Shown: positions 1 through 64,000 of the stretch, piece after piece
How positions within the stretch are numbered: position 1 is the stretch's first letter
How the letters are laid out: the number at the start of each line of letters is the position of its first letter
Origin: an uncultured Nitrospiraceae bacterium
GTDB taxonomy: Bacteria > Nitrospirota > Nitrospiria > Nitrospirales > Nitrospiraceae
NCBI GenBank assembly: GCA_963706325.1
Contig: CAVPLT010000001.1
Location: 480,001-544,000 of the forward strand
Direction of reading: 5' to 3'
DNA length: 64,000 nucleotides
Made by a program: the position numbers and the translations under genes
Notes under the pieces: generated by a model
Database searches by the model: none
What the model was told of the DNA's origin: nothing
The model's input: the letters and a program-made list of their open reading frames with translations, nothing else

Positions 1-72
1 CTTCGCGCAGGCAAGGGTCATGGCGCGGATGTCGGATTGCGCGAGACGCCCGGTGCGATCGCTTGTGTTCAT
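1..72 (-). CDS. N-terminus of a probable PLP-dependent class I/II aminotransferase (truncated by window edge)
   Basis: Manual translation MNTSDRTGRLAQSDIRAMTLACAK after a GAGG RBS; the S-x-IR-x-MT start resembles class I/II aminotransferases. Confidence 0.45.
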   Translation of the reverse strand, partial: MNTSDRTGRLAQSDIRAMTLACAK

Positions 73-167
73 TCCCATTCCTCGCTGTCTTGAATCAGCT
101 GTCGCTGTGCCATCACTCGTTCAGTCACGTATCTCGAATGACCAGGACAGGAGCCTTGCCGATACCG

Positions 168-495
168 TTATTTGCGGGCTCGAACGATCACGGCATCGAT
201 CGCCTTCAATCGAATTACGGCGTCGTGGAACTCCATTCCGGTCAGCTCGGCCAGGTGGACTCCGTTGATACCAACCTTGAGAACCTTTCCGTCGAGCTCT
301 TGCCCCGAACGAAGTTTCACCTTCGCCCTCTTCCCGACCTGCTGATCGAGCGTCTGCTTAAATGGTGTCGGCTGCATTCACATCAGGCTGCAATTCCTCT
401 GCCGACAGCGGCAACGTCGGAATTGCCAACAACAGACAGCCCAACATGGAGACATGAATGCTCCATCGAGACAAATTACCTATCGCCTGCTTCAT
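168..495 (-). CDS. Small exported protein with Sm/LSm-like beta domain; +1 frameshift near 360 (probable sequencing error)
   Basis: RBS GGAGGGG then MKQAIG...LGCLLLAIPTLPLSAEE (signal peptide); removing one T from ATTTAAG joins it to KQTLDQQVGKRAKVKLRSGQELDGKV. Confidence 0.6.
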
Positions 496-705
496 CGCGT
501 GCCCCTCCAGTAATGTGACCAGGCGAAACGATACCACTCCACCTGTCCCTCACAAATAACAGGCTTGCCTGGAGCCCGTCATTCCTCCCCTGCTCAACAT
601 GTCCAAGCCGACGTGCCATTCCCGTACCCCGTTCTCACGAAAAATGCAATCGTCGATACACTCGTGGAAAGAAAATCAGGCAGCACGTGCGCTCACAGGA
701 TGGCG

Positions 706-1323
706 TCAGTCTAAAAATTGACGAGGGATCGACATCGACTGGGTCGGACCGGAGCTCCTGCCGACCCACACAGTAGACAGAGTTGCATTGCTCACGAAAT
801 GGTTGTAGTGACGCAGCACACGTTCCACATACAGCTGTGTTCCAGGAAGTGACTCCGTACTGGTTGCCTGACTGACGCGTCGTTCGCCTGCATGGTAGGC
901 GGCCAGCGCCAGCGAAAGATCTCCTTCGAATCGGTCCAAGAGCCGACGCAGCAACGCCGCGCCGGCGCGAATGTTGTCGTCCGGATCGAAGGGGTCCAGG
1001 ACATGCAGCGCCGCCGCTGTCAGGGGCATAAGTTGCATCAATCCTAGCGCCCCTTTTGGTGACACCGCCTGGGGGTTATAATTTGATTCGACCTTAATCA
1101 CAGCCTGCAAAAGAGCAGGCTCGAGTTCATATTGCTTGGCGTAAGTGGCAATGAGGGACGGGATCGATTCCATTGGGCGAGGACTACCCACATCGATCAT
1201 GCCGGGATCAAGTGGCAACTGGTTCAATGAGGGCATCACTACCGTCAGGCAGATCGCGACGACCAGCGGACAGAGCGCGCGAGCCAGCTGAAGCAAGCGA
1301 GAGTACCAGTCTGCATGTTGCAT
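706..1323 (-). CDS. Lytic transglycosylase (SLT domain) with N-terminal membrane anchor
   Basis: Motifs VIKVES, GALGLMQLMP, LAAYHAG. Confidence 0.9.
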   Translation of the reverse strand: MQHADWYSRLLQLARALCPLVVAICLTVVMPSLNQLPLDPGMIDVGSPRPMESIPSLIATYAKQYELEPALLQAVIKVESNYNPQAVSPKGALGLMQLMPLTAAALHVLDPFDPDDNIRAGAALLRRLLDRFEGDLSLALAAYHAGERRVSQATSTESLPGTQLYVERVLRHYNHFVSNATLSTVWVGRSSGPTQSMSIPRQFLD

Positions 1324-1610
1324 AATGAAGAGTCGGTTCGACCGTGAGCGTCCTGTGACCAAGCATCTTGAGAAGGATCTCGTCACTATTCCATGCTGAG
1401 GACGGATGTACAAGAAAATGAAAAAAATCGACTTCCCCGTGGCCTCTTGAAGGCGCTACACCCTGGCAAGTTGTATGAGTAGGCCCCAGCATCAAGTGCG
1501 CGACACACACATCCCCTGCCGACCCCTCTACAGGCTATTTCCGTGGAAAACAGACTAGCCGTCGGTAGGCTCGATAACTGACTAGGCCAGAGCGTTCGTC
1601 CGTCCAATGC

Positions 1611-2027
1611 TCACAACAACAAACGCATGTGCTCTGTGAGCCAACAACGATCCATGACCACTTCCAATCCGGCTTGCCGAGCCCGCATCGCCGCCGGCTC
1701 GTCGATCACACCCTCTTGGAGCCACACCGCTTTGGCCTTCACGCGTATGGCCTCATCGACGATTGCACCTGCCTCCTCAGACCGCCGAAAGATGTTCACC
1801 AGATCGATTCGGCCTGGCACGGCTGAGAGAGAGGGATAGGCTACTTCGCCTAATACGCGAGTCTCATGAGGGTTCACAGGGATAATCACCTTTCCCTGCT
1901 GCTGCATATAGGCTGCCACCTGATACGACGGCCGAGCCGGATTCGAGGAGAGCCCTACTACGACGATGATCCGACAATCTCTGAGCAGGGCTTCCACGCA
2001 ATCTGACGATCGCGCGCCATCCATCAT
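1611..2027 (-). CDS. CoA-binding protein (YccU family)
   Basis: VVGLSSNPARPSY, IPVNP, AVWLQEG, VVMDRC; ATGA overlap with msrA stop. Confidence 0.9.
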   Translation of the reverse strand: MMDGARSSDCVEALLRDCRIIVVVGLSSNPARPSYQVAAYMQQQGKVIIPVNPHETRVLGEVAYPSLSAVPGRIDLVNIFRRSEEAGAIVDEAIRVKAKAVWLQEGVIDEPAAMRARQAGLEVVMDRCWLTEHMRLLL

Positions 2028-2647
2028 GATGCTCCCCACAGTTCCTGTAACCGTTGAGCTCGCCCGCAACTGAACTTGTAGAATTTATACCGGATCGGAT
2101 TCTTCTTATAAAAATCCTGATGATACTCTTCAGCCGGATAGAACTGCGAAGCCATCACAACGTCCGTCACAATCGGCTGCGCAAACCGTTTGGAACGCTC
2201 AAGCGCCTGCTTCGATGCGGCCGCCAAGCGTTTTTCTTCCTCGGTCTGAGAGAAAATCACTGCACGATATTGGCTGCCATGGTCGCAGAACTGCGCATTG
2301 GGCGTCATGGGATCGACGTTGTGCCAGAACACATCGAGTAAGGCGGCATAGTTCACCTTGGTGGAGTCGTATGCCACCTCAACCGCCTCGGCATGACCTG
2401 TCGCACCACCGGACACCTGTTCGTAACTTGGATTCTCGACATTGCCGCCCATGTACCCGCTGGCCACGGACGTGACACCAGGCACCTTCTCAAACGCTTC
2501 TTCCATGCACCAGAAACAACCGCCGGCAAAATATGCTTTGGCGAAACCTGGAGAATCCGCGGCTCGACCCACGGAAGCGAACATCGCAGCCAACAGCATC
2601 GACAACCAGAAACCGCGGCAGATGATGGTTCGTGCCTGCCTGTTCAT
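2024..2647 (-). CDS. msrA: Peptide-methionine (S)-S-oxide reductase MsrA with signal peptide
   Basis: FAGGCFWC, GHAEAV, FYPAEEYHQDFY; hydrophobic N-terminus; AGGAGG RBS. Confidence 0.95.
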   Translation of the reverse strand: MNRQARTIICRGFWLSMLLAAMFASVGRAADSPGFAKAYFAGGCFWCMEEAFEKVPGVTSVASGYMGGNVENPSYEQVSGGATGHAEAVEVAYDSTKVNYAALLDVFWHNVDPMTPNAQFCDHGSQYRAVIFSQTEEEKRLAAASKQALERSKRFAQPIVTDVVMASQFYPAEEYHQDFYKKNPIRYKFYKFSCGRAQRLQELWGAS

Positions 2648-2910
2648 TGGAATAGCCCTCCTACAGCCAAGTCGACTCTCACTCATCATCATACCGGAAA
2701 AGCCGTTGCTTCCACCGTTGGGTTAGTCAGTCCCTCACACGGTATTACGAGCGTCTCAACCTATTGGATGTGCGTGTAATCGCCGGGGGCTGGTTTCGTT
2801 CGGGACTCATGGCTGCGTTGGCCCTTTTGGATGCGCGGCTTGGCTTATGACAGGCGAACCTTATAGTCGGCGTCAGGCATTGAGATTTCAGGCGATAACG
2901 AACGGCCAGA

Positions 2911-3114
2911 CAGCTGTTCAAAACGCCGTCCGGCGAGTCCGCAACGATGCGAGGAGGCGGAACGTACCCTTCTTACCCGCCCAGCCCGAGCCTGCCGAGA
3001 CAGGTTCTGAGGGTCAAGATGCGACGGATAAGTAGTGTCAGGGGTGTGAACGTCGCCGAGATGGTGCGGGCGCAGTGTCTCGCGAGAACAAAGCCGCGGA
3101 CTTTTTCAACATCG
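2911..3114. repeat. Degenerate, internally expanded copy of the ~125 bp intergenic inverted-repeat element
   Basis: Ends CAGCTGTTCAAAAC... and ...GCGAGAACAAAGCCGCGGACTTTTTCAACATC resemble the copies at 41911 and 44593. Confidence 0.65.
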
Positions 3115-3116
3115 AG

Positions 3117-3650
3117 TCAGACGCCCCCCCAGGAGCGCGCGCCCTGCACAAGATCAGGCTGTCGCTGTTCGAACTGCTTCATCATGAGCGTAATGGCTTC
3201 TTCCGGGCTTTCTACGGCGGCAATGAGACGGCCGCCCAGATTTTTGAAAAATTTCGCTTCGGCCGGCGTCGCCCCTACCAGGATGACCGGTTTTCCCGCC
3301 TTCAGCGCGAGCGCCACCTCCGACACGGTTCCAGCTCCGGTCAAGCCGCAGGCCACCACGACATTGCTAGACATGACATTCACGTTGTTTCGGGCGTTGC
3401 CCATTTCGGTGATGATCGCCAAATCGACATATCTGGAGGCGCGGACCCGAGCCGAGGGAAGCACACCGATCGTCAAACTGCCGGGAACCCGTTTGGCGCC
3501 CTGAGACGCCGCATTCATGACCCCCACATCACGGCCGCCTGTCAGCACCACCCACTCCCTCCGGGCAATCAACTCACCGAGCACGCGTGCGTTGTCGATA
3601 TCTTTCTTTCTGGCCTTAGCCGGACCCATGACGCCCACAATGTATCGCAT
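3117..3650 (-). CDS. LOG/SLOG family nucleotide-binding protein (TIGR00725-like)
   Basis: VGVMG, LTGGRDVGVM, MGNARN, GAGTVSEVALALK. Confidence 0.85.
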   Translation of the reverse strand: MRYIVGVMGPAKARKKDIDNARVLGELIARREWVVLTGGRDVGVMNAASQGAKRVPGSLTIGVLPSARVRASRYVDLAIITEMGNARNNVNVMSSNVVVACGLTGAGTVSEVALALKAGKPVILVGATPAEAKFFKNLGGRLIAAVESPEEAITLMMKQFEQRQPDLVQGARSWGGV

Positions 3651-3658
3651 GCCGACCC

Positions 3659-4474
3659 TTACATTCGCCCGCCGCACTGCGGCTGCCACCACCCGCTTAC
3701 CGCCACGGTGGCATAATACATGGCCCAGGCTTCCGGATCATCCGCCAGGCTGCAGTACAGGTCGATGTCCGTATCCGCCACCATACCCGTCGCCACATAC
3801 TTCGCGCGAAGTTGTTGAGCTGACAGCTTCATTAGCTGGGGAATCAACCCGCCCCCGGCCGACAGATGGCCCTCATATTCCACCGTCAGTTGGCTCAGGT
3901 GATGCTGCTGAAACAGCGCGGGCAACTTCGCGCCCAGCGCATAGTCCATGCCAATGGACATGAACATGCGTTTTATGGCCACGGTCACGCGCCCGAATGC
4001 CGCCCGCGCTTCGTCGGGGCCGGTCACGGCTCGCGCCCCTTCAAATTCAGGCTCTTCCATGATCACCCAACCACCTGGCTTGACACAGCGAAGCATGCGC
4101 TCAAACGCCGCCTGATATTCGGCGATATGAATCATGACGTACCGGGCATGCACTAGATCGAAGGTGGCCGGAGCAAGCTCCATCTCACAAATATCACCTT
4201 GAAGAATCTCAATGGTCGAACTGCCGCTATTGAGCAGAAACCTCGGGTTGCTGTCGAGGGCCACCACTCTGCCCGAAGGACCCACTCGTTGTTCCAACCA
4301 CCGCACGATAGACCCGGCTCCCGCCCCCACTTCTAAACAATGCCAGCCGGTTGTCAGGCCGCTCGCCAGCATCCGACGTTGCGTGCCCGGATCAAATATA
4401 CGCTCGAGCATCTGCAGCCGCTCGAGCTCGCGCGGCTCTTCCGCCGCATGAAATACATAATCCGTCTTTAACAT
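3659..4474 (-). CDS. Class I SAM-dependent methyltransferase
   Basis: LEVGAGAG, FDLVHAR, VKPGGW. Confidence 0.9.
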   Translation of the reverse strand: MLKTDYVFHAAEEPRELERLQMLERIFDPGTQRRMLASGLTTGWHCLEVGAGAGSIVRWLEQRVGPSGRVVALDSNPRFLLNSGSSTIEILQGDICEMELAPATFDLVHARYVMIHIAEYQAAFERMLRCVKPGGWVIMEEPEFEGARAVTGPDEARAAFGRVTVAIKRMFMSIGMDYALGAKLPALFQQHHLSQLTVEYEGHLSAGGGLIPQLMKLSAQQLRAKYVATGMVADTDIDLYCSLADDPEAWAMYYATVAVSGWWQPQCGGRM

Positions 4475-4530
4475 CTCTCGTCCTTTGTTGGGCGACAGGG
4501 ATACGCGCCAGCGTTCATCTGCCGCATATT

Positions 4531-6165
4531 TTAAAAGCGTGAGCCCGGTAACGCCACGTCGGCTCGTGCCCAGGCAGCACGAAACCGGACCTCTTCCTGC
4601 GCGGCGTCCTTATGCTGGGCCCGCAGACTTTGGACGAGTCCTTGCAATGCCCATCCGTTCTCGGGATTGAGGCGGAGATCATCACGGTAGACTGATTCGG
4701 CTTCATTCGGACGCCCCGCCAGCAACAGCACCGCTCCCAGATTGTGGCGAACCGGGTGAAACCAGAAAGGCGGCTCACTGTACGGCAAGGCGGCCTCCAG
4801 CTGAACCGCCTCGCGGAGGGCCTGAATACCCGCGTCGTACTGCCCCCGTCGGGCTGCCAGTTCCCCCACCAACACCCGTTCGGCCACCTTTAAAATATTG
4901 CGATTGGTTTTAGCCTCCGCTGTTTTGGCCTTGCCAAAAGACTTGAGAGATCTTCTAAGATTGGATAATTCACCCTCGGCACTCCCAAAGCGGGTCGTCG
5001 CGGCGAATGCCAGCCCACGCACATAATGCCAGAGGCCGGTGGTGAATCGCATGGTTTTTGGGGGCGGAGGTTGCCGGATCAATTCGCTCCAGTGACCGAA
5101 TCGCGCCTGAGTCAGGAATAACGTCGGCGCATACCATTCCAGGGACGGTTCTTTGATCACCACTTCGTCTGAAATCTTCGTCAGCAGATCCCGTCCGGCC
5201 TGCAAGGCCTCCGTACTACGGCCCTCCATCATCAAGGAAGCGTTCAGAAAATGGAGATTGTGTGCATAATACCCTGACGCATAGTTCCCCTCCAGCGGAT
5301 GGTGCGCTAAATACTCGTGGTCCACTGTGGCAGCTGTGGCATTGCGTTCAGACGCCTCCCGATAGAGACCGAGACGCATGTAAATATGCGCCGGCATATG
5401 CACGAGATGCCCGGCGCCCGGCATGAGCGCCGGCAAACGCTTGGCGCATTCCAGGGCTCGCTGAGGTTCAGGAGACGCTTCGACGGCGTGAATGTAGTAA
5501 TGGCAGGCGCCCGGGTGAGTCGGGTTTCGCTGCAACGTCGCTTCCAAAGTCGCGACGAGCTCATCCGTCCCCGCTTGAGGGCGCCCATCCGCCCGCCAAT
5601 AGTTCCAGGGTCGGAGAACCATCTGCGCTTCCGCCGACAGCGTCGCCGCATCCACGTCATCAGGATACTCTCGCACTAGACGACGCATGGCCTTCGCATA
5701 GGCCTCGTCCTTCCCCTTCCGGGTGAGGGACCGTTTGAGTGAGTACCGCGACGCCAACGCCTCAACGTACGCCCGCTCCCTTGGAGTAGCCTGCGCCAGA
5801 CGCAACGTAGCCTTATGCAAAGCTTCCACGGCACGAGCCTCCGCCTTCGGATCCATGGCTGCGTTAATGTTCGGCCCCAGGCTCAACGCCACACCCCAAT
5901 AGGGCATAGGGGCATCAGGATCAAGACGGGACGCTTCAGTAAAGGCGGCGATGGCTTCCTCATGATTGAAGGCATAGACCAGCCTGAGCCCTTGATCGAA
6001 AAACTTCTGCGCACGTTCGGATGCCGTCGTGATCTCGTAATGCCACGTGCCGAGATTATCGAACAGCGTCACGTCCGCCCAAACCACGTCAGCGTAAGGA
6101 GACAACGCCAGCCCTACGACTATCACAATGCTCATCACCGCCTGTGCATATCGCCTTCGCGCCAT
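4531..6165 (-). CDS. Exported tetratricopeptide-repeat protein
   Basis: Signal peptide; FFDQGLRLVYAFNHEEA, HYYIHAVE, GHLVHMPAHIY; TPR-like helices. Confidence 0.85.
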   Translation of the reverse strand: MARRRYAQAVMSIVIVVGLALSPYADVVWADVTLFDNLGTWHYEITTASERAQKFFDQGLRLVYAFNHEEAIAAFTEASRLDPDAPMPYWGVALSLGPNINAAMDPKAEARAVEALHKATLRLAQATPRERAYVEALASRYSLKRSLTRKGKDEAYAKAMRRLVREYPDDVDAATLSAEAQMVLRPWNYWRADGRPQAGTDELVATLEATLQRNPTHPGACHYYIHAVEASPEPQRALECAKRLPALMPGAGHLVHMPAHIYMRLGLYREASERNATAATVDHEYLAHHPLEGNYASGYYAHNLHFLNASLMMEGRSTEALQAGRDLLTKISDEVVIKEPSLEWYAPTLFLTQARFGHWSELIRQPPPPKTMRFTTGLWHYVRGLAFAATTRFGSAEGELSNLRRSLKSFGKAKTAEAKTNRNILKVAERVLVGELAARRGQYDAGIQALREAVQLEAALPYSEPPFWFHPVRHNLGAVLLLAGRPNEAESVYRDDLRLNPENGWALQGLVQSLRAQHKDAAQEEVRFRAAWARADVALPGSRF

Positions 6166-6457
6166 TGACCATGCTCCCGATTGGTTCTATTCACTCCGCG
6201 GATGCGTCCGTCATCCTTGGAGACTCCACCACCGCAGGGAAAGGCACAAATTAGCAGCCCCGTCGGGAAGATACTAGTCGGAGGCCACAAGCAGGGAATT
6301 CCTTCAATGAATTGCACGAGTCCGTCGCAGCGGGTCGGCGGCAATGGGGAATTCGAGGCGCCCGGTTCAACTGTCGGCAAGAGAAGCGTCAAGAGACATG
6401 CGAAGGTCTTTGAGGGATCAAGGGAGACTCGATGACCGACGGCTGGATCTACGGAGG

Positions 6458-7159
6458 TTACGCGTTGAGGTAGGGAGTCTGGGTGGGTTCCGTAGCGGTA
6501 TCTCGTCGATCTCTCGACGGCTTCTTGTCGCGAAACGGGAGTGGGCGAGGCGGGACAAGCGACAGTTCAAGGGTGGAAGGCTGTGCCAGTTCCATGTCCT
6601 TGCCCATGTACATCAAAACCTGTTGCTGAGAGGTCACCAGCGCACGGAGGTCCTGCAGTTGCGCCGTCAGGGCATCCACCTGTTCCTGTTGGGCGGAAAC
6701 CTGCTCCCGCAGCTGATCGACCTCAGCTTGCGTGGATTGGGTCTGTTGAAGCACCCACTCCTTGAGCTCGCGGGCTTGGGCCGTCAACACGCGTTGCACG
6801 TAGCTGGCGCGGTCGCGCAGCCTGAAAATCACATCCCCGACCGACCCTTCCCACCGCCGAGCCGGCACGAGCCCGCATTCCGACTGAGACGCCTCTTCGG
6901 CATGCCGGGCCACCGGAGCTCCCAACCACTTCGACAGACGCTGCCCCAACGGCACGACTGCCCGCTCCTCGGAACGTCCGTGCTGGCACCAGTCCTCAAA
7001 GCGTTCGGTGATATCCTCCAGTTTCACGAACACCTTGCTGATGCTCGCGCGCAACGGTGAGGGCGCAAATGGATTGACCCCGCCCTTCTCTCCTTTGTCA
7101 GGAGCGAAGGTCAGAAGATTCACCGGTTTTTCAGCTAAACGATGCTGTTTCCGCGTCAT
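6458..7159 (-). CDS. Hypothetical coiled-coil protein
   Basis: 233-aa ORF with a heptad, Gln/Leu-rich segment (VDQLREQVSAQQEQVDALTAQLQDL). Confidence 0.7.
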   Translation of the reverse strand: MTRKQHRLAEKPVNLLTFAPDKGEKGGVNPFAPSPLRASISKVFVKLEDITERFEDWCQHGRSEERAVVPLGQRLSKWLGAPVARHAEEASQSECGLVPARRWEGSVGDVIFRLRDRASYVQRVLTAQARELKEWVLQQTQSTQAEVDQLREQVSAQQEQVDALTAQLQDLRALVTSQQQVLMYMGKDMELAQPSTLELSLVPPRPLPFRDKKPSRDRRDTATEPTQTPYLNA

Positions 7160-7312
7160 ACATGGACCACGATCTTATCGGTTGAAGCTCATTTATTCAT
7201 TACTCTTTCCCATGAGCCTAGTCAATGGTCAGAGCAGGGTTTTTTCCAGCATCGAAGCAACCACGCGAGGAGGATTCGTCGCATCCGGCCGACTGGTGCG
7301 AAGTCGGGCGCA

Positions 7313-8659
7313 TCAAAAGCGGGTGACGCTGGAGAAATTAAAATTGTGCAGCCGCAAGGCCGGCACCAAAGCCTTGCCGCTTTCCGATGTCACCGCTTCC
7401 GCGGGCATCGTATAGGCATCGACATGGTTGAAAGCGCGTAGCGGGCTGTCATGGAACCGGAAGTTCCGCACGGCCGACACAATCTCGCCATTCTCGATCA
7501 AGAAGGTTCCGTCCCGGGTCATGCCGGTCAGCGTCAGGTCCGATGGATTGACTGGGCGGATATACCAGAAATTAGTCACCAGGATACCCCGCTGCGTCGT
7601 GCGGACAAGATCGTCGACGCGCGCTCCGTGAGGATGTTCACCCGACAAACAGGGCGACTCCAGGGTCGTCACGGGATCGATATGATGTTCCTGCGCAGTA
7701 TAGCGATCATGAAGCAGCTGAGTGAGTACGCCCGCCTCGATCCAGGTCGAACCGATCACAGGCAGCCCCTCATCCGTGAATCCCTGTCCAAGAAGATCGG
7801 CATGGTCCGGCCGATTGCGCAACGACAGTCTCCGGTCGAGAATGCGCATGCCCATCTTTCCGCTGAAGGGACTCGTCCCCTTGTAAAAGGCTTTCGCGTC
7901 TAGCATCCAGATCATCCAACTCAAGAGCCCCGCAACGGCTGCCGGTTCGAGAATGACCGTGTACCGTCCGGGCGGCAATTCCTGCGGTTCATCCGCGCCT
8001 CGCTTCGCCTTATTGATGGCTGCCAAGGTGCGCTCTTGAACATGCAAGTGATCGATAGACCGGTGAGCGGCTGCCGACCAGCCAGTGGCTTCCCCGGCCT
8101 GCACGGTGAGGCTGAAACGTCCTTCGGTCCGTTCCTCGTAGGCGGCCAATCCGGTGCTGGAGGCCAGCGCCGTGACTGCCACGCCAGAGGCCACCGTCCC
8201 GGCCGCGTTGAGATTTTCCATCTTGCATTGCCCGATCGCTTCGCGCGCGTAATCCAGGCGCCGCGCGGGACCTGCGGCAGTCGTTTCGGGGCGCGACGTG
8301 GGCGGCGGCACATACGATTGCGGCCCGAGGGGCGGAAGATACTCCGGGTCTTCGGGTGAGACGCGAGCAATGCGCTCTGCCAGGGCGAGCGTCTCTCGCA
8401 CGGCGCCGGCGGTGAAGTCCGTGGTGGTCGCGGTGCCATGGCGCTGCCCGAATGCGACGGTGATCGCCAGCGTTCCACGACGCTGATTCACGTTTTGAAT
8501 AATTTGGTTGTTCGCAAAGCGAGTCGTCCCGCCATGGACATCGCGCAACGACAGAAACGTGTGATCGCCGGTGGAGTGCTTCAACACGAGATCGGTCAAG
8601 AAGTCGAACTCCTGCCGACTCGTCATCTTTGGCCAGGCGTCAGTAATGGCCGAGGTCAT
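7313..8659 (-). CDS. TldD/PmbA family protein (PmbA/TldE-like partner)
   Basis: TRFANNQI, PGRYTVILEP, LTGMTRDGTFLIENG; ATGA overlap with tldD stop. Confidence 0.9.
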   Translation of the reverse strand: MTSAITDAWPKMTSRQEFDFLTDLVLKHSTGDHTFLSLRDVHGGTTRFANNQIIQNVNQRRGTLAITVAFGQRHGTATTTDFTAGAVRETLALAERIARVSPEDPEYLPPLGPQSYVPPPTSRPETTAAGPARRLDYAREAIGQCKMENLNAAGTVASGVAVTALASSTGLAAYEERTEGRFSLTVQAGEATGWSAAAHRSIDHLHVQERTLAAINKAKRGADEPQELPPGRYTVILEPAAVAGLLSWMIWMLDAKAFYKGTSPFSGKMGMRILDRRLSLRNRPDHADLLGQGFTDEGLPVIGSTWIEAGVLTQLLHDRYTAQEHHIDPVTTLESPCLSGEHPHGARVDDLVRTTQRGILVTNFWYIRPVNPSDLTLTGMTRDGTFLIENGEIVSAVRNFRFHDSPLRAFNHVDAYTMPAEAVTSESGKALVPALRLHNFNFSSVTRF

Positions 8660-10113
8660 CCCGTTGCTTGTCCCGTGATCACATCGACCCGCCGAAAGCG
8701 GGCGTGCGAGGCGGCGTGAGTCATCCAGCCGGCTTGGCCAGGCTGACCTTTGCCGCACGTGATAAATCCGTACCTTCGGCGATGGGTATGGTCGGCAACG
8801 CCATCGCAGCGGCCCCAAAACTCGGGCGTAATGCCGTGATAAATGACATCCCGGAGCATATGCGTGCGCCGACCGTTTTCGATCAGCCAAAACGCGTCGC
8901 CTCCGAACTGGAAATTGTACCGCCGCTGATCGATGCTGTAAGAGCCATGGCCCTCGATGTAGATCCCGCGCTTTACATCAGCAAGGAGTTCGTCCACTGT
9001 CGCCCTACCCGGCTCAAGACCGATGTTCGCAATGCGGACCATCGGCACAGTCGCCCAACTATCGGCACGGTTCGACCCGCGGGAACGCGCTTCTTGAATT
9101 CTCGGCGCCACTTCACGATTCGTGCAGTACCCGACAAAGACGCCCTCCCGCACGATGTCCCACCGTTGGCAACTCACCCCATCGTCGTCGAAGCCCGTTG
9201 CCGCCAGCGTCTGCGGTTCGGTGTTGTCGGCCACCAGATTCACGTACGACGAGCCGTAGCGGTATGTCCCGCGCTTGTCAGGCGTGAGAAAGCTCGTCCC
9301 CGCATAATTGGCCTCATAGCCGAGCGCACGGTCCAATTCACTGGGATGTCCGCAGGACTCGTGCATCGTCAATGAGAGATGTTCCGGGTCGAGCAACAGA
9401 TCGTAGCGCCCGGCCTCGACCGCCGGAGCCCGCACCTTCTCCACCGCTTGCGCCGCAATACGCGCGCCTTCACGAATGAAATCGCTCTCCTGAATCAGTT
9501 CATAGCCCATGCGCAAATGCGGGGTGTTGAACGAGCGTGTGGCAAACCGTCCGTCATGAACCGCCGTGGCGCTGCAGTCGCCTTGGATGGCCAGTAAGGA
9601 GAACTCCAAATGAGAGCCTTCGGTAGAGACAAAGAGTTTGCGATCACGTTGGGCCCAGAGACTGGCGTGGCTTCTGACCACGCCCACCTGCTGATGGATC
9701 GAGTCCATCGCGTTCAGGAGCAGCGCGGTCTGTTCTTCTAGGGGAACTTCAAAAGGGTCGAGGCGGCAAGGCGTGACGATACGATCACGATGCACCGGTT
9801 CAGGCGCGAGATGGATCTTTTCGATTGCCAGGGACGCCGATCCCTTCGCGATTTCGACGGCTAGCTCCGCCACGCGCGGTATCTCTTCGAGGGAGAGGAT
9901 GGAACTCGCCGCAAAGCCCCAGGCGCCCCGGTGCAACACTCGAATGCCGAACCCGCGGTCGGACGTCTCTCGAATCTGTGCGATGCGCCGGTCCTCCCCA
10001 TTGATGGTGCGCGTCGTGGTATCGAGCAGCCGGATGTCGGCGTATTCGACGCCATCCGCGCGCACGCGCGCGAGCGCCAGCTCGGCCAATTCATCCCACA
10101 GCGGTCCGCTCAT
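8656..10113 (-). CDS. tldD: TldD metalloprotease subunit
   Basis: HESCGHPSE (HExxxH) metal motif, FDDDG, CGKGQP. Confidence 0.9.
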   Translation of the reverse strand: MSGPLWDELAELALARVRADGVEYADIRLLDTTTRTINGEDRRIAQIRETSDRGFGIRVLHRGAWGFAASSILSLEEIPRVAELAVEIAKGSASLAIEKIHLAPEPVHRDRIVTPCRLDPFEVPLEEQTALLLNAMDSIHQQVGVVRSHASLWAQRDRKLFVSTEGSHLEFSLLAIQGDCSATAVHDGRFATRSFNTPHLRMGYELIQESDFIREGARIAAQAVEKVRAPAVEAGRYDLLLDPEHLSLTMHESCGHPSELDRALGYEANYAGTSFLTPDKRGTYRYGSSYVNLVADNTEPQTLAATGFDDDGVSCQRWDIVREGVFVGYCTNREVAPRIQEARSRGSNRADSWATVPMVRIANIGLEPGRATVDELLADVKRGIYIEGHGSYSIDQRRYNFQFGGDAFWLIENGRRTHMLRDVIYHGITPEFWGRCDGVADHTHRRRYGFITCGKGQPGQAGWMTHAASHARFRRVDVITGQATG

Positions 10114-10224
10114 ATCATCTCTTTCATGGCGGGGGATCGCACAATAAATCTAGGTCAGTATACCAACATCGCCGAGGTCGATTCCCGTCTTTTCATCGAC
10201 CCGCCGTTCGCCTATGATCACCGC

Positions 10225-10551
10225 ATGCCGCCCATCGAACGCACTTCCCGCCAACGCCTCATCGAACTACTGACCGGCACATTGCTGTCCTCGCATCAAC
10301 TGGCCCCGCTCCTGGGAATTCCGGAACGCCAGGTCGAAGAGCATCTCACGCATATCGTGAAGACTATCGCCCGCGACCCCTCGCGCACGCTTCTCTGGGA
10401 ACCGTCTGAATGTCTGGGCTGCGGGTTCACCTTTCGTGACCGGACCAGGCTGACTCGTCCCAGCCGTTGTCCGCACTGCCGCAATGAAGCGATCACGGCT
10501 CCTCGTTATGGCATACGTGAAAAGACCGCGACATCGCACAAGATGGCTTGA
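10225..10551 (+). CDS. HTH plus Zn-ribbon predicted transcriptional regulator (COG3357-like)
   Basis: N-terminal HTH (LSSHQLAPLLGIPERQVEEHLTHI), CLGCG and PSRCPHC. Confidence 0.8.
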   Translation: MPPIERTSRQRLIELLTGTLLSSHQLAPLLGIPERQVEEHLTHIVKTIARDPSRTLLWEPSECLGCGFTFRDRTRLTRPSRCPHCRNEAITAPRYGIREKTATSHKMA

Positions 10552-10605
10552 AACTCCCGGCGCCGTAGGAGACACTGTGCCTCAAGCGCTGTCAAGGAAT
10601 GTCCA

Positions 10606-10830
10606 ATGACCAGTATGTATGCCGGGATTATCTTGACTATACTTCTGCTGAGCTCGGCTTGTGGTCCCGATCAGGCGGCGCAACAGCTGGAGATCGCCCA
10701 GTTCGAAGAACGGCAGGGCAACAAGTCCCATGCGAAGGAACTCTACCAGGACATTATCATTCGATATTCCGACAGCCCTGCGGCCCAAACCGCCCGCACT
10801 CGACTGGCGGAACTTGCCGACAAGCCGTGA
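10606..10830 (+). CDS. Small lipoprotein with single TPR-like hairpin
   Basis: Lipobox LSSA-C; AKELYQDIIIRYSDSPAA; AAGGA RBS. Confidence 0.7.
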   Translation: MTSMYAGIILTILLLSSACGPDQAAQQLEIAQFEERQGNKSHAKELYQDIIIRYSDSPAAQTARTRLAELADKP

Positions 10831-10833
10831 CTG

Positions 10834-11631
10834 TCACGGCTGCCGCGGAAACCAAGGAATGAATGCGTTCGTCGTACGCTGGTACGTGGCGTACTCCTCG
10901 CCACGCGTCTCCATGGACTGGGCCTCGGTCCAGGGAATGCCGGTAATCTTCAACAATGCCACGCCCATAGCAACCGGACCGATCAGCGTCAGGCCCCAAT
11001 TTCCCATCGGGATGGCCAATCCCATCAGCACATAACTCCACCAGTGCAGCCATTCGAAGAAGTAGTTGGGGTGGCGGGAGTAGCGCCAGAGACCGATCCG
11101 GCACACACGGTCCTTGTTCCAGGCCTTACCACGGAAGGCGGCGAGCTGTCGGTCTGCGACGGTCTCTCCGATGACGGCCACGCTCCAGAGCAGAAACCCG
11201 GCCAAATCCCAGAAGTGAAATGGAGGATGCGGGTTCTGCATGACCACGAGCGGAGGGAGAGAAAATAAGGCGATAGCGGCCGCCTGCAGGTGAAAGTAAC
11301 CAAACATCCTTGTGGATGCCTGTTTGCCCCATCGAAGGCGCAGGCTGCGGTACCGTCCGTCTTCTGTCTTATTCCAAACGCGATCGACGAGCACATGTGT
11401 GCCAAGACGGACGGCATAGCAGAAAACCATTACTGCCACGAGCCACCGTCTGGCCGGTTCACCTGAAACGGAACTCGCGTACCACAGCACGACTAACGCC
11501 AAGCCGTAACACCACCCTACGTCGGCAATAGACGCGTTGCGCAATCGGCAATCAACGATCCAGAGCAACGCCATCACAATCGCCGAAGCAAGCCAGCCGG
11601 TTACGAGAAGTGAAAGAGGGTCCGTCGCCAT
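10834..11631 (-). CDS. DUF1295 / steroid 5-alpha-reductase-like membrane protein
   Basis: NASIADVGW, EDGRY, GLWRYSRHPNYFFEW, YQRTT. Confidence 0.9.
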   Translation of the reverse strand: MATDPLSLLVTGWLASAIVMALLWIVDCRLRNASIADVGWCYGLALVVLWYASSVSGEPARRWLVAVMVFCYAVRLGTHVLVDRVWNKTEDGRYRSLRLRWGKQASTRMFGYFHLQAAAIALFSLPPLVVMQNPHPPFHFWDLAGFLLWSVAVIGETVADRQLAAFRGKAWNKDRVCRIGLWRYSRHPNYFFEWLHWWSYVLMGLAIPMGNWGLTLIGPVAMGVALLKITGIPWTEAQSMETRGEEYATYQRTTNAFIPWFPRQP

Positions 11632-11819
11632 GGTTCGATCATCCAGAAGAAGTTGTGTAACCGAATTCGCCTCACAAGCTTACGACGCCTTTGGGCAAGA
11701 AGAAATCTCACGCTCGCGACGATGCACGAAGGCAAGCCGAACATGCGGTCTCGAAAAGATCTGTAGGTAGAGCGCGACATTCGCCGAATTCCGGCGTCTG
11801 TCCAAACATTACTCCAGAT

Positions 11820-12704
11820 CTATCGACTGTCGTAAGTTGGATCATCCCAGAAATCCTGGCCTGCCTCCCTGCGCGCAGTCATCCACTGTCGGAAACCCGG
11901 CAGGCGGAAGGAGAGGAGTCTTTGCATCTTGTCGCTGCGCATCGAGAGATCAGGCGGACGGGGCGGCCCTTTGTAGTCCGCCACAGAGCCAGGTTGAATG
12001 GCTGACGTGAGTTCCGGATACCAGCGCGTCAGCAGTTCGCCGATCTCCCATCGAGACAATCGCTCACAGCCCCCCAGATGGTACAGGCCCGATCGCTGCT
12101 GGGCGGCGAACTCCCAGAGCCCGCGCGCGAGGGCTCCTGCCGGGATCGGACAACGAAATTCGTCGGTGAAGAGCGTCAGTTTCGTTCCGTTCACAGCGGC
12201 CAGCACCATATCTTCAACGAAACTTCTGTCGCGAGTGGGCGATGTGCCGGCCGTCAAGGCAATGCGAATCACCGCGTGGGACGGATTCTGCAGTACGATC
12301 CGCTCCGCTTCCGCTTTGGTCTGTCCATACACGTTGAGCGGATTCACCTCGTCTGGTTCCACATAGTTCCCTTTCGTTCCATCGAAAACCTGATCGCTGG
12401 AAAGGAAGACGAACGGAAGGTCACGGGCCAAGTCCGCCAGCTGGGTAGTCGCATCGACGTTGATTCGCCTGGCTCGCGCCGGGTCTTGTTCACAGACCCC
12501 AGTTCGACTGAGCGCCGCGCAGTGTATGACAAGGTTGGGTCGGTGTCGCTGCCAAAGCGTCCTTATCTGGGTTGAATCAGTCAGATCCACCTCAGCCCTG
12601 GTCAGGCCTCGCACATCCCAATGGGGCACCCAGCGCGGGGCGGAGCGGACTAGATAGCCGCCGATGAGACCGGCCGCTCCGGTGATCAATGCGATTGGTT
12701 TCAT
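11820..12704 (-). CDS. RmlD-like extended SDR (dTDP-4-dehydrorhamnose reductase family)
   Basis: ITGAAGLIG, SSDQVFDG, YGQTK. Confidence 0.85.
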   Translation of the reverse strand: MKPIALITGAAGLIGGYLVRSAPRWVPHWDVRGLTRAEVDLTDSTQIRTLWQRHRPNLVIHCAALSRTGVCEQDPARARRINVDATTQLADLARDLPFVFLSSDQVFDGTKGNYVEPDEVNPLNVYGQTKAEAERIVLQNPSHAVIRIALTAGTSPTRDRSFVEDMVLAAVNGTKLTLFTDEFRCPIPAGALARGLWEFAAQQRSGLYHLGGCERLSRWEIGELLTRWYPELTSAIQPGSVADYKGPPRPPDLSMRSDKMQRLLSFRLPGFRQWMTARREAGQDFWDDPTYDSR

Positions 12705-13372
12705 CTGTTACCCCGACCCAGCCGCCTGATTTCCGGCACTTCAACCACTCGCGTCCGCGCCGGTACATGTTCAATGGACCAGACCATGGCGGCGAGCATC
12801 TCCCGAATCGTGACGAGGCCCAGTCGGGTCGCGGCATCACGCGTGGCGGGGAGACGTTCCAGCAGGGAGTACACCGGCAGTAAAGCCATCGGCCACCAAT
12901 GCCCGGGGCCGAGAATATACCAGGGCCTGAGGATGGTGGCGATCAATCCGGCCTTCTCGATGGCAGCTTCGCATTCCGATCGAACCGCAATATAGTCCTT
13001 CATCAAGGGAGCGGGATGAGCAACGCTCACATAGATAAAATGCTGCACCTTCGCTGCGCAGGCTGCACGAATCGCCGCCATGGCCGAGGGCCCGTCGATG
13101 GCGCGAAACTGGCAGCCCTTCCAGGGGGCTGGTTTCGGGATACCCACCAACTGAACGAAGGTGTCGCAGCCCTGCACTTGCTTGGTAAACGTCTGAGCCT
13201 CCAGCGGGTTACCGACGATGACGGAGCAGCCTGGGAGAACCTTCGAAGCGGAATCCCGGCGAGCCAGGGCGGTGACGTGATGGCCGCGACCGAGTAAGAG
13301 CGGAATAAGCCTGGATCCCAGATAGCCGGTCGCGCCGGTGATGAAGAGGCGGCGGGCGTTGGTTGATGTCAT
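12701..13372 (-). CDS. NAD(P)-binding atypical SDR (NDUFA9/NmrA-like)
   Basis: ITGATGYLG, ILRPWYILGPG. Confidence 0.85.
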   Translation of the reverse strand: MTSTNARRLFITGATGYLGSRLIPLLLGRGHHVTALARRDSASKVLPGCSVIVGNPLEAQTFTKQVQGCDTFVQLVGIPKPAPWKGCQFRAIDGPSAMAAIRAACAAKVQHFIYVSVAHPAPLMKDYIAVRSECEAAIEKAGLIATILRPWYILGPGHWWPMALLPVYSLLERLPATRDAATRLGLVTIREMLAAMVWSIEHVPARTRVVEVPEIRRLGRGNR

Positions 13373-14631
13373 GGATGTGAGAAAAGGGCGGGCGGGCTAG
13401 CGATGAAGCCGGCCCAGGTTGCGCTGTCCATAAGAGTTTCGCGGCCTTCTGCCACTAACCGCGCCGCTGCCTCGACCAACAAAGCCTGATCCTCCGTCGA
13501 CAACCCCAGGTTCGTTTTGATACCCGTCACGCGCGCTCCCAGCGGATCACGATCCGGCAGCTGGCGTAGCGCAATGTGCCAAAAGTGACAGGTCCCGCTG
13601 ACACCGTTCACTCCCACCTGGAAGGTGCCGAACATGGACACGTCCTGTTGCGCCGCGGGAATTCCAACGAGCTCCAGCACGTTCCGTCGATGGCCTCTGA
13701 GGAGAGCTGCGGCAGCGGAGAGCGGTTTGCGCGCCTCATTCAGCTGCCGACCCGTGGCATCGATAGAGATAATTAGACAGCCCCGAGGCAATATCTCAGA
13801 CATTGATTGCGCCGGCAGCGCATCGTTCACGACCTGCATCAGGGTCCGGATGCCGAGATTGTCCGCGGCGCCCCCGTCATAGGCCAGCAAAGAGAGCTGC
13901 TCGGACGGAGTACCGTCTACCGTCCCATAAGGAATGGCCAACGGCTCTAACACACCGGGATAGGCGGCGGACATGTACACCGCCCGAGCAATACTGAAAG
14001 GCGCCAGCGGCCGGTGCAGTGCCTGGAACGCCTCATCGGAGATAATGAACGGCTCGCCGGTGAGGGCATCAGTCGCATTTATCAAGAGGATCGGCTTGGA
14101 AGGGTTGAGATCGGCAAAGGTCGCGCCGTGAAACAATCGGTTGTCCAATACCTGAATGACTTGTTCGGCAGGGATCGTGTCGGTCAGGGCATATCGAATG
14201 GCATTCTGTGGTACTGCATACCAAGGCCCCAGCATGGCCCGTTGAAAATCGCGGCCGATCTGCTCCACGAATCCATTCTGAAAACTGAATTCACGGTAAC
14301 CCTCGAGCGCATAGGAGGCAGCAGGAAGGGCGCCGCCCGACACCGCCGAGAGGACATCGACCTGGGGCAACAAACCCACACGGTCAAGCTCCTTCATGAC
14401 CGCGGCGCCGAATACGGCCGCGCGACTACCTCCGCCCGAGAACGCCAGGCCAATGAAGCGACCATCGGCGAGTTCCCGAGCTCCCAGCTGAAAGGTGGCC
14501 CTGGTTGTCTGAATCTGAGGACTTATGGAGGAGAGAGTCGGCGATTCAAGAGCGTTACAAGATGAAGTGGCCACGGCCAGAACGGCGATCGGCAGCCCTC
14601 GACCTCTGAGAAGTCTGCGCAACATCCCCAT
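13369..14631 (-). CDS. Patatin-like phospholipase, probable lipoprotein
   Basis: SGGGSRA oxyanion motif, AVSGG nucleophile, YDGG; N-terminal signal ending in Cys. Confidence 0.85.
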   Translation of the reverse strand: MGMLRRLLRGRGLPIAVLAVATSSCNALESPTLSSISPQIQTTRATFQLGARELADGRFIGLAFSGGGSRAAVFGAAVMKELDRVGLLPQVDVLSAVSGGALPAASYALEGYREFSFQNGFVEQIGRDFQRAMLGPWYAVPQNAIRYALTDTIPAEQVIQVLDNRLFHGATFADLNPSKPILLINATDALTGEPFIISDEAFQALHRPLAPFSIARAVYMSAAYPGVLEPLAIPYGTVDGTPSEQLSLLAYDGGAADNLGIRTLMQVVNDALPAQSMSEILPRGCLIISIDATGRQLNEARKPLSAAAALLRGHRRNVLELVGIPAAQQDVSMFGTFQVGVNGVSGTCHFWHIALRQLPDRDPLGARVTGIKTNLGLSTEDQALLVEAAARLVAEGRETLMDSATWAGFIASPPALFSHP

Positions 14632-14745
14632 ACATTACTATACGGGTAACCTCTTCAAATGGATGTCCGTTCCAACGAGGGCCACGTAGTCGGTGCGAGC
14701 GCTTGAGCAATCCGTCTCGACTCTGACCACAAGCCGGAGACAGAA

Positions 14746-16428
<1,683 letters not shown>

Positions 16429-16508
16429 GCGCTCCCCTATGATGGTGTGAGACTGAGTTGAGAAGAAACATTTTGCAGGATGCTAAGAGGGGCCGGTTCA
16501 CCCACCTG

Positions 16509-17315
16509 CTACAGCGAATGCAGGGCTTGAAGACCCTGTTTGGCCTGAGCCCCCATACCGGCGAGGCCGGCTCGCACCTCCTGAGCATTACGCACCGGAT
16601 TGGCGAAGGCGACTCGTCCCCCCTGCATGCGATCGGCTGTTTTGATCCGAAGGTGAAAGCCCAGGCGATCCAGCGCGGTCATCGTCACTTGCTGCGCCTC
16701 CACATTGCCGTATACGCGGGCGAGGAGCAACAGCGTGGAAGTCTGTTGCTCATTCATTTCTTGGATCAAACTCGATGCTTGGTCGGCGAGGGGGTCCACC
16801 GCTGCCGCCGCATAGTCTTTCGACGTGACCCAGCCCATCGACCCAAAGCCTCCGACAAAATAGATATCCTCGATGGCCAGGCGAAAAAACCCAAAGTCGT
16901 CAAAGTCCACCCAGTAGGAGGCGTTGGCATGCCGAGCCAGATAGAGCTCACGAACCTGCGAAACCTCCCCGCTGGGCACCTTCGTCGCCGAGCCCATCAA
17001 TGTGACCCTGGCAGCCCCCAGTGGATCGGTTCGGCTTTCAGGCGGCGTCACCAACAAACTGGCGCGTGGATCACCCAGAAGATTCTGCGTGTGCATGGCC
17101 ATGGTACTGATGAGGAACACCGGTTGCCCCTGTTCGTCCAACCCATAGGGCATCACCGACCCGAACGGCCAGCCTGGCTGTTTCCGTGAGAGGGTGGAGA
17201 GACTGCCCGTCTGTTGCAAATGAACCAATGTCCTGGCCCGCTCGGCGTGGGACGGTTCGGGCACATCAGGACCGTCTGAATCTGGTCCGCTATTATGCTG
17301 TCGCGATGATGACAA
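16509..17315 (-). CDS. HugZ/PNPOx-like split-barrel protein with C-terminal DUF2470-like domain
   Basis: GWPFGSVMPY, MAMHTQNLLGDPRASL, YFVGGFGSMGWV; probable TTG start after GAGG. Confidence 0.85.
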   Translation of the reverse strand: MSSSRQHNSGPDSDGPDVPEPSHAERARTLVHLQQTGSLSTLSRKQPGWPFGSVMPYGLDEQGQPVFLISTMAMHTQNLLGDPRASLLVTPPESRTDPLGAARVTLMGSATKVPSGEVSQVRELYLARHANASYWVDFDDFGFFRLAIEDIYFVGGFGSMGWVTSKDYAAAAVDPLADQASSLIQEMNEQQTSTLLLLARVYGNVEAQQVTMTALDRLGFHLRIKTADRMQGGRVAFANPVRNAQEVRAGLAGMGAQAKQGLQALHSL

Positions 17316-17611
17316 CGATGCCTCTTTTCTGTGCAATAAGTTGCGGGACACCATACCCTGGATGCGACGTGAATTTCCACTGAAGGCGGGGGCCGGCGAG
17401 AGCCAGTGTCTGGTTCTCTTCTGACGATCTTAGATCCCCAAATCTTCCGTGAGCCGCACTTCGGATTCTTCAAGGATCTCTTCCAAGCAGGTGAAACAGG
17501 TGAATGGAAACTGACTGACTGGAACGGCACAGACTTCGCCAATCGGCGACTCATCCAACGCGGGGCCTCCGCATTCTTTATGGATCAGGACCAACATTCG
17601 ATTCCTTTCGA

Positions 17612-18364
17612 TTAGCGAGTCACCAATCGCCTGAACGTATCCAAATGCTCAGGACTGCTCAGGCGATGGTCGCCCGTCTTCAACAACAACTCGATGGGAA
17701 ACTCACGATCCTGCGAGAGCACGTGATGAACGAAGTCCCAGCTTCCTTCCGGCCTGATAACCGTATCTTGCAAACCGTGCAGAATGGTCGTCTTCACGCG
17801 GCGCGGCTGGCTGTGCCGGCGGCTCCAGAGCGCTTGGCTGTCCACAACCCAATGCCAGGGAATCGGCGCGACTTGATGCATGGGCTCGTCGTCCCAGGGC
17901 ATGACGCCGGTCGATTGCCACTGCTCACGCCTCTCGGCTGAAATCTGCGCTGCGCGCAGGTCCATCATATTGAATGCCGGGGCGATCAGAATCAATTCTT
18001 CCACCGCCGGCTGTTCCTGAGCCACCAGCCAAGCCAACCAGCCCCCGAGCGAATTGCCGACAATCGTGACCGGCGGGCCATCGGCCAGGAGACTGGTAAC
18101 GGCCTCCGCATCCTCCAGCCATTGCAGCAGACGATACTCGCCCCACTTTCCATCCGAATCGCCCCACCCGCGAAAATCGAAACAACAGAACCCCCATCCT
18201 CGCTCCTGGCACCATTGCGCCAGCGCCTTGCTCTTATTGCCCCACCGTTTGGATAGGAATCCCGTGATGAACAAAATTTGGCGGTCTTTGCCGGACGTGC
18301 GGTTGCCGCGTATGAGTTTGTGGTCAGCGCCTTGGAGTTCGAAGCTCGTCGCATCAGCGGTCAT
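17612..18364 (-). CDS. Alpha/beta hydrolase (ABHD10-like)
   Basis: FDFRGWGDSDG, GNSLGG, LHGLQD, GDHRLS. Confidence 0.9.
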   Translation of the reverse strand: MTADATSFELQGADHKLIRGNRTSGKDRQILFITGFLSKRWGNKSKALAQWCQERGWGFCCFDFRGWGDSDGKWGEYRLLQWLEDAEAVTSLLADGPPVTIVGNSLGGWLAWLVAQEQPAVEELILIAPAFNMMDLRAAQISAERREQWQSTGVMPWDDEPMHQVAPIPWHWVVDSQALWSRRHSQPRRVKTTILHGLQDTVIRPEGSWDFVHHVLSQDREFPIELLLKTGDHRLSSPEHLDTFRRLVTR

Positions 18365-18369
18365 GGTGA

Positions 18370-19077
18370 TTATCCTGCGGCATGCGCGAGGACGAGCAAG
18401 AGCAGCGCCGGACAGCCGAGCCGATTCTTCCAGGTCTCTCGGCGAGCGACGAGTTGTTGGTCCACAGGCGGCTCTCGGAGTTGCTCGACAGATAAATGAG
18501 CCTGTGCGACGGCGGCGAGGATGTCTCGGATTTCATGGATCGTGCCTTGCGTATGAAACTCCCGGCCTGCCGCCGTAAATTTTACCGTCGGCCCGGTCAG
18601 TCGCTGCATGTCCGGATGCACCGCGGTCACGATGGCACGACCGCCTGGTTTGAGCGTTTCGGCAATGCCCCCGAAAAACCGCCGGAGATCGTGGACGTGG
18701 TCTAACACCAGCCCGGATACCACCCGATCGAAACTTCTCGCATGAAAAGGCAGACACTCGACCGACGCTTGCACCCATCTCGCCGCGATGGTGGCCGATG
18801 TCTGCCGCCTGGCTCGCGCGAGCATGCCTCGAGACAAGTCGACCCCGACAGCGTACGATCCGTGGCCCACCAGCCGGAGGTAACGTCCTGTCCCGCAGCC
18901 AAGATCCAGAATACGACAGCCCTCAAACGGCTGGATCACAGACAACAGAAACGGCTGATCGAGCAGCGTCGAAGGATCTTCCTCGTCGTAATGTTCCGCC
19001 CATTCATCATAGGCCGGCTGCGGGGGAAGAAACCCCGCTGTGCTTCGCTCCTCTTCGCTGCTCATGTCGTCAACCAT
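18370..19077 (-). CDS. Class I SAM-dependent methyltransferase
   Basis: LDLGCGTG, GVDLSRGML, LKPGG. Confidence 0.9.
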   Translation of the reverse strand: MVDDMSSEEERSTAGFLPPQPAYDEWAEHYDEEDPSTLLDQPFLLSVIQPFEGCRILDLGCGTGRYLRLVGHGSYAVGVDLSRGMLARARRQTSATIAARWVQASVECLPFHARSFDRVVSGLVLDHVHDLRRFFGGIAETLKPGGRAIVTAVHPDMQRLTGPTVKFTAAGREFHTQGTIHEIRDILAAVAQAHLSVEQLREPPVDQQLVARRETWKNRLGCPALLLLVLAHAAG

Positions 19078-19088
19078 TGGACCATGTC

Positions 19089-19802
19089 CTACACGAATAT
19101 TTTTCTGATGAATAGCCCGAGCCGCCGCAATACTACCTCCGGTATCTCATGGCCGCCACGGAATGGCTGCCAGTCAACGTTCATTTTCGCCTGCAGAAAC
19201 TCATCCCGCAACCGTTCTGCCATGACGTAATCCAAGATAGGGTCCTGTGTCCCGTGGCTTTGAAACACCGACATGCCCTTGCGTTTGACCATGAGTGGAT
19301 TCCATTCCTGCTTGGCAACCAGAGTTCCGGACAGCTGAATCAAGCCCGCATAGAGTTCGATGCTGTGGAGGAGCGCATCGCAGGAGAGCATCGCGCCTTG
19401 TGAAAATCCGCCCAGAACCGTCCGTGCGGGATCCGTGCCGAACTTGCGGTAAATATCGTCCAGTAGCGTCTTCATGCGCTCGCGCGCCTCGGAAAGGCCG
19501 CGCGGTATTTCATTCGACATGTCCCGGCTTTTCCCCGCAGCCCGATCCGCTTGAATCCTGGCCATGTCGATCATCCACCAGGCGCGGGAATCGCCGAAAC
19601 CCATGGGAATGGAAATCGGCGCCTCAGGGAAGAGAAAGCGCGTGCCGGCGGGCGCATCAAGATATTCGCTGAGGGCCACCAGGTCGTCTCCCGGCGCCCC
19701 GAAGCCGTGGAGCAAGACGACGAGGGGGCCAGCGCCTGCACCCTTCCCGTCGGTTCCTCCCGTGATGCGGACTGTCAGGCCGCCGAGTTTATCTACGCGC
19801 AT
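19089..19802 (-). CDS. Phospholipase/carboxylesterase
   Basis: LLHGFGA, GGFSQG, HGTQDP, GGHEI. Confidence 0.9.
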   Translation of the reverse strand: MRVDKLGGLTVRITGGTDGKGAGAGPLVVLLHGFGAPGDDLVALSEYLDAPAGTRFLFPEAPISIPMGFGDSRAWWMIDMARIQADRAAGKSRDMSNEIPRGLSEARERMKTLLDDIYRKFGTDPARTVLGGFSQGAMLSCDALLHSIELYAGLIQLSGTLVAKQEWNPLMVKRKGMSVFQSHGTQDPILDYVMAERLRDEFLQAKMNVDWQPFRGGHEIPEVVLRRLGLFIRKIFV

Positions 19803-19851
19803 GAGTCAGGTCTCCTGTTTTACCTGTTACGTGCGATGCCGGAGGGGGTAG

Positions 19852-21330
19852 CTACGACGAACAACTGACGCTGAGGTGCTTACCCCAGTTCGGCGGCGCG
19901 GCGGCGTACGCTTCCATGCCGGCCTGTTCCACATAGGGATTCTGCAGCAGCTGCAAGAGGCGGTCGATCTCCGAATAGTCTTTCTGCTGAGCCTTTTCGA
20001 TGGCCCCTTGGGCGAGATAATTACGAAGAATGTACTTGGGATTGACGCGGTCCATTCGCCCACGGCGATCTTCATCTATGCTCTGCTCGCTTTGTAACCG
20101 TTCACGATATTGCCCGGCCCAGGCATCGAACCGATCCGGATTCAGGAAGTGTTCGCGCAGCCGTTCGTTCTTGGCGTCCGTGGCGGATGAAAACGTCCCG
20201 AGCTCGCGCCAGAATATCGTATAGTCCACGCGGCTTCCCACCAGCAGCGATTTGAGATCCTGCAACAACTCTTCATCTCCCGCCTGTTGATCAACCAGCC
20301 CCAACTTGGCTCGCATGAGGTCGCGATAGTGCCGGTCGACGCTTGTCTGATACCCATCCATGGCCGCCTTCAGCGCCTCCTTGGGCGCGAGCGGCAAGAG
20401 AGTCTGCGCCAAACAACTGAGGTTCCACAGGCCGATATAGGGCTGTTGGTTAAACGCGTAGCGTCCGTTGTAATCGGAATGATTGCAAATGAAACCGGGA
20501 TCGTAATCGTCCATGAAGCCGTAGGGCCCATAGTCGAGCGTGATGCCAAGGATCGACATGTTGTCGGTATTCAACACGCCATGCGCCCACCCGACTGCTT
20601 GCCACTGCGCGACCAATCTTGCGGTGCGCTCGACCACCTCGGCGAAAAAGCTGACATACGGTTCCGATTCATCCAGCAACTGTGGAAAATGCTGGGCGAT
20701 CACATAGTCGGCCAGGACTTTCAGATGCTCATGCTGCTTACGGTAGTAGAAAATCTCAAACGTGCCGAACCGCACATGCGACGGGGCCATGCGGACGATC
20801 GTTGCGCCGGTTTCGACTTGCTCGCGATACACTTGGTCGTCGCTGCCCACCAGGCATAAGGCCCGCGTCGTTGGAATGCCCAGCCCATGCATGGCTTCGC
20901 AGCAGAGATATTCACGGATCGCCGAACGGAGCACGGATCGCCCATCCCCATCGCGAGAAAACGGCGTCATCCCCGCCCCCTTAAGGTGCAGGTCCCATCG
21001 TTCGCCACGCTCATTCTTCACTTCCCCAAGTAGAATCGCCCGACCGTCACCGAGCTGCGGCACGTAGACCCCGAACTGATGACCGGAATACACCATCGCC
21101 AGCGGCTCCATGCCCGGCACCAAAAGACTTCCTCCGAACACTCCCGCGAATTCCGAACGTGTCGTCTCATGGAAGTCGAGATCGATCAAAGCCGCCGCGG
21201 ATGGATTCGCGCTGATGAGAAACGGCGCCGTGGAAAATGGCGTGGGGTTCACTTTGGCGTAAAAGACCTCCGGCAAGCGCGCATAGCTGTTGTCGAAAGT
21301 CAGTGATTCGAGCGTAAGGGAATGGGTCAT
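19852..21330 (-). CDS. selO: Protein adenylyltransferase SelO/YdiU
   Basis: YSGHQFG, LGDGRA, HGVLNTDN, DYGP, C-terminal SCSS. Confidence 0.95.
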   Translation of the reverse strand: MTHSLTLESLTFDNSYARLPEVFYAKVNPTPFSTAPFLISANPSAAALIDLDFHETTRSEFAGVFGGSLLVPGMEPLAMVYSGHQFGVYVPQLGDGRAILLGEVKNERGERWDLHLKGAGMTPFSRDGDGRSVLRSAIREYLCCEAMHGLGIPTTRALCLVGSDDQVYREQVETGATIVRMAPSHVRFGTFEIFYYRKQHEHLKVLADYVIAQHFPQLLDESEPYVSFFAEVVERTARLVAQWQAVGWAHGVLNTDNMSILGITLDYGPYGFMDDYDPGFICNHSDYNGRYAFNQQPYIGLWNLSCLAQTLLPLAPKEALKAAMDGYQTSVDRHYRDLMRAKLGLVDQQAGDEELLQDLKSLLVGSRVDYTIFWRELGTFSSATDAKNERLREHFLNPDRFDAWAGQYRERLQSEQSIDEDRRGRMDRVNPKYILRNYLAQGAIEKAQQKDYSEIDRLLQLLQNPYVEQAGMEAYAAAPPNWGKHLSVSCSS

Positions 21331-21650
21331 ATGGCTCAGCTTCCTGGGGACTACGGAAAGTTGGTTGCAAGGTCGGTTCGAGCGTAAAGACGAACAGGTG
21401 TTCCCCGACCATTGCATGGATGTCGGTCTGAGGGCAAAGCTCTTCGCTCACCGTCACGACACAAAGGCGTTAACCGTCCTTCTTCTATGCCAGACTCGAT
21501 CATCATAGGAAAGTCGATTATAGCCATCACCGACCTCTTCCTCCAACCTCTTTAACGTCGCATCAGGCCTCACCCTGTTGATACGGACTTCGACCATACG
21601 ATACACTCAGGCGCACTTCACATGTGACGCGACAGCACCTTGACCAAATC

Positions 21651-21719
21651 ATGACTCTCAATCTGCAGAATAACGGCATGAGCATGGCGGCGGCGATTAT
21701 GGTCGCCAGCTCCGCCTGA
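21651..21719 (+). promoter_or_regulatory. Putative leader peptide of ilvA attenuator (MTLNLQNNGMSMAAAIMVASSA; alternative start 21678)
   Basis: Short ORF whose 3' TCCGCC can pair with either the upstream GGCGG or the terminator 5' arm GGCGGA. Confidence 0.6.
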
Positions 21720-21760
21720 GCCTGCCTGCGATCGAGCGCGTTTTCTACGCAAGCAATGAG

Positions 21761-21799
21761 GCCCTTGGCGGAACCGAATCCGCCAGGGGCTTTTTCTTT
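21761..21799 (+). terminator. Intrinsic terminator in ilvA leader
   Basis: 12-bp stem GCCCTTGGCGGA/TCCGCCAGGGGC, 6-nt loop, then TTTTTCTTT. Confidence 0.85.
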
Positions 21800-21849
21800 G
21801 TATGTGGCGCCGGAACTGATTCGAGCGGAGTTTGGAGAAAGGAGTGTGC

Positions 21850-23058
21850 ATGCTGAATCTTGAAGACATCGAAGCGGCAGCCCGCCGGATCAAATCGGCA
21901 GTCTACGAGTCTCCACTGGTGCACTCTAAAATGCTGTCCGACCTGACAGGCAATGCGATCTATTTGAAGCTCGAGAATCTGCAAATGACGGGCTCGTTCA
22001 AGGAACGCGGCGCATTGAACCGCATCCTGACGATGACCGACGACGAGAAGCGGCGCGGCGTGATAGCGGCCTCGGCAGGGAACCACGGGCAGGGGGTCGC
22101 CTATCATGCCGCCAGGCGCGGTATCCCGGCCCAAATCTGGATGCCTCGCTCGACACCGATGGTCAAGCTAGCCGCCACCCGTGCCCATGGCGCCGAGGTC
22201 GTGCTGCATGGGACCTCCTACGATGAGGCATATGAAGGCGCCGTCGAACGGAGCCTGCAGACGAACGCGACATTTGTCCACGCGTTCGATGACGAAGCGG
22301 TGATCGCCGGACAAGGCACCATCGGTTTGGAGATTCTGGCCCAGAACCCGGCGTTGGATGTCATCGTCGCCCCGGTCGGGGGAGGCGGGCTCATTGCGGG
22401 CGTCGGTTGCGCCCTGAAAGGAAGACACGCAGGAATCGAGGTCATCGGCGTTCAAACCTCCCGCCTTCCATCGATGACCGCGGCCCTGAAGTCGAAGATG
22501 CCGGTGAGTCTTCCCCCCGCTTCTACCCTGGCGGACGGAATCGCTGTACGAAGGGCGGGCGCACTCACCCTGCCGCTGGTCAGCAAATATGTGGACCACA
22601 TGGTCACGGTCGAGGAAGCGGACATCGCCGCGGCGATTCTCGTGTTGCTGGAACAGGAGAAAACCTTAGCGGAGGGAGCGGGGGCGATTGCGCTGGCGGC
22701 GGTGCTGCAGGGCAAAACCGGCCATCGTGGCAAACACATTGCCGTATTGGTATCAGGCGGTAATCTTGATGTGAACGTGCTCGCCAGAATCATAGAACAG
22801 GGCATGGTCCGCGATGGGCGACGGCTGCGCTTACGGGTGCGACTGCCCGATTATCCGGGGGCGTTGGAAAGACTGGCCTCGGTGATTGCCAAAGCCAATG
22901 CCAACATTGTGGAGACTTCCTACAACCGTGCACATTATGGAGTGAGTTTAAACGAAGCCGCAATTGACATTACGATGGAAACCCGCGGACGCCATCACGC
23001 CTCGGAATTGTTGGCGACCCTGAAGGATTCGCAGTATGAATATAGTCTGGTGGAATAA
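21850..23058 (+). CDS. ilvA: Threonine ammonia-lyase with single C-terminal ACT domain
   Basis: KLENLQMTGSFKERGA (PLP Lys), ASAGNHGQG, VGGGGL, SGGN, ACT domain LPDYPGAL. Confidence 0.92.
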   Translation: MLNLEDIEAAARRIKSAVYESPLVHSKMLSDLTGNAIYLKLENLQMTGSFKERGALNRILTMTDDEKRRGVIAASAGNHGQGVAYHAARRGIPAQIWMPRSTPMVKLAATRAHGAEVVLHGTSYDEAYEGAVERSLQTNATFVHAFDDEAVIAGQGTIGLEILAQNPALDVIVAPVGGGGLIAGVGCALKGRHAGIEVIGVQTSRLPSMTAALKSKMPVSLPPASTLADGIAVRRAGALTLPLVSKYVDHMVTVEEADIAAAILVLLEQEKTLAEGAGAIALAAVLQGKTGHRGKHIAVLVSGGNLDVNVLARIIEQGMVRDGRRLRLRVRLPDYPGALERLASVIAKANANIVETSYNRAHYGVSLNEAAIDITMETRGRHHASELLATLKDSQYEYSLVE

Positions 23059-23310
23059 ACACCGGCGGGATCATCGAGAAAAACAACAACGGCCACTTTC
23101 CTGCGCCCTGTGGCGCCCGATTGCCGACCGGCTCCCGGAATTTTTCTTGCATTCTTCGCCCTTCACAGCTAGATCTAACACAGTTTTTCGGTGGTGCCGT
23201 CCAGCGGTCGTGACTCATGCGCGACCTGGACCCACGTGTGTGTTAATGCAATGAGACAGGCAGTATGGTCTTGCCGGTGGTTCCCCCGCGGGAAAGGCCG
23301 GGGACAGTGC

Positions 23311-23363
23311 AGGCCAGTCGTTGGTCCTTTTCTTAAGGACCGTCGGTTGGCCTTTTTCTTTTC
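23311..23363 (+). terminator. Intrinsic terminator about 20 nt upstream of the dabB start
   Basis: Stem AGGCCAGTCGTTGGTCCTT/AAGGACCGTCGGTTGGCCT (G-U pairs, one mismatch) followed by TTTTCTTTT. Confidence 0.75.
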
Positions 23364-23383
23364 ATGAGCCGAATGGATTCCGC

Positions 23384-25083
23384 ATGGTCTTGCTAGTGCT
23401 CGTGCCGCTCTTGCCACTGTTGACAGCGTTCATCGTGATGACCGGTCATCGCGCCGATCAAGATCAGACTGCGAAGGCCGGCCTGTTCCCTATCGTCGCC
23501 GCCTTCGTTGGGGCGCTCGTCACTCTGGTGCTCGTGCCCTCCGAGGGGGCTATCACGGTACAATTCTATGACCCGGCCGCCATGGCCAATCTCGCCTTTC
23601 CCATCGGATTCTACATCGACCGGCTGAGCGCGGTCATGATGGTCCTGATTTCGGGAGTGACCGCGCTCATCTATCGCTACTCGGTGGGCTACATGTACCA
23701 AGATCGCGGCTATCGCCGATACCTCGGGCTACTCGGCATCACCACCTCGGTACTACTCTGCATGGTGTGCAGCGCCAATCTGGTGATGTTATTTATGTTT
23801 TGGCAAATTCTTCCCTGGCTTCTCTTTCTCGCTGGCGCACAACCACGGGCATGTCGCGACGCTCGCGGGCGCCTCCAACACCTTTACGCTCTTGCGCCTC
23901 GGCGACGTGGTCTTTCTCGCCGGGATTGTGCTGGCCTATTCGCTCTATGGCACCTTCGAGTTTCAGGCGCTGTTCGCTCGCGCCGCGGAGATTCCCGTGA
24001 CCCTGTCTCTCTGGCCTGCTCTGGCTGGGAAATGGACGGCGTCACGGCGGTGACCTTGCTCATTTTCGTCGGCGCCATGAGCAAGTCGGCTCAGTTCCCG
24101 CTCCATACGTGGCTTCCACGATCGCTCTATGCGCCGACGCCGGTCCACGCGCTGCTGCATGCCGGCATCATCAACGCGGGAGGCTTTTTACTGAACCGAC
24201 TCGCCCCGCTCTATGGTCTGAGTCCCGACCACGCTTGCACGTCGTATTCCTCATCGGCATGCTGACCGCCATTCTCGGCGCGACTATGATGTTGACCCAG
24301 AACGACATCAAGAAGACGCTCGGCTTTTCGACCATCGGCCAGATGGGCTACATGATTATGGAATGCGGGTTGGGCGCGTTTTCCCTCGCCGTGTTCCATC
24401 TCATCGCGCACGGACTGTTCAAGGGCTACCGTCTTTTTGAACTGCGGCAACGTGATTCATAAGGCCCGACAAGAACCCTCGTTCCCGCAGGCCGGTCACG
24501 AGGCGGAAGACAGCCAGATTCTCCAACCTGACCTGGTCCACCGGATTCGTGACGACGCTCCTCTTGCCGCTCGTGATCCTCTTGGTCACGCATGGCATCT
24601 TGAGAATTCCGCTGCTGGAATCGCAGGGGACCGTGATCTTTCTGTTCTTTATCTGGGTCACGTCCTCGCAGGCCATTCTGTCATTGACGCGCATTCGCGC
24701 CGTCGCGTCCTGGAAGGTGTCCGCCGCCATGCTGCTTACGCTCATCTTCGTCCTGTTCACCTACCTGTTCGCGGTCGAGAGCTTCACGCATTTCCTTTAC
24801 CCCGATCCCGATGAGGTGGCGTCGTACTTTCGAGGCCGCGGCATTGCCGGGCCGGCTCTTCGATCGCCTGGTGTCGGGCACGACGTTGTTGACGTCCTCG
24901 GCTGGTTTTACGTCTATGCCCATGCGCATGGGCGGACGATCCGCATGCCAGCCTGGATTGAAGGGTCTTCTGACTCGTCTGTATGTCCTGTTTATGAATC
25001 GACTCTATCTCGACGCAGCTGTATTTCAAACTCGGCCGGGTCGTGACGCTGGTCGCCCATCGGCTGGAGAAACGGTCTCGTGA
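23384..25083 (+). CDS. dabB: DabB-like (NuoL/ND5 family) membrane subunit of inorganic carbon pump; several frameshifts
   Basis: IDRLSAVM, KSAQFPLHTWLP, APTPVHALLHAG, QNDIKKTLGFST, HLIAHGLFK found across successive frames; in operon with DUF2309. Confidence 0.85.
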
Positions 25084-25143
25084 CGATGTCCGCACCAGGA
25101 ACGCACACGTCAGCGATCCGCTATGCCTGGCCGGAGGCCGGTC

Positions 25144-26468
25144 ATGATACAGGCTTGGATGACGCCCTGGCTTCTCGTCGCCATTCCGTGCCCTCGGCGC
25201 GGTCCTCAGCCTGCTCTGGTGGTCCTCGCTTCACCGGATGAAAACCTGGGGCGCTCACTCACCGCGATGGCGAGCTTGCTCGCGTGATGGCCCTGTCGTG
25301 GGTGCAGGACCGAGTCGCTCGCCGGCATGCCGTTACTCTGCCTGCTCCCATTGACGGCGTTCCTCTCGCTGCTTGGGACAGCCGCTGCACCCGGATAACC
25401 GCGCTGGCCTGGTCTGTCGACGTTGGTGCTGTTGGGATTGGGATTGGGAATTCTGACCGGTCAGGAACTGCCTCGCAGCTTCATGCTTGTCATCCTTCTT
25501 GGGCTTTTCTGCGGCTTGCATCTCTCGTTCGCGGAATGGCGCCTCCCTGAAGTCTGGCGAGCGCTGGCGATCCTACGGCCTGGGCATGGCCTCGGCCATG
25601 CTGTCCCTGGTTCTCCCGAGCACCGGCGTCCACAGTCGCTGTCCTGGTCACCTGTGCGACCCTCCTCCCTCTGTTTCCTCTGCACGGAGGATTCGTCGCG
25701 AGCCCTCACCGGATTGCCGGGCAATCTTCCCGCGTTTGCAGTCGTGCTGTTGCCCGTGGTCGGCTTTCACAGCCTCCTGCTAGGCTGCTTCCGAACCTGA
25801 CCGGAGCGATGCTTCCAACTCGTGACCATTCTGGCGCTGGTGGGCGCCTGTTATGGTTCGCTCCTGGCATGGATCAGTCACGCGTCCTCTCTCGCCTCGC
25901 CTACGCAGGCCTTGCCTTCTTGTCAATACTCTGGTGGTATGTCGCAGGCACGGGAACTGCGCCCGTGCAAACCACTGGTGTACCTCAGCGCCGTCGGCCT
26001 CGCGATGAGCGGGCTTTTGCTCGCCTGGTACTCGATTCGGGCTCGCTACGGCGACATCGACGTGCGCTCGCTTGGCGGCATTGGCTTACCCTATGCCGCG
26101 CTTCAGTACCCTGCTGTCGTTGCTGGCACTCGCGGCCCTCGGCATGCCGCCCTTCGGTGTCTTTTCCGGCTTCATGGGCATGCTGCTCAATCCTGCCTTC
26201 TCTCCTTCGGGACCGTTCGCCGTCATCATGCTCGTCTGGCTCAGCGCATCCTGGTACTTTCTGGATACTGGTGCAATCGGTTGGTCTTCGGCCGGCAACG
26301 GCCGGATCTGCGGTATGAAGACCTGCACCAGACGGAATTCGCGTCTCTCCTGATGCTGCTGGTTCTCCTGTTGGCCCTCGGCATCGCTCCCTTCTCGACT
26401 CTTTCAGTCGAACGCCACCACTCCATCGGAGGCTGTGGCGATCAAGGCTGCCGACATGGATCCAGTAG
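25144..26468 (+). CDS. Second, degenerate antiporter-like (NuoM/MrpD-like) membrane subunit; several frameshifts
   Basis: GGAGG RBS; fragments LPLFPLHGG, LAYAGLAFLS, GxLAYPMPRF, LAALGMPPFGVFSGF; boundaries approximate. Confidence 0.7.
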
Positions 26469-29400
26469 ACACAACGGACCACAGACCGGACCTCGAAGCG
26501 CGACGTATGGAGTTGCGGGGAATGATTCGCCTCGCCAGCGAGGTGATCGCCCAATACTGGCCCATGCGGACGTTCGTCCACCACAATCCGCTGCATAGCC
26601 TGGAGTATCTTCCGTTCACTGAGACGGTTCGTCGCGGCCAACAGTTCTTGGGAGGGCAGCGGCTATCTTCCGGGTGAACGTGTATCGACGCTATCTGAAG
26701 TCCGGCAGGATTCAGGTCCCCACATCGAGGAAGCATTGGCTCCGCTGGCGCGTGATCAGGAAGTGACCCTCGGACCCTGCAGCATTTCGCACCGTGAGGT
26801 GTTGCGGGCCTGCATGACACACGGACTGTCCACGTCCATGCACGAACCGCTCGATCCTCTGATGAGACGCGAGCCGAATGAGGAGCAAATCGAAGCTCTG
26901 GCCGAGCGCTTGGTTCCTTTTCGCGCCGACCGTCAAGGAACGCATGACCACCACGGTCCGCGAGGACTGTGGCCGCGTTGGGACGACAATTGACCCTCAC
27001 GGTTGGTGCGATCAAACGCTCGGCACCCAGATCGTGAACCAGATCAACGGCGAGTTGATCAAGTGGTGTGAGGCCTTTCTGGACGAGGGACATGCCACCT
27101 GGTCGATGCCTGGGACGGGAACAGGGTCTCTACGCGGCGTGGAAACGACTGGCGGTGAAGCGAATGGACGACTTGCGGTATCGCGGAGAGTCGCCGGAAA
27201 ATTGCATCCGCTGTCCGGAGCATCCCGAGGACACGGTGTTTGACTGCCTCGAAGCGTTGGCGATTCCCGCGGAGTTCCGTCACGATTACCTCTCGCTCCA
27301 ACTCGCCGCCCTTCCCGGTTGGGCTGGATTCATCAAATGGCGTGCGGAAGAGGACGCGCTATGCCTGGCAACAGGCCTATCCCGTCGGACTGGTCAAGTT
27401 TCTCGCTGTCCGCTTGTGGTACGTGCGCGAACTGGTCCAGAAAGTTTGCCAAGAAGAATTGGGTATCGAGGGAAACTATCGCGCGAGTCTCAACCTATAT
27501 GGAAGCAGCATCCCCATGCCTACTTCATGCGTAAGGAACAGGCCGCGGGACGGTTGCCGCCCGTCTATGCCGAACGAGTCGATCGCCTCCATGCCCAGAC
27601 GCAGCAGGACGCCAGGCGATCGGCAGCCTTGTCGCACGAGTGGGAACAGCTCACGCAGCAGTACCAGATGGAATTCGGATCGCCATCGCGAGCAGGCCGC
27701 GCGCCGAGTCATGGCCCGACGTCTCCTCACTCTCGCCCACGCGCTCGAGATCGTGCCCAGCCGTGTTGATGGAGGTTCCCCGACCGACCTTCGCGTGCTC
27801 GTGGATTGGATGGAGGCCTTTCCGGAATCGGCCCATGGCCCCGTGTGGCTCAAGGCCTTCGAAGCAGGATATCAGGACCATCTGTTCGGCATGCTGCTGC
27901 GCGCGTCGGCCAAGCCCCAACCGGCCGGTCCCGGAACATCAACCGCCGGTGCGGCCCCATTCGCAATCGGTCTTTTGCATTGACGTCCGGTCTGAGCCAT
28001 TCCGCCGCCATTTGGAATCGACCGGCGCAAACGATACGTATGGATTCGCCGGATTCTTCGCAGTCTTCATTCGGTATCGAGCATGGGGCAAGGAACATGA
28101 AACGGAGCAGTTTCCGGTGATCATGCGCGCGAAGAACGAAGTACGCGAGATCCCCCGCAGCTATCTGGATCACTACGTGTCTCAAGCACCAGTCACGGGC
28201 CAAACTCGTCCATGCCGGACATACCCTGTTGCATGATCTCAAGGAAAATGTCGTCACGCCGTACGTCATGGTGGAGTCGATCGGGTGGTTCTACGGCTTA
28301 CCCATTGTCGGGAAGACGGTGCTTCCCGCACTGTACAAACGTATCACCGACTGGGTGCGGCGTCTGTTTGTGCCGCCGATCGCCACCAGCGTCACGGTGG
28401 ACAAATTCGCCCCGGCCGAGACCGAAGAGATGCTGGTCGCCGAACAACGCGCGCTGATATGGAAGGCACTGCGCGATCGGCTCAGTCTCCATGGATCGCG
28501 GGTCGATCCCGAGTTCGTCGAAGCGTTACGACGGCGGGCACTGGACGAGGATGCGCCGGTCGAGCCCTTCTTGAGCAACGCGGCCAAGTCCGTCGGATCT
28601 GTCTGTGCAGAGCAGCTGACGGCGTTTCTCGAGGAACTCCGGGGGCACTACCGGATCAATCGCCGCGCGGCTTCTCGCCAGAAAGAACGGATTACGCGCA
28701 CCGGGTTCACCATCGAGGAGCAGGTCATCACCGTTGAAACCGCCTTGCGCATGATGGGCTTGATCAGGAACTTCGCGCGGCTCGTGCTGTTCTGCGCGCA
28801 CGGAAGCACCGACCGAGAACAACCCGTTCGAATCGGCCCTGGACTGCGGCGCCTGCGGAGGGACACGAAGGGAAACCCAATGCGCGTGTGCTGGCGGCGA
28901 TGGCAAATCGACCGCCGGTCCGAGAACGGCTGACAAGGCGTGGCATCGAGATTCCATCGGATACGCACTTTCGTCGCCGGACAGGTGGACACGACGACCG
29001 ATGAGGTGCAGCTGTTTGATCTCGAAGATGTGCCGCCGACACACCGCAAGGACGTGCGCCCGGTTGCTTGATGACTTGCGAGAAGCCGCCCAATTGACGA
29101 GCCAAGAGCGCTGCACGCGTTTCCCGGATGTCGAACGCCATCCTACCGGTTGCCCGAGGCGCGTCTCTGTGGACGGCCGGAGCGCAGACTGGAGCCAGGT
29201 GCGGCCCGAGTGGGGCCTCTCCAGCAATACGGCCTTCATCATCGGCCGACGAGATCTGACGAAAGGACTCAACCTGTCCGGACGCGTCTTTCTGCACTCC
29301 TACGATTATCGCGAAGATCCGACCGACCGTTGCTCGAAGTGGTGCTGACGGCGCCGCAAGTGGTGGCGCAGTGGATCAATATGGAACATTATTTTTCAGC

Positions 29401-29741
29401 CGTGGACAATGATGTGTACGGAAGCGGCAGCAAGATTTACCACAACGTGGTCGGGCGCGTCGGCGTCATGTCCGGTCCGTGGAGCGATCTCCGACTCGGG
29501 CTGGCGTGGCAGACCGTCATGAACGACGAGCTGCCCTACCACGAACCGATGCGCCTCCTGACGCTGGTCGAGGCGTCGCGCGCGCGCATCGAGATACTCA
29601 TCGCACGACATGAGGTGCTGCAACATTTTTATCACAACGAGTGGGTACACCTGGCCGACACTGGACCCGGAGGACGGAACGTGGTACCGCTATGTACCGT
29701 CCGGTTTCTGGCGTCGGGTCAGGAATCCGGCGGATACGTGA
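26456..29741 (+). CDS. dabA: DabA (DUF2309/UPF0753) beta-carbonic-anhydrase-like subunit; many frameshifts
   Basis: YWPMRTFVHHNPL, LPGWAGFIKWR, FCIDVRSE, GFAGFF, HGS...ALDCGAC (Zn ligands), DWSQVRPEWGL, FLHSYDY, YHEPMRL. Confidence 0.9.
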
Positions 29742-29796
29742 GGCACGGGCTAGACATCATCGTGTAAGATTAGGCTTTTTTCAAAGGAGTTGACAT

Positions 29797-30138
29797 ATGG
29801 GCGGACTGACGTTGCATCCCATGAAAGAAATCCGTGTGATCGTGTCGGGTGACAACCGCCCTTCGTGACCGAGCTGTTGGATAGAGTGGAGGCCACCGGA
29901 TACACCATCATCGGCAATATCTCCGGGAAGGGCCATCATGGCGTGCGAGAGGCCCACTTCATGTTCAGCGAACAGGAGAGCCTGGTCATGATCATGACGG
30001 TCGTGCCGGAAGAAAAGGTGGAACCGATGCTCGCCGGGCTGCGACCGCTATTCGAACGATACTCAGGCGTCATGTTCGTCTCTGACGTGACCGTGAGCCG
30101 GCGTGAGTACTTCGGCGAAGAAGGCGCCCAAGTCCTGA
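29797..30138 (+). CDS. PII-like (SbtB-type) regulator; two frameshifts
   Basis: AAGGAG RBS; MGGLTLHPMKEIRVIV...ATGYTIIGNISGKGHHG...GVMFVSDV. Confidence 0.8.
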
Positions 30139-30373
30139 GTCCACCGTCCCGGACCCCGCTCCTATCAGAGCTCGCGCGACGATGGGCTGAACCTTGTCTT
30201 TGTAGTACTGATTGTCTACAATGTGCGCGGCTTGACCTGTAAGAGGAAGGACAGGACGTGAAGGGACTTACGGTTCGAACGGCTCGGACGAAACCGCCAT
30301 TACAATATCATTTTCCACATCGGCAGCAGCTATGTACCGGTAAGCGATGACACTATCGAAGAACTTAAGTCCC

Positions 30374-30580
30374 AATACTCTACTGTCTTCTGAACGCTTC
30401 CTCGAACTCCTCGTCGACAAAATCGGTTACTCCAGCTACCTGAAGGCCCAGATCCGCTCAGAACTCCAAATCGCCGGCGATCCGATGACTCAGATTACGG
30501 TCCTGCAAGGCGCCATTCGGGAACTGTAACGCGCGTCCCTCGTCCATTCTCACCATCCGTATATTCTCAACCTTCAATGA
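30374..30580 (+). repeat. Copy 1 of duplicated gene 3' end (...LKAQIRSELQIAGDPMTQITVLQGAIREL*) plus downstream sequence
   Basis: Aligns by eye with 31277-31483. Confidence 0.75.
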
Positions 30581-30589
30581 ACCTCTCGC

Positions 30590-31207
30590 TTGCGTCTCCA
30601 ACGGGAGACGCGGCTCAAACGCCTGTCCATTCACGTCGAATCAGCTACTCATGTAGCGGCCGTCCGCATCGCCGGAGATGTACGGAGAATGCAGGGATGC
30701 GGCTATATATCAATCCTTTCCATTCGGCTCGTCATTCTCGAATCGCGCGCTATACTTCAGACAGGTCATTTGGAGTCACCATCACAGCGTCGATATACGG
30801 GACTCTCGAAAATGCAGAATACCAATCGTACGCATGCATTGCAGACTATTCCCGCTAGGTTAGATGAAATCCTCCTGACCCGCATCGCCTCGGCTGTACC
30901 GATCGTGCTATTCGCGATGGCATTGTTTATCGCATCCTTTGCGGTGATCCGGTATCTGGATGCCACGGAGCAAACCGATATCAGTCAGACGGATAGGTTT
31001 TACCTGACACGCCTGAATGTAGAACTGCAGGAACCATATCGAGCGTATCGCCACCATCGTGTGTACCCGGAGCCCGCCGCCCGATGGGTGCTAGAGGAGC
31101 GAGAGCTCATGGAACTTCAGCAGTGGATCAAGCAGCACGACCTCGTTGTTCAGGCTGCGTTGGCTGGGGAAACCGGGGCGGGATCAGTCAAAAACTGGCT
31201 GCATTGA
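30590..31207 (+). CDS. Hypothetical single-TM protein (true start probably 30812)
   Basis: ORF with hydrophobic stretch IASAVPIVLFAMALFIASFAVI, lying between the two repeats. Confidence 0.5.
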   Translation: MRLQRETRLKRLSIHVESATHVAAVRIAGDVRRMQGCGYISILSIRLVILESRAILQTGHLESPSQRRYTGLSKMQNTNRTHALQTIPARLDEILLTRIASAVPIVLFAMALFIASFAVIRYLDATEQTDISQTDRFYLTRLNVELQEPYRAYRHHRVYPEPAARWVLEERELMELQQWIKQHDLVVQAALAGETGAGSVKNWLH

Positions 31208-31276
31208 GACAGCACCGGCTCCGGATGGTATCACGCAGGCGGTTGAGGACGAGACACTCGATGCAATGAAGACCAG

Positions 31277-31483
31277 ACTTTGCTGACCTTAAAGCACTTC
31301 CTCCACCTTCTCACCGACAAAGTCCCTTTACTCTCTCTCCCTCAAGGAGCAGACCCGCTCGGAGCTCAAAATCGCCGGAGATCCGATAACACTGAGACTT
31401 CCCCCTCCAAGGCGTCATCAGAGCTGTAATCTGCTATTGAACATTCTCTCCTGCTTCGTGCTCGATTCTAAAATCTTCAATGT
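31277..31483 (+). repeat. Copy 2 (decayed) of duplicated gene 3' end
   Basis: Translates with indels as TLLTLKHFLHLLTDKVPYSLSLKEQTRSELKIAGDPI..LQGVI.EL*. Confidence 0.75.
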
Positions 31484-31626
31484 GCCCTAGCCGGCACCCT
31501 TTCGGTGTTTTCCCTTCAGTCTTTTTGAGCAACTATCGACCAGCCCTATCGTCAAGGTTGAAGGCCGCGCTGCTTAGTTTTGTGACGCCTGTAGCCTCTG
31601 GGAGACATCCTTTCTGTCGTCGTTGA

Positions 31627-31655
31627 TTGATCCCAAATTGGGATCATGGTAGACT
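31627..31655 (+). promoter_or_regulatory. higBA promoter with overlapping palindromic operator
   Basis: TTGATC-17 bp-TAGACT; perfect inverted repeat TGATCCCAA-A-TTGGGATCA at 31628-31646. Confidence 0.75.
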
Positions 31656-31660
31656 GCCCC

Positions 31661-31954
31661 GTGCGCATCATCGCGAAGCGGACTCTAGGCACATTCTGGA
31701 ATCGGTACCCGCGCGCGCGAGGACCTTTAGAAGCCTGGCATCAGGAAGTGGTTCATGCAGACTGGACAAGCCCGTCGGAGCTTAAAGCTCAGTTTCGCTC
31801 AGCGAGTGTGCTGCAAGGCAGCCGCGCGGTGTTCAACATTGCAGGGAACCAGTACCGATTGGTGGTGAAGATTAACTACGCCTATCGGATTGTCTATATC
31901 CGTTTCGTCGGCACCCATCAAGAGTATGACCAGATCGATGTACACACCGTCTGA
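31661..31954 (+). CDS. higB: HigB toxin (RelE superfamily mRNA interferase)
   Basis: MRIIAKRTL, VFNIAGNQYRLV, IRFVGTHQEYD. Confidence 0.92.
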   Translation: MRIIAKRTLGTFWNRYPRARGPLEAWHQEVVHADWTSPSELKAQFRSASVLQGSRAVFNIAGNQYRLVVKINYAYRIVYIRFVGTHQEYDQIDVHTV

Positions 31955-31969
31955 CAAGGTGCAGAAGCC

Positions 31970-32329
31970 ATGAATATTTCTCCTATCAAAACCAAGCGGG
32001 ATCATGAGCGCGCATTGCTCCGCATCGAACACCTGATGGATGCAAAGCTCGGCACCAAAGCCGGAGATGAGTTGGACATTCTCACCACCCTCGTGGAAGC
32101 CTACGAGGCCAAGCATCATGCAGTCAGTCCACCTGATCCCGTTGAAGCGATTCGATTTCGGATGGAACAATTAGGCATGAGCCGGAAGGATTTGGAGGCA
32201 TTGCTCGGAGGGCGAGGCCGAGTCTCTGAAATTCTCTCTAAAAAACGCGGCCTCTCACTGACTATGATTCGTCGAATCCATCGCACACTCCACATTCCAC
32301 TCGAAAGCCTGATTGGCACAGCGGCGTAG
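31970..32329 (+). CDS. higA: HigA antitoxin (HTH)
   Basis: LVEAYE, PDPVEAIRFRMEQ, RVSEILSKKRGLSLTMIR. Confidence 0.92.
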   Translation: MNISPIKTKRDHERALLRIEHLMDAKLGTKAGDELDILTTLVEAYEAKHHAVSPPDPVEAIRFRMEQLGMSRKDLEALLGGRGRVSEILSKKRGLSLTMIRRIHRTLHIPLESLIGTAA

Positions 32330-32521
32330 GATCACTGCGGAGCATGCCCTTCCCTTTAGAATTCAACATTAGAGCTCAAAACGCGCGGCCGTAGGCAGGA
32401 AAGATGGCAGTACGCACTAGCGCTCCGAACGGCACCAACTTTAAGGTGTTGTTAAGCGCTTCCTCTGGGGGTTAACTCTTTACATCCGAGTCGAAACTCG
32501 TGGTGCCCGCACACATTTCGA

Positions 32522-33442
32522 TCATTCGAGGTCTTCTTCGAAGAAGTCCGAGTCCACTCTTTTGATTTCATACGTCGAGGCGATAGACACACCCACATCG
32601 TGATCAATCATATAACCTGCTAACTGAGTGCCGCCGATGAGGATGATTCGAGAGGAGTATACCGACGCCAATGCATCTCTGGTGAATGTAGATGTGGTGA
32701 TGAAGATGCCTTTGGTTGCCTTCATTTTTGACAGCGCGCCGGCGAATTGATCAATGTCCGGGCTGCCCACCGGCTTGTCGTTCCACCGTTTTGCTTGAAT
32801 ATAGATATTGTCCAGCCCGAGCTTATCTTGGCGAATCACTCCATCGACTCCCCCATCTTTGCTCTTGCCCACAGCTTGACCAGCGTCCTTGAGTGAGCCC
32901 CCGTATCCCATTCGGACCAGTAACAGGATGACGAGTCGTTCGAAGAACTGAGGGCTGCATTTTTTCACCCTTTCGAGAACTTCCGATGCAAGAGCTTCTC
33001 GCAACCGCTCGTATTGGGTTGCTAACGATTCGATTGGCGTCTCGGCAGAGCCTGGGGCTTGGATTTCGACTTTATCCGTTCTACGATCCTTCTTGCGTCC
33101 CTGGAACTCCCGGAACTCCTCGAACTGCGACAGAAGGCTTCCATCGATGCGGACCGGTTTATTCTTGAGAACAGCCCGCCCACGATCAGTAACGCGGAAA
33201 TGTCCTCGCTTCGTTGCTTCAAGGAGACCGGCCTTTTGTAGATATGTACGAGCCCATGAAACACGGGAAGAGAATTTGAAGGTCCCCCCGCTCGGGAGAA
33301 GCTCATGCCGATCCTCGGTAGTCAGCTTGAACTGTACAGCCAATTGTTCAACGGCGACAACGAGCGGAACCTCCTGTCCATTCGCCTCCCCGGCGATCTG
33401 TAACAGAGGAAGCATTAGGGTTTCGTAGTCTGGAATTCCCAT
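32522..33442 (-). CDS. mrr: Mrr family type IV restriction endonuclease
   Basis: MGIPDYETLMLPLL, WARTYL, SPQFFERLV, DGGVDG, YIQAKRW, KGIFITTS. Confidence 0.9.
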   Translation of the reverse strand: MGIPDYETLMLPLLQIAGEANGQEVPLVVAVEQLAVQFKLTTEDRHELLPSGGTFKFSSRVSWARTYLQKAGLLEATKRGHFRVTDRGRAVLKNKPVRIDGSLLSQFEEFREFQGRKKDRRTDKVEIQAPGSAETPIESLATQYERLREALASEVLERVKKCSPQFFERLVILLLVRMGYGGSLKDAGQAVGKSKDGGVDGVIRQDKLGLDNIYIQAKRWNDKPVGSPDIDQFAGALSKMKATKGIFITTSTFTRDALASVYSSRIILIGGTQLAGYMIDHDVGVSIASTYEIKRVDSDFFEEDLE

Positions 33443-33888
33443 GGTCACATAAGGCGAAGGTTGAGCGGGAACCATGCTGGATCAGCCATTGGCATTCGCC
33501 TCAATACCTCACCACTCTTTGTCTTTGAGTTTATCCAACTCTTCAGGGTAAGCCGGAAGTCGAGGCTTGTGGATTTTTTTAAACAGGTTCTCGATTTCAT
33601 ACACTCCTGAATCTTCTCAAATCATCCGTTTCGCTCTACATACATATGGCAGACCCCCTTCTCGGCAATTTCGCATTCTCGAGGATCTTCGATCGACAAA
33701 ACATCCTCGGCGCCCATGAAAGCCACTACGCAAGTGCGTGGCCTCTTTGTTCGATCGCGCGCATTGAGAGAACACCGCCACATAACTCCTCAGAGGATCT
33801 GAGGTGATATGCTTCCACTGCGCACGTCGACCGAGGTCCTTCCCGGAGCGCGCGGTCCGCGAGCAAGGAAGCACATCGCCTCGGGTCC

Positions 33889-34926
33889 TCAATCCCCTGT
33901 CTGGCCGCTTGCGAAGAGGGCGTTCATGATGTCGTTTTTCTTGGCGGGATCTTTTTCGAGGCGGATGGCTTTGGAGAAGTTCTCGGCGGCGGTTTCTCGT
34001 TTTCCTTTGGCGGCATAAATTCGGCCGATGCCGTATAAAGCCTGGGCGTCTTCCGGGTTGGCCTTCACGGCGCGGTTGAACGCGTCCATGGCCTCTGCCG
34101 GTCGCCCCTTTTCCATCATCAACCACCCGAGAGCTGTGTGGGCGGATCCGAGATCCGGGTCAGCCTGTACGGCTTCCTGATATTCCCTCATGGCGAGTTC
34201 AGTCCGCCCTTTGGTTTCGTACACTCCACCGAGCGCGAGGTGAATCTCCGCATCTTGCGGATTGAGCCGCAGCGCTTCCTTGTAGGATTGCACCGCCGGT
34301 TCAAACTTTCCTTGCTCCGCCAGCGCGCAGCCGAGATTGGCATGGGCAATCGCGTCATTCGGATTGAGCTTGATCACCTCGCGATATTGCGGAATCGCCA
34401 TTTCGAGCCGGCCCTGCTCCTGGTAGGCTACACCCAGATTCGTGCGCGCCGCCGAAAAAGTTGGATCCAGCTTTACGGCCTCGCGATATTCCTTGATCGC
34501 CATTTCCAAGTGCGCTGTCCGCTCGTGAATTTGGGCTAAGAAATAATGCGGGTAGGCGGACTGCGGAGCCAGTCTGACGGCTTTTTTATAGGAAGCCATC
34601 GATTGTTCGGACTGTCCGGATTGAGCCAAAAACAACCCCTCCACCAAATGAACATGGGCATTGTCGGGGTGCTGCTCGACGATCGATTGGATCCAGCCAC
34701 GCACCTGGTCTATATCGTCGGCCTCCTGCAGCGCCTGCGCATGCAGCTTCCACGCTTCGGCGAAATCTCCCCGAAGCAGACGTGTCACATTCAGCGCAAA
34801 ATACGGACGCGGATCCTTCTCGCCGGCCGTCTCCGCCGCCCCGATCCAGGTCGCAGCCTCCTGCCCAAGCCGGTCCCAGTCGCCTGCCTGCAGAGCCGAT
34901 TCAATAAGGTGCTGGAGATCGTTCAT
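33889..34926 (-). CDS. Tetratricopeptide-repeat protein
   Basis: About seven tandem 34-aa TPR units. Confidence 0.9.
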   Translation of the reverse strand: MNDLQHLIESALQAGDWDRLGQEAATWIGAAETAGEKDPRPYFALNVTRLLRGDFAEAWKLHAQALQEADDIDQVRGWIQSIVEQHPDNAHVHLVEGLFLAQSGQSEQSMASYKKAVRLAPQSAYPHYFLAQIHERTAHLEMAIKEYREAVKLDPTFSAARTNLGVAYQEQGRLEMAIPQYREVIKLNPNDAIAHANLGCALAEQGKFEPAVQSYKEALRLNPQDAEIHLALGGVYETKGRTELAMREYQEAVQADPDLGSAHTALGWLMMEKGRPAEAMDAFNRAVKANPEDAQALYGIGRIYAAKGKRETAAENFSKAIRLEKDPAKKNDIMNALFASGQTGD

Positions 34927-34944
34927 AACAAAGATTAAATCTGG

Positions 34945-36426
34945 TCAACGCGTCAGGGCATCCTGAACATCCGGGGGAGTCGCCTGCATGCGTGCTCCAA
35001 GAATCGGGTATTGCTCGGTCAATTTCTGTTTCATCAGCCAGGCGATCGTACGATAGGACCAGTGGCCCTTCACCCCGGAACGCAGCTTCGCGATGTACTC
35101 GGCCTCCGCATAATCCATCTTGAAGAGGCAGCGCACCTTAAAGCCGAAGGGAATCGCATAGAGCGCCGCTTCCTGGCTCGATTTGCGGAGTTGTTCGATA
35201 TCCGACTTCACGTGCCCCATGGCCTCCCGATACTCGCGATCAATTCCCGCCTCTGCCAAGATGGGAGGGGTTTCGAACCCGTGCGCCGTGGTGAAGTTTT
35301 GTTGCACCTGTTGGCAACGTCGGTGTCGATGCATGTCGCGCCACCCCCCGATATCCATCGTGATGTCGAAGATGAACGCGTACCCGCTGCGAAATTCCTT
35401 GATCAACTCGTCGTACGGCCCGCGTTTCTGGAAGGCGACTTCGATGGTCGCCTGCTTTTGTTTCTCAGTCCAATCGCGAACGACGGCGAGAATCTTTCGA
35501 TAGGGAGCCTGCGAGGCCCGATACAGCAGCGTGGTGACAACCTCGTCTAGCGGATGATGCTGGGCGATTAAATCCACCGGCTCTGCGGCTTCCCAAGTTG
35601 ACGGTTGATCAAGACCAGTGCCCTTCATCACCTCTTTCGCATGCCGGGCAAGGTCGCTGTACACCTCCGCCTGGTAGGCATTGGGTTTCGCATAGCGCGC
35701 GAGCGTAGGAGCCATGGGCTCACCTAGTCCGGCCGCCTGCCCTGACAATTCACCCCAGAGATTGACCGGTGCTTTCCGACAGGCGTCTTGAAGCTCTTCT
35801 CCTACTAAACGTAATTCCGGCATTTGAGAGGAGAGCAGGCGCGTGATCTGTTTTTCAAGAGTACGAATACTCACCACCTGCCCCACGTTCGTCTGGGCGG
35901 CCAGTGGGAGCAAATAGCGAGTCACGTCGAATGCTCGCGCGGTGATCGCCCGCTGATAGGCGGCGGGAGTCATGTCGCCCGGGCGAGGCTCCCGTTCCGT
36001 GAGATATTGACTGAGTGGTTCATGAAGGGCGCGATACACCGTGGAGAGGCCCCGAAGAATGCCCAGATAGGTCGCTTCCGTCTCCTGTCCACGGATGGCA
36101 TCGGGAATAAACCAATTACTCGAGGCGAAGTTTTGATACCGGCTGGACTTAGCCTGCCCATCCCAGACCGGTTCATCTTCTAACCGGATCGCGGCGAGTT
36201 CGGAGATCTGCTCAAAACAAATGATCACATGGCCGAGATCCGCGATCGAGCCGTGACCGTAATCGAAATAAAACTGCTCCCAGAATTTTTCAGACGAATG
36301 GGTATGGACCCACTTGATGCTGTCTTCGATGGAATCCGGAGACCGGCTATAGCGAGCCAGCGCATAGGCGGATTTTTCCGGTGGCATCGGAGCCAGAGCG
36401 AGCACACGGCGGCCTTGAGTGGTCAT
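34945..36426 (-). CDS. thyX: Long, tandem-domain FAD-dependent thymidylate synthase (ThyX-like)
   Basis: YGHGSIADL, KSSRYQ, RYLLPLA in the N-half; RDMHRHR in the C-half; 493 aa. Confidence 0.8.
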   Translation of the reverse strand: MTTQGRRVLALAPMPPEKSAYALARYSRSPDSIEDSIKWVHTHSSEKFWEQFYFDYGHGSIADLGHVIICFEQISELAAIRLEDEPVWDGQAKSSRYQNFASSNWFIPDAIRGQETEATYLGILRGLSTVYRALHEPLSQYLTEREPRPGDMTPAAYQRAITARAFDVTRYLLPLAAQTNVGQVVSIRTLEKQITRLLSSQMPELRLVGEELQDACRKAPVNLWGELSGQAAGLGEPMAPTLARYAKPNAYQAEVYSDLARHAKEVMKGTGLDQPSTWEAAEPVDLIAQHHPLDEVVTTLLYRASQAPYRKILAVVRDWTEKQKQATIEVAFQKRGPYDELIKEFRSGYAFIFDITMDIGGWRDMHRHRRCQQVQQNFTTAHGFETPPILAEAGIDREYREAMGHVKSDIEQLRKSSQEAALYAIPFGFKVRCLFKMDYAEAEYIAKLRSGVKGHWSYRTIAWLMKQKLTEQYPILGARMQATPPDVQDALTR

Positions 36427-36672
36427 AGCGTCACGAGAATGAAGCCCAACAGATAGCGATCGAGAAGGCGCGTCATTGGCAATAACGTCATCCGGTTTGC
36501 AAGCTGGGCACTATACCCCCCTGCGACAAGAGGCGCAACTCGCGCGCCAGCGGTCATTCCTCATCGCTGCTGCATTAGACGGGTTCTTCGTGAGTATGCG
36601 CCCTCGTCTCCGCGTTGACTTGCCCGCGAGCCCACCGCTATATTCCCGCACCAACCTCACAGACGGCCCCGC

Positions 36673-37941
36673 ATGACCGACATGATTAAAGCAATTAAAG
36701 GCGTCAAGGATCTCCTGCCGGAGGAATCTCCGCGTTGGCGGTTGATTGAGGACCGCGCCAGACGATGGGCTCTGTGTTATGGATTTCAAGAGATCCGAGT
36801 CCCGATTTTCGAGGCCACAACGTTGTTTGCCCGTAGTATCGGCTCAACTACCGACATCGTGGAAAAGGAAATGTACACCTTTGCCGATCGGGACGGCACT
36901 TCTCTGACTCTCCGTCCGGAAGGGACCGCCAGCACGGTGCGCGCCTTCATCGAACATAACCGGGGAGCTGATCCTCGGCCCCAAAAATATTATTACCTCG
37001 GTCCCATGTTTCGGCATGAGCGCCCCCAGGCCGGAAGATTACGACAGTTTCATCAGTTCGGTGTGGAATCCTTCGGCGTTTCCGATCCGCGTGCCGACGT
37101 CGAAGTCATGTCCCTCCTGTGGTGGTTGCTCTCCGACCTCACTTTGCCGGGACTGACGCTTGAAATCAACAATTTGGGTTTCGCGGAAGATAGGGCCGTC
37201 TATAAGCCCATTCTGGTGGCGTTCTTGACAGGTGTGGCAAGCCGGCTCTGTGGAAATTGCCAGCGGCGTATCGAGTCTAATCCATTGCGCGTGTTGGACT
37301 GTAAAGTACCGGACTGCCGTCAGGCCACCGACGACGCGCCTCGATTGACGGATTCCCTCTCTCCGGAAGCACGGGGTCATTTCGACCGGGTCACGGCCGG
37401 CTTGGAAGCGATTGGGATTCCCTTTCACTTGAACCATAGGCTTGTTCGAGGCCTCGATTATTATTGTCTCACCGCCTTTGAGGTGACCTGTTCTCATCTG
37501 GGTGCCCAGAATGCCGTCGGCGCCGGTGGGAGGTATGATGGATTAGTAGAGCAATTGGGTGGTGCGGCGGTGCCGGCCGTGGGGTTCGCGGTGGGACTGG
37601 AGCGTATTGCGCTGATGTTGCCTCAGGATAGGACTCCTCCGGTGATCCCGCGAGTCTATGTGGCAGCCTTCGGTGCCCATGCCGCCGACGTTGGCTTTAC
37701 CCTCTTGGATGAACTCCGCCGTGCCGGTATTCCTGCCGATTTGGATTTTCGTGCCGCCTCGCTGAAGGCTCATCTCCGCCAAGCAGATCGCCTCGGTGTG
37801 CTGTATACGATTCTTCTGGGTGACGATGAGGTGACAAAAGGCTCGGTTACCCTTCGGAACATGCAGACAAAAGCACAGGAGGATCTGTCGTTGTCGGAAC
37901 TCTCTTCTACGCTCCTCGCACGGCTTCGAGACAAGGCTTAA
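36673..37941 (+). CDS. hisS: Histidine--tRNA ligase
   Basis: IVEKEMYTF, LRPEGTA, FRHERPQAGRLRQFHQ, LVRGLDYY, GGRYDGL. Confidence 0.97.
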   Translation: MTDMIKAIKGVKDLLPEESPRWRLIEDRARRWALCYGFQEIRVPIFEATTLFARSIGSTTDIVEKEMYTFADRDGTSLTLRPEGTASTVRAFIEHNRGADPRPQKYYYLGPMFRHERPQAGRLRQFHQFGVESFGVSDPRADVEVMSLLWWLLSDLTLPGLTLEINNLGFAEDRAVYKPILVAFLTGVASRLCGNCQRRIESNPLRVLDCKVPDCRQATDDAPRLTDSLSPEARGHFDRVTAGLEAIGIPFHLNHRLVRGLDYYCLTAFEVTCSHLGAQNAVGAGGRYDGLVEQLGGAAVPAVGFAVGLERIALMLPQDRTPPVIPRVYVAAFGAHAADVGFTLLDELRRAGIPADLDFRAASLKAHLRQADRLGVLYTILLGDDEVTKGSVTLRNMQTKAQEDLSLSELSSTLLARLRDKA

Positions 37942-37957
37942 CAGCTCCTTTTTATAG

Positions 37958-38094
37958 TTGACTTTCCTTCCAGAAATCCGTAGGCTCCGCCTTCTGAACA
38001 ATCTATATAAGTTATTGATTCTTAAGCGCTCTTAAAGTTTGTCCACAGACGTATCCTCATGATTCTTAAGAAGTTCGGAATCCTGTTATCCACA
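37958..38094 (+). promoter_or_regulatory. Promoter plus IHF consensus site plus DnaA boxes upstream of and inside the dsrE-like gene
   Basis: TTGACT-17-TAGGCT; 38008-38020 reverse complement AATCAATAACTTA = WATCAANNNNTTR; TTGTCCACA at 38039; perfect TTATCCACA at 38086. Confidence 0.65.
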
Positions 38095-38379
38095 CCCCCC
38101 TCACACCCGAGTGTTGAGACTGTTTTTGAACTCTCATCGGAAGCTCTTACACAAGGGGTTGATCTGTATCTGTATTTCATAGACGAGGGGGTAAAAAATC
38201 TTCGCGACCCGCGGTATGGAGAGCTCGTCGGACGCGGTATGAAGCTCTTTGTCTGTGCGTATGGCTGCCAGCAACACAAAATTTCGACCGACCAACTCGA
38301 CCCGCGCATTTCTCTCTGCGGTCTCGTGGTGCTGTCCAATATCGTCAATGGTTGCGACCGGTTTCTTGCATATACCTGA
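38059..38379 (+). CDS. DsrE/TusD-like sulfur relay protein
   Basis: LYFIDEGV and FVCAYGC (Cys at the active-site position). Confidence 0.75.
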   Translation: MILKKFGILLSTPPSHPSVETVFELSSEALTQGVDLYLYFIDEGVKNLRDPRYGELVGRGMKLFVCAYGCQQHKISTDQLDPRISLCGLVVLSNIVNGCDRFLAYT

Positions 38380-38397
38380 GCATACCCATCCTGAGGA

Positions 38398-38751
38398 ATG
38401 ACTGTGGCGGCAACTCTTTCCATTGCGCTCGTGATTCGCGAGGATCCCCGACTGACACATCGTCCTGTTGAGGCCTTGCGAATTGCCTTAGGGCTTGCAG
38501 CCGGTGAAAATCCAATGACCGTGATACTCATGGGGCAGGCAGTGCACCTCCTGGCCGAAGAGACGGATGATATTGTGGATGTTGAAATTCTTGAAAAGTA
38601 CCTGCCGTCATTTCAACATTTGGCTATTCCGTTCATCGTGGTTTTCCAAGGTCCGCATCCGGACCTTCAGGATGGGTTCGCCATCACAATGGGATCGAAG
38701 GAATCGGCTCAGCGCACCATCGCAGAGGCCGACCGGGTCCTCGTCTTTTAA
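38398..38751 (+). CDS. DsrF/TusC-like protein
   Basis: EALRIALGLA, VILMGQAV, C-terminal ADRVLVF. Confidence 0.7.
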   Translation: MTVAATLSIALVIREDPRLTHRPVEALRIALGLAAGENPMTVILMGQAVHLLAEETDDIVDVEILEKYLPSFQHLAIPFIVVFQGPHPDLQDGFAITMGSKESAQRTIAEADRVLVF

Positions 38752-38766
38752 CTGGTGTGACATCTA

Positions 38767-39039
38767 ATGCCTGCTCGGAAGACCCTTTATCTCTTGCGAC
38801 ATACTCTCGTGGATTCGGTGGAGTCTCTGCTGCCTGCGGCGTCGGCCACTGCATCTTCCGACAGCGTCTCCCTGGTGCTGCTCGAAGAGGCCGTCTCTTC
38901 GTCGCCATCGTTTCCAGGACCTATCTATGTGATTGAGTCGGTCTCTCGTCGTCCCACCACAGCCGCTGCGGTGCAAAGCATTTCATACCGGGAGTTAGTC
39001 ACTCTGATTGCAGAGCATGATGCGACTATTGTGCTGTAA
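38767..39039 (+). CDS. DsrH/TusB-like protein (divergent)
   Basis: LVLLEEAV and ISYRELVTLIAEHDATIVL C-terminus; third gene of the triad. Confidence 0.6.
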   Translation: MPARKTLYLLRHTLVDSVESLLPAASATASSDSVSLVLLEEAVSSSPSFPGPIYVIESVSRRPTTAAAVQSISYRELVTLIAEHDATIVL

Positions 39040-39403
39040 AAAAACTCTCTTCTCTTAAATATCTTTCATGTAAAGAGAAGATTCGGAGTCGTCGGAGTAG
39101 GAGTAGGCTATGTGGGTACTGTGGATGAATGATGAAGGGTCCATGGGCATTGACGCTCGAAGAGCCTAGCCCATGTTGATGAGATGGTGTATAAGGCAGC
39201 AGGCGCTCAGGGATAAGATGGGGTCACTTGTGTACGAGGTAGAGTGGGGTCGGTGGGATGTGCAGATGTCCACAAGAACTGAGAGTGCATTCGATTTCAT
39301 TGATGATGAAAGCCCGCGCCGACGCGACCAACTATGTATTTATCCACACCTGTGTATAAAGCTGTGAACATTCATAAGTATATGAATTTGTAGGATTAAA
39401 CAG
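39040..39403. other. Chromosomal replication origin (oriC)
   Basis: AT-rich tract, GAG-TAG-GAG-TAG trios, tandem boxes at 39111/39120, consensus boxes TTATCCACA (39340) and TGTGTATAA (39351), several degenerate boxes; gene orientation switches here. Confidence 0.85.
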
Positions 39404-40738
39404 ATGTGGAATGATGTTCTCGCATACATTCATGAAAAGGTGCCGAAGCAGGTTTATGAAACCTGGTTCACGCCGGTGGTCCTGGATCGCATTGAAGATA
39501 CGACGGCGTATTTGGCCGTGCCGAATAAATTTTTCGGAGATTGGTTAGACGAGCACTATCGCGATCTTTTGACGGAAGCCGTCTCTGTCGCACAGGGTGG
39601 CGGCCACCTCGATGTCTCATTCGTCATCAACAATAGGAAGACTCCTTCGCCGGTTCAACAGGACGGTGCCGCGCCGGATACCGCAGGACGAGGCTTCGTG
39701 GCTTCTCGATCGAAGCGCGGCGTCCAGTTAAATCCCAAGTACACCTTCAAAAGCTTTGTAGTGGGAGCCGGAAACCAGTTTGCCCATGCGGCCTGTATGG
39801 CTGTGGCCGAACAACCGGCAAAAGCCTACAACCCATTGTTTCTGTACGGTGGTGTGGGATTGGGGAAAACCCATCTCTTAAATGCCATTGGAAACTATTT
39901 GGCTGAACGGAGCGACCTACGCATCGCCTACCTGACCACCGAACAATTTACCAACGAGGTCATCAACTCGATTCGTTACGACAAGATGATCGACCTCCGG
40001 AAGCGTTATCGTAGCGTCGATATGCTGATGATCGACGACATTCAGTTTTTGGCCGGTAAAGAGCGCACACAGGAGGAATTCTTTCATACCTTCAATACTC
40101 TCTATGAGGCGCGGAAACAGATTGTTCTCTCGAGCGATCGTTTTCCCAAGGATATGCCGGATATCGAAGAACGGCTGCGCTCACGCTTCGAATGGGGGCT
40201 GATTGCTGACTTGCAACCCCCAGACGTCGAGACAAGAATTGCGATCCTGCGGAAGAAATCAGAGGACGAGCGAATAGCCTTGCCCGAAGACGTGATTCAT
40301 TTCTTGGCCATCACGATGAAGAACAACATTCGTGAATTGGAAGGCTCTCTCGTGCGCGTCGGGGCCTATTCGTCGCTGACGGGGCAAGTCATCACGCTCG
40401 AGATGGCGAAGAACGTGTTGCGTGACCTCATCGGCGACAAGAAGAAGATTGTTTCGATCGAAGACATTCAGGAGGCGGTAGGTACGAAGTATCATTTGAA
40501 GATCGTCGATTTGAAGTCGCGCCGCCGCAGCAAAACACTCGTGCACCCGCGCCAGATCGCCATGTATCTTTGTCGAGAACTCACCGACGCCTCATTTCCT
40601 GAAATCGGGCGTCAGTTCGGTGGCAAGGACCATACGACGATCATTCATGCTTGCCGGCAGATTACGAAGGCCAAAGAGGCCGACAGCACCTTGCAGACCA
40701 CGCTGGAAGGCTTGAAGGAACAGATCCTGAGAGCGTAG
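39404..40738 (+). CDS. dnaA: Chromosomal replication initiator DnaA
   Basis: YNPLFLYGGVGLGKTHL, IDDIQF, QEEFFHTFN, GGKDHTTI. Confidence 0.98.
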   Translation: MWNDVLAYIHEKVPKQVYETWFTPVVLDRIEDTTAYLAVPNKFFGDWLDEHYRDLLTEAVSVAQGGGHLDVSFVINNRKTPSPVQQDGAAPDTAGRGFVASRSKRGVQLNPKYTFKSFVVGAGNQFAHAACMAVAEQPAKAYNPLFLYGGVGLGKTHLLNAIGNYLAERSDLRIAYLTTEQFTNEVINSIRYDKMIDLRKRYRSVDMLMIDDIQFLAGKERTQEEFFHTFNTLYEARKQIVLSSDRFPKDMPDIEERLRSRFEWGLIADLQPPDVETRIAILRKKSEDERIALPEDVIHFLAITMKNNIRELEGSLVRVGAYSSLTGQVITLEMAKNVLRDLIGDKKKIVSIEDIQEAVGTKYHLKIVDLKSRRRSKTLVHPRQIAMYLCRELTDASFPEIGRQFGGKDHTTIIHACRQITKAKEADSTLQTTLEGLKEQILRA

Positions 40739-40763
40739 GCGCATTCTTTAGGGAGAGTTCGAC

Positions 40764-41894
40764 ATGAAGGTACGAATCGGGCGAGAGGAACTATTGACGG
40801 GCCTGCAACGGGTGCAGGGGGTCGTCGAAAAGCGGAACACCATGCCGATCCTCTCGAACATTCTGTTGGAAGCCAAACACGAGGGCGCTGAGATTGTGGC
40901 GACCGACTTGGAGATCGGGATGCGGGGCCTCTACAAAGCGACGGTCCTGGAGGCCGGCGGCGTCACCATTTCTGCGCGCAAGTTATATGAGATCATCAAA
41001 GAATTGCCCAATGGTGAAATCGAACTCACCTCGGGCGATAACAACTGGACCACGATTCAAGCCGGAAAGAGTCAGTTCAAAGTCGTCGGCCTTCCCAGCG
41101 GCGATTATCCTGCGTTGCCTTCCATTGAGCGGGAAGGCCTGACACCGCTGGCCGGTGCGGGGTTGTTGGAATTAATCCGCAAAACCCTATTCGCCGCCGG
41201 AGACAATGATGCTCGATATATTCTGAACGGCCTGCTGGTAAGCCTGACGACCACTGAAAATAAAACCACCCTGTTGCGCCTCGTCGGCACCGACGGTCAT
41301 CGCTTGGCGGTGGCGGAGCGCGAGGTCGGAACGGCCGGAGCCAAGCAACCGGCGCAAGACATCAAAGCGATCATTCCGAAGAAGGCCGCCCAGGAAATGA
41401 AGCGCCTTCTGGAAGAAGGAGGCGACGCCGAGCCGTTGATCGGTTTCACGAAAAACCTCATGATTTTTCGAAAGAGCGGTCTCCTTCTCACTTCTCGCCT
41501 GATGGAAGGCAACTACCCGAACTATCAGCAGGTGGTGCCGAAAGAAAGCGGTCGGCGCATCGCGGCGAACCGGGGACTGCTGGAAAGCGCCTTACGACGG
41601 GTATCGGTGCTGTCGAAGGACAAGGCCAACGCCGTCAAGGTGACCTTTTCGCCAGGCGGCATGACACTCTTCTCGAGTAATCCGGATTATGGAGAAGCCA
41701 CGGAAGAACTGGTGGCCCAATACGAAGGCGAGGCGCTCAACACCGGATTTAACGCCCGTTACCTCCTGGACGCCCTCAGCGTCATGGATGGAGAATCGGT
41801 CTCGTTACAAATGGACACCGCATTGAGTCCCTGTCTGATCCAGGAAGCCGAGAGTCCGGGATTCAAGTGCGTGGTCATGCCGATCAAGATCTAG
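40764..41894 (+). CDS. dnaN: DNA polymerase III beta clamp
   Basis: PILSNILL, ATDLEI, GTDGHRLA, GFNARYL, VVMPI. Confidence 0.97.
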   Translation: MKVRIGREELLTGLQRVQGVVEKRNTMPILSNILLEAKHEGAEIVATDLEIGMRGLYKATVLEAGGVTISARKLYEIIKELPNGEIELTSGDNNWTTIQAGKSQFKVVGLPSGDYPALPSIEREGLTPLAGAGLLELIRKTLFAAGDNDARYILNGLLVSLTTTENKTTLLRLVGTDGHRLAVAEREVGTAGAKQPAQDIKAIIPKKAAQEMKRLLEEGGDAEPLIGFTKNLMIFRKSGLLLTSRLMEGNYPNYQQVVPKESGRRIAANRGLLESALRRVSVLSKDKANAVKVTFSPGGMTLFSSNPDYGEATEELVAQYEGEALNTGFNARYLLDALSVMDGESVSLQMDTALSPCLIQEAESPGFKCVVMPIKI

Positions 41895-41910
41895 CAACAC
41901 ATGCCGTTAC

Positions 41911-42035
41911 ACAGGATGCCTAAAATGGCCGTTCGACAAGGCCGCTGCGAGTGGGGGGCTGAGGCGTATCCGTGCGGTACGTTGAGGGCCTGCGCGATGC
42001 GCGAATGCCGCCGGTGGACATTTGCGGGATTCTGT
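41911..42035. repeat. ~125 bp intergenic inverted-repeat element (REP/MITE-like)
   Basis: ACAGGATGCC...GGCCGC...GAGGCGTA..GGTACGTTGAGG...GGATTCTGT; homologous to 44593-44716. Confidence 0.8.
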
Positions 42036-42045
42036 TAGGAGTTGA

Positions 42046-44549
<2,504 letters not shown>

Positions 44550-44592
44550 CAAATCCTGCTCTAACAGCAGGGAACTTGTTTCTGTGCATTCG

Positions 44593-44716
44593 ACAGGATG
44601 CTCAAAATGGTCATCCGGCGCGGCCGCAGGCGAGAGAGGCCCGGAGGCGTACTCTCGCGGGTACGTTGAGGACTCCTTGATCCGAGAACGAAGCTGGGGA
44701 CCACTTTCAGCATCCG
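44593..44716. repeat. ~125 bp intergenic inverted-repeat element (REP/MITE-like)
   Basis: GGATGCTCAAAATGG / CCACTTTCAGCATCC termini; central GAGGCGTAC..GGTACGTTGAGG. Confidence 0.8.
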
Positions 44717-44731
44717 TGACGTGGAGGATAG

Positions 44732-47191
44732 ATGCCGCCAGATGAACGCCTAGGACAGATTGCGATCGAAGACGAGATGCGCTCGTCCTATCTCGACTAT
44801 GCGATGAGTGTGATCGTCGGGCGCGCGCTACCCGATGTGCGGGACGGCCTCAAGCCGGTGCATCGACGGATTTTGCACGGCATGAATGAAATGGGGCTCG
44901 CCGCGAATCGGCCCTATCGCAAGTCGGCCAAGATCGTCGGCGAGATCATGGGTAATTACCATCCCCATGGAGACTCGGCGATCTACGACACACTCGTGCG
45001 CATGGCGCAGAACTTCAACATGCGCTACATGCTGGTCGACGGACAGGGAAACTACGGCTCGATGGACGGCGATGCCGCAGCGGCCATGCGGTACACCGAA
45101 GCGCGTTTGACCAAATTGGCCGAAGAACTGCTGGCGGATATTGATAAGGAGACGGTCGATTTCGGGCCCAATTACGACGAGTCTCTCGTAGAGCCGCTTG
45201 TCCTGCCCTCCAAGGTGCCGAATCTTCTGGTCAACGGCGCGGGCGGCATCGCGGTCGGCTATGCTACGAACATTCCCACGCACAATCTGGGCGAGGTCAT
45301 CGAAGGACTGCTCCTGCTGCTTGATGATCCCGAGGTCACTATTGCCCAGTTGATGAAGAAAATACCCGGCCCTGATTTCCCAACGGCCGGATTTATTTAC
45401 GGGACCGCCGGAATCAAAGACGCCTATGAGACCGGACGCGGGTTACTGACCGTCCGTGCTAAGGTCGCCATCGAGACGGATGAACGCACCGACCGGGAAC
45501 GACTCATCGTCACGGAAATTCCCTATCAGGTGAACAAGTCGAAGCTGATCGAGAAGATCGCCGATCTGGCGCAGGAAGATCGCGTGACGGGTATCTCCGA
45601 CATCCGCGACGAGTCGGATCGTGAGGGCGTTCGCGTGGTGATCGAGCTGAAACGGAATGAGATTCCCCTCGTGGTCCTGAATAACCTCTATAAACATAGT
45701 CAGTTGCAGACCACGTTCGGTGTGAACATGCTGGCGTTGGTCAATAATCGGCCGGAAGTGCTGAACCTCAAGCGGATTCTCGTCGCCTTCGTTGAGCATC
45801 GGCGCGAGGTCGTCGTGCGGCGGACGTCTTATGATCTTCGCAAGGCGGAGGAACGCGCCCATATCCTTGAAGGCCTCAAGATCGCGCTGGATAATCTGGA
45901 TGCCGTCATCGCCCTCATCCGGCGCTCGCAATCTCCGGATGTCGCCCGCACCGGCTTGATGCAACAGTTTCAGTTGTCGGAACTGCAGGCGAACGCCATT
46001 CTGGAGATGCGCCTGCAGCGGCTCACCCAGCTGGAGCGCAATAAGCTGATCGAGGAGTATCGCGAGGTACTGAAGCAGATTGAATATCTGCGGTCGATCC
46101 TGGGCAGCGAGGCGCTGGTGCGCCAAATCATCCGCAATGAATTGACCGAGATCAAAGACAAGTATCAGGACGAGCGTCGCACGAAGATCGTGAAGGAAGA
46201 AGCCGAGCTGACGCTCGAGGACCTGATCGCCGAAGAAGAAGTGGTGGTCACGATTACGCACACCGGCTACATCAAGCGAAATGCGGTCACCCTCTATCGT
46301 GCGCAACGGCGAGGGGGCAAAGGCAAGATCGCGATGGGCATTAAAGAAGAGGATTTCGTCGAAACCCTCTTCACTGCGTCCACGCACGATTCTCTGCTGT
46401 TCTGTACCGATGCCGGCAAGGTCTATTGGCTCAAGGTGCACGAAATTCCCGAGGCGAGTCGAGCTGCAAAGGGAAAAGCGCTGGTAAACCTTTTGGCCCT
46501 CTCGAAGGACGAGAAAGTCACGGCCTCGCTTCCGGTAAAAGAATTCCGTGCGGATCGCTTTATCATCATGGCGACCAAGCTGGGCATCATTAAAAAGACC
46601 GAATTGTCGGCCTATAGCAATCCGCGCCAGGGCGGCATTATCGCGCTCACGCTCGATCCGGGTGACAAGCTGATCGGGGTCGATTTGACCGATGGCCAGC
46701 GAGAAATTCTGTTAGGCACCAAACAAGGCATTACCATTCGCTTCAAAGAGGAAGATGTGCGGCCCATGGGCCGTACCGCCCACGGTGTGCGTGGGATCAC
46801 GCTGGAGTCCGGCGACGAGGTCATTGGGATGGAGACCATCACGCCAGACTCGACGACCGCGATCCTGACCGTGACTGAATGCGGTTATGGGAAGCGGACA
46901 CCGGTGAACGAATACCGCGTGCAGGGACGCGGCGGGAAAGGCATTATCAGCGTCAAGACGACGGAGCGCAACGGACCGGCGGTCGGGTTCCTCCAAGTCC
47001 GTGATGAAGATGAAATCATGTTGATGGCGGCTCAGGGAAAAGTACTGCGCTGTAAGGTGGACGACATCCGCGAAATCGGACGCAATACCCAAGGCGTCCG
47101 CTTGCTGGATATGGATGGCGATGAAGATCGCGTGGTCGCCGTGGCGCGTCTGGTCGAACGTGAAGAAGCGATGCCCGACGAAGGTGAATAG
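44732..47191 (+). CDS. gyrA: DNA gyrase subunit A
   Basis: YHPHGDSA, AAMRYTE, GyrA-box QRRGGKG. Confidence 0.98.
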   Translation: MPPDERLGQIAIEDEMRSSYLDYAMSVIVGRALPDVRDGLKPVHRRILHGMNEMGLAANRPYRKSAKIVGEIMGNYHPHGDSAIYDTLVRMAQNFNMRYMLVDGQGNYGSMDGDAAAAMRYTEARLTKLAEELLADIDKETVDFGPNYDESLVEPLVLPSKVPNLLVNGAGGIAVGYATNIPTHNLGEVIEGLLLLLDDPEVTIAQLMKKIPGPDFPTAGFIYGTAGIKDAYETGRGLLTVRAKVAIETDERTDRERLIVTEIPYQVNKSKLIEKIADLAQEDRVTGISDIRDESDREGVRVVIELKRNEIPLVVLNNLYKHSQLQTTFGVNMLALVNNRPEVLNLKRILVAFVEHRREVVVRRTSYDLRKAEERAHILEGLKIALDNLDAVIALIRRSQSPDVARTGLMQQFQLSELQANAILEMRLQRLTQLERNKLIEEYREVLKQIEYLRSILGSEALVRQIIRNELTEIKDKYQDERRTKIVKEEAELTLEDLIAEEEVVVTITHTGYIKRNAVTLYRAQRRGGKGKIAMGIKEEDFVETLFTASTHDSLLFCTDAGKVYWLKVHEIPEASRAAKGKALVNLLALSKDEKVTASLPVKEFRADRFIIMATKLGIIKKTELSAYSNPRQGGIIALTLDPGDKLIGVDLTDGQREILLGTKQGITIRFKEEDVRPMGRTAHGVRGITLESGDEVIGMETITPDSTTAILTVTECGYGKRTPVNEYRVQGRGGKGIISVKTTERNGPAVGFLQVRDEDEIMLMAAQGKVLRCKVDDIREIGRNTQGVRLLDMDGDEDRVVAVARLVEREEAMPDEGE

Positions 47192-47233
47192 GCCCTCTGC
47201 CGGTAGCACGGAGTGTAGTCGGCTCTTCTGATC

Positions 47234-47854
47234 ATGGCCATGAACCACTCGACTTCGCCGCCGGCCGGGGCAACGGCCGGAGTCCGCACCAAGCGTCCTC
47301 TCGATACAGTCGTGAAAATGGCGTTGGGCGTCCTGTTCGGGTCGTTCGCGCTGATCTGGGGCGGGATGTTTCTCAGCCGGCCGGACCGTTCGATTCCTCC
47401 CTATAGCATCGGGTCTCAGGAACGCACATTGGTCGCTGTTCACGTCCCATCCTGGACCAGCGATACGGAAATTCAGACGTTGATCGAGCGGTTCAGGAAA
47501 GTCGCCGGTGAAAGTCGGAACTTTGGTAGCATGAAGATTCACCCTACCACCCCTGACGATCCCCAGGGCCGGTATCAACACATGGCGGTGTATATCTTCA
47601 CCGATGAAGGCTGGACCGAACCGGAAGTCCTCCACAAATACGTGATCGGCGAAGATGCGAAGGTGCGAGAGGGATTCGAAGGGTCTTTACGGGGTTTCTA
47701 TCGACTTGATGGGCAGGAAGAGGAAGGTCGTATGGGGCCTATCCTCCGAGGAAAAGACACCGCCGCGACGGCAGCCTACTCCCGACAGCTGTTCAAGGGG
47801 CCTGTCGTGGCGGCTGAGAGGGTCGATCCGACTGGCTCAAGGTCTGAACCATGA
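47234..47854 (+). CDS. Hypothetical membrane-anchored protein
   Basis: 206-aa ORF with one TM helix, co-oriented with gyrA. Confidence 0.7.
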   Translation: MAMNHSTSPPAGATAGVRTKRPLDTVVKMALGVLFGSFALIWGGMFLSRPDRSIPPYSIGSQERTLVAVHVPSWTSDTEIQTLIERFRKVAGESRNFGSMKIHPTTPDDPQGRYQHMAVYIFTDEGWTEPEVLHKYVIGEDAKVREGFEGSLRGFYRLDGQEEEGRMGPILRGKDTAATAAYSRQLFKGPVVAAERVDPTGSRSEP

Positions 47855-48296
47855 CGGCGGTCAGGCGGTCGCGGAGCGTCTGATCCTGTATGCCTTTCGT
47901 GTGCAGTGTCGCTTCGTTGAGCAGCTCGGCGGACGCTTGGCGGGGGGGCGGTTCTTGGTTGGTGACTTCCGCTACGGTTACATGGTCCGAGGCGAACTCG
48001 CCAATGCGTAAGACGATCTCCGTGACCAGCGACTCCCCTGCCATCGTATTCACCTTCTGCAGCAGGACCGGCTTGAGAAAGGTGAGCTGCTGAAGCCACA
48101 CGGAGTTGTGTACAAAGATCGTGAGCTTCTTGAATCGAATCTGGTCAGGCCGCGTGTGAGTTGCGATCGGCTCTCCCACGATGTCGGGCCATTGCCGGCG
48201 GAGGCGCGCTTCGAATAGCTTGCTTTCCAGCCCCAACCTGGGGGCGAGAACGGCTAGGATGGCGCCAAATGAATCGAGCCTGCTCTGTCCTCTCAT
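47793..48296 (-). CDS. dciA: DciA/DUF721 family helicase-loader protein
   Basis: WPDIVGEPIATHTRP, VHNSVWLQQL, low-complexity C-terminal tail. Confidence 0.8.
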   Translation of the reverse strand: MRGQSRLDSFGAILAVLAPRLGLESKLFEARLRRQWPDIVGEPIATHTRPDQIRFKKLTIFVHNSVWLQQLTFLKPVLLQKVNTMAGESLVTEIVLRIGEFASDHVTVAEVTNQEPPPRQASAELLNEATLHTKGIQDQTLRDRLTAVMVQTLSQSDRPSQPPRQAP

Positions 48297-48348
48297 GGCG
48301 CGATCATAACAAAAAGCGCTCGATAGAAATAGCGCGGACGAGTGTCAT

Positions 48349-48828
48349 ATGAAGAAAACTCACGACAAAGAAGATCAATACAAAGTGGTGGCCACCAATC
48401 GGAAGGCCTACCACGACTATTTTATCGAAGAGAAGTTCGAGGCCGGGGTCATCCTGCGGGGGACCGAGGTGAAATCATTGCGGGAAGGACGCGTCAATCT
48501 GCAAGACAGTTACGCGTCGCTCGATGGCGATGAAATCTATCTGCAGCATTGCCATATCAGCCCATACTCGCATGGGAATCTTTCGAATCATGATCCCCTA
48601 CGCAAACGAAAACTCCTGCTGCATCGTAAGGAAATCAACAAGCTGATGGGGAAGACTCAACTCAAGGGTCTGACCATCGTCCCGTTGCGTATCTATTTCT
48701 CGAAACGCGGGCTCGCGAAGGTGGAGCTGGCACTTGCGAAGGGGAAAAAGCAATATGACCGCCGAGCAACCATCAAGGCGCGTGAAGCCGGCCGCGAAGT
48801 TGAACGGGCGATTAAAGAAAGGAAGTGA
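48349..48828 (+). CDS. smpB: SsrA-binding protein
   Basis: NRKAYHDY, GTEVKSLR, RKLLLHRKEI, GKKQYDRR. Confidence 0.97.
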   Translation: MKKTHDKEDQYKVVATNRKAYHDYFIEEKFEAGVILRGTEVKSLREGRVNLQDSYASLDGDEIYLQHCHISPYSHGNLSNHDPLRKRKLLLHRKEINKLMGKTQLKGLTIVPLRIYFSKRGLAKVELALAKGKKQYDRRATIKAREAGREVERAIKERK

Positions 48829-49198
48829 ATCTCAGCTTCCGCCGCCGTCTCTCTCCCGGATATCTCAAGCCCTCTCGAACAGACGTTCTCCCGTCTTCCC
48901 TCCGTAGAGATGGTTGCACATCCTCCTAGATCATCTTCCCATGTGTGTCTGGCGATGGCTGCCTGCGCCTGCGGGATTGAATTGCTGACGGGTCGCATGT
49001 GTCATTTGCTCGGCGCAGCCGTATAAGATACTGACAAAGCAGGATAAAATTGGTTGTGCTTCCCGACGTCCCTTTCCACTTGATTTAGTCCTAACCAGAA
49101 CTATTATACTAGGGTCGGCGTGAAGAAGGAATGTGAGGATGGAAGGTTGATGAAAGAATCCGGCTTGTATGATGGTTCACAGTCAGAGGAGGTGCGTG

Positions 49199-49648
49199 GT
49201 GAAACATTTCTTTGCGACAGATGAGAGCTGGTCAGGATTGATCCTGCGGCTGACACTCGGCCTAGTGATGTTTCCACACGGGGCGCAAAAGCTCCTTGGC
49301 TGGTTTGGGGGCTCTGGGTTCGAGGGCACCATGGGGTTCTTCACTCAGAAGATGGGCCTGCCTTGGATCATCGCGTTCCTAGTCATCATGGGTGAGTTTT
49401 TCGGCAGCCTCTGGTTGCTCGCCGGTTTCCTGACGCGTTTCACTGCTGCCAGCTTTATCGTGATTATGCTCGGGGCGATCGTGACCACGCATTTGAAGGT
49501 AGGATTCTTCATGAACTGGTTTGGGCAACAACAGGGAGAAGGTTATGAGTACCATCTGTTGATGATCGGCATCGGTCTCGCGCTGTTAATGACGGGTGCC
49601 GGTAAATGGTCGATAGATCGACTCATTGGGGCAAAGGTGGAGAAATAG
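49199..49648 (+). CDS. DoxX family membrane protein
   Basis: HGAQKLLGWFGG, GFFMNW, GYEYHL, GAGKWSID. Confidence 0.9.
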   Translation: MKHFFATDESWSGLILRLTLGLVMFPHGAQKLLGWFGGSGFEGTMGFFTQKMGLPWIIAFLVIMGEFFGSLWLLAGFLTRFTAASFIVIMLGAIVTTHLKVGFFMNWFGQQQGEGYEYHLLMIGIGLALLMTGAGKWSIDRLIGAKVEK

Positions 49649-49688
49649 GCCTCGGATGAGGCGGAAGACTCGCGAAAGGGGTGGAACT

Positions 49689-50435
49689 ATGAGCACGGTC
49701 GGGACACAGCCTACTGAAATCCAGATCCGTCGAGCCCACGAACGTTTCCACACGGAGGCCGGATGGCTCGACTCGTGGCACAGCTTCAGCTTTTCGAACC
49801 ACTACGACCCGGCCAATACCCACCATGGGCTGTTGCTGGTGAACAACGACGATAGGGTAAAGGCCGGTACTGGCTTTCGCACGCACCCGCACCAGGATAT
49901 GGAAATTGTCACGTGGGTGCTGGACGGGGAGTTGGAACATAAAGATTCCGAAGGGAACAATGGGATTATCTATCCGGGGCTCGCACAGCGGATGAGTGCC
50001 GGAACCGGCATCTGGCATTCGGAAATGAACCCCAAGGCCGACAAGGACGTGCATTTCATTCAAATGTGGGTTGTACCCGACACTCAGAGGATTGCTCCCG
50101 GTTATGAACAGCTCGACATCAATAAGTATCTGGCGAAGGGAGGGCTCGTCCCAATTGCCTCGGGGAAGGGACACGATAGCGCCATCTCGATTCGACAGAA
50201 AGGAGCGGTTCTCTGGGGCGGCCGACTTCTACCGGGAGAAACCGTCGTGCTGCCGGACAACGCGCACGTTCACCTGTTTGTGGCGAAAGGGTCCGGACAT
50301 CTGGAGGGGGCTGGGAGCCTACACAGAGGCGATGCCGTTCGACTCACCGCAGCGGGAGCGCGGAAACTGACGGCGGACGGGATCACGGGAGCTGAAGTGC
50401 TGCTCTGGGAAAGTGAAGGAACGGCGTCATTCTAG
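49689..50435 (+). CDS. Pirin family protein (YhhW-like)
   Basis: SWHSFSF, GFRTHPHQDMEI, MSAGTGIWHSE. Confidence 0.92.
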   Translation: MSTVGTQPTEIQIRRAHERFHTEAGWLDSWHSFSFSNHYDPANTHHGLLLVNNDDRVKAGTGFRTHPHQDMEIVTWVLDGELEHKDSEGNNGIIYPGLAQRMSAGTGIWHSEMNPKADKDVHFIQMWVVPDTQRIAPGYEQLDINKYLAKGGLVPIASGKGHDSAISIRQKGAVLWGGRLLPGETVVLPDNAHVHLFVAKGSGHLEGAGSLHRGDAVRLTAAGARKLTADGITGAEVLLWESEGTASF

Positions 50436-50581
50436 TTCACGGCAGAGCTAAGGTCAGCGCCTGATAGGGCAGCGGTCCTCGGCATAGTCAGCCTGTGGGG
50501 TGGCGGCGCGTGTGTATTTGAAGGCAAGCCGCGTTAAGCTGCATAGTCAGTACAACTATCTGCAACGGAAGGAGATGAACG

Positions 50582-51478
50582 ATGAACCAGCAGGCGCTGA
50601 GTGCGGTCGCCGCGACGAAAGAGCTCATCGGAATTTATCAAGCAGGGTCGCGCCATATGGTCGGGGACGGGTTTCCGGTCCGCAACATGATTCCAGGCGC
50701 CGGGATCGACGAACAGTTGTCGCCGTTTTTGCTCTTGGATTACCTTGGTCCGGAGCAGTTTCCACCGACGACTCGGCAGCCCGGTGTGGGCGAGCACCCG
50801 CATCGTGGATTTGAGACGGTCACGATCATGTATCACGGCAAAGTGGCGCATCGTGATTCGACCGGGAGCGGAGGTGTCATTGGTCCGGGCGATGTGCAGT
50901 GGATGACTGCCGCATCCGGTATTGTGCATGAGGAACTGCACGAAAAAGGATTTGCCACACAGGGGGGGCTGTTGGAGGGCATCCAGCTGTGGGTGAATCT
51001 TCCCAAAGCGGTCAAGATGTCGCCCCCCCGGTATCAGACGCTGGTAAACAGTGACATCCCTTCAGTCGATCTCGGGGGAGGAGCGGGCCGGCTGCGTGTG
51101 ATCGCTGGAGAGTTTCGCGGCGTGAAAGGTCCAGCAAAGACGTTCAGTCCAGTCCACCTGTATGACCTGCAGCTGAAGGCGGGGCACCATGCTGAACTGT
51201 TCTTGCCGGAGGGGTTCAATTCTTCGCTGTTCGTCATGCATGGGCGGGTCGCGCTGAATGGGTCTCAGGTCGTGCGGGAAGTGGAAATCGCACTCTTCGG
51301 ACAGAAAGGCGAACGGCTGTCCCTCGAAGCCAAGGAAGACGCAACCATCCTCGTGTTGAGCGGGGAGCCGATTCGTGAGCCGATCGCCCGATACGGCCCG
51401 TTCGTCATGAACCAGCGCGACGAACTGGTGCAGGCTGCGCGTGATTACCAAGCAGGCAAGATGGGACATTTGTCATGA
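50582..51478 (+). CDS. Pirin family protein
   Basis: SPFLLLDY, HPHRGFETVT, WMTAASGIVHEE, GPFVMN. Confidence 0.92.
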   Translation: MNQQALSAVAATKELIGIYQAGSRHMVGDGFPVRNMIPGAGIDEQLSPFLLLDYLGPEQFPPTTRQPGVGEHPHRGFETVTIMYHGKVAHRDSTGSGGVIGPGDVQWMTAASGIVHEELHEKGFATQGGLLEGIQLWVNLPKAVKMSPPRYQTLVNSDIPSVDLGGGAGRLRVIAGEFRGVKGPAKTFSPVHLYDLQLKAGHHAELFLPEGFNSSLFVMHGRVALNGSQVVREVEIALFGQKGERLSLEAKEDATILVLSGEPIREPIARYGPFVMNQRDELVQAARDYQAGKMGHLS

Positions 51479-52116
51479 CCGATCAGGCCCTCACGATCGA
51501 CGTGTATTCGGATGTGGTCTGCCCTTGGTGTTACATCGGCAAGCGGCGGTTGGAACAGGCGCTGGATACGGTGCAGAAACGAAACTCCGCCCGTGTGATC
51601 TGGCGCCCGTTTCAGCTCAACCCGACCATGCCGAAGGCCGGGATGGACCGTCGCGTCTATCTTGAAGCGAAGTTCGGCGGTCCCGGCGAGCTGAAGGCCA
51701 TTCAGGATCGCGTCGCCGCCGTTGGGACAAGTACAGGCATCGACTTCGCGTTCGACCGCATTAAGCGGACGCCCAATACGTTCGATGCGCACCGCGTGAT
51801 CCGGTTCGCGCGGCAGCAGGCTCATCAGGATGAAGTGGTCGAAGAACTGTTTCGCGGCTACTTGACTGAGGGCCTCAATATAGGGGGAGCCGAAGTGCTG
51901 ATCTCTCTCGCAGCGCGCGCCGGACTGGACAGTGACAAGGTCGGCCGGTTGCTACAAAGCGAGGATGGTATCGACGCCGTGCGACAGGAAGAGGCGCGCG
52001 GACATCAGCTAGGGATTAGAGGCGTTCCCTACTTCGTGTTGAATGGGAACAGCACCGTGTCGGGTGCGCAGCCGGTGGAGACATTCGTCTCTGAGATCGA
52101 GCGGGCCACCCGTTGA
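51475..52116 (+). CDS. DsbA/FrnE family oxidoreductase
   Basis: SDVVCPWCYIG, PFQLNP, GVPYF, SGAQP. Confidence 0.92.
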   Translation: MTDQALTIDVYSDVVCPWCYIGKRRLEQALDTVQKRNSARVIWRPFQLNPTMPKAGMDRRVYLEAKFGGPGELKAIQDRVAAVGTSTGIDFAFDRIKRTPNTFDAHRVIRFARQQAHQDEVVEELFRGYLTEGLNIGGAEVLISLAARAGLDSDKVGRLLQSEDGIDAVRQEEARGHQLGIRGVPYFVLNGNSTVSGAQPVETFVSEIERATR

Positions 52117-52128
52117 GGAGGAGCATAG

Positions 52129-52572
52129 ATGGCTGTTCAGGTATATGGATGCAACCACATCGTTATCGAAGTCACCGATGCCAAAAAAGCCGTGAAGTTT
52201 TATGAGGATGTCTTCGGATTACAAATGCTGCGCGGCGGCGAAGGCGCCGCCTGGTGCAAACTTGGCGAGCATCAATTCATGGCCATTTTCGAGGTGGAGC
52301 AGCTGCAGCCGGATCGAGTGAAACACTTTGGTCTGATGGTCCGGGACGCACGGCAGATCAAGGAAGTCCGGCGTAAACTCACGCAGAAATATAAGTTGAA
52401 GCTGCATCCTGATTTTCGATGCGATTTCAGTGATCCCTGGGGCAACCGTATTCAGGTTGGAGACTTAAGCGACGAGTCGCTCGTATGGCTTCTTCCTTAT
52501 CAGGAAGTGCAGAAGACCGGACTCACCTTTTCCACAACGCCACGTGTATCATCACGAAAGGAGACAACATGA
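52129..52572 (+). CDS. VOC/glyoxalase family protein
   Basis: NHIVIEV...FYEDVFG, HFGL, DPWGNRIQ. Confidence 0.85.
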   Translation: MAVQVYGCNHIVIEVTDAKKAVKFYEDVFGLQMLRGGEGAAWCKLGEHQFMAIFEVEQLQPDRVKHFGLMVRDARQIKEVRRKLTQKYKLKLHPDFRCDFSDPWGNRIQVGDLSDESLVWLLPYQEVQKTGLTFSTTPRVSSRKETT

Positions 52573-52943
52573 GCACCACAAATCTATCCCAACGCCTGCA
52601 AGGACTCTTGACCTCGATTCAGCAGGGGAAGATTATGGAAGCCATGACAGAGTTCTATGATACGGACACGGTGATGCAGGACAATGCCAATCCACCGACG
52701 AAAGGGCTCGCCGCCAACATCGAGCGCGAGAAGCAGTTTTTAAATGGCGTCAAGGAGTGGAAAGGGTTTCACGTCGTGGCTTCCGGCGTCGGCGACGATG
52801 CCACGTTCTATGAATGTGTCATGGAATTCATTGCGACCAATGGTCAGCCCGTGCGCATGGAACAGGTGTCCGCAGCCAAATGGAAGAACGGCAAGATCGT
52901 CCAGGAGCGATTTTATTACGACACGGCAAAACAGGGATCGTAA
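52569..52943 (+). CDS. SnoaL/NTF2-like protein
   Basis: FYDTDTVMQD, KWKNGKIVQERFYY. Confidence 0.8.
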   Translation: MSTTNLSQRLQGLLTSIQQGKIMEAMTEFYDTDTVMQDNANPPTKGLAANIEREKQFLNGVKEWKGFHVVASGVGDDATFYECVMEFIATNGQPVRMEQVSAAKWKNGKIVQERFYYDTAKQGS

Positions 52944-53028
52944 CGATACGAGTGAAGGGCGGGAGCTGCGGGGCAATAAGCCTCCGGCTCCTCCCCGCGG
53001 TGTGTGAGCGAGTCTCATAAGGAGTCGC

Positions 53029-53733
53029 ATGGGATTGGATGGAAAAGTGGTGGTGATCACCGGAGGCTCAGGGGCCCTGGGGCACACAGTCACGCCGGTC
53101 TGTGTCCGTGCGGGTGCGCGGGTGATCACAGTCGATCGCACTAGTCGACCGAAAGCCGCCGGATGGACGGCGCTTCAAGCCGACGTAACCGATGAAGCGG
53201 ACGTCCAGCGAGTCGTGCGCGAGGTGATTCAGAGTCACGGGCGCCTCGATGTGCTGATCAATTTGGTGGGCGGCTTTGCCATGGGACGTCTGGCAGACAC
53301 GGAGGTGGAGCTCTGGCAGCGGATGCTGGGGATGAATGTCACGCCGGCGTTTCTACTCTCGAAAGCCGCCATCCCTCACATGACGAAACAGGGTCATGGT
53401 CGCATTCTGCATGTGGCCGCCTGGGCAGCGGTCGAGCCGTTTCCTGGAGCTGCGGCCTACATTATCGCCAAATCGAGCCTAATCGCATTGATCAAAATCT
53501 TGGCGCTTGAACTAAAGGGATCAGGTGTCACCGTCAACGGCGTGTTGCCCAACACCATCGATACGCCGGCCAACCGTGCCAATATGCCCAAGGTCGATCC
53601 GTCCACCTGGACGAAGCCGGAATCTATCGCCGAAGCGCTGCTCTTTCTCGCTTCCGAGGAAGCAGGTCAAGTCAGCGGAGCGGCCATTCCTGTCGGCACC
53701 AGCGGCGGTACGAAGGCCGCAGGGAAAGCATAG
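53029..53733 (+). CDS. Short-chain dehydrogenase/reductase
   Basis: TGGSGALG, YIIAK, IDTPANR. Confidence 0.9.
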   Translation: MGLDGKVVVITGGSGALGHTVTPVCVRAGARVITVDRTSRPKAAGWTALQADVTDEADVQRVVREVIQSHGRLDVLINLVGGFAMGRLADTEVELWQRMLGMNVTPAFLLSKAAIPHMTKQGHGRILHVAAWAAVEPFPGAAAYIIAKSSLIALIKILALELKGSGVTVNGVLPNTIDTPANRANMPKVDPSTWTKPESIAEALLFLASEEAGQVSGAAIPVGTSGGTKAAGKA

Positions 53734-53748
53734 GGAAGGAGCGAGCGC

Positions 53749-54141
53749 ATGCCGAGTACGAATCCCACCCGCACGCACCTGGACAATTTGTCCCGGTCAC
53801 TGCTTCGCCTGCATAAGGCATTGCTGGATAGCGAGCGAGTCTCTTACGAACGGGTGCATGGGCGAATCCCGTCCAACGGGGCCTTTCTTCAGTTGGTATT
53901 GGGAGACGCATGGTTCGCCTGGTTACGTCCGCTGTCTCAATTGATGGCCAAATTCGATGAGCTGTGTGAAGAAGATGAGGATTCCAGCAACCCGCAAATT
54001 GCCGAACTCATGGCCTCAGCTCGTACGCTGCTGACACCATCTGAGGCGGGAGAGGGATTCCCCAGACATTACTACGATGCGCTGCAACGGGAGCCGGATG
54101 TGGTGTTGGCGCATGCGGCCACCCGCGCGCTGCTTCGATAA
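53749..54141 (+). CDS. Hypothetical protein
   Basis: AAGGAG RBS; 130-aa helical ORF in operon context. Confidence 0.7.
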   Translation: MPSTNPTRTHLDNLSRSLLRLHKALLDSERVSYERVHGRIPSNGAFLQLVLGDAWFAWLRPLSQLMAKFDELCEEDEDSSNPQIAELMASARTLLTPSEAGEGFPRHYYDALQREPDVVLAHAATRALLR

Positions 54142-54658
54142 CGGCATCAACGTATGCAGACGGGTGATGCATGGATCGCAGCTACCAGGTTGCGGCTGTG
54201 CGCGAATCCCGGGGAGCCGCCGCCGCCGCCCGCACCTCCATCCTTCGAAGGCGGTGTTATCCTCATCAATGGCGTGCAGCAAGCCGAGGATCACGCGATG
54301 GCTCTTCCCCGGGGCGGTGGTAGCTTGGTGGTGCGGGCTAGCGTTCAAGCACTGGACCGACAGGAGACCCGAGGGAATCCAACCAGGGTCGCTTGTAACC
54401 CATGAAGCCTTGGCCCACCTCCATCAAGAAACAAATCTAGAATGGTCCTACTATCTGCCCGATCTATTTCGCAGGTCGCACACCGGACATTCCGATTCGG
54501 ACCAGATCAGATGCTGAAAAATGCAGACGGAGCGAGCCGAATTCTGCGCAGGATGACGTCATGGCGACAATCGAAGAGCTGAAAAACCGAACATGTCCGC
54601 AGGCGGTTTGCCGCCCGGGTACCGCTGAAATGGAGTGAAACAAGAGGGAGGTCCAGAG

Positions 54659-55105
54659 ATGAAGGCGCATTACTTAGGTCACGTCGTGTTTTATGTGAGA
54701 GATCTTCAGCGCGCGCTGGCCTTCTACCGGGACTTGCTCGGTTTTCAGGAAGTCGGACGCATCTTCAACGGCGGCGCGGCCGCGTTGACGTCCGGCCGCA
54801 CTCATCACGAACTGCTGTTGATCCAGGTCGGTGATGCGCCGGGGCCTCCGTCCGGAAGGCGTCGGGGGCTGTATCATATCGGCATCAAGGTGGGCGACAG
54901 CCTGGATGAGTTGCGCGCCGCCAAGCGAGACTTGGAAAAGGCCGGCGTAACCATCGACGGCATGAGCGACCATACGGTGAGCCAGAGTCTCTACCTGCGT
55001 GATCCCGACGGCAACGAGATTGAGCTGTACGTAGACGCGGATGAGGCGATCTGGAAAAATAATCCCGCCGCGGCCGTCGCGCCGATCAAGCCGTTGCATT
55101 TGTAG
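54659..55105 (+). CDS. VOC family protein (catechol-dioxygenase-like)
   Basis: LGHVV, HHELLL, GLYHIG, SLYLRDPDGNEIELY. Confidence 0.88.
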   Translation: MKAHYLGHVVFYVRDLQRALAFYRDLLGFQEVGRIFNGGAAALTSGRTHHELLLIQVGDAPGPPSGRRRGLYHIGIKVGDSLDELRAAKRDLEKAGVTIDGMSDHTVSQSLYLRDPDGNEIELYVDADEAIWKNNPAAAVAPIKPLHL

Positions 55106-55369
55106 TCAGCTCGTAGGTATGTTCGACATAAAGGTCGGACGCATATTCCGCTCTGGTCTTGTTACCTACCCGTCAATCCAGAAATTGTTCTGAATAAAGA
55201 CGCCGCCCTCATTCTCTAGATCGTTGTTTCGGGAGCCGGATGAAATACAGAGGACGCATAGGGGCAAAGAAAAGATTGGCGGACAGGTTCTTATTAGGCC
55301 GTCGCCAGGCCTGCAGGATTCTATAGAATGGGAGCTGGCTGAGCGGGCGCTAACCGGAGGTGTTGTCGT

Positions 55370-57523
55370 ATGGCTGTGAAAGTCACGGTCGGCCCTCCCG
55401 TCATTACCGTCAATCACGGCAGTACCTTCCTGGTATCTGAATTCGACGGTTCCATCACAGATGCCTCCGATCAAGGACTTTATGCGCGGGATACGCGCTA
55501 TGTGAGCTGCTATCAGCTCTATATCGACGGCGAACGCTGGACCGTTCTGAATTCCGGCGCCATCGCCTACTACGCCTTGCGAATCTACCTCGTTAATCCT
55601 ACGGTTCTGACGGAACATGGCGACATAGCAGCCGGAAGCCTTGGCCTCGTGTTGAGCCGCACGATCGGAGAGGCTCTTCACGAAGACATCGACATTCGGA
55701 ACTATAGTTCCAAGCGAGTGCGCTTCAACCTCGAAATCCTGATTCGCAATGACTTCGCCGACATTTTCGAAGTCAAATCCAAGGAGTTGACCCGCCGAGG
55801 CCACATCGAAACCGAGTGGGCCGTCGACAGGCAACAACTGACCAGCCGGTATGTCCATGGCGACTTTCACCGGGCGCTGATGATATCCCTCGAGGGATGC
55901 GACTCGAAGGCGCTTTACGGCAATGGACGCATCAACTTCGCACTCGATCTCGCGCCCGGCGCTGCATGGCATGCTTGCTGTAAATACCACATCAAGGAAG
56001 GCGACATTCTCCGCCGAGCCCCGGATGACTGTGCGCAGGCCTGTGAAGATTCCGGCACAGCTCAAAGCCTGGCGCAGTGGAAGCAGGTCACCACGCAGAT
56101 CACCAGCACGAACGAGGAGTTCTACCGGCTCTATCGGCAATCCGTCGAGGATATGGCGGCCCTTCGCCTCACTGCTGACGAGACGCATCCGAAAGAACTG
56201 CTCGCTGCCGCAGGCGTGCCCTGGTTCGTGAGTGTCTTCGGTCGCGACAGTCTCATTGTCAGCTTGCAAAACATGATGGTGCATCCGGATTTCGCGCGCG
56301 GGACGCTGAGGCGATTGGCCGATCTCCAGGCGACGGAGATGGATACCTATCGGGACGCAGAGCCGGGCAAGATGCCGCATGAACTCCGGATGGGCGAACT
56401 GGCCCATTTCAAACGTATCCCGCATACGCCCTATTACGGGACCGCCGATGCCACCATTCTCTATATCATCGCCTGGCACGAGGCCTGGAAATGGCTCGGG
56501 GATGACGGGCTTTTGTCTCGCTACGAACAGGTCGTCACACAGTGCTTACTGTGGATCGATCAATACGGAGATCGCGACGGAGACGGATTTCAGGAGTACC
56601 AGACACGTTCGAGCAAGGGCTACGAAAACATGGGATGGAAAGACGCCGGCGATGCCGTTGTCTATCCAGACGGATCGTTGGTGAAGGGACCGAAGGCCCT
56701 GTGCGAATTGCAGGGGTACGTCTTCGACGCGAAACGCCGGGTTGCCGACGTAGCGGAGTTTCTCGGCGATCCGGCCCTGGCCGCGAAGCTCAGACAAGAG
56801 GCGGCCGATCTTCAAGAACGGTTTGAAGAGCGGTTCTGGTGCGAAGACCTCGGTTTCTATGCCTACGCCCTGGACGGTGATAAGAAGCAGGTGAAGACGA
56901 TTGCATCCAACGCCGGCCATTTGCTCTGGAGCGGTATCGTCCGCCCAGACCGTGCGGAACAAGTGGTGCGACGATTGCGCGAACCAGACATGTGGAGTGG
57001 CTGGGGTATCCGAACGCTCTCCGCGTTGCATCCTGCCTACAACCCCTTTTCCTATCAGAACGGATCGGTGTGGCCACACGACAACGGTCTCATCGCCATG
57101 GGTTTCAAGCGATATGGATTTGCAGAGGAAGCGGCCCTGGTCGCCCGCGATATCAGCGAGGCCGGCAGTCATTTTCAGCTCAATCGCTTGCCGGAGCTCT
57201 ATGCCGGCATTGAACGAGGTCCGGGAACGTTTCCCGTGCAGTATCTCGGGGCGAATGTGCCGCAAGCCTGGGCGGCGGGCAGTGTGTTTCATCTACTCCG
57301 CGCGATACTTGGGCTCGATGCGGATGCGCCCAGAAAGAAACTCTACGTCGATCCCATGCTGCCGACCTGGTTGCCGGACCTTACTGTCCGTCAGCTTCAG
57401 GTGGGCAAGGCGACGGTCGACCTTCGATTTTGGAGAGAGGGTACGGATACCAGGCATGAAGTGCTCGACGTGCGGGGCGAGGTGCAAGTGGCTACCCGCG
57501 ACGCGTCACACATGAGTAAGTAA
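55370..57523 (+). CDS. Glycogen debranching / amylo-alpha-1,6-glucosidase family protein
   Basis: AGVPWFVSVFGRDS, EPGKMPHE, GWKDAGD, YQNGSVWPHDN, PQAWAA. Confidence 0.9.
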   Translation: MAVKVTVGPPVITVNHGSTFLVSEFDGSITDASDQGLYARDTRYVSCYQLYIDGERWTVLNSGAIAYYALRIYLVNPTVLTEHGDIAAGSLGLVLSRTIGEALHEDIDIRNYSSKRVRFNLEILIRNDFADIFEVKSKELTRRGHIETEWAVDRQQLTSRYVHGDFHRALMISLEGCDSKALYGNGRINFALDLAPGAAWHACCKYHIKEGDILRRAPDDCAQACEDSGTAQSLAQWKQVTTQITSTNEEFYRLYRQSVEDMAALRLTADETHPKELLAAAGVPWFVSVFGRDSLIVSLQNMMVHPDFARGTLRRLADLQATEMDTYRDAEPGKMPHELRMGELAHFKRIPHTPYYGTADATILYIIAWHEAWKWLGDDGLLSRYEQVVTQCLLWIDQYGDRDGDGFQEYQTRSSKGYENMGWKDAGDAVVYPDGSLVKGPKALCELQGYVFDAKRRVADVAEFLGDPALAAKLRQEAADLQERFEERFWCEDLGFYAYALDGDKKQVKTIASNAGHLLWSGIVRPDRAEQVVRRLREPDMWSGWGIRTLSALHPAYNPFSYQNGSVWPHDNGLIAMGFKRYGFAEEAALVARDISEAGSHFQLNRLPELYAGIERGPGTFPVQYLGANVPQAWAAGSVFHLLRAILGLDADAPRKKLYVDPMLPTWLPDLTVRQLQVGKATVDLRFWREGTDTRHEVLDVRGEVQVATRDASHMSK

Positions 57524-57584
57524 TCGAACGACGACCTGCGCATTTGCGTCGGGTGTTGCATGGATGTCACGAAGGAGGTTGTCC

Positions 57585-58064
57585 ATGTCAAGCAAGGTGA
57601 AAGCCATTCCGGAAGGTTATGAAGGCGCGACGCCGTATCTCATCATCAAGGATGCCGCTCGCGCCCTTGAGTTTTACAATAAGGCTTTCGGAGCAGCGGA
57701 GATCATGCGCATCCCGTCTCCAGGCGGAAAGGTGGGGCATGCTGAAATCAAGATTGGCGCCGCGACTCTCATGCTGGCCGACGAGTCCCCCGACATGAAT
57801 TGCAAAAGTCCCCAGTCGTTCGGCGGTACGCCTGTGAGCATCATGGTGTATGTCCAAGATGTGGACACGTTCGTCAAGCAAGCCGTATCGGTGGGCGCGA
57901 AAGTGCTGAGGCCGGTGGAGAATAAGTTTTACGGTGATCGCTCGGGCAGCCTCGAAGACCCCTTTGGGCACCAATGGCACTTTGCGACGCATGTAGAGGA
58001 TGTGCCGCCTGGCGAGATGACGAAACGCGCCGAGGCATTCTCAAAACAGCAAGGCGGCGCGTAA
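57585..58064 (+). CDS. VOC family protein (PhnB-like)
   Basis: TPYL, HAEIKIG, FYGDRSG, DPFGHQW. Confidence 0.9.
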   Translation: MSSKVKAIPEGYEGATPYLIIKDAARALEFYNKAFGAAEIMRIPSPGGKVGHAEIKIGAATLMLADESPDMNCKSPQSFGGTPVSIMVYVQDVDTFVKQAVSVGAKVLRPVENKFYGDRSGSLEDPFGHQWHFATHVEDVPPGEMTKRAEAFSKQQGGA

Positions 58065-58359
58065 GGCATTTGCCTACGGGAGAAGGACTGCCGATGGAGT
58101 CGACGTCGAAAGGTAAGTTTGTCTCTGACGATTCACCATTGCTTGGAGAACATGATTGTTCCATGATGCAGGAGAGTGACAGATTTCTCGCTGACTAGTA
58201 TGGCCTGCAGTGTGAACCAGAGGTGCGAGCGAAGACGTGCGGCTATGCCCGACTGAATTCCCGTCGCCGGCGCAAGAAGCCTGTTGATAGATGATGAGCG
58301 ACGAGGCGCGGTACTGCGTGGTGTGGTGGTGACGATGAACACTCATAGTGGAGGACAAG

Positions 58360-58785
58360 ATGAAACGGAATGCTTCGGCACAATGGCAGGGAGATCTCAA
58401 AACCGGCAAGGGTACGGTATCGACGGATAGCGGCGTTTTAACCGAGACACCGTATTCGTTCAGCACCAGATTCGAGAGTGGCAAGGGCACGAATCCGGAG
58501 GAGCTCATCGCCGCCGCTCATGCCGGCTGTTTCACGATGGCCCTTTCCGGGCAGTTGGGGGCAGCGAACTTAGTGGCCGAAGCTCTGGCTACCACCGCAA
58601 CCGTGACGATGGAAAAGCTGGAGGCGGGCTGGACGGTAACCGGCGTCCACTTGTCTGTCAAGGGAAAGGTACCCAAGGCCGATGCGGCTGCCTGGGACAA
58701 GGCGACGGCGGCGGCCAAGGCCGGTTGTCCCATTTCCAAACTGTTGAATACAACGATTACCATGGATGCGAGATTGGAGAACTAG
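58360..58785 (+). CDS. osmC: OsmC peroxiredoxin
   Basis: GTNPEELIAAAHAGCF and GCPISK (two catalytic Cys). Confidence 0.92.
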   Translation: MKRNASAQWQGDLKTGKGTVSTDSGVLTETPYSFSTRFESGKGTNPEELIAAAHAGCFTMALSGQLGAANLVAEALATTATVTMEKLEAGWTVTGVHLSVKGKVPKADAAAWDKATAAAKAGCPISKLLNTTITMDARLEN

Positions 58786-58790
58786 ACTTC

Positions 58791-59489
58791 ATGGGCCCCT
58801 CGCAGGATCTTGGGACTATGGCCTTTCTCTTCGATCTGGACGGCACACTAGTGGATAGTGTCTACCAGCATGTGCTGGCTTGGCGTGAGGCCACCCAGGC
58901 CGCAGGGATTGAATTGCCGGTGTGGAGGATTCACCGTCAAATCGGGATGAGCGGTGGCCTCATGTTACATGCGCTCTGGCGGGAAACCGGACGGCCGGTT
59001 TCAAAAGACGAAGCCGAACGTATACAGCTGGCCCATGCCGAGTCCTACGCCAGGCAGGCTGATTCGCTTCGAGTGTTGCCTGGGGCTCAGGAACTTCTGG
59101 ATTCGTTGGCCGCATCGCGCGTGCCGTTCGCTATCGCCACGAGCGGACGACTCAAGAGCGCGCAACACACCTTGAGGTTGCTCAAGCTGCCTCCCGGAAC
59201 TCCCGTGGTGACCCGCGATCAAGTGCGCCACGCCAAACCCGACCCTGATTTATTTCTGGCTGCTGCTGAACAACTTCATGTGCCGATCGCCAAGTGCATC
59301 GTCGTCGGGGACAGTGTTTGGGACCTGCTGGCTGCGCAGCGCGCTTCCACATTGGGCGTCGGGTTCCTGTCGGGCGGCTACGGGCGGGAGGAATTGGAAC
59401 GGGCCGGCGCTTATCGGACCTACAATGATCCAGCAGATCTCTTGCGTCATCTTGATGAATGCGGGGTCCGACCGGACCCGCTTGTGTAG
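58791..59489 (+). CDS. HAD family hydrolase
   Basis: FDLDGTLVDS, KPDPD, VGDSVWD. Confidence 0.9.
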   Translation: MGPSQDLGTMAFLFDLDGTLVDSVYQHVLAWREATQAAGIELPVWRIHRQIGMSGGLMLHALWRETGRPVSKDEAERIQLAHAESYARQADSLRVLPGAQELLDSLAASRVPFAIATSGRLKSAQHTLRLLKLPPGTPVVTRDQVRHAKPDPDLFLAAAEQLHVPIAKCIVVGDSVWDLLAAQRASTLGVGFLSGGYGREELERAGAYRTYNDPADLLRHLDECGVRPDPLV

Positions 59490-59507
59490 TTGAGGGTGGG
59501 GTACTTA

Positions 59508-60071
59508 ATGGTCGAGAAGACCGAGAAACATAAAATGTTGGCGGGCGAACTCTATCGCTCCGCCGATAGGGAATTACTCGCCGAACGACTCCAAGCGCAG
59601 CAAGTGCTGGTTCGATACAACGTCATGCCGCATGATGATCAGACGCTCCGCACAGCCCTGCTGCGGAATTTCCTGCAGACAGTCGGCGAGAATACGATGA
59701 TCTTGTCTCCCTTCGCCTGCGACTATGGATATAACATTCGCCTCGGGCGTAACGTGTTCATCAATTATCACTGTAACTTTCTGGACTGTGCTCTGATCGA
59801 CATCGGAGACGATGTGCAAATCGGTCCCGCCGTCCAGCTCTATACGGCTATGCATCCTCTCGATGCCGGCGTTCGCCGCTCCGGTCTGGAATCCGCGAGC
59901 TCGATCCGCATAGGGCACGATGTCTGGATCGGCGGCGGGGCGGTGGTACTGCCCGGTGTCACCATCGGGGACCGCAGCGTCGTTGGAGCGGGAAGCGTGG
60001 TCGTGCGTAGCGTCCCACCGGACAGCCTGGTGGTCGGTAATCCGGCCCGGATCGTGCGAACATTGGTTTGA
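59508..60071 (+). CDS. Sugar O-acetyltransferase (maltose O-acetyltransferase-like)
   Basis: KMLAGELY, CDYGYNI, hexapeptide repeats, GNPAR. Confidence 0.9.
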   Translation: MVEKTEKHKMLAGELYRSADRELLAERLQAQQVLVRYNVMPHDDQTLRTALLRNFLQTVGENTMILSPFACDYGYNIRLGRNVFINYHCNFLDCALIDIGDDVQIGPAVQLYTAMHPLDAGVRRSGLESASSIRIGHDVWIGGGAVVLPGVTIGDRSVVGAGSVVVRSVPPDSLVVGNPARIVRTLV

Positions 60072-60094
60072 AGGCGAACGGCGGAGGAGTACCT

Positions 60095-60700
60095 ATGGAG
60101 AAGCCGGCGGACGCAGCGCATCCCATTCATGACCTGTTACGCAGGCGCTGGAGCCCGCGCGCCTATTCCGAACGGCCGGTGGAGCCGGAAACACTGCGGA
60201 GTCTTCTGGAAGCGGCCAGGTGGGCGCCGTCCTCGAACAACGAGCAGCCCTGGCACTTCATCGTCGGGACAAAAGACGACCCATCCGCGCATGACCGTCT
60301 CTTTCAATGCCTCAAGGAAGGGAACAAGAAGTGGGCGTTTCGCGCGCCGGTGCTGATACTCTCGGTTGCGCGCCTGAATTTTGAGGACGAGGCCACACCG
60401 AACCGACATGCATGGCACGATACGGGCATGGCCGCGCTCAGTCTCACCTTGCAGGCGACGGCGCTCGGGTTGATTGCTCATCAGATGGCAGGGTTCGATG
60501 TAGACCGGGCGCGTGTCGACCTCGCAATTCCCCCTGGATTTGAACCGGTGGCCATGATTGCGGTGGGGTATTCCGGCGATCCGGCTGAGCTGCCGGCCTA
60601 TCTGCGCGAGCGCGAACTAAAACCGCGTGAACGGAAGTCCGTGACAGAGTTCCTCTCGACTGGCAGGTGGGGTGTCCCGCCGACCTGGTTTGCCAAATGA
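60095..60700 (+). CDS. Nitroreductase family protein
   Basis: RRWSPRA, ARWAPSSNNEQPW, HQMAGFD. Confidence 0.9.
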   Translation: MEKPADAAHPIHDLLRRRWSPRAYSERPVEPETLRSLLEAARWAPSSNNEQPWHFIVGTKDDPSAHDRLFQCLKEGNKKWAFRAPVLILSVARLNFEDEATPNRHAWHDTGMAALSLTLQATALGLIAHQMAGFDVDRARVDLAIPPGFEPVAMIAVGYSGDPAELPAYLRERELKPRERKSVTEFLSTGRWGVPPTWFAK

Positions 60701-61065
60701 TTCACTTCACTCAGTTCCGATGGTTGCGCATCACCTCATTATCGCAGGGCTGAGTTCATCACTCACCCGTTCAATCCAACCGTGTGGTCCTCCCGCCTCG
60801 GGAAGTCGCAGACCGGCTTTGGTTGCTGTTCCTCCGCCACTCCGATAATCGGTAAACCCACATCCATCACGGCGATACCGTTCTGTCGAAGATTGTCCCC
60901 TCATCGGTGGTGATCCAGAGCCAGTTCTCTGGCGTCGCTCGCATCTGCTGAATGACCTTATCCAGAGTGTGGGAGATTGCCGTTGGATCTCTGCTCTGGT
61001 GAATTGATACAGTGGTTCGTAGAAGAAGTTGGTGGTGTGCCGTGGAAAGGGAATGAAGGACGGAG

Positions 61066-61797
61066 ATGGGTTCGCTGACAGGTAAAATCGCGCTCGTGAC
61101 CGGTGCGTCCAGCGGCATTGGACGAGCCATCGCGGAACGACTGGCCCAGGAGGGTGCGGCGGTGGCGGTGAACTATCGTGTGAATGCAGAAAAGGCGCGG
61201 GCTGTCGCCGAGAGCATTGTGGCCAACGGTGGAACGGCCCTGGCAATGCAGGCCGACATGAGTCGGGTGGCTGAGGCGCAACGCTTAGTGCAGGACACGG
61301 TGAACCAGTTTCATCACCTGGATATTCTCATCAACAATGCCGGCCGGTTCCTACCAAAATCAATGGAAGACACGACGGAAGCAGACTTCGACGCCATTAT
61401 CGCGCTGAATGCCAAGGGACCCTACTTTGCCATGCAGGCAGCGGCTAGAGTTCTCCGCGATGGAGGCCGGATCATCAATATCTCCACCGCTCTCACCCAT
61501 CTGAATTTTCCTGGTGCGACGGCGCACTTGGGAAGCAAGGCGGCGCTGGAACAGTATGGTAAGGGGCTCGCGCAAGAACTGGCGCCTCGCGGTATTACCG
61601 TCAATACGGTGTTGCCGGGATTTACCGATACCGGAGCGTTGACTGAGCACATCCGCCACGTGGGCATCCAGATGTCGCCATTGAAACGGCTGGGTCTCCC
61701 AACGGACATTGCCGATGTGGTGGCATTTCTCGTGAGCGAGCAGGCCCGGTGGTTGACGGGTCAAATAATTCATGCCGGCGGTGGCGTCGTCATGTGA
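61066..61797 (+). CDS. Short-chain dehydrogenase/reductase (catalytic Tyr position is His)
   Basis: TGASSGIG, NNAG, HLGSK, PGFTDT. Confidence 0.88.
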   Translation: MGSLTGKIALVTGASSGIGRAIAERLAQEGAAVAVNYRVNAEKARAVAESIVANGGTALAMQADMSRVAEAQRLVQDTVNQFHHLDILINNAGRFLPKSMEDTTEADFDAIIALNAKGPYFAMQAAARVLRDGGRIINISTALTHLNFPGATAHLGSKAALEQYGKGLAQELAPRGITVNTVLPGFTDTGALTEHIRHVGIQMSPLKRLGLPTDIADVVAFLVSEQARWLTGQIIHAGGGVVM

Positions 61798-61814
61798 CGG
61801 CAATAGGAGGATCG

Positions 61815-62216
61815 ATGACAAGGCGCAACATTTCGACCGGTGGACCGTGGGAAGGGAAGATCGGCTATTCGCGAGCAGTGCGAGTCGGCCAATTCGTGCA
61901 GGTTTCCGGAACGACGGCCATGACGCCGGCTGGACTTGTCGGCAAAGGGGATCCCTATGCGCAGACCATTCAAGCCTTGAAGACGATTGACGCGGCCTTG
62001 GTGCAGGCCGGCGCGTCCATGTCGGACGTGGTTCGAACACGCATTTATATGGCGAACATCGATCAATGGCAGGAAGTTGGGCGGGCACATGGAGAAATCT
62101 TTGGTTCGATCAGACCGGCCACGACCATGGTGGAGGTGAAACGGTTGATCGATCCGGACATGCTGGTTGAAATCGAGGCCGATGCCATCGCGGCTGAGGC
62201 GACCCCTCACACATAA
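61815..62216 (+). CDS. RidA/YjgF family protein
   Basis: IGYSRAVR, VSGTT, RPATTMVEV, VEIEADA. Confidence 0.9.
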   Translation: MTRRNISTGGPWEGKIGYSRAVRVGQFVQVSGTTAMTPAGLVGKGDPYAQTIQALKTIDAALVQAGASMSDVVRTRIYMANIDQWQEVGRAHGEIFGSIRPATTMVEVKRLIDPDMLVEIEADAIAAEATPHT

Positions 62217-62234
62217 GCGAGCGTGTTTTCGCAG

Positions 62235-62912
62235 ATGAGCAGCCATTCGCCAGAAGTCAGGCACCTATCCAAGGCCGATCCGATCATGAAGCGCGTGATC
62301 GTCGAGATCGGGCCCTATGCGCTCGCGCTTCGGGCCGGGCGGACGCCGTTTGAAGCACTGGCGCGCGCCATTGCTCATCAGCAACTTCATGGCAAGGCGG
62401 CGGAAAGCATTCTGAAGCGCTTCGTCGCCCTCTTTCCCGGACAACGGTTCCCTCGGCCGGTTGACCTGCTGGCCACCACCGCGGAATCGATTCGAAGCGC
62501 CGGCTTTTCTCTGGCCAAGATTGCCGCCCTCCGTGATTTGGCGGCGAAGGCAGTGGATGGAACGGTACCGACATCCCGGGCGATCCAATCGCTCGACGAC
62601 GAGGCCATTATCGAACGGCTGGTCCAGGTGCGGGGCGTCGGACGGTGGACGGTCGAAATGCTGTTGATCTTCCATCTGGGGCGCCCTGACGTATTGCCCG
62701 TCGATGACTTTGGGGTACGCAATGGTTTCCGTCTAGCATATGGCCTTGACGAAATGCCCAGTCCCAAAGAAGTCTGGCGTCACGGTGAGCGTTGGAAGCC
62801 CTTTCGCACCGCGGCCGCATGGTATCTCTGGCGTGCCTCTGAAGCCGCAAAGGTGATTCGTCTGGCGGATTCGGTGGTGAAGGAGTCGGCGAAGCGAGGA
62901 TCCGATGGCTGA
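62235..62912 (+). CDS. DNA-3-methyladenine glycosylase II (AlkA/HhH-GPD family)
   Basis: IAHQQL, VRGVGRWTVEM, LPVDDFGVR, WKPFRT. Confidence 0.9.
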   Translation: MSSHSPEVRHLSKADPIMKRVIVEIGPYALALRAGRTPFEALARAIAHQQLHGKAAESILKRFVALFPGQRFPRPVDLLATTAESIRSAGFSLAKIAALRDLAAKAVDGTVPTSRAIQSLDDEAIIERLVQVRGVGRWTVEMLLIFHLGRPDVLPVDDFGVRNGFRLAYGLDEMPSPKEVWRHGERWKPFRTAAAWYLWRASEAAKVIRLADSVVKESAKRGSDG

Positions 62913-63798
62913 TCCGCACAAACGTTTGGACACGAATCGCCCGGGAGATTTCTATGTCGACACCACCTGCATCAATTGCGACGCCTGCCGTCAATTGGCT
63001 CCGGCGAGTTTTGAAGAGGTCGGAGAGTATTCGGCGGTGGTTCACCAACCGGTCGGCAATACGGAGAGGCGTCAGGCCTATCGCGCGTTACTCGCCTGCC
63101 CCACCGGCTCCATTGGGACCGAACAGAATGACGCGGCATTACTCAGCGAAGCCAAGGCGGATTTTCCTCTCCCGGTGGAAGACGAGGTGTACTACTGCGG
63201 GTTTAACTCGGAAAAGTCATTCGGCGCCAACAGCTTTTTCATCCGGCATCCGGGCGGTAATTGGTTGATAGACTCGCCGCGTTATCTCAAGCATCTGGTC
63301 GATTCGTTTGCAGGAATGGGCGGAGTTGCGCAGATCTTTCTCACGCATGAGGACGACGTCGCGGATGCGGCCCGCTATGCGAAACGATTCGGCGCGAGGC
63401 GGATCATTCATCGCCGTGATGTCCATGCCATGCCGGATGCGGAAGAGGTCATGGAAGGAACTTCGGCCTGTCATTTCTCTCCTGAGTTCACGATCATTCC
63501 GGTTCCGGGCCATACGGCGGGTAGTATGTGTCTTCTCTACCGGGACCGGTATTTGTTCACCGGGGATCATCTCTGGTGGGATCCCGAACATCTCCAGCTG
63601 GATTCACCGCGGCAATTGGTGTGGGATGCCGAGGCTCTGGGTCAGTCCATTGCGGCTCTCATGGGGTACCCATTTGAATGGGTGTTGCCGGGTCATGGTA
63701 GCCGCGTGCATCTCCCTCGCAGTCACATGCAGGCTGCTTTGCGCCACTTGGTTCACCGGCGACAACAAGGCGGAGTCCATGAGCATCCTGCTGGCTAG
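62905..63798 (+). CDS. Ferredoxin-fused metallo-beta-lactamase-fold protein
   Basis: CINCDAC...CPTGSI; LTHEDDVAD, PGHTAGS, FTGDH, LPGHG. Confidence 0.88.
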   Translation: MADPHKRLDTNRPGDFYVDTTCINCDACRQLAPASFEEVGEYSAVVHQPVGNTERRQAYRALLACPTGSIGTEQNDAALLSEAKADFPLPVEDEVYYCGFNSEKSFGANSFFIRHPGGNWLIDSPRYLKHLVDSFAGMGGVAQIFLTHEDDVADAARYAKRFGARRIIHRRDVHAMPDAEEVMEGTSACHFSPEFTIIPVPGHTAGSMCLLYRDRYLFTGDHLWWDPEHLQLDSPRQLVWDAEALGQSIAALMGYPFEWVLPGHGSRVHLPRSHMQAALRHLVHRRQQGGVHEHPAG

Positions 63799-63983
63799 CG
63801 CTTGTACCGGTCCTCGTGATCGCTCTCTGTATGGCCGGCGCTGAATCGCCTTCTGCCGACCGAGATCAGGCATTGTCTGTGGCGGCAGTGCGCACCGATG
63901 TCGCCCTCGCCCTGCGAGTGCTGGTTGGAAGGGACGGCGAGGGCTCGCAGCAGATCACCGCCCCAACTGAATTTCCCATATAG
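63779..63983 (+). CDS. Probable small exported protein with +1 frameshift near 63794
   Basis: GGAG RBS; removing one G gives MSILLLALVPVLVIALCMAGAESPSA...FPI*. Confidence 0.4.
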
Positions 63984-64000
63984 GATTACGGCATACCGGA

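Follow-up and report, generated by a model that had tools for sequence, protein, structure and literature searches.

The 5' leader of the DAB operon in the stretch of DNA analysed here (64,000 nucleotides, below called the window) belongs to an uncatalogued, order-wide attenuator of inorganic-carbon genes in the Nitrospirales. This attenuator probably turns carbon-uptake genes on when inorganic carbon is low and is operated by the protein MpsC, a reading drawn from comparative sequence analysis to which we give about an even chance. A sequence-only reading had proposed a riboswitch-like leader at 23255..23384; the element is real, and it reaches about 110 nt further upstream. The operon products, read off the intact orthologue in genome G026, are DabB (PF00361 and PF00662), a NuoM-like subunit, DabA (PF10070) and a P-II-like protein, in keeping with the earlier assignment of the downstream genes to a DAB inorganic-carbon operon. 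The features are collected in Table 1.

Table 1. Features of the dabB leader and its surroundings, in window coordinates.
Feature	Position	Strand	Remarks
mpsC/DUF2294 3' remnant, last ~25 codons, divergent	21353..21427	-	tblastn 56% over 25 aa, E 1.4e-4 (within window)
ilvA (threonine ammonia-lyase), outside the switch	21832..23058	+	within a ~1.7-kb stretch replacing the 5' part of mpsC
sigma70-like promoter (TTGCAT, 17-nt spacer, TAGATC)	23147..23175	+	predicted; conserved in genus alignment
5' hairpin P0	23190..23235	+	conserved within genus, variable beyond
conserved core, ~60 nt	23255..23319	+	R2 core-model match, alignment, covariation
intrinsic terminator (predicted)	23311..23363	+	5' arm begins with GCC of P1a
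dabB	23384..25095 (end approximate)	+	frameshifted in assembly
rest of operon: NuoM-like subunit, dabA (~26456-29767), P-II-like gene	25100..30150	+	approximate; many 1-nt indels relative to G026

The same-genus alignment shows that the -35 box (TTGCA(A/T)), the -10-like box (TA(C/G)AT(C/G)), the 5' hairpin, the core and the terminator are all conserved, and that the sequence 5' of the promoter is unrelated among these leaders. The -10 box is non-canonical, and a consensus promoter scanner did not pick up the predicted promoter. Judged by the position of the boxes, transcription would start around 23182, about 7 nt past the -10 box. A TTG..17-18..TA element is found about 90-140 nt 5' of the core in most of the loci listed. 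The P0 hairpin is apparently dispensable in some copies; the distance from promoter to core is just 58 nt in L063/L064. At the locus of a relative, one contig from an RNA library bridges the core, the terminator and the start of dabB, and another also spans the promoter, which is compatible with DNA or with upstream transcription.

A BLAST search with positions 23050-23700 matched 33 of the 36 same-genus genomes, mostly from about 23165, at the promoter. A model of the whole leader then brought in more distant copies, and their comparison trimmed the conserved part to the core, giving the core model R2. R2 finds the core in 110 of 151 Nitrospirales genomes and in none of 125 other Nitrospirota genomes, 29 of which encode DabA. 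The core in the window scores 43.5 bits (E 1.5e-8), the window sequence itself being part of the R2 training set. No R2 core was found near mpsC or DAB genes in other lineages, nor any in five genomes whose matches to the search pattern had looked like chance, and a scan of viral contigs gave no core.

As an independent control, GTDB genomes were scanned with a pattern free of the P2 pairing and of the terminator, which yielded at least 121 stretches. Among the matches listed, 102 carry Nitrospirota labels, two (L144 and L155) were grouped with them by their downstream dabB, and 17 have other labels. A terminator starting at the GCC is present in 104/104 Nitrospirota-type stretches against 0/17 of the others, and P2 forms on average 7.2 of its 8 pairs in the former against 2.6 in the latter, again among the matches listed. 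The next gene in these 104 listed matches encodes DabB in 65, MnhE in 13, SulP in 11 and DabA in 4, with 11 flanks too short for assignment, so that the assigned downstream genes in this set are solely dabB/dabA, SulP/BicA-like and Mrp genes. A scan of metagenomes gave at least 120 stretches; among the matches listed a terminator is called in 95, with DabB (73), MnhE (12) or SulP (3) as the next gene and none assigned in 7, and the 25 listed stretches that have no terminator call are mostly chance matches or truncated at the edge of a contig. In some genomes the core occurs three times within about 10 kb, in front of SulP, dabA and Mrp genes.

A few loci deserve separate mention. L100/L101, a single 3.4-kb contig, has two copies of the core, each 5' of a dabB-like gene. 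In L237 (1733-12354), L241 and L240, mnhE-F-G-B-C-D and NuoL/NuoM-like genes come immediately after dabA, and the usual dabB in front is absent; the gene order suggests a possible DabA-Mrp hybrid pump in these Nitrospirales. Sub-threshold radC RNA matches in L057/L059 (about 1131-1261, plus strand) are found within SulP coding regions and were treated as chance.

The structure of the core was derived from 58 of 132 unique cores, which were left after a 90% redundancy filter and aligned without fitting to the structure. At its base is the helix P1a (23259-61 paired with 23313-15) with a purine loop above it, followed by P1b (3 bp, 23263-65 with 23308-10), a GG/AG loop, and the covarying stem P2 (23268-23305) with a variable loop. 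In the 58-core alignment 91.8% of the P2 cells are paired, and 8 of the 15 pairs have changes on both sides. For covariation the alignment scores 0.314 and shuffles 0.192; none of 500 shuffles reaches the observed value, and slid controls are at or below 0.112. One pair is U-A in 28 cores, U-G in 17 and C-G in 13 with zero exceptions; its 3' base had been free in the search pattern. The sequence-only reading's proposal of a structured leader is in this respect upheld, as orthologous leaders are both conserved and covarying. RNAalifold recovers the P1b and P2 pairs and not P1a, the support for which consists of near-invariant bases that were partly fixed by the search pattern, together with variation of the third pair in the long form of the leader described below.

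The consensus of the core is GGY-N(1-2)-GUAGGGY-hairpin-CAGURCARGCC, and the terminator begins with its final three bases. About 14 near-invariant nucleotides are grouped in the internal loops, an invariance that is partly by construction as core positions were set by the search pattern, while stems and apical loop are variable. The tolerance of G-U pairs and an arm spacing that ranges from about 14 to 36 nt point to an RNA rather than a DNA operator. An A>G variant of the core was considered as a mark of decay and dropped, since the pair is kept as G-U and the variant recurs before dabA.

The terminator had been judged strong from the outset, its end lying some 20 nt ahead of the dabB ATG, and this is borne out by a fold z of -5.0 and by 200 shuffles, none of which is as stable. 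Its first bases, GCC (23313-23315), double as the strand that closes the core. In nascent RNA ending at 23318-23346 the probability of P1a is 0.56-0.98; it drops to 0 once the 3' arm of the terminator emerges, and P1b and P2 persist. In the window the terminated fold is the more stable one by 5.4 kcal/mol, and over 151 leaders by 3.1+/-2.2 kcal/mol. Since the core with P1a folds first and the terminated fold wins, the simplest logic would be a leader that is OFF by default and turned ON when the core is stabilised. The sequence-only reading had described two mutually exclusive folds, with a helix between 23266-23274 and 23309-23316 taking up the 5' arm of the terminator. An upstream fold does compete for this arm, but the two exclude each other only in part: P1b/P2, the upper hairpin, persists beside the terminator, and the base helix of 3-6 bp alone is swapped. 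The helix first suggested is possible, but in nascent RNA it lies 9.4 kcal/mol above the conserved fold (-23.4 against -32.8); its pairing probability is at most 0.04, and by inspection it is not complementary in most members outside the genus.

The leader could not be matched to a known riboswitch class when it was first noticed, and the Rfam scan agrees. No Rfam 15 family reaches its gathering threshold in the window, and at E<=10 the region 23000-23450 has only two chance matches. The motif from 20 distant loci gave no match at E<=10, and no family matched the long-form leaders from 18 loci. Some of the features by which riboswitches are generally recognised, a conserved and covarying structure in a 5' leader, an expression platform and coherent downstream genes, are found here; direct, protein-free ligand binding would be the defining one. 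Antiterminators of the BglG/SacY/LicT/GlcT type act on the RAT, a short hairpin that contains two internal loops and overlaps the 5' arm of a terminator at its 3' end. The leader resembles these systems in that a core hairpin with internal loops overlaps the terminator 5' arm, a regulator gene lies beside or behind the leader, and the ON state would come from stabilisation of the hairpin. It differs in that the candidate regulator MpsC/DUF2294 belongs to another family and the targets are CO2/HCO3- genes, not sugar genes. The cyanobacterial NdhR/CcmR is a DNA-binding LysR repressor of a low-carbon regulon (bicA, sbtA, ndhF3, mnh). Both systems bring a CO2 pump, a SulP bicarbonate transporter and a Na+/H+ antiporter under one control, which is a DNA-binding repressor there and an RNA attenuator here.

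The Na+ riboswitch (DUF1646, RF03071) is, according to the accessible text of its description (PMC9337991), likewise a small terminator-linked ON switch before ion-transport genes, with a two-hairpin consensus in which the base of P1 and the loop of P2 are conserved. The leader is a single interrupted helix before a different set of genes; it gave no RF03071 match at E<=10, and the two-hairpin consensus is not found in it. The Li+ riboswitches nhaA-I/II and the sul1 motif are also cis-regulatory RNAs before Na+/H+ antiporter or SulP genes, as far as the accessible text tells (PMC5737381); unlike these, the leader has no Rfam match and was not found before nhaA. Clustering of Mrp and BicA genes in Nitrospira has been reported, and Mrp-driven uptake by BicA proposed (10.1101/2020.03.05.977850, PMC8115632); the accessible parts of this work do not mention the leader, and the proposal fits a single carbon-uptake regulon. 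The element is likewise undescribed in the accessible parts of PMC9337991, PMC11109978, PMC12342949, PMC5737381, PMC8632094, PMC11394868 and 10.1101/476713, where a motif given in a supplement alone could be missed. The literature search found no published description of the leader, work on MpsC/DUF2294 with antitermination lying outside its scope, and no account of how carbon uptake is adjusted in reverse-TCA autotrophs such as Nitrospira.

Most relatives have a divergent mpsC gene (PF10057) where the window has ilvA. Among 137 DabA-encoding Nitrospirales genomes the core is present in 98 of the 101 with a close MpsC homologue as against 12 of the 36 without, figures that are inflated by the kinship of the genomes and by physical linkage. 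As the genomes are kin, P values overstate the association, and as mpsC usually adjoins the leader, shared loss may reflect linkage. Weak core scores (E>1e-4) are seen in 7 of the 12 core-bearing genomes that lack MpsC against 4 of the 98 that have it. The genome of the window (G000) is among the 12 that retain the core, and in G026 leader and operon are intact though mpsC is truncated. In the complete genome G159, where all that is left of dabA is a broken remnant (G159:C1:1429335-1429793), the core is absent and mpsC is kept. The predicted model of MpsC has a pLDDT of 91.8. A fold search with it gave nothing above Z 8, the best matches (Z 7.1) being unrelated proteins; a 30S-RbfA entry aligned over 89 residues with Z 5.8 and rmsd 4.0. 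No solved structure was found among MpsC relatives, and the protein is not basic (18 K+R, 19 D+E). In Staphylococcus aureus mpsA expression falls in 5% CO2, and deletion of mpsC gave no growth defect (PMC6689103, accessible text); the former speaks for the low-carbon MpsC reading and the latter against it, the status of the leader in S. aureus aside.

Outside the Nitrospirales a longer leader is found beside mpsC, which shares with the core the GG..CC base, the AG/AA loop, the upper purine loop and the overlap with the terminator. This long form is seen in other Nitrospirota and in the phylum of G308 (Bacillota). A descriptor for it matched 23 times in 47 loci, compared with 6 matches in shuffled sequence (487 kb). 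The model R3, built from 18 long-form leaders without Nitrospirales and with two poorly aligned rows, covaries (0/500 shuffles reach its score). R3 is found in 6 of 8 other Nitrospirota genomes with MpsC, three of the six being training genomes, against 0 of 117 without. In the G308 phylum it is found in 9 of 151 genomes, eight of them with MpsC (five of these in training); the ninth match has no terminator. The genes behind the long form encode SbtA, carbonic anhydrase, PEP carboxylase, ATP-citrate lyase, PurE, DUF4914, DabB and MpsC itself, and some copies precede genes lacking an obvious link to carbon (MFS and DASS/CitMHS transporters). When run on Nitrospirales cores, R3 matches weakly in 6 of 11 loci (E 0.07-1.9, each match on the leader) and does not match the copy in the window at E<=3, so that a shared origin of the two forms is not secured. 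It is possible, at somewhat less than even chances, that MpsC/DUF2294 (YbcI) represents a so far unrecognised family of RNA-binding antiterminators which respond to CO2/bicarbonate, the leader being its target form in Nitrospirales, and that the two together govern a set of inorganic-carbon genes extending across phyla (DAB, SulP/BicA, SbtA, Mrp, carbonic anhydrase, PEP carboxylase, ATP-citrate lyase and PurE). Among the long-form loci, L222 has a tandem pair of leaders with terminators (2827-3010, plus strand) between mpsC and dabB, and in L378, L379 and L390 a further variant with a CC/AG lower loop is found past mpsC, before an unassigned conserved ORF. In L404 a c-di-AMP riboswitch (1278-1412, minus strand) lies just 3' of mpsC, before an amino-acid permease gene.

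The attenuator may work as follows. RNA made from the upstream promoter would fold the core hairpin first. By default the 3' arm of the terminator would strip the base helix from the core, so that the terminator closes and transcription stops 5' of dabB. If the core is stabilised, the GCC strand would be held in P1a, the terminator could not close beside the U-tract, and transcription would read through into dabB, the nuoM-like gene, dabA and the P-II gene. The most likely stabiliser is the small protein MpsC/DUF2294, which at low CO2/HCO3- would bind the RNA at its two purine-rich internal loops and so work as an antiterminator.

The sequence-only reading had favoured an RNA sensor controlling carbon uptake. 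A conserved, covarying cis-regulatory RNA with the layout of an ON switch is indeed what is found, but a ligand-binding sensor is no longer the leading reading, since the core tracks MpsC/DUF2294; taken as a whole, the Na+ class included, a riboswitch is a serious though rather unlikely alternative. In its general form, which is slightly less probable again, the core would bind a small ligand that rises at low inorganic carbon or high pH and so block the terminator, mpsC being a linked member of the regulon; the signal might for example be a carboxylation substrate (AIR, acetyl-CoA or PEP), a nucleotide signal or a change in protonation. The clustering of near-invariant bases in internal loops, with variable stems and apical loop, is aptamer-like, the small ON-type overlap is within reach of ligand binding energy, leaders persist in the 12 genomes without a close MpsC, and long-form leaders also precede mpsC itself. 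Such a riboswitch leaves unexplained, however, why cores still in place score weakly where mpsC is lost and DAB kept, and why R3 is restricted to MpsC-bearing genomes even when the copies on other contigs are included. The middle helix moreover differs in length between lineages, which is hard to reconcile with one fixed pocket, and neither a pseudoknot nor a multi-way junction was seen. Na+, one of the signals first suggested, is disfavoured. A new class of Na+ (or alkali-cation) riboswitch turning on Na+-coupled transporters would suit the Mrp and SulP/BicA-like targets, the NhaD and NhaR-type regulator genes in the same clusters and the Na+ coupling proposed for S. aureus MpsAB in the accessible literature, yet it is very improbable: in five core-bearing genomes R2 has no match at E<=2 before six nhaA genes or one nqrA locus, H. 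neapolitanus DAB2 does not depend on Na+ according to the accessible text of 10.64898/2026.03.13.711513, the leader is not RF03071, and soluble carboxylases are among the long-form targets.

Explanations other than MpsC or a ligand-binding riboswitch are improbable even when taken together. Another RNA-binding protein, of the BglG/LicT or ANTAR type, linked to P-II or of some other kind, could run the attenuator, as the hairpin with two internal loops over a terminator recalls the RAT, one ANTAR protein is encoded in G000 and the operon itself encodes a P-II-like protein. No CAT_RBD antiterminator domain (PF03123) is found in G000 (96% complete), however, and co-occurrence points to MpsC, which makes such a protein quite improbable. 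ANTAR targets have conserved apical loops, and those of the core are not conserved. It is scarcely probable that there is no switch at all, the hairpin being the ordinary ilvA terminator, the motif a DNA operator, or the leader an attenuator based on a leader peptide. The terminator does lie 250 nt past ilvA, but ilvA is a late insertion that has replaced mpsC, which is found divergent at this spot in relatives; the hairpin is not the ilvA terminator. Tolerance of G-U pairs and variable spacing of the arms fit an RNA and not an operator. An ATG-started frame of 23 codons, noted in the sequence-only reading as an alternative mechanism, is present and overlaps the terminator in G000, but the G>T change that creates its ATG (23265) occurs in just one of 34 leaders from the genus, and the other ORFs in the leaders share no start, frame or length. 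A metagenome scan for this allele gave no match.

Nitrospira are major nitrifiers in water treatment, soil and ocean, and the leader provides a small concrete cis element with a defined regulon and a named candidate factor. If true, the finding is new either way, as a riboswitch class for inorganic carbon or by giving the orphan MpsC a role in CO2-responsive antitermination, and either outcome could serve as a genetic part responding to CO2/bicarbonate.

The copy in the window may itself be orphaned, as mpsC is truncated in G000, where PF10057 has no match. The replacement that carries ilvA covers 21428-23169; its junction with the mpsC remnant is the same as in the relatives L004/L005, and G026 has the same layout with a longer remnant. 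About 80 one-base indels relative to G026, mostly insertions, are found at 23831-30376; they are confined to the DAB operon region, and the coding body of ilvA has none. The pattern probably reflects local assembly error in a poorly polished region, or possibly decay. A second dabB-dabA-P-II operon, intact and without the core, is found outside the window (G000:C1:83452-88725), divergent from pyruvate dehydrogenase-like genes. The same 10 bases occur at 23265-23274, at the start of the short frame, and at 23384-23393, at the start of dabB; the repeat is not shared by relatives and is probably due to chance. Next to the operon, at 31646-33475, are ORFs that we take, from their resemblance, to be a HigB/HigA-type toxin-antitoxin pair and an Mrr-like nuclease.

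Follow-up and report, generated by a model that had tools for sequence, protein, structure and literature searches.

A frame-broken Nitrospira operon that probably encodes a DAB1-type inorganic-carbon pump with a full-length, charge-stripped NuoM-like subunit

The closest described system, DAB1, is a heterotrimer of DabA, DabB and a small, non-pumping, NuoM-like DabC that has been studied in Thermocrinis albus and Halothiobacillus neapolitanus (PNAS 2026; PMC13684180, the same work as bioRxiv 10.64898/2026.05.01.722082), the H. neapolitanus genes being hneap_0907-0909, with hneap_0908 for DabC (10.64898/2026.03.13.711513). According to the DAB1 paper, DabC aligns structurally with part of NuoM and has hydrophobic residues where NuoM is charged, and the pump does not function without it; DabC is reported there to be roughly half the size of NuoM and to belong to no Pfam family, and its structure to have no water chain (PMC13684180). 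The DAB2/MpsAB/DAC systems (DabA2-DabB2, PDB 9rd0) combine a DabA zinc site with a NuoL-like DabB, have no third membrane subunit and are predicted to couple vectorial CO2 hydration to protons. Carbonic-anhydrase-free Escherichia coli is rescued by DAB1, DAB2 and MpsAB systems; for MpsAB, this rescue and an original description as a generator of membrane potential both come from PMC6689103.

Two tandem DAB1-type operons are known from the sequence of Nitrobacter hamburgensis X14 plasmid 1 (NC_007959.1), with dabB (565 aa), a 253-aa membrane protein overlapping the dabA start, dabA (1037 aa) and P-II (108 aa); we took the 253-aa protein as DabC by its position between dabB and dabA and its size. 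Complex I (NuoL-NuoM) and NDH-1MS (NdhF3-NdhD3-CupA) also have L-type and M-type subunits encoded side by side. The NdhF3-NdhD3 pair of NDH-1MS carries a CO2-hydrating protein, and its gene order F3-D3-cupA parallels dabB-dabC-dabA.

The locus studied here lies in a window (the whole stretch of DNA that was analyzed) of 64,000 nucleotides from an uncultured Nitrospiraceae bacterium. Gene coordinates were set by alignment with an intact orthologous operon (G014), which placed the four genes where the initial annotation had put them (Table 1), and the window's own fragments match PF00662/PF00361, PF10070 and PF00543 in a Pfam search, as do the orthologues. The membrane gene of about 440 codons said to overlap the dabA start has 436 codons and a 16-base overlap in the intact orthologue.

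Table 1. The pump operon and its leader, in window positions
Feature	Position	Strand	Remarks
Conserved 5' leader RNA, candidate attenuator or riboswitch	23256..23362	+	Covariance model R1, RNAalifold
dabB, NuoL/NdhF-like proton-channel subunit	23384..25083	+	Frameshifted in record; boundaries by alignment to intact operon G014; orthologues 564 aa
Full-length charge-stripped NuoM-like subunit ("long DabC")	25144..26471	+	Frameshifted in record; 16-base overlap with the dabA start; orthologues 436 aa
dabA, beta-carbonic-anhydrase-like cytoplasmic subunit, long DabA1-like form (~1105 aa)	26456..29793	+	~10 frame pieces in record
PII-like regulator, putative CPII type	29797..30138	+	Two frameshifts in record; orthologues 113 aa

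The Nitrospira operon resembles DAB1 in having a third membrane gene between dabB and dabA, a long DabA (1046 aa in H. neapolitanus, ~1105 aa here), a third subunit that is NuoM-like and hydrophobic at NuoM's charged sites, and a P-II gene within the same operon. The proposal of a second, non-pumping NuoM-like scaffold subunit and a PII-type regulator agrees with the findings reported here and with DabC as described in the DAB1 paper. The premise behind that proposal, that characterized pumps use one NuoL-like subunit plus DUF2309, was mistaken, since DAB1 is already a DabA/DabB/DabC heterotrimer (PMC13684180). Because the same paper describes a small NuoM-like DabC, the architecture is already characterized in essence, and the Nitrobacter operons run from dabB through a small membrane gene and dabA to P-II. 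The new element is the full-length DabC-like subunit, of which we found no description in the literature searched. Unlike the published DabC, the Nitrospira third subunit has 436 aa, a whole-NuoM fold and a score over the PF00361 cut-off, and it does not fit the descriptors "half of NuoM" and "no Pfam family"; the host, too, differs in fixing carbon without carboxysomes.

With respect to the other systems, residues 164-407 of the middle subunit are homologous to residues 4-243 of the 253-aa Nitrobacter protein (hhalign probability 98.4%, E 6.5e-15), which lacks the N-terminal ~160 residues, and the Nitrobacter DabA is only 36% identical to that of Nitrospira. DabA2 is shorter (827 aa), with only four separate stretches aligning with the Nitrospira DabA, and the layout of DAB2, together with PII, recurs in the same genome as a second, intact dabB-dabA-PII operon without DabC (C1:83452-88729). 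In contrast to complex I and NDH-1MS, the four genes of the operon include no redox module and no CupA, the soluble partner being DabA (PF10070), and the M-type subunit is stripped of charged residues. A separate observation is that protein Atlas leads comprise ~260-aa PF00361 clusters in Nitrospirota and Pseudomonadota.

The intact orthologue of the middle subunit scores 35.4 bits on PF00361 (cut-off, 21.5) and 78.1 bits on TIGR01972 (NuoM/ND4/NdhD), which is below the cut-off of 263.8 and covers residues 161-419 only, while phmmer finds E. coli NuoM at 1e-9 and a PDB search with the family profile ranks ND4/NuoM (2e-20) above ND2/NuoN and MrpD. The AF2 model (pLDDT, 93.1; pTM, 0.91) has ND4/NuoM/NdhD as its best Foldseek matches (PDB copy ending April 2026), at TMq 0.80 to 0.86 over the full length and ~470 to 500 alignment columns, and is predicted to have the antiporter-like 14-helix fold, including the broken helix around PLH. 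No DabC chain was found in the PDB by profile search at E<=10, and neither PDB copy searched contains the DAB1 structure.

The motifs on which the initial annotation rested (CATLLPLFPLHG, VVLLPVVG and FSGFMG in the middle subunit; SKSAQ, LLHAG, GLFK and FWQ in DabB) are all present in the window translations and align as it had claimed (NuoM by phmmer, NdhF for FWQ). E. coli NuoM FAVKMPVVPLHG aligns with CATLLPLLPLHG of the middle subunit, and GNFVGEF with GVFSGFL. Opposite NuoM K234, K265, H322, H348 and E407 stand L, a gap, F, V and F, so that all five alignable pathway residues are hydrophobic or absent. Across the 39 family members, the helices contain no conserved Asp, Glu, Lys or Arg, which removes the concern that orthologues might retain the Lys/Glu residues; H177 (34/39) is the sole conserved in-helix residue of this charge survey.

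These observations bear on the reading that the middle subunit is an active ion-translocating subunit, using unconventional residues (e.g., His177, or backbone and water sites) or another ion, with two working channels as in NdhF3/NdhD3. The conserved His177, the retention of the whole antiporter-like fold, broken helix included, the match to NdhD3 (6tjv_D; TMq, 0.82), and the open, full-length state of the gene across Nitrospirota, Nitrospinota and Melainabacteria would fit such a channel. However, the loss of the five pathway residues and of every conserved in-helix acidic or basic residue points the other way, as do the absence of a water chain in the published DabC structure and the pace of evolution, the middle subunit being the fastest evolving of the four (median identity, 52% versus 74% for DabB, 70% for DabA and 86% for PII). 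We therefore regard an active second channel as very unlikely, and a non-pumping DabC role as the likely one, with the link to DabC made through the Nitrobacter protein as defined by position and size.

A complex prediction for DabB with the middle subunit scored 0.77, against 0.00 for the best of three controls, with a contact agreement of at least 82% and a partner pLDDT of at least 78. Of 157 solved complexes, 116 reach the mark applied, as do 2 of 215 mismatched pairs. Lateral packing is predicted, as for the L-type and M-type subunits of NuoL-NuoM and NDH-1MS, and resemblance to the solved NuoL-NuoM pair may be what lies behind this pass. The predicted DabB contacts on the middle subunit (residues 235-411) all fall inside its DabC-like part.

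Intact orthologous DabB scores 164 bits on PF00361 and 60 bits on PF00662, and its best solved relatives are NdhF/NuoL (up to 4e-63), with DabB2 (9rd0_B) at 7e-33; on TIGR01960 (NdhF3) it reaches 131.8 bits, far below the cut-off of 588.7. The Lys/His chain of DabB is conserved. Its FWQ, aligned with NdhF FWE, is indeed present at the TM5 Glu position, but we ruled it out as a special feature of the operon, with Q, H or F standing there in three DabB lineages. The PF10070 pieces of dabA in the window span profile positions 2 to 747 (887 bits for the intact orthologue), and the four zinc-site residues needed for DabA2 function, C351, D353, H524 and C539 (10.1101/476713), are all identical in the Nitrospira DabA when aligned to 9rd0_A. 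The closing gene is a PII gene, as annotated (PF00543, 64 bits for the window fragment and 79 bits for the orthologue). At E<=1e-3 the PDB offers just two solved relatives, 5d4n and 5d4l (3e-32), which we take to be CPII proteins, and by sequence the PII protein appears closest to CPII, not to GlnB, GlnK or SbtB, the last of which had been suggested.

The intact zinc site and the CPII-like gene at the operon's end are also what argues against a cluster that serves mainly ion or membrane-potential homeostasis, as an Mps/Mrp-like cation pump, in place of carbon uptake. DabB and the middle subunit do belong to the Mrp/complex I antiporter superfamily, and MpsAB was first described in terms of membrane potential; given in addition the rescue of carbonic-anhydrase-free E. 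coli by DAB1, DAB2 and MpsAB alike, we consider this function highly improbable.

The operon is conserved well beyond this genome. DNA matches to the middle gene are found in 22 of the 24 other genomes of the genus, and the genes are open in five relatives. A locus search from the 39-sequence alignment gave no conserved stretch, and nine closer sequences were hence used as the query; the survey covers the best 80 of 189 contig matches, all from Nitrospira, Nitrospiraceae or Nitrospirota. Among these best 80, gene order is identical in all loci, and in 74 a single match free of stops spans at least 90% of the middle gene. The neighbors of this gene are dabB in 76 loci, dabA in 78 and PII in 69, with each miss at a contig end, indicating that the middle gene always co-occurs with dabA and dabB, a point on which the initial annotation had left room for refutation.

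In this record, all four genes are broken in frame and none is open, and the annotation's call to repair the frames understated the extent of the damage. We count 66 window-specific indels in 23164-30531, 60 of them within the four genes: 52 insertions and 14 deletions (45 and 13 single-base, respectively), i.e., insertions outnumbering deletions roughly four to one, outside homopolymers and never longer than three bases. The density is ~9.9 per kb, whereas the flanks, over 26.2 kb, have no more than 1.6 per kb, and indels not divisible by three number 73 in the 7.4 kb of the operon zone versus 43 in 26.2 kb elsewhere in the window, most of the latter being compensating pairs or intergenic. 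A codon-usage Viterbi scan flags the operon as well (15 same-strand frame switches per 8 kb; median, 3; 99th percentile, 11); the region that it ranks highest, at the end of contig C4, is not conserved in relatives and hence uninformative on errors. Genome-wide scans of long-ORF cover and GC3 phase switching were too blunt to flag even the operon itself.

Genuine decay in this strain, with real indels, could have followed the presence of the second DAB operon without DabC or high CO2. The intact second operon might render this copy dispensable, the operon and the indel-rich zone share their limits, the flanking genes (SelO, PALP-ACT and Mrr) are open, and the window's branch carries ~140 extra substitutions that are fairly even over codon positions, with a weakened third-position bias. 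The clustering of indels in precisely this zone counts against error, and a boundary that matches the operon is what real pseudogenization would give. Known bacterial gene decay, in contrast, has a deletion bias and includes larger deletions, which is not the spectrum seen here, and after frame correction only 3 in-frame stops are left in 2,222 codons. Furthermore, contigs 97 to 100% identical to the window are without the extra letters at every site that they reach. None of the 32 listed soil-metagenome pieces at least 97% like the window (there being 13 further ones) crosses a coding-region indel site ungapped; one piece has 2 mismatches and 4 gaps over 220 bases, and loose ends of such pieces coincide with six indel sites. 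Against near-identical strains, the window's indels are roughly as numerous as its substitutions. The essential gyrB, open at 824 to 833 aa in four relatives, bears two window-specific one-base insertions of the same type. The near-identical soil contigs without the indels and the two like insertions in gyrB make sequencing or assembly errors the probable source of the frame breaks, and we hold true gene decay to be very unlikely. Until the reads have been checked, a pseudogene call for the operon of this record would be premature.

Upstream of dabB we observe a conserved leader with the core GGC-GUAGGGU / hairpin / ACAGURCAAGCC, followed by an intrinsic terminator stem and U run and ending 22 bases before the dabB start. 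It aligns in 57 to 62 Nitrospirota loci; RNAalifold predicts 21 pairs, 13 of them with compensatory changes, and covariance model R1 scores it at 85.9 bits. No Rfam family matches at E<=1, and there is no further credible R1 copy elsewhere in the genome; the second-best match, at 19 bits on C6, falls within an ORF of 408 aa read from the opposite strand and was taken as chance. The leader is a candidate attenuator or riboswitch. A search of sequencing runs listed no RNA run and returned no run with half or more of the words.

Taken together, we think it quite likely that the locus is a DAB1-type inorganic-carbon pump of Nitrospira whose middle subunit is a non-pumping scaffold and whose frame breaks are probably errors. 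By analogy with the described systems, DabA would act as a vectorial beta-carbonic anhydrase, using proton flow through DabB to drive the cytoplasmic hydration of CO2 to bicarbonate. Beside DabB, the middle subunit is likely a non-pumping scaffold, and DabC would be required and yet move no protons. PII may tune the pump by adenine nucleotides and bicarbonate, and expression of the operon would be controlled by the leader and its terminator. As the initial annotation noted, there are no RuBisCO or carboxysome genes in the window; across the genome, which is 96% complete, the one RuBisCO_large match is weak (79 bits), and no BMC shell genes occur. In an autotroph that uses the reductive tricarboxylic acid cycle (rTCA) without carboxysomes, carboxylases would draw on the bicarbonate pool, as would the CO2-using rTCA enzymes via carbonic anhydrase. 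The extra 160 N-terminal residues are probably what has been kept of the first helices of NuoM, so that DabC would descend from a NuoM/NdhD-like subunit.

A bolder version, which we consider unlikely, is that full-size DabC is no inert relic but a NuoM whose proton path has been rebuilt as a hydrophobic CO2 conduit to DabA. Nitrospira, Nitrospina and Melainabacteria would then keep the ancestral two-antiporter form, a chemolithotroph counterpart of NdhF3/NdhD3/CupA from which minimal DAB pumps and the short DabC are derived, and the terminator-coupled leader RNA would sense the inorganic-carbon state of the cell and switch the operon accordingly.

For the DAB1-type pump with a non-pumping scaffold, which is the reading that we favor, the significance is as follows. 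DAB pumps are a widespread bacterial route of CO2 capture and candidates for the engineering of carbon uptake. To have a NuoM of full length but stripped of charges where DabC is encoded is a sequence-level pointer to an origin of DabC from the M-type subunit of complex I, and the full-length, DabB-fused and short ~250-aa forms offer a natural series for finding which part of the subunit is needed. The locus would furthermore place a DAB1-type pump with a PII regulator in globally important nitrite oxidizers, which fix carbon by the rTCA cycle without carboxysomes.

We observe that none of the four genes at 23384-30138 on the forward strand is open in the record, which breaks there into dozens of short ORFs across all three frames. 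When gene limits are taken from an alignment with the intact orthologous operon, they agree exactly with the span proposed in the initial annotation. The same genes are open in five genomes of relatives, with a DabB of ~564 amino acids (aa), a middle, NuoM-like protein of 436-447 aa and a DabA of ~1092-1105 aa; in G001 and G007, which are among the five, the dabB-region ORF counted from its first start codon extends further, to 672-680 aa.

Coordinates of the features discussed (positions without a prefix are window coordinates; the window corresponds to G000:C1:480001-544000)
Feature	Position	Strand	Remarks
Leader RNA	23189-23365; core 23256-23362 (~107 bases)	+	Conserved structure
dabB	23384-25083	+	Limits by alignment with intact orthologous operon; Pfam Proton_antipo_N and Proton_antipo_M on fragments at 23255-24459
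Middle gene	25144-26471	+	Limits by same alignment
dabA	26456-29793	+	Limits by same alignment; Pfam DabA (PF10070) pieces at 26354-29764, together spanning profile positions 2-747
PII gene	29797-30138	+	Limits by same alignment; Pfam P-II on fragments at 29853-30239
HigB-toxin/HTH-antitoxin pair	31646-32329		
Mrr restriction gene	32522-33475		Adjoins HigB/HTH pair
dnaA, dnaN, gyrB, gyrA	39404-47191		
gyrB	42046-44680		Split by two private one-base insertions (43917, 44280)
~122-base element	~44594-44716		gyrB-gyrA interval
Second DAB operon	G000:C1:83452-88729 (L009 7453-12729)		dabB 572 aa; dabA 1089 aa, 4-base overlap with dabB; PII 109 aa
Five-gene operon, tandem dabB	L061 3462-6956		
Five-gene operon, tandem dabB	L065 3469-6974		
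Five-gene operon, tandem dabB	L103 3446-6958		
Nitrobacter hamburgensis tandem operons, plasmid 1	NC_007959.1 263298-276103 (L114)		In order: dabB 565 aa; 253-aa hypothetical protein; dabA 1037 aa; P-II 108 aa

Aligned with five congeneric genomes, the block 23164-30531 shows 66 indels private to the window. Of these, 52 are insertions (45 of one base, six of two and one of three) and 14 are deletions (one base in 13 cases, two in the other). Sixty of the 66 lie inside the four dab operon genes, and homopolymer runs are not their sites. Flanking genes show 0-6 gap openings per 0.9-1.6 kb against the same relatives, and a two-relative map of the window counts 73 indels of a length not divisible by three within the 7.4-kb block versus 43 in 26.2 kb elsewhere, most of the latter either compensating each other in pairs separated by a few bases or falling in intergenic stretches close to the replication origin. 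That the error-rich zone and the operon coincide, and that the window branch carries about 140 extra substitutions, would fit an operon that has really decayed to pseudogenes in the source strain. We consider such decay very improbable, however, since the private indels are small and insertion-biased without any larger deletion, a spectrum unlike that of bacterial pseudogenes. In addition, gyrB, an essential gene not breakable in a living cell, is also split by two private one-base insertions into 627-aa and 259-aa frames (it is open, at 824-833 aa, in four relatives), so the assembly has insertion errors beyond the dab operon. Furthermore, there are soil-metagenome contigs with 97-100% identity to the window, and none of their 32 listed pieces (there are 13 more beyond those listed) spans an indel site in coding DNA ungapped. 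The piece at 30081-30300 aligns to the window with 4 gaps of one base each besides 2 mismatches, six exactly matching contigs run loose at private-indel sites (25781, 25870, 26267, 28181, 28596 and 29657), and contigs of lower likeness omit the same letters as the near-identical ones. Given the indel spectrum, the gyrB insertions and the gaps of the soil contigs, we regard the frame breaks as assembly errors with high confidence, the record probably carrying a local patch of sequence errors; only three in-frame stops are left after frame correction. A few frame breaks are also seen in the same operon on two long-read Nitrospira MAG contigs, L036 (dabB and PII) and L103 (dabB and dabA), and broken dab genes in MAG records may often be assembly artefacts.

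The chromosomal replication origin lies within the window, ~10-16 kb from the dab operon; dnaA, dnaN, gyrB and gyrA are located in this stretch, and the cumulative GC skew has its minimum at ~34-38 kb. Five Nitrospira genomes each contain many copies, at 70-83% identity, of the ~122-base element between gyrB and gyrA (the whole query gives 18-46 matches per genome, nearly all to this element), which looks like a dispersed intergenic, REP/MITE-like repeat. Just downstream of the dab operon, beside the Mrr gene, the HigB/HTH pair shares 96.6% identity with a copy in the relative G021, whereas the G021 genes around that copy are only ~78% identical to their window counterparts, which suggests a recently exchanged mobile toxin-antitoxin cassette.

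With respect to the middle gene, DNA matches are found in 22 of the 24 other genomes of the genus. A scan with one genome per species found 189 relatives, and the best 80, which were examined, all belong to Nitrospira, Nitrospiraceae or Nitrospirota, including Ca. Nitrospira defluvii. In these 80 loci the gene adjoins dabB in 76, dabA in 78 and a PII gene in 69, all missing neighbours being explained by contig ends, and in 74 it is matched in one piece, free of stops, across 90% or more of its length. It evolves fastest among the four genes of these loci (median identity 52%, versus 74% for DabB, 70% for DabA and 86% for PII). A search of 1.84 billion representative proteins assigns 580 to the family at E<=1e-3, of which 73 reach E<=1e-30; the named ones are from Nitrospira, Nitrospina/Nitrospinaceae and Melainabacteria. 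Some Nitrospiraceae carry two tandem dabB genes ahead of the long dabC, giving a five-gene operon.

The middle subunit passes Pfam PF00361 weakly (35 bits) and reaches 78 bits on the NuoM model TIGR01972, against a cut-off of 263.8, with only residues 161-419 aligned. Its best solved relative by sequence is E. coli NuoM (1e-9), and a 39-sequence family profile ranks ND4/NuoM (2e-20) ahead of ND2/NuoN and MrpD. The AlphaFold model is confident (pLDDT 93.1, pTM 0.91) and matches ND4/NuoM/NdhD chains over their full length (TMq 0.80-0.86), including NdhD3 of NDH-1MS; on this modelled fold, the protein is a whole M-type antiporter-like subunit. The NuoM-like motifs had been described as lacking the pumping charges, and this is also true of intact orthologues and of the 39 aligned family members: NuoM K234, K265, H322, H348 and E407 align with L, a gap, F, V and F, the conserved charges (K32, R125, R236, R296, R314, D387 and E392) all lie in loops or at helix ends, and within the membrane part conservation is limited to His177 of the PLH motif. 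The charge loss is therefore real in the orthologues and the family.

Phillips et al. (PNAS 2026, PMC13684180) describe DAB1 of Thermocrinis albus as a solved DabA/DabB/DabC heterotrimer, in which DabC helices align with the NuoM helices adjacent to NuoL, hydrophobic residues replace the hydrophilic ones of NuoM, and no water chain is visible; DabC is needed to rescue carbonic-anhydrase-free E. coli. In DAB1 of Halothiobacillus neapolitanus, hneap_0907 is DabA1, hneap_0908 a small membrane protein and hneap_0909 DabB1 (10.64898/2026.03.13.711513); this DabA1 has 1046 aa, and the operon includes a P-II gene. Plasmid 1 of Nitrobacter hamburgensis holds two tandem operons with the four-gene order of Nitrospira, and its 253-aa gene overlaps the dabA start. 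These tandem operons are near-identical, the same protein accessions being repeated for the 253-aa and P-II genes. Residues 4-243 of the 253-aa protein match positions 164-407 of the Nitrospira family profile (hhalign probability 98.4%, E 6.5e-15); pairwise BLASTP against the Nitrospira subunit is marginal (7e-4). The predicted complex of DabB with the middle subunit scores 0.77 (best of three controls, 0.00), with at least 82% of contacts agreeing between runs and partner pLDDT of at least 78. Of solved complexes, 116 of 157 reach the mark applied, as do 2 of 215 mismatched pairs, and the pass may reflect the resemblance of the two subunits to solved NuoL-NuoM. On the middle subunit, the confident contacts (residues 235-411) are all within the DabC-like part. 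On the strength of the profile match and these predicted contacts, we read the middle gene as a putative full-length DabC, the link to DabC running through the Nitrobacter protein in the equivalent position. The C-terminal ~290 residues of the family are also found fused to DabB (783-877 aa; P0023, P0033, P0039, P0065, P0073, P0075 and P0098) in some Melainabacteria and Nitrospiraceae, two clusters being so named by source; this fusion is a third architecture beside full-length and short DabC.

DabA keeps all of C351, D353, H524 and C539 (DabA2 numbering). In DabB the TM7 Lys, the TM8 His and the later Lys are all retained, and Gln occupies the TM5 position that is Glu in NdhF. Both the retained Lys/His and the FWQ at this position had been pointed out before and stand, but FWQ is not peculiar to this operon, since three DabB lineages carry Q, H or F there. 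The only solved relatives of the PII protein are 5d4n and 5d4l (3e-32), which we take to be CPII, a protein reportedly bicarbonate-regulated and carboxysome-associated. The genome (4.2 Mb, 8 contigs) gives a single weak RuBisCO_large match (79 bits), presumably a RuBisCO-like protein, as in Nitrospira, and a genome-wide search found no BMC shell gene. It also encodes a second, intact DAB operon without the middle membrane gene. A review describes carbonic anhydrases, DIC transporters or both as typical of rTCA-using 'Nitrospirae'.

The leader RNA before dabB is common to 57-62 Nitrospirota loci and has no match among Rfam families. Its core reads GGC-GUAGGGU, a variable hairpin, then ACAGURCAAGCC, whose GCC also forms the 5' strand of an intrinsic terminator stem, with a U run after it. 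Compensatory changes are seen in 13 of the 21 base pairs that RNAalifold predicts. A covariance model of the leader (R1) finds one copy in the genome (85.9 bits) and gives no match ahead of the second DAB operon; the next match (19 bits) lies inside an ORF and was not counted as a leader copy. We class the leader as a candidate attenuator or riboswitch of the DAB1 operon.

Our literature searches, which stopped short of the supplementary information of PMC13684180, found no published account of a full-length NuoM-like DabC or of this operon in Nitrospira. The system is of a known kind, DAB1 with CPII, and its new part is the long DabC.
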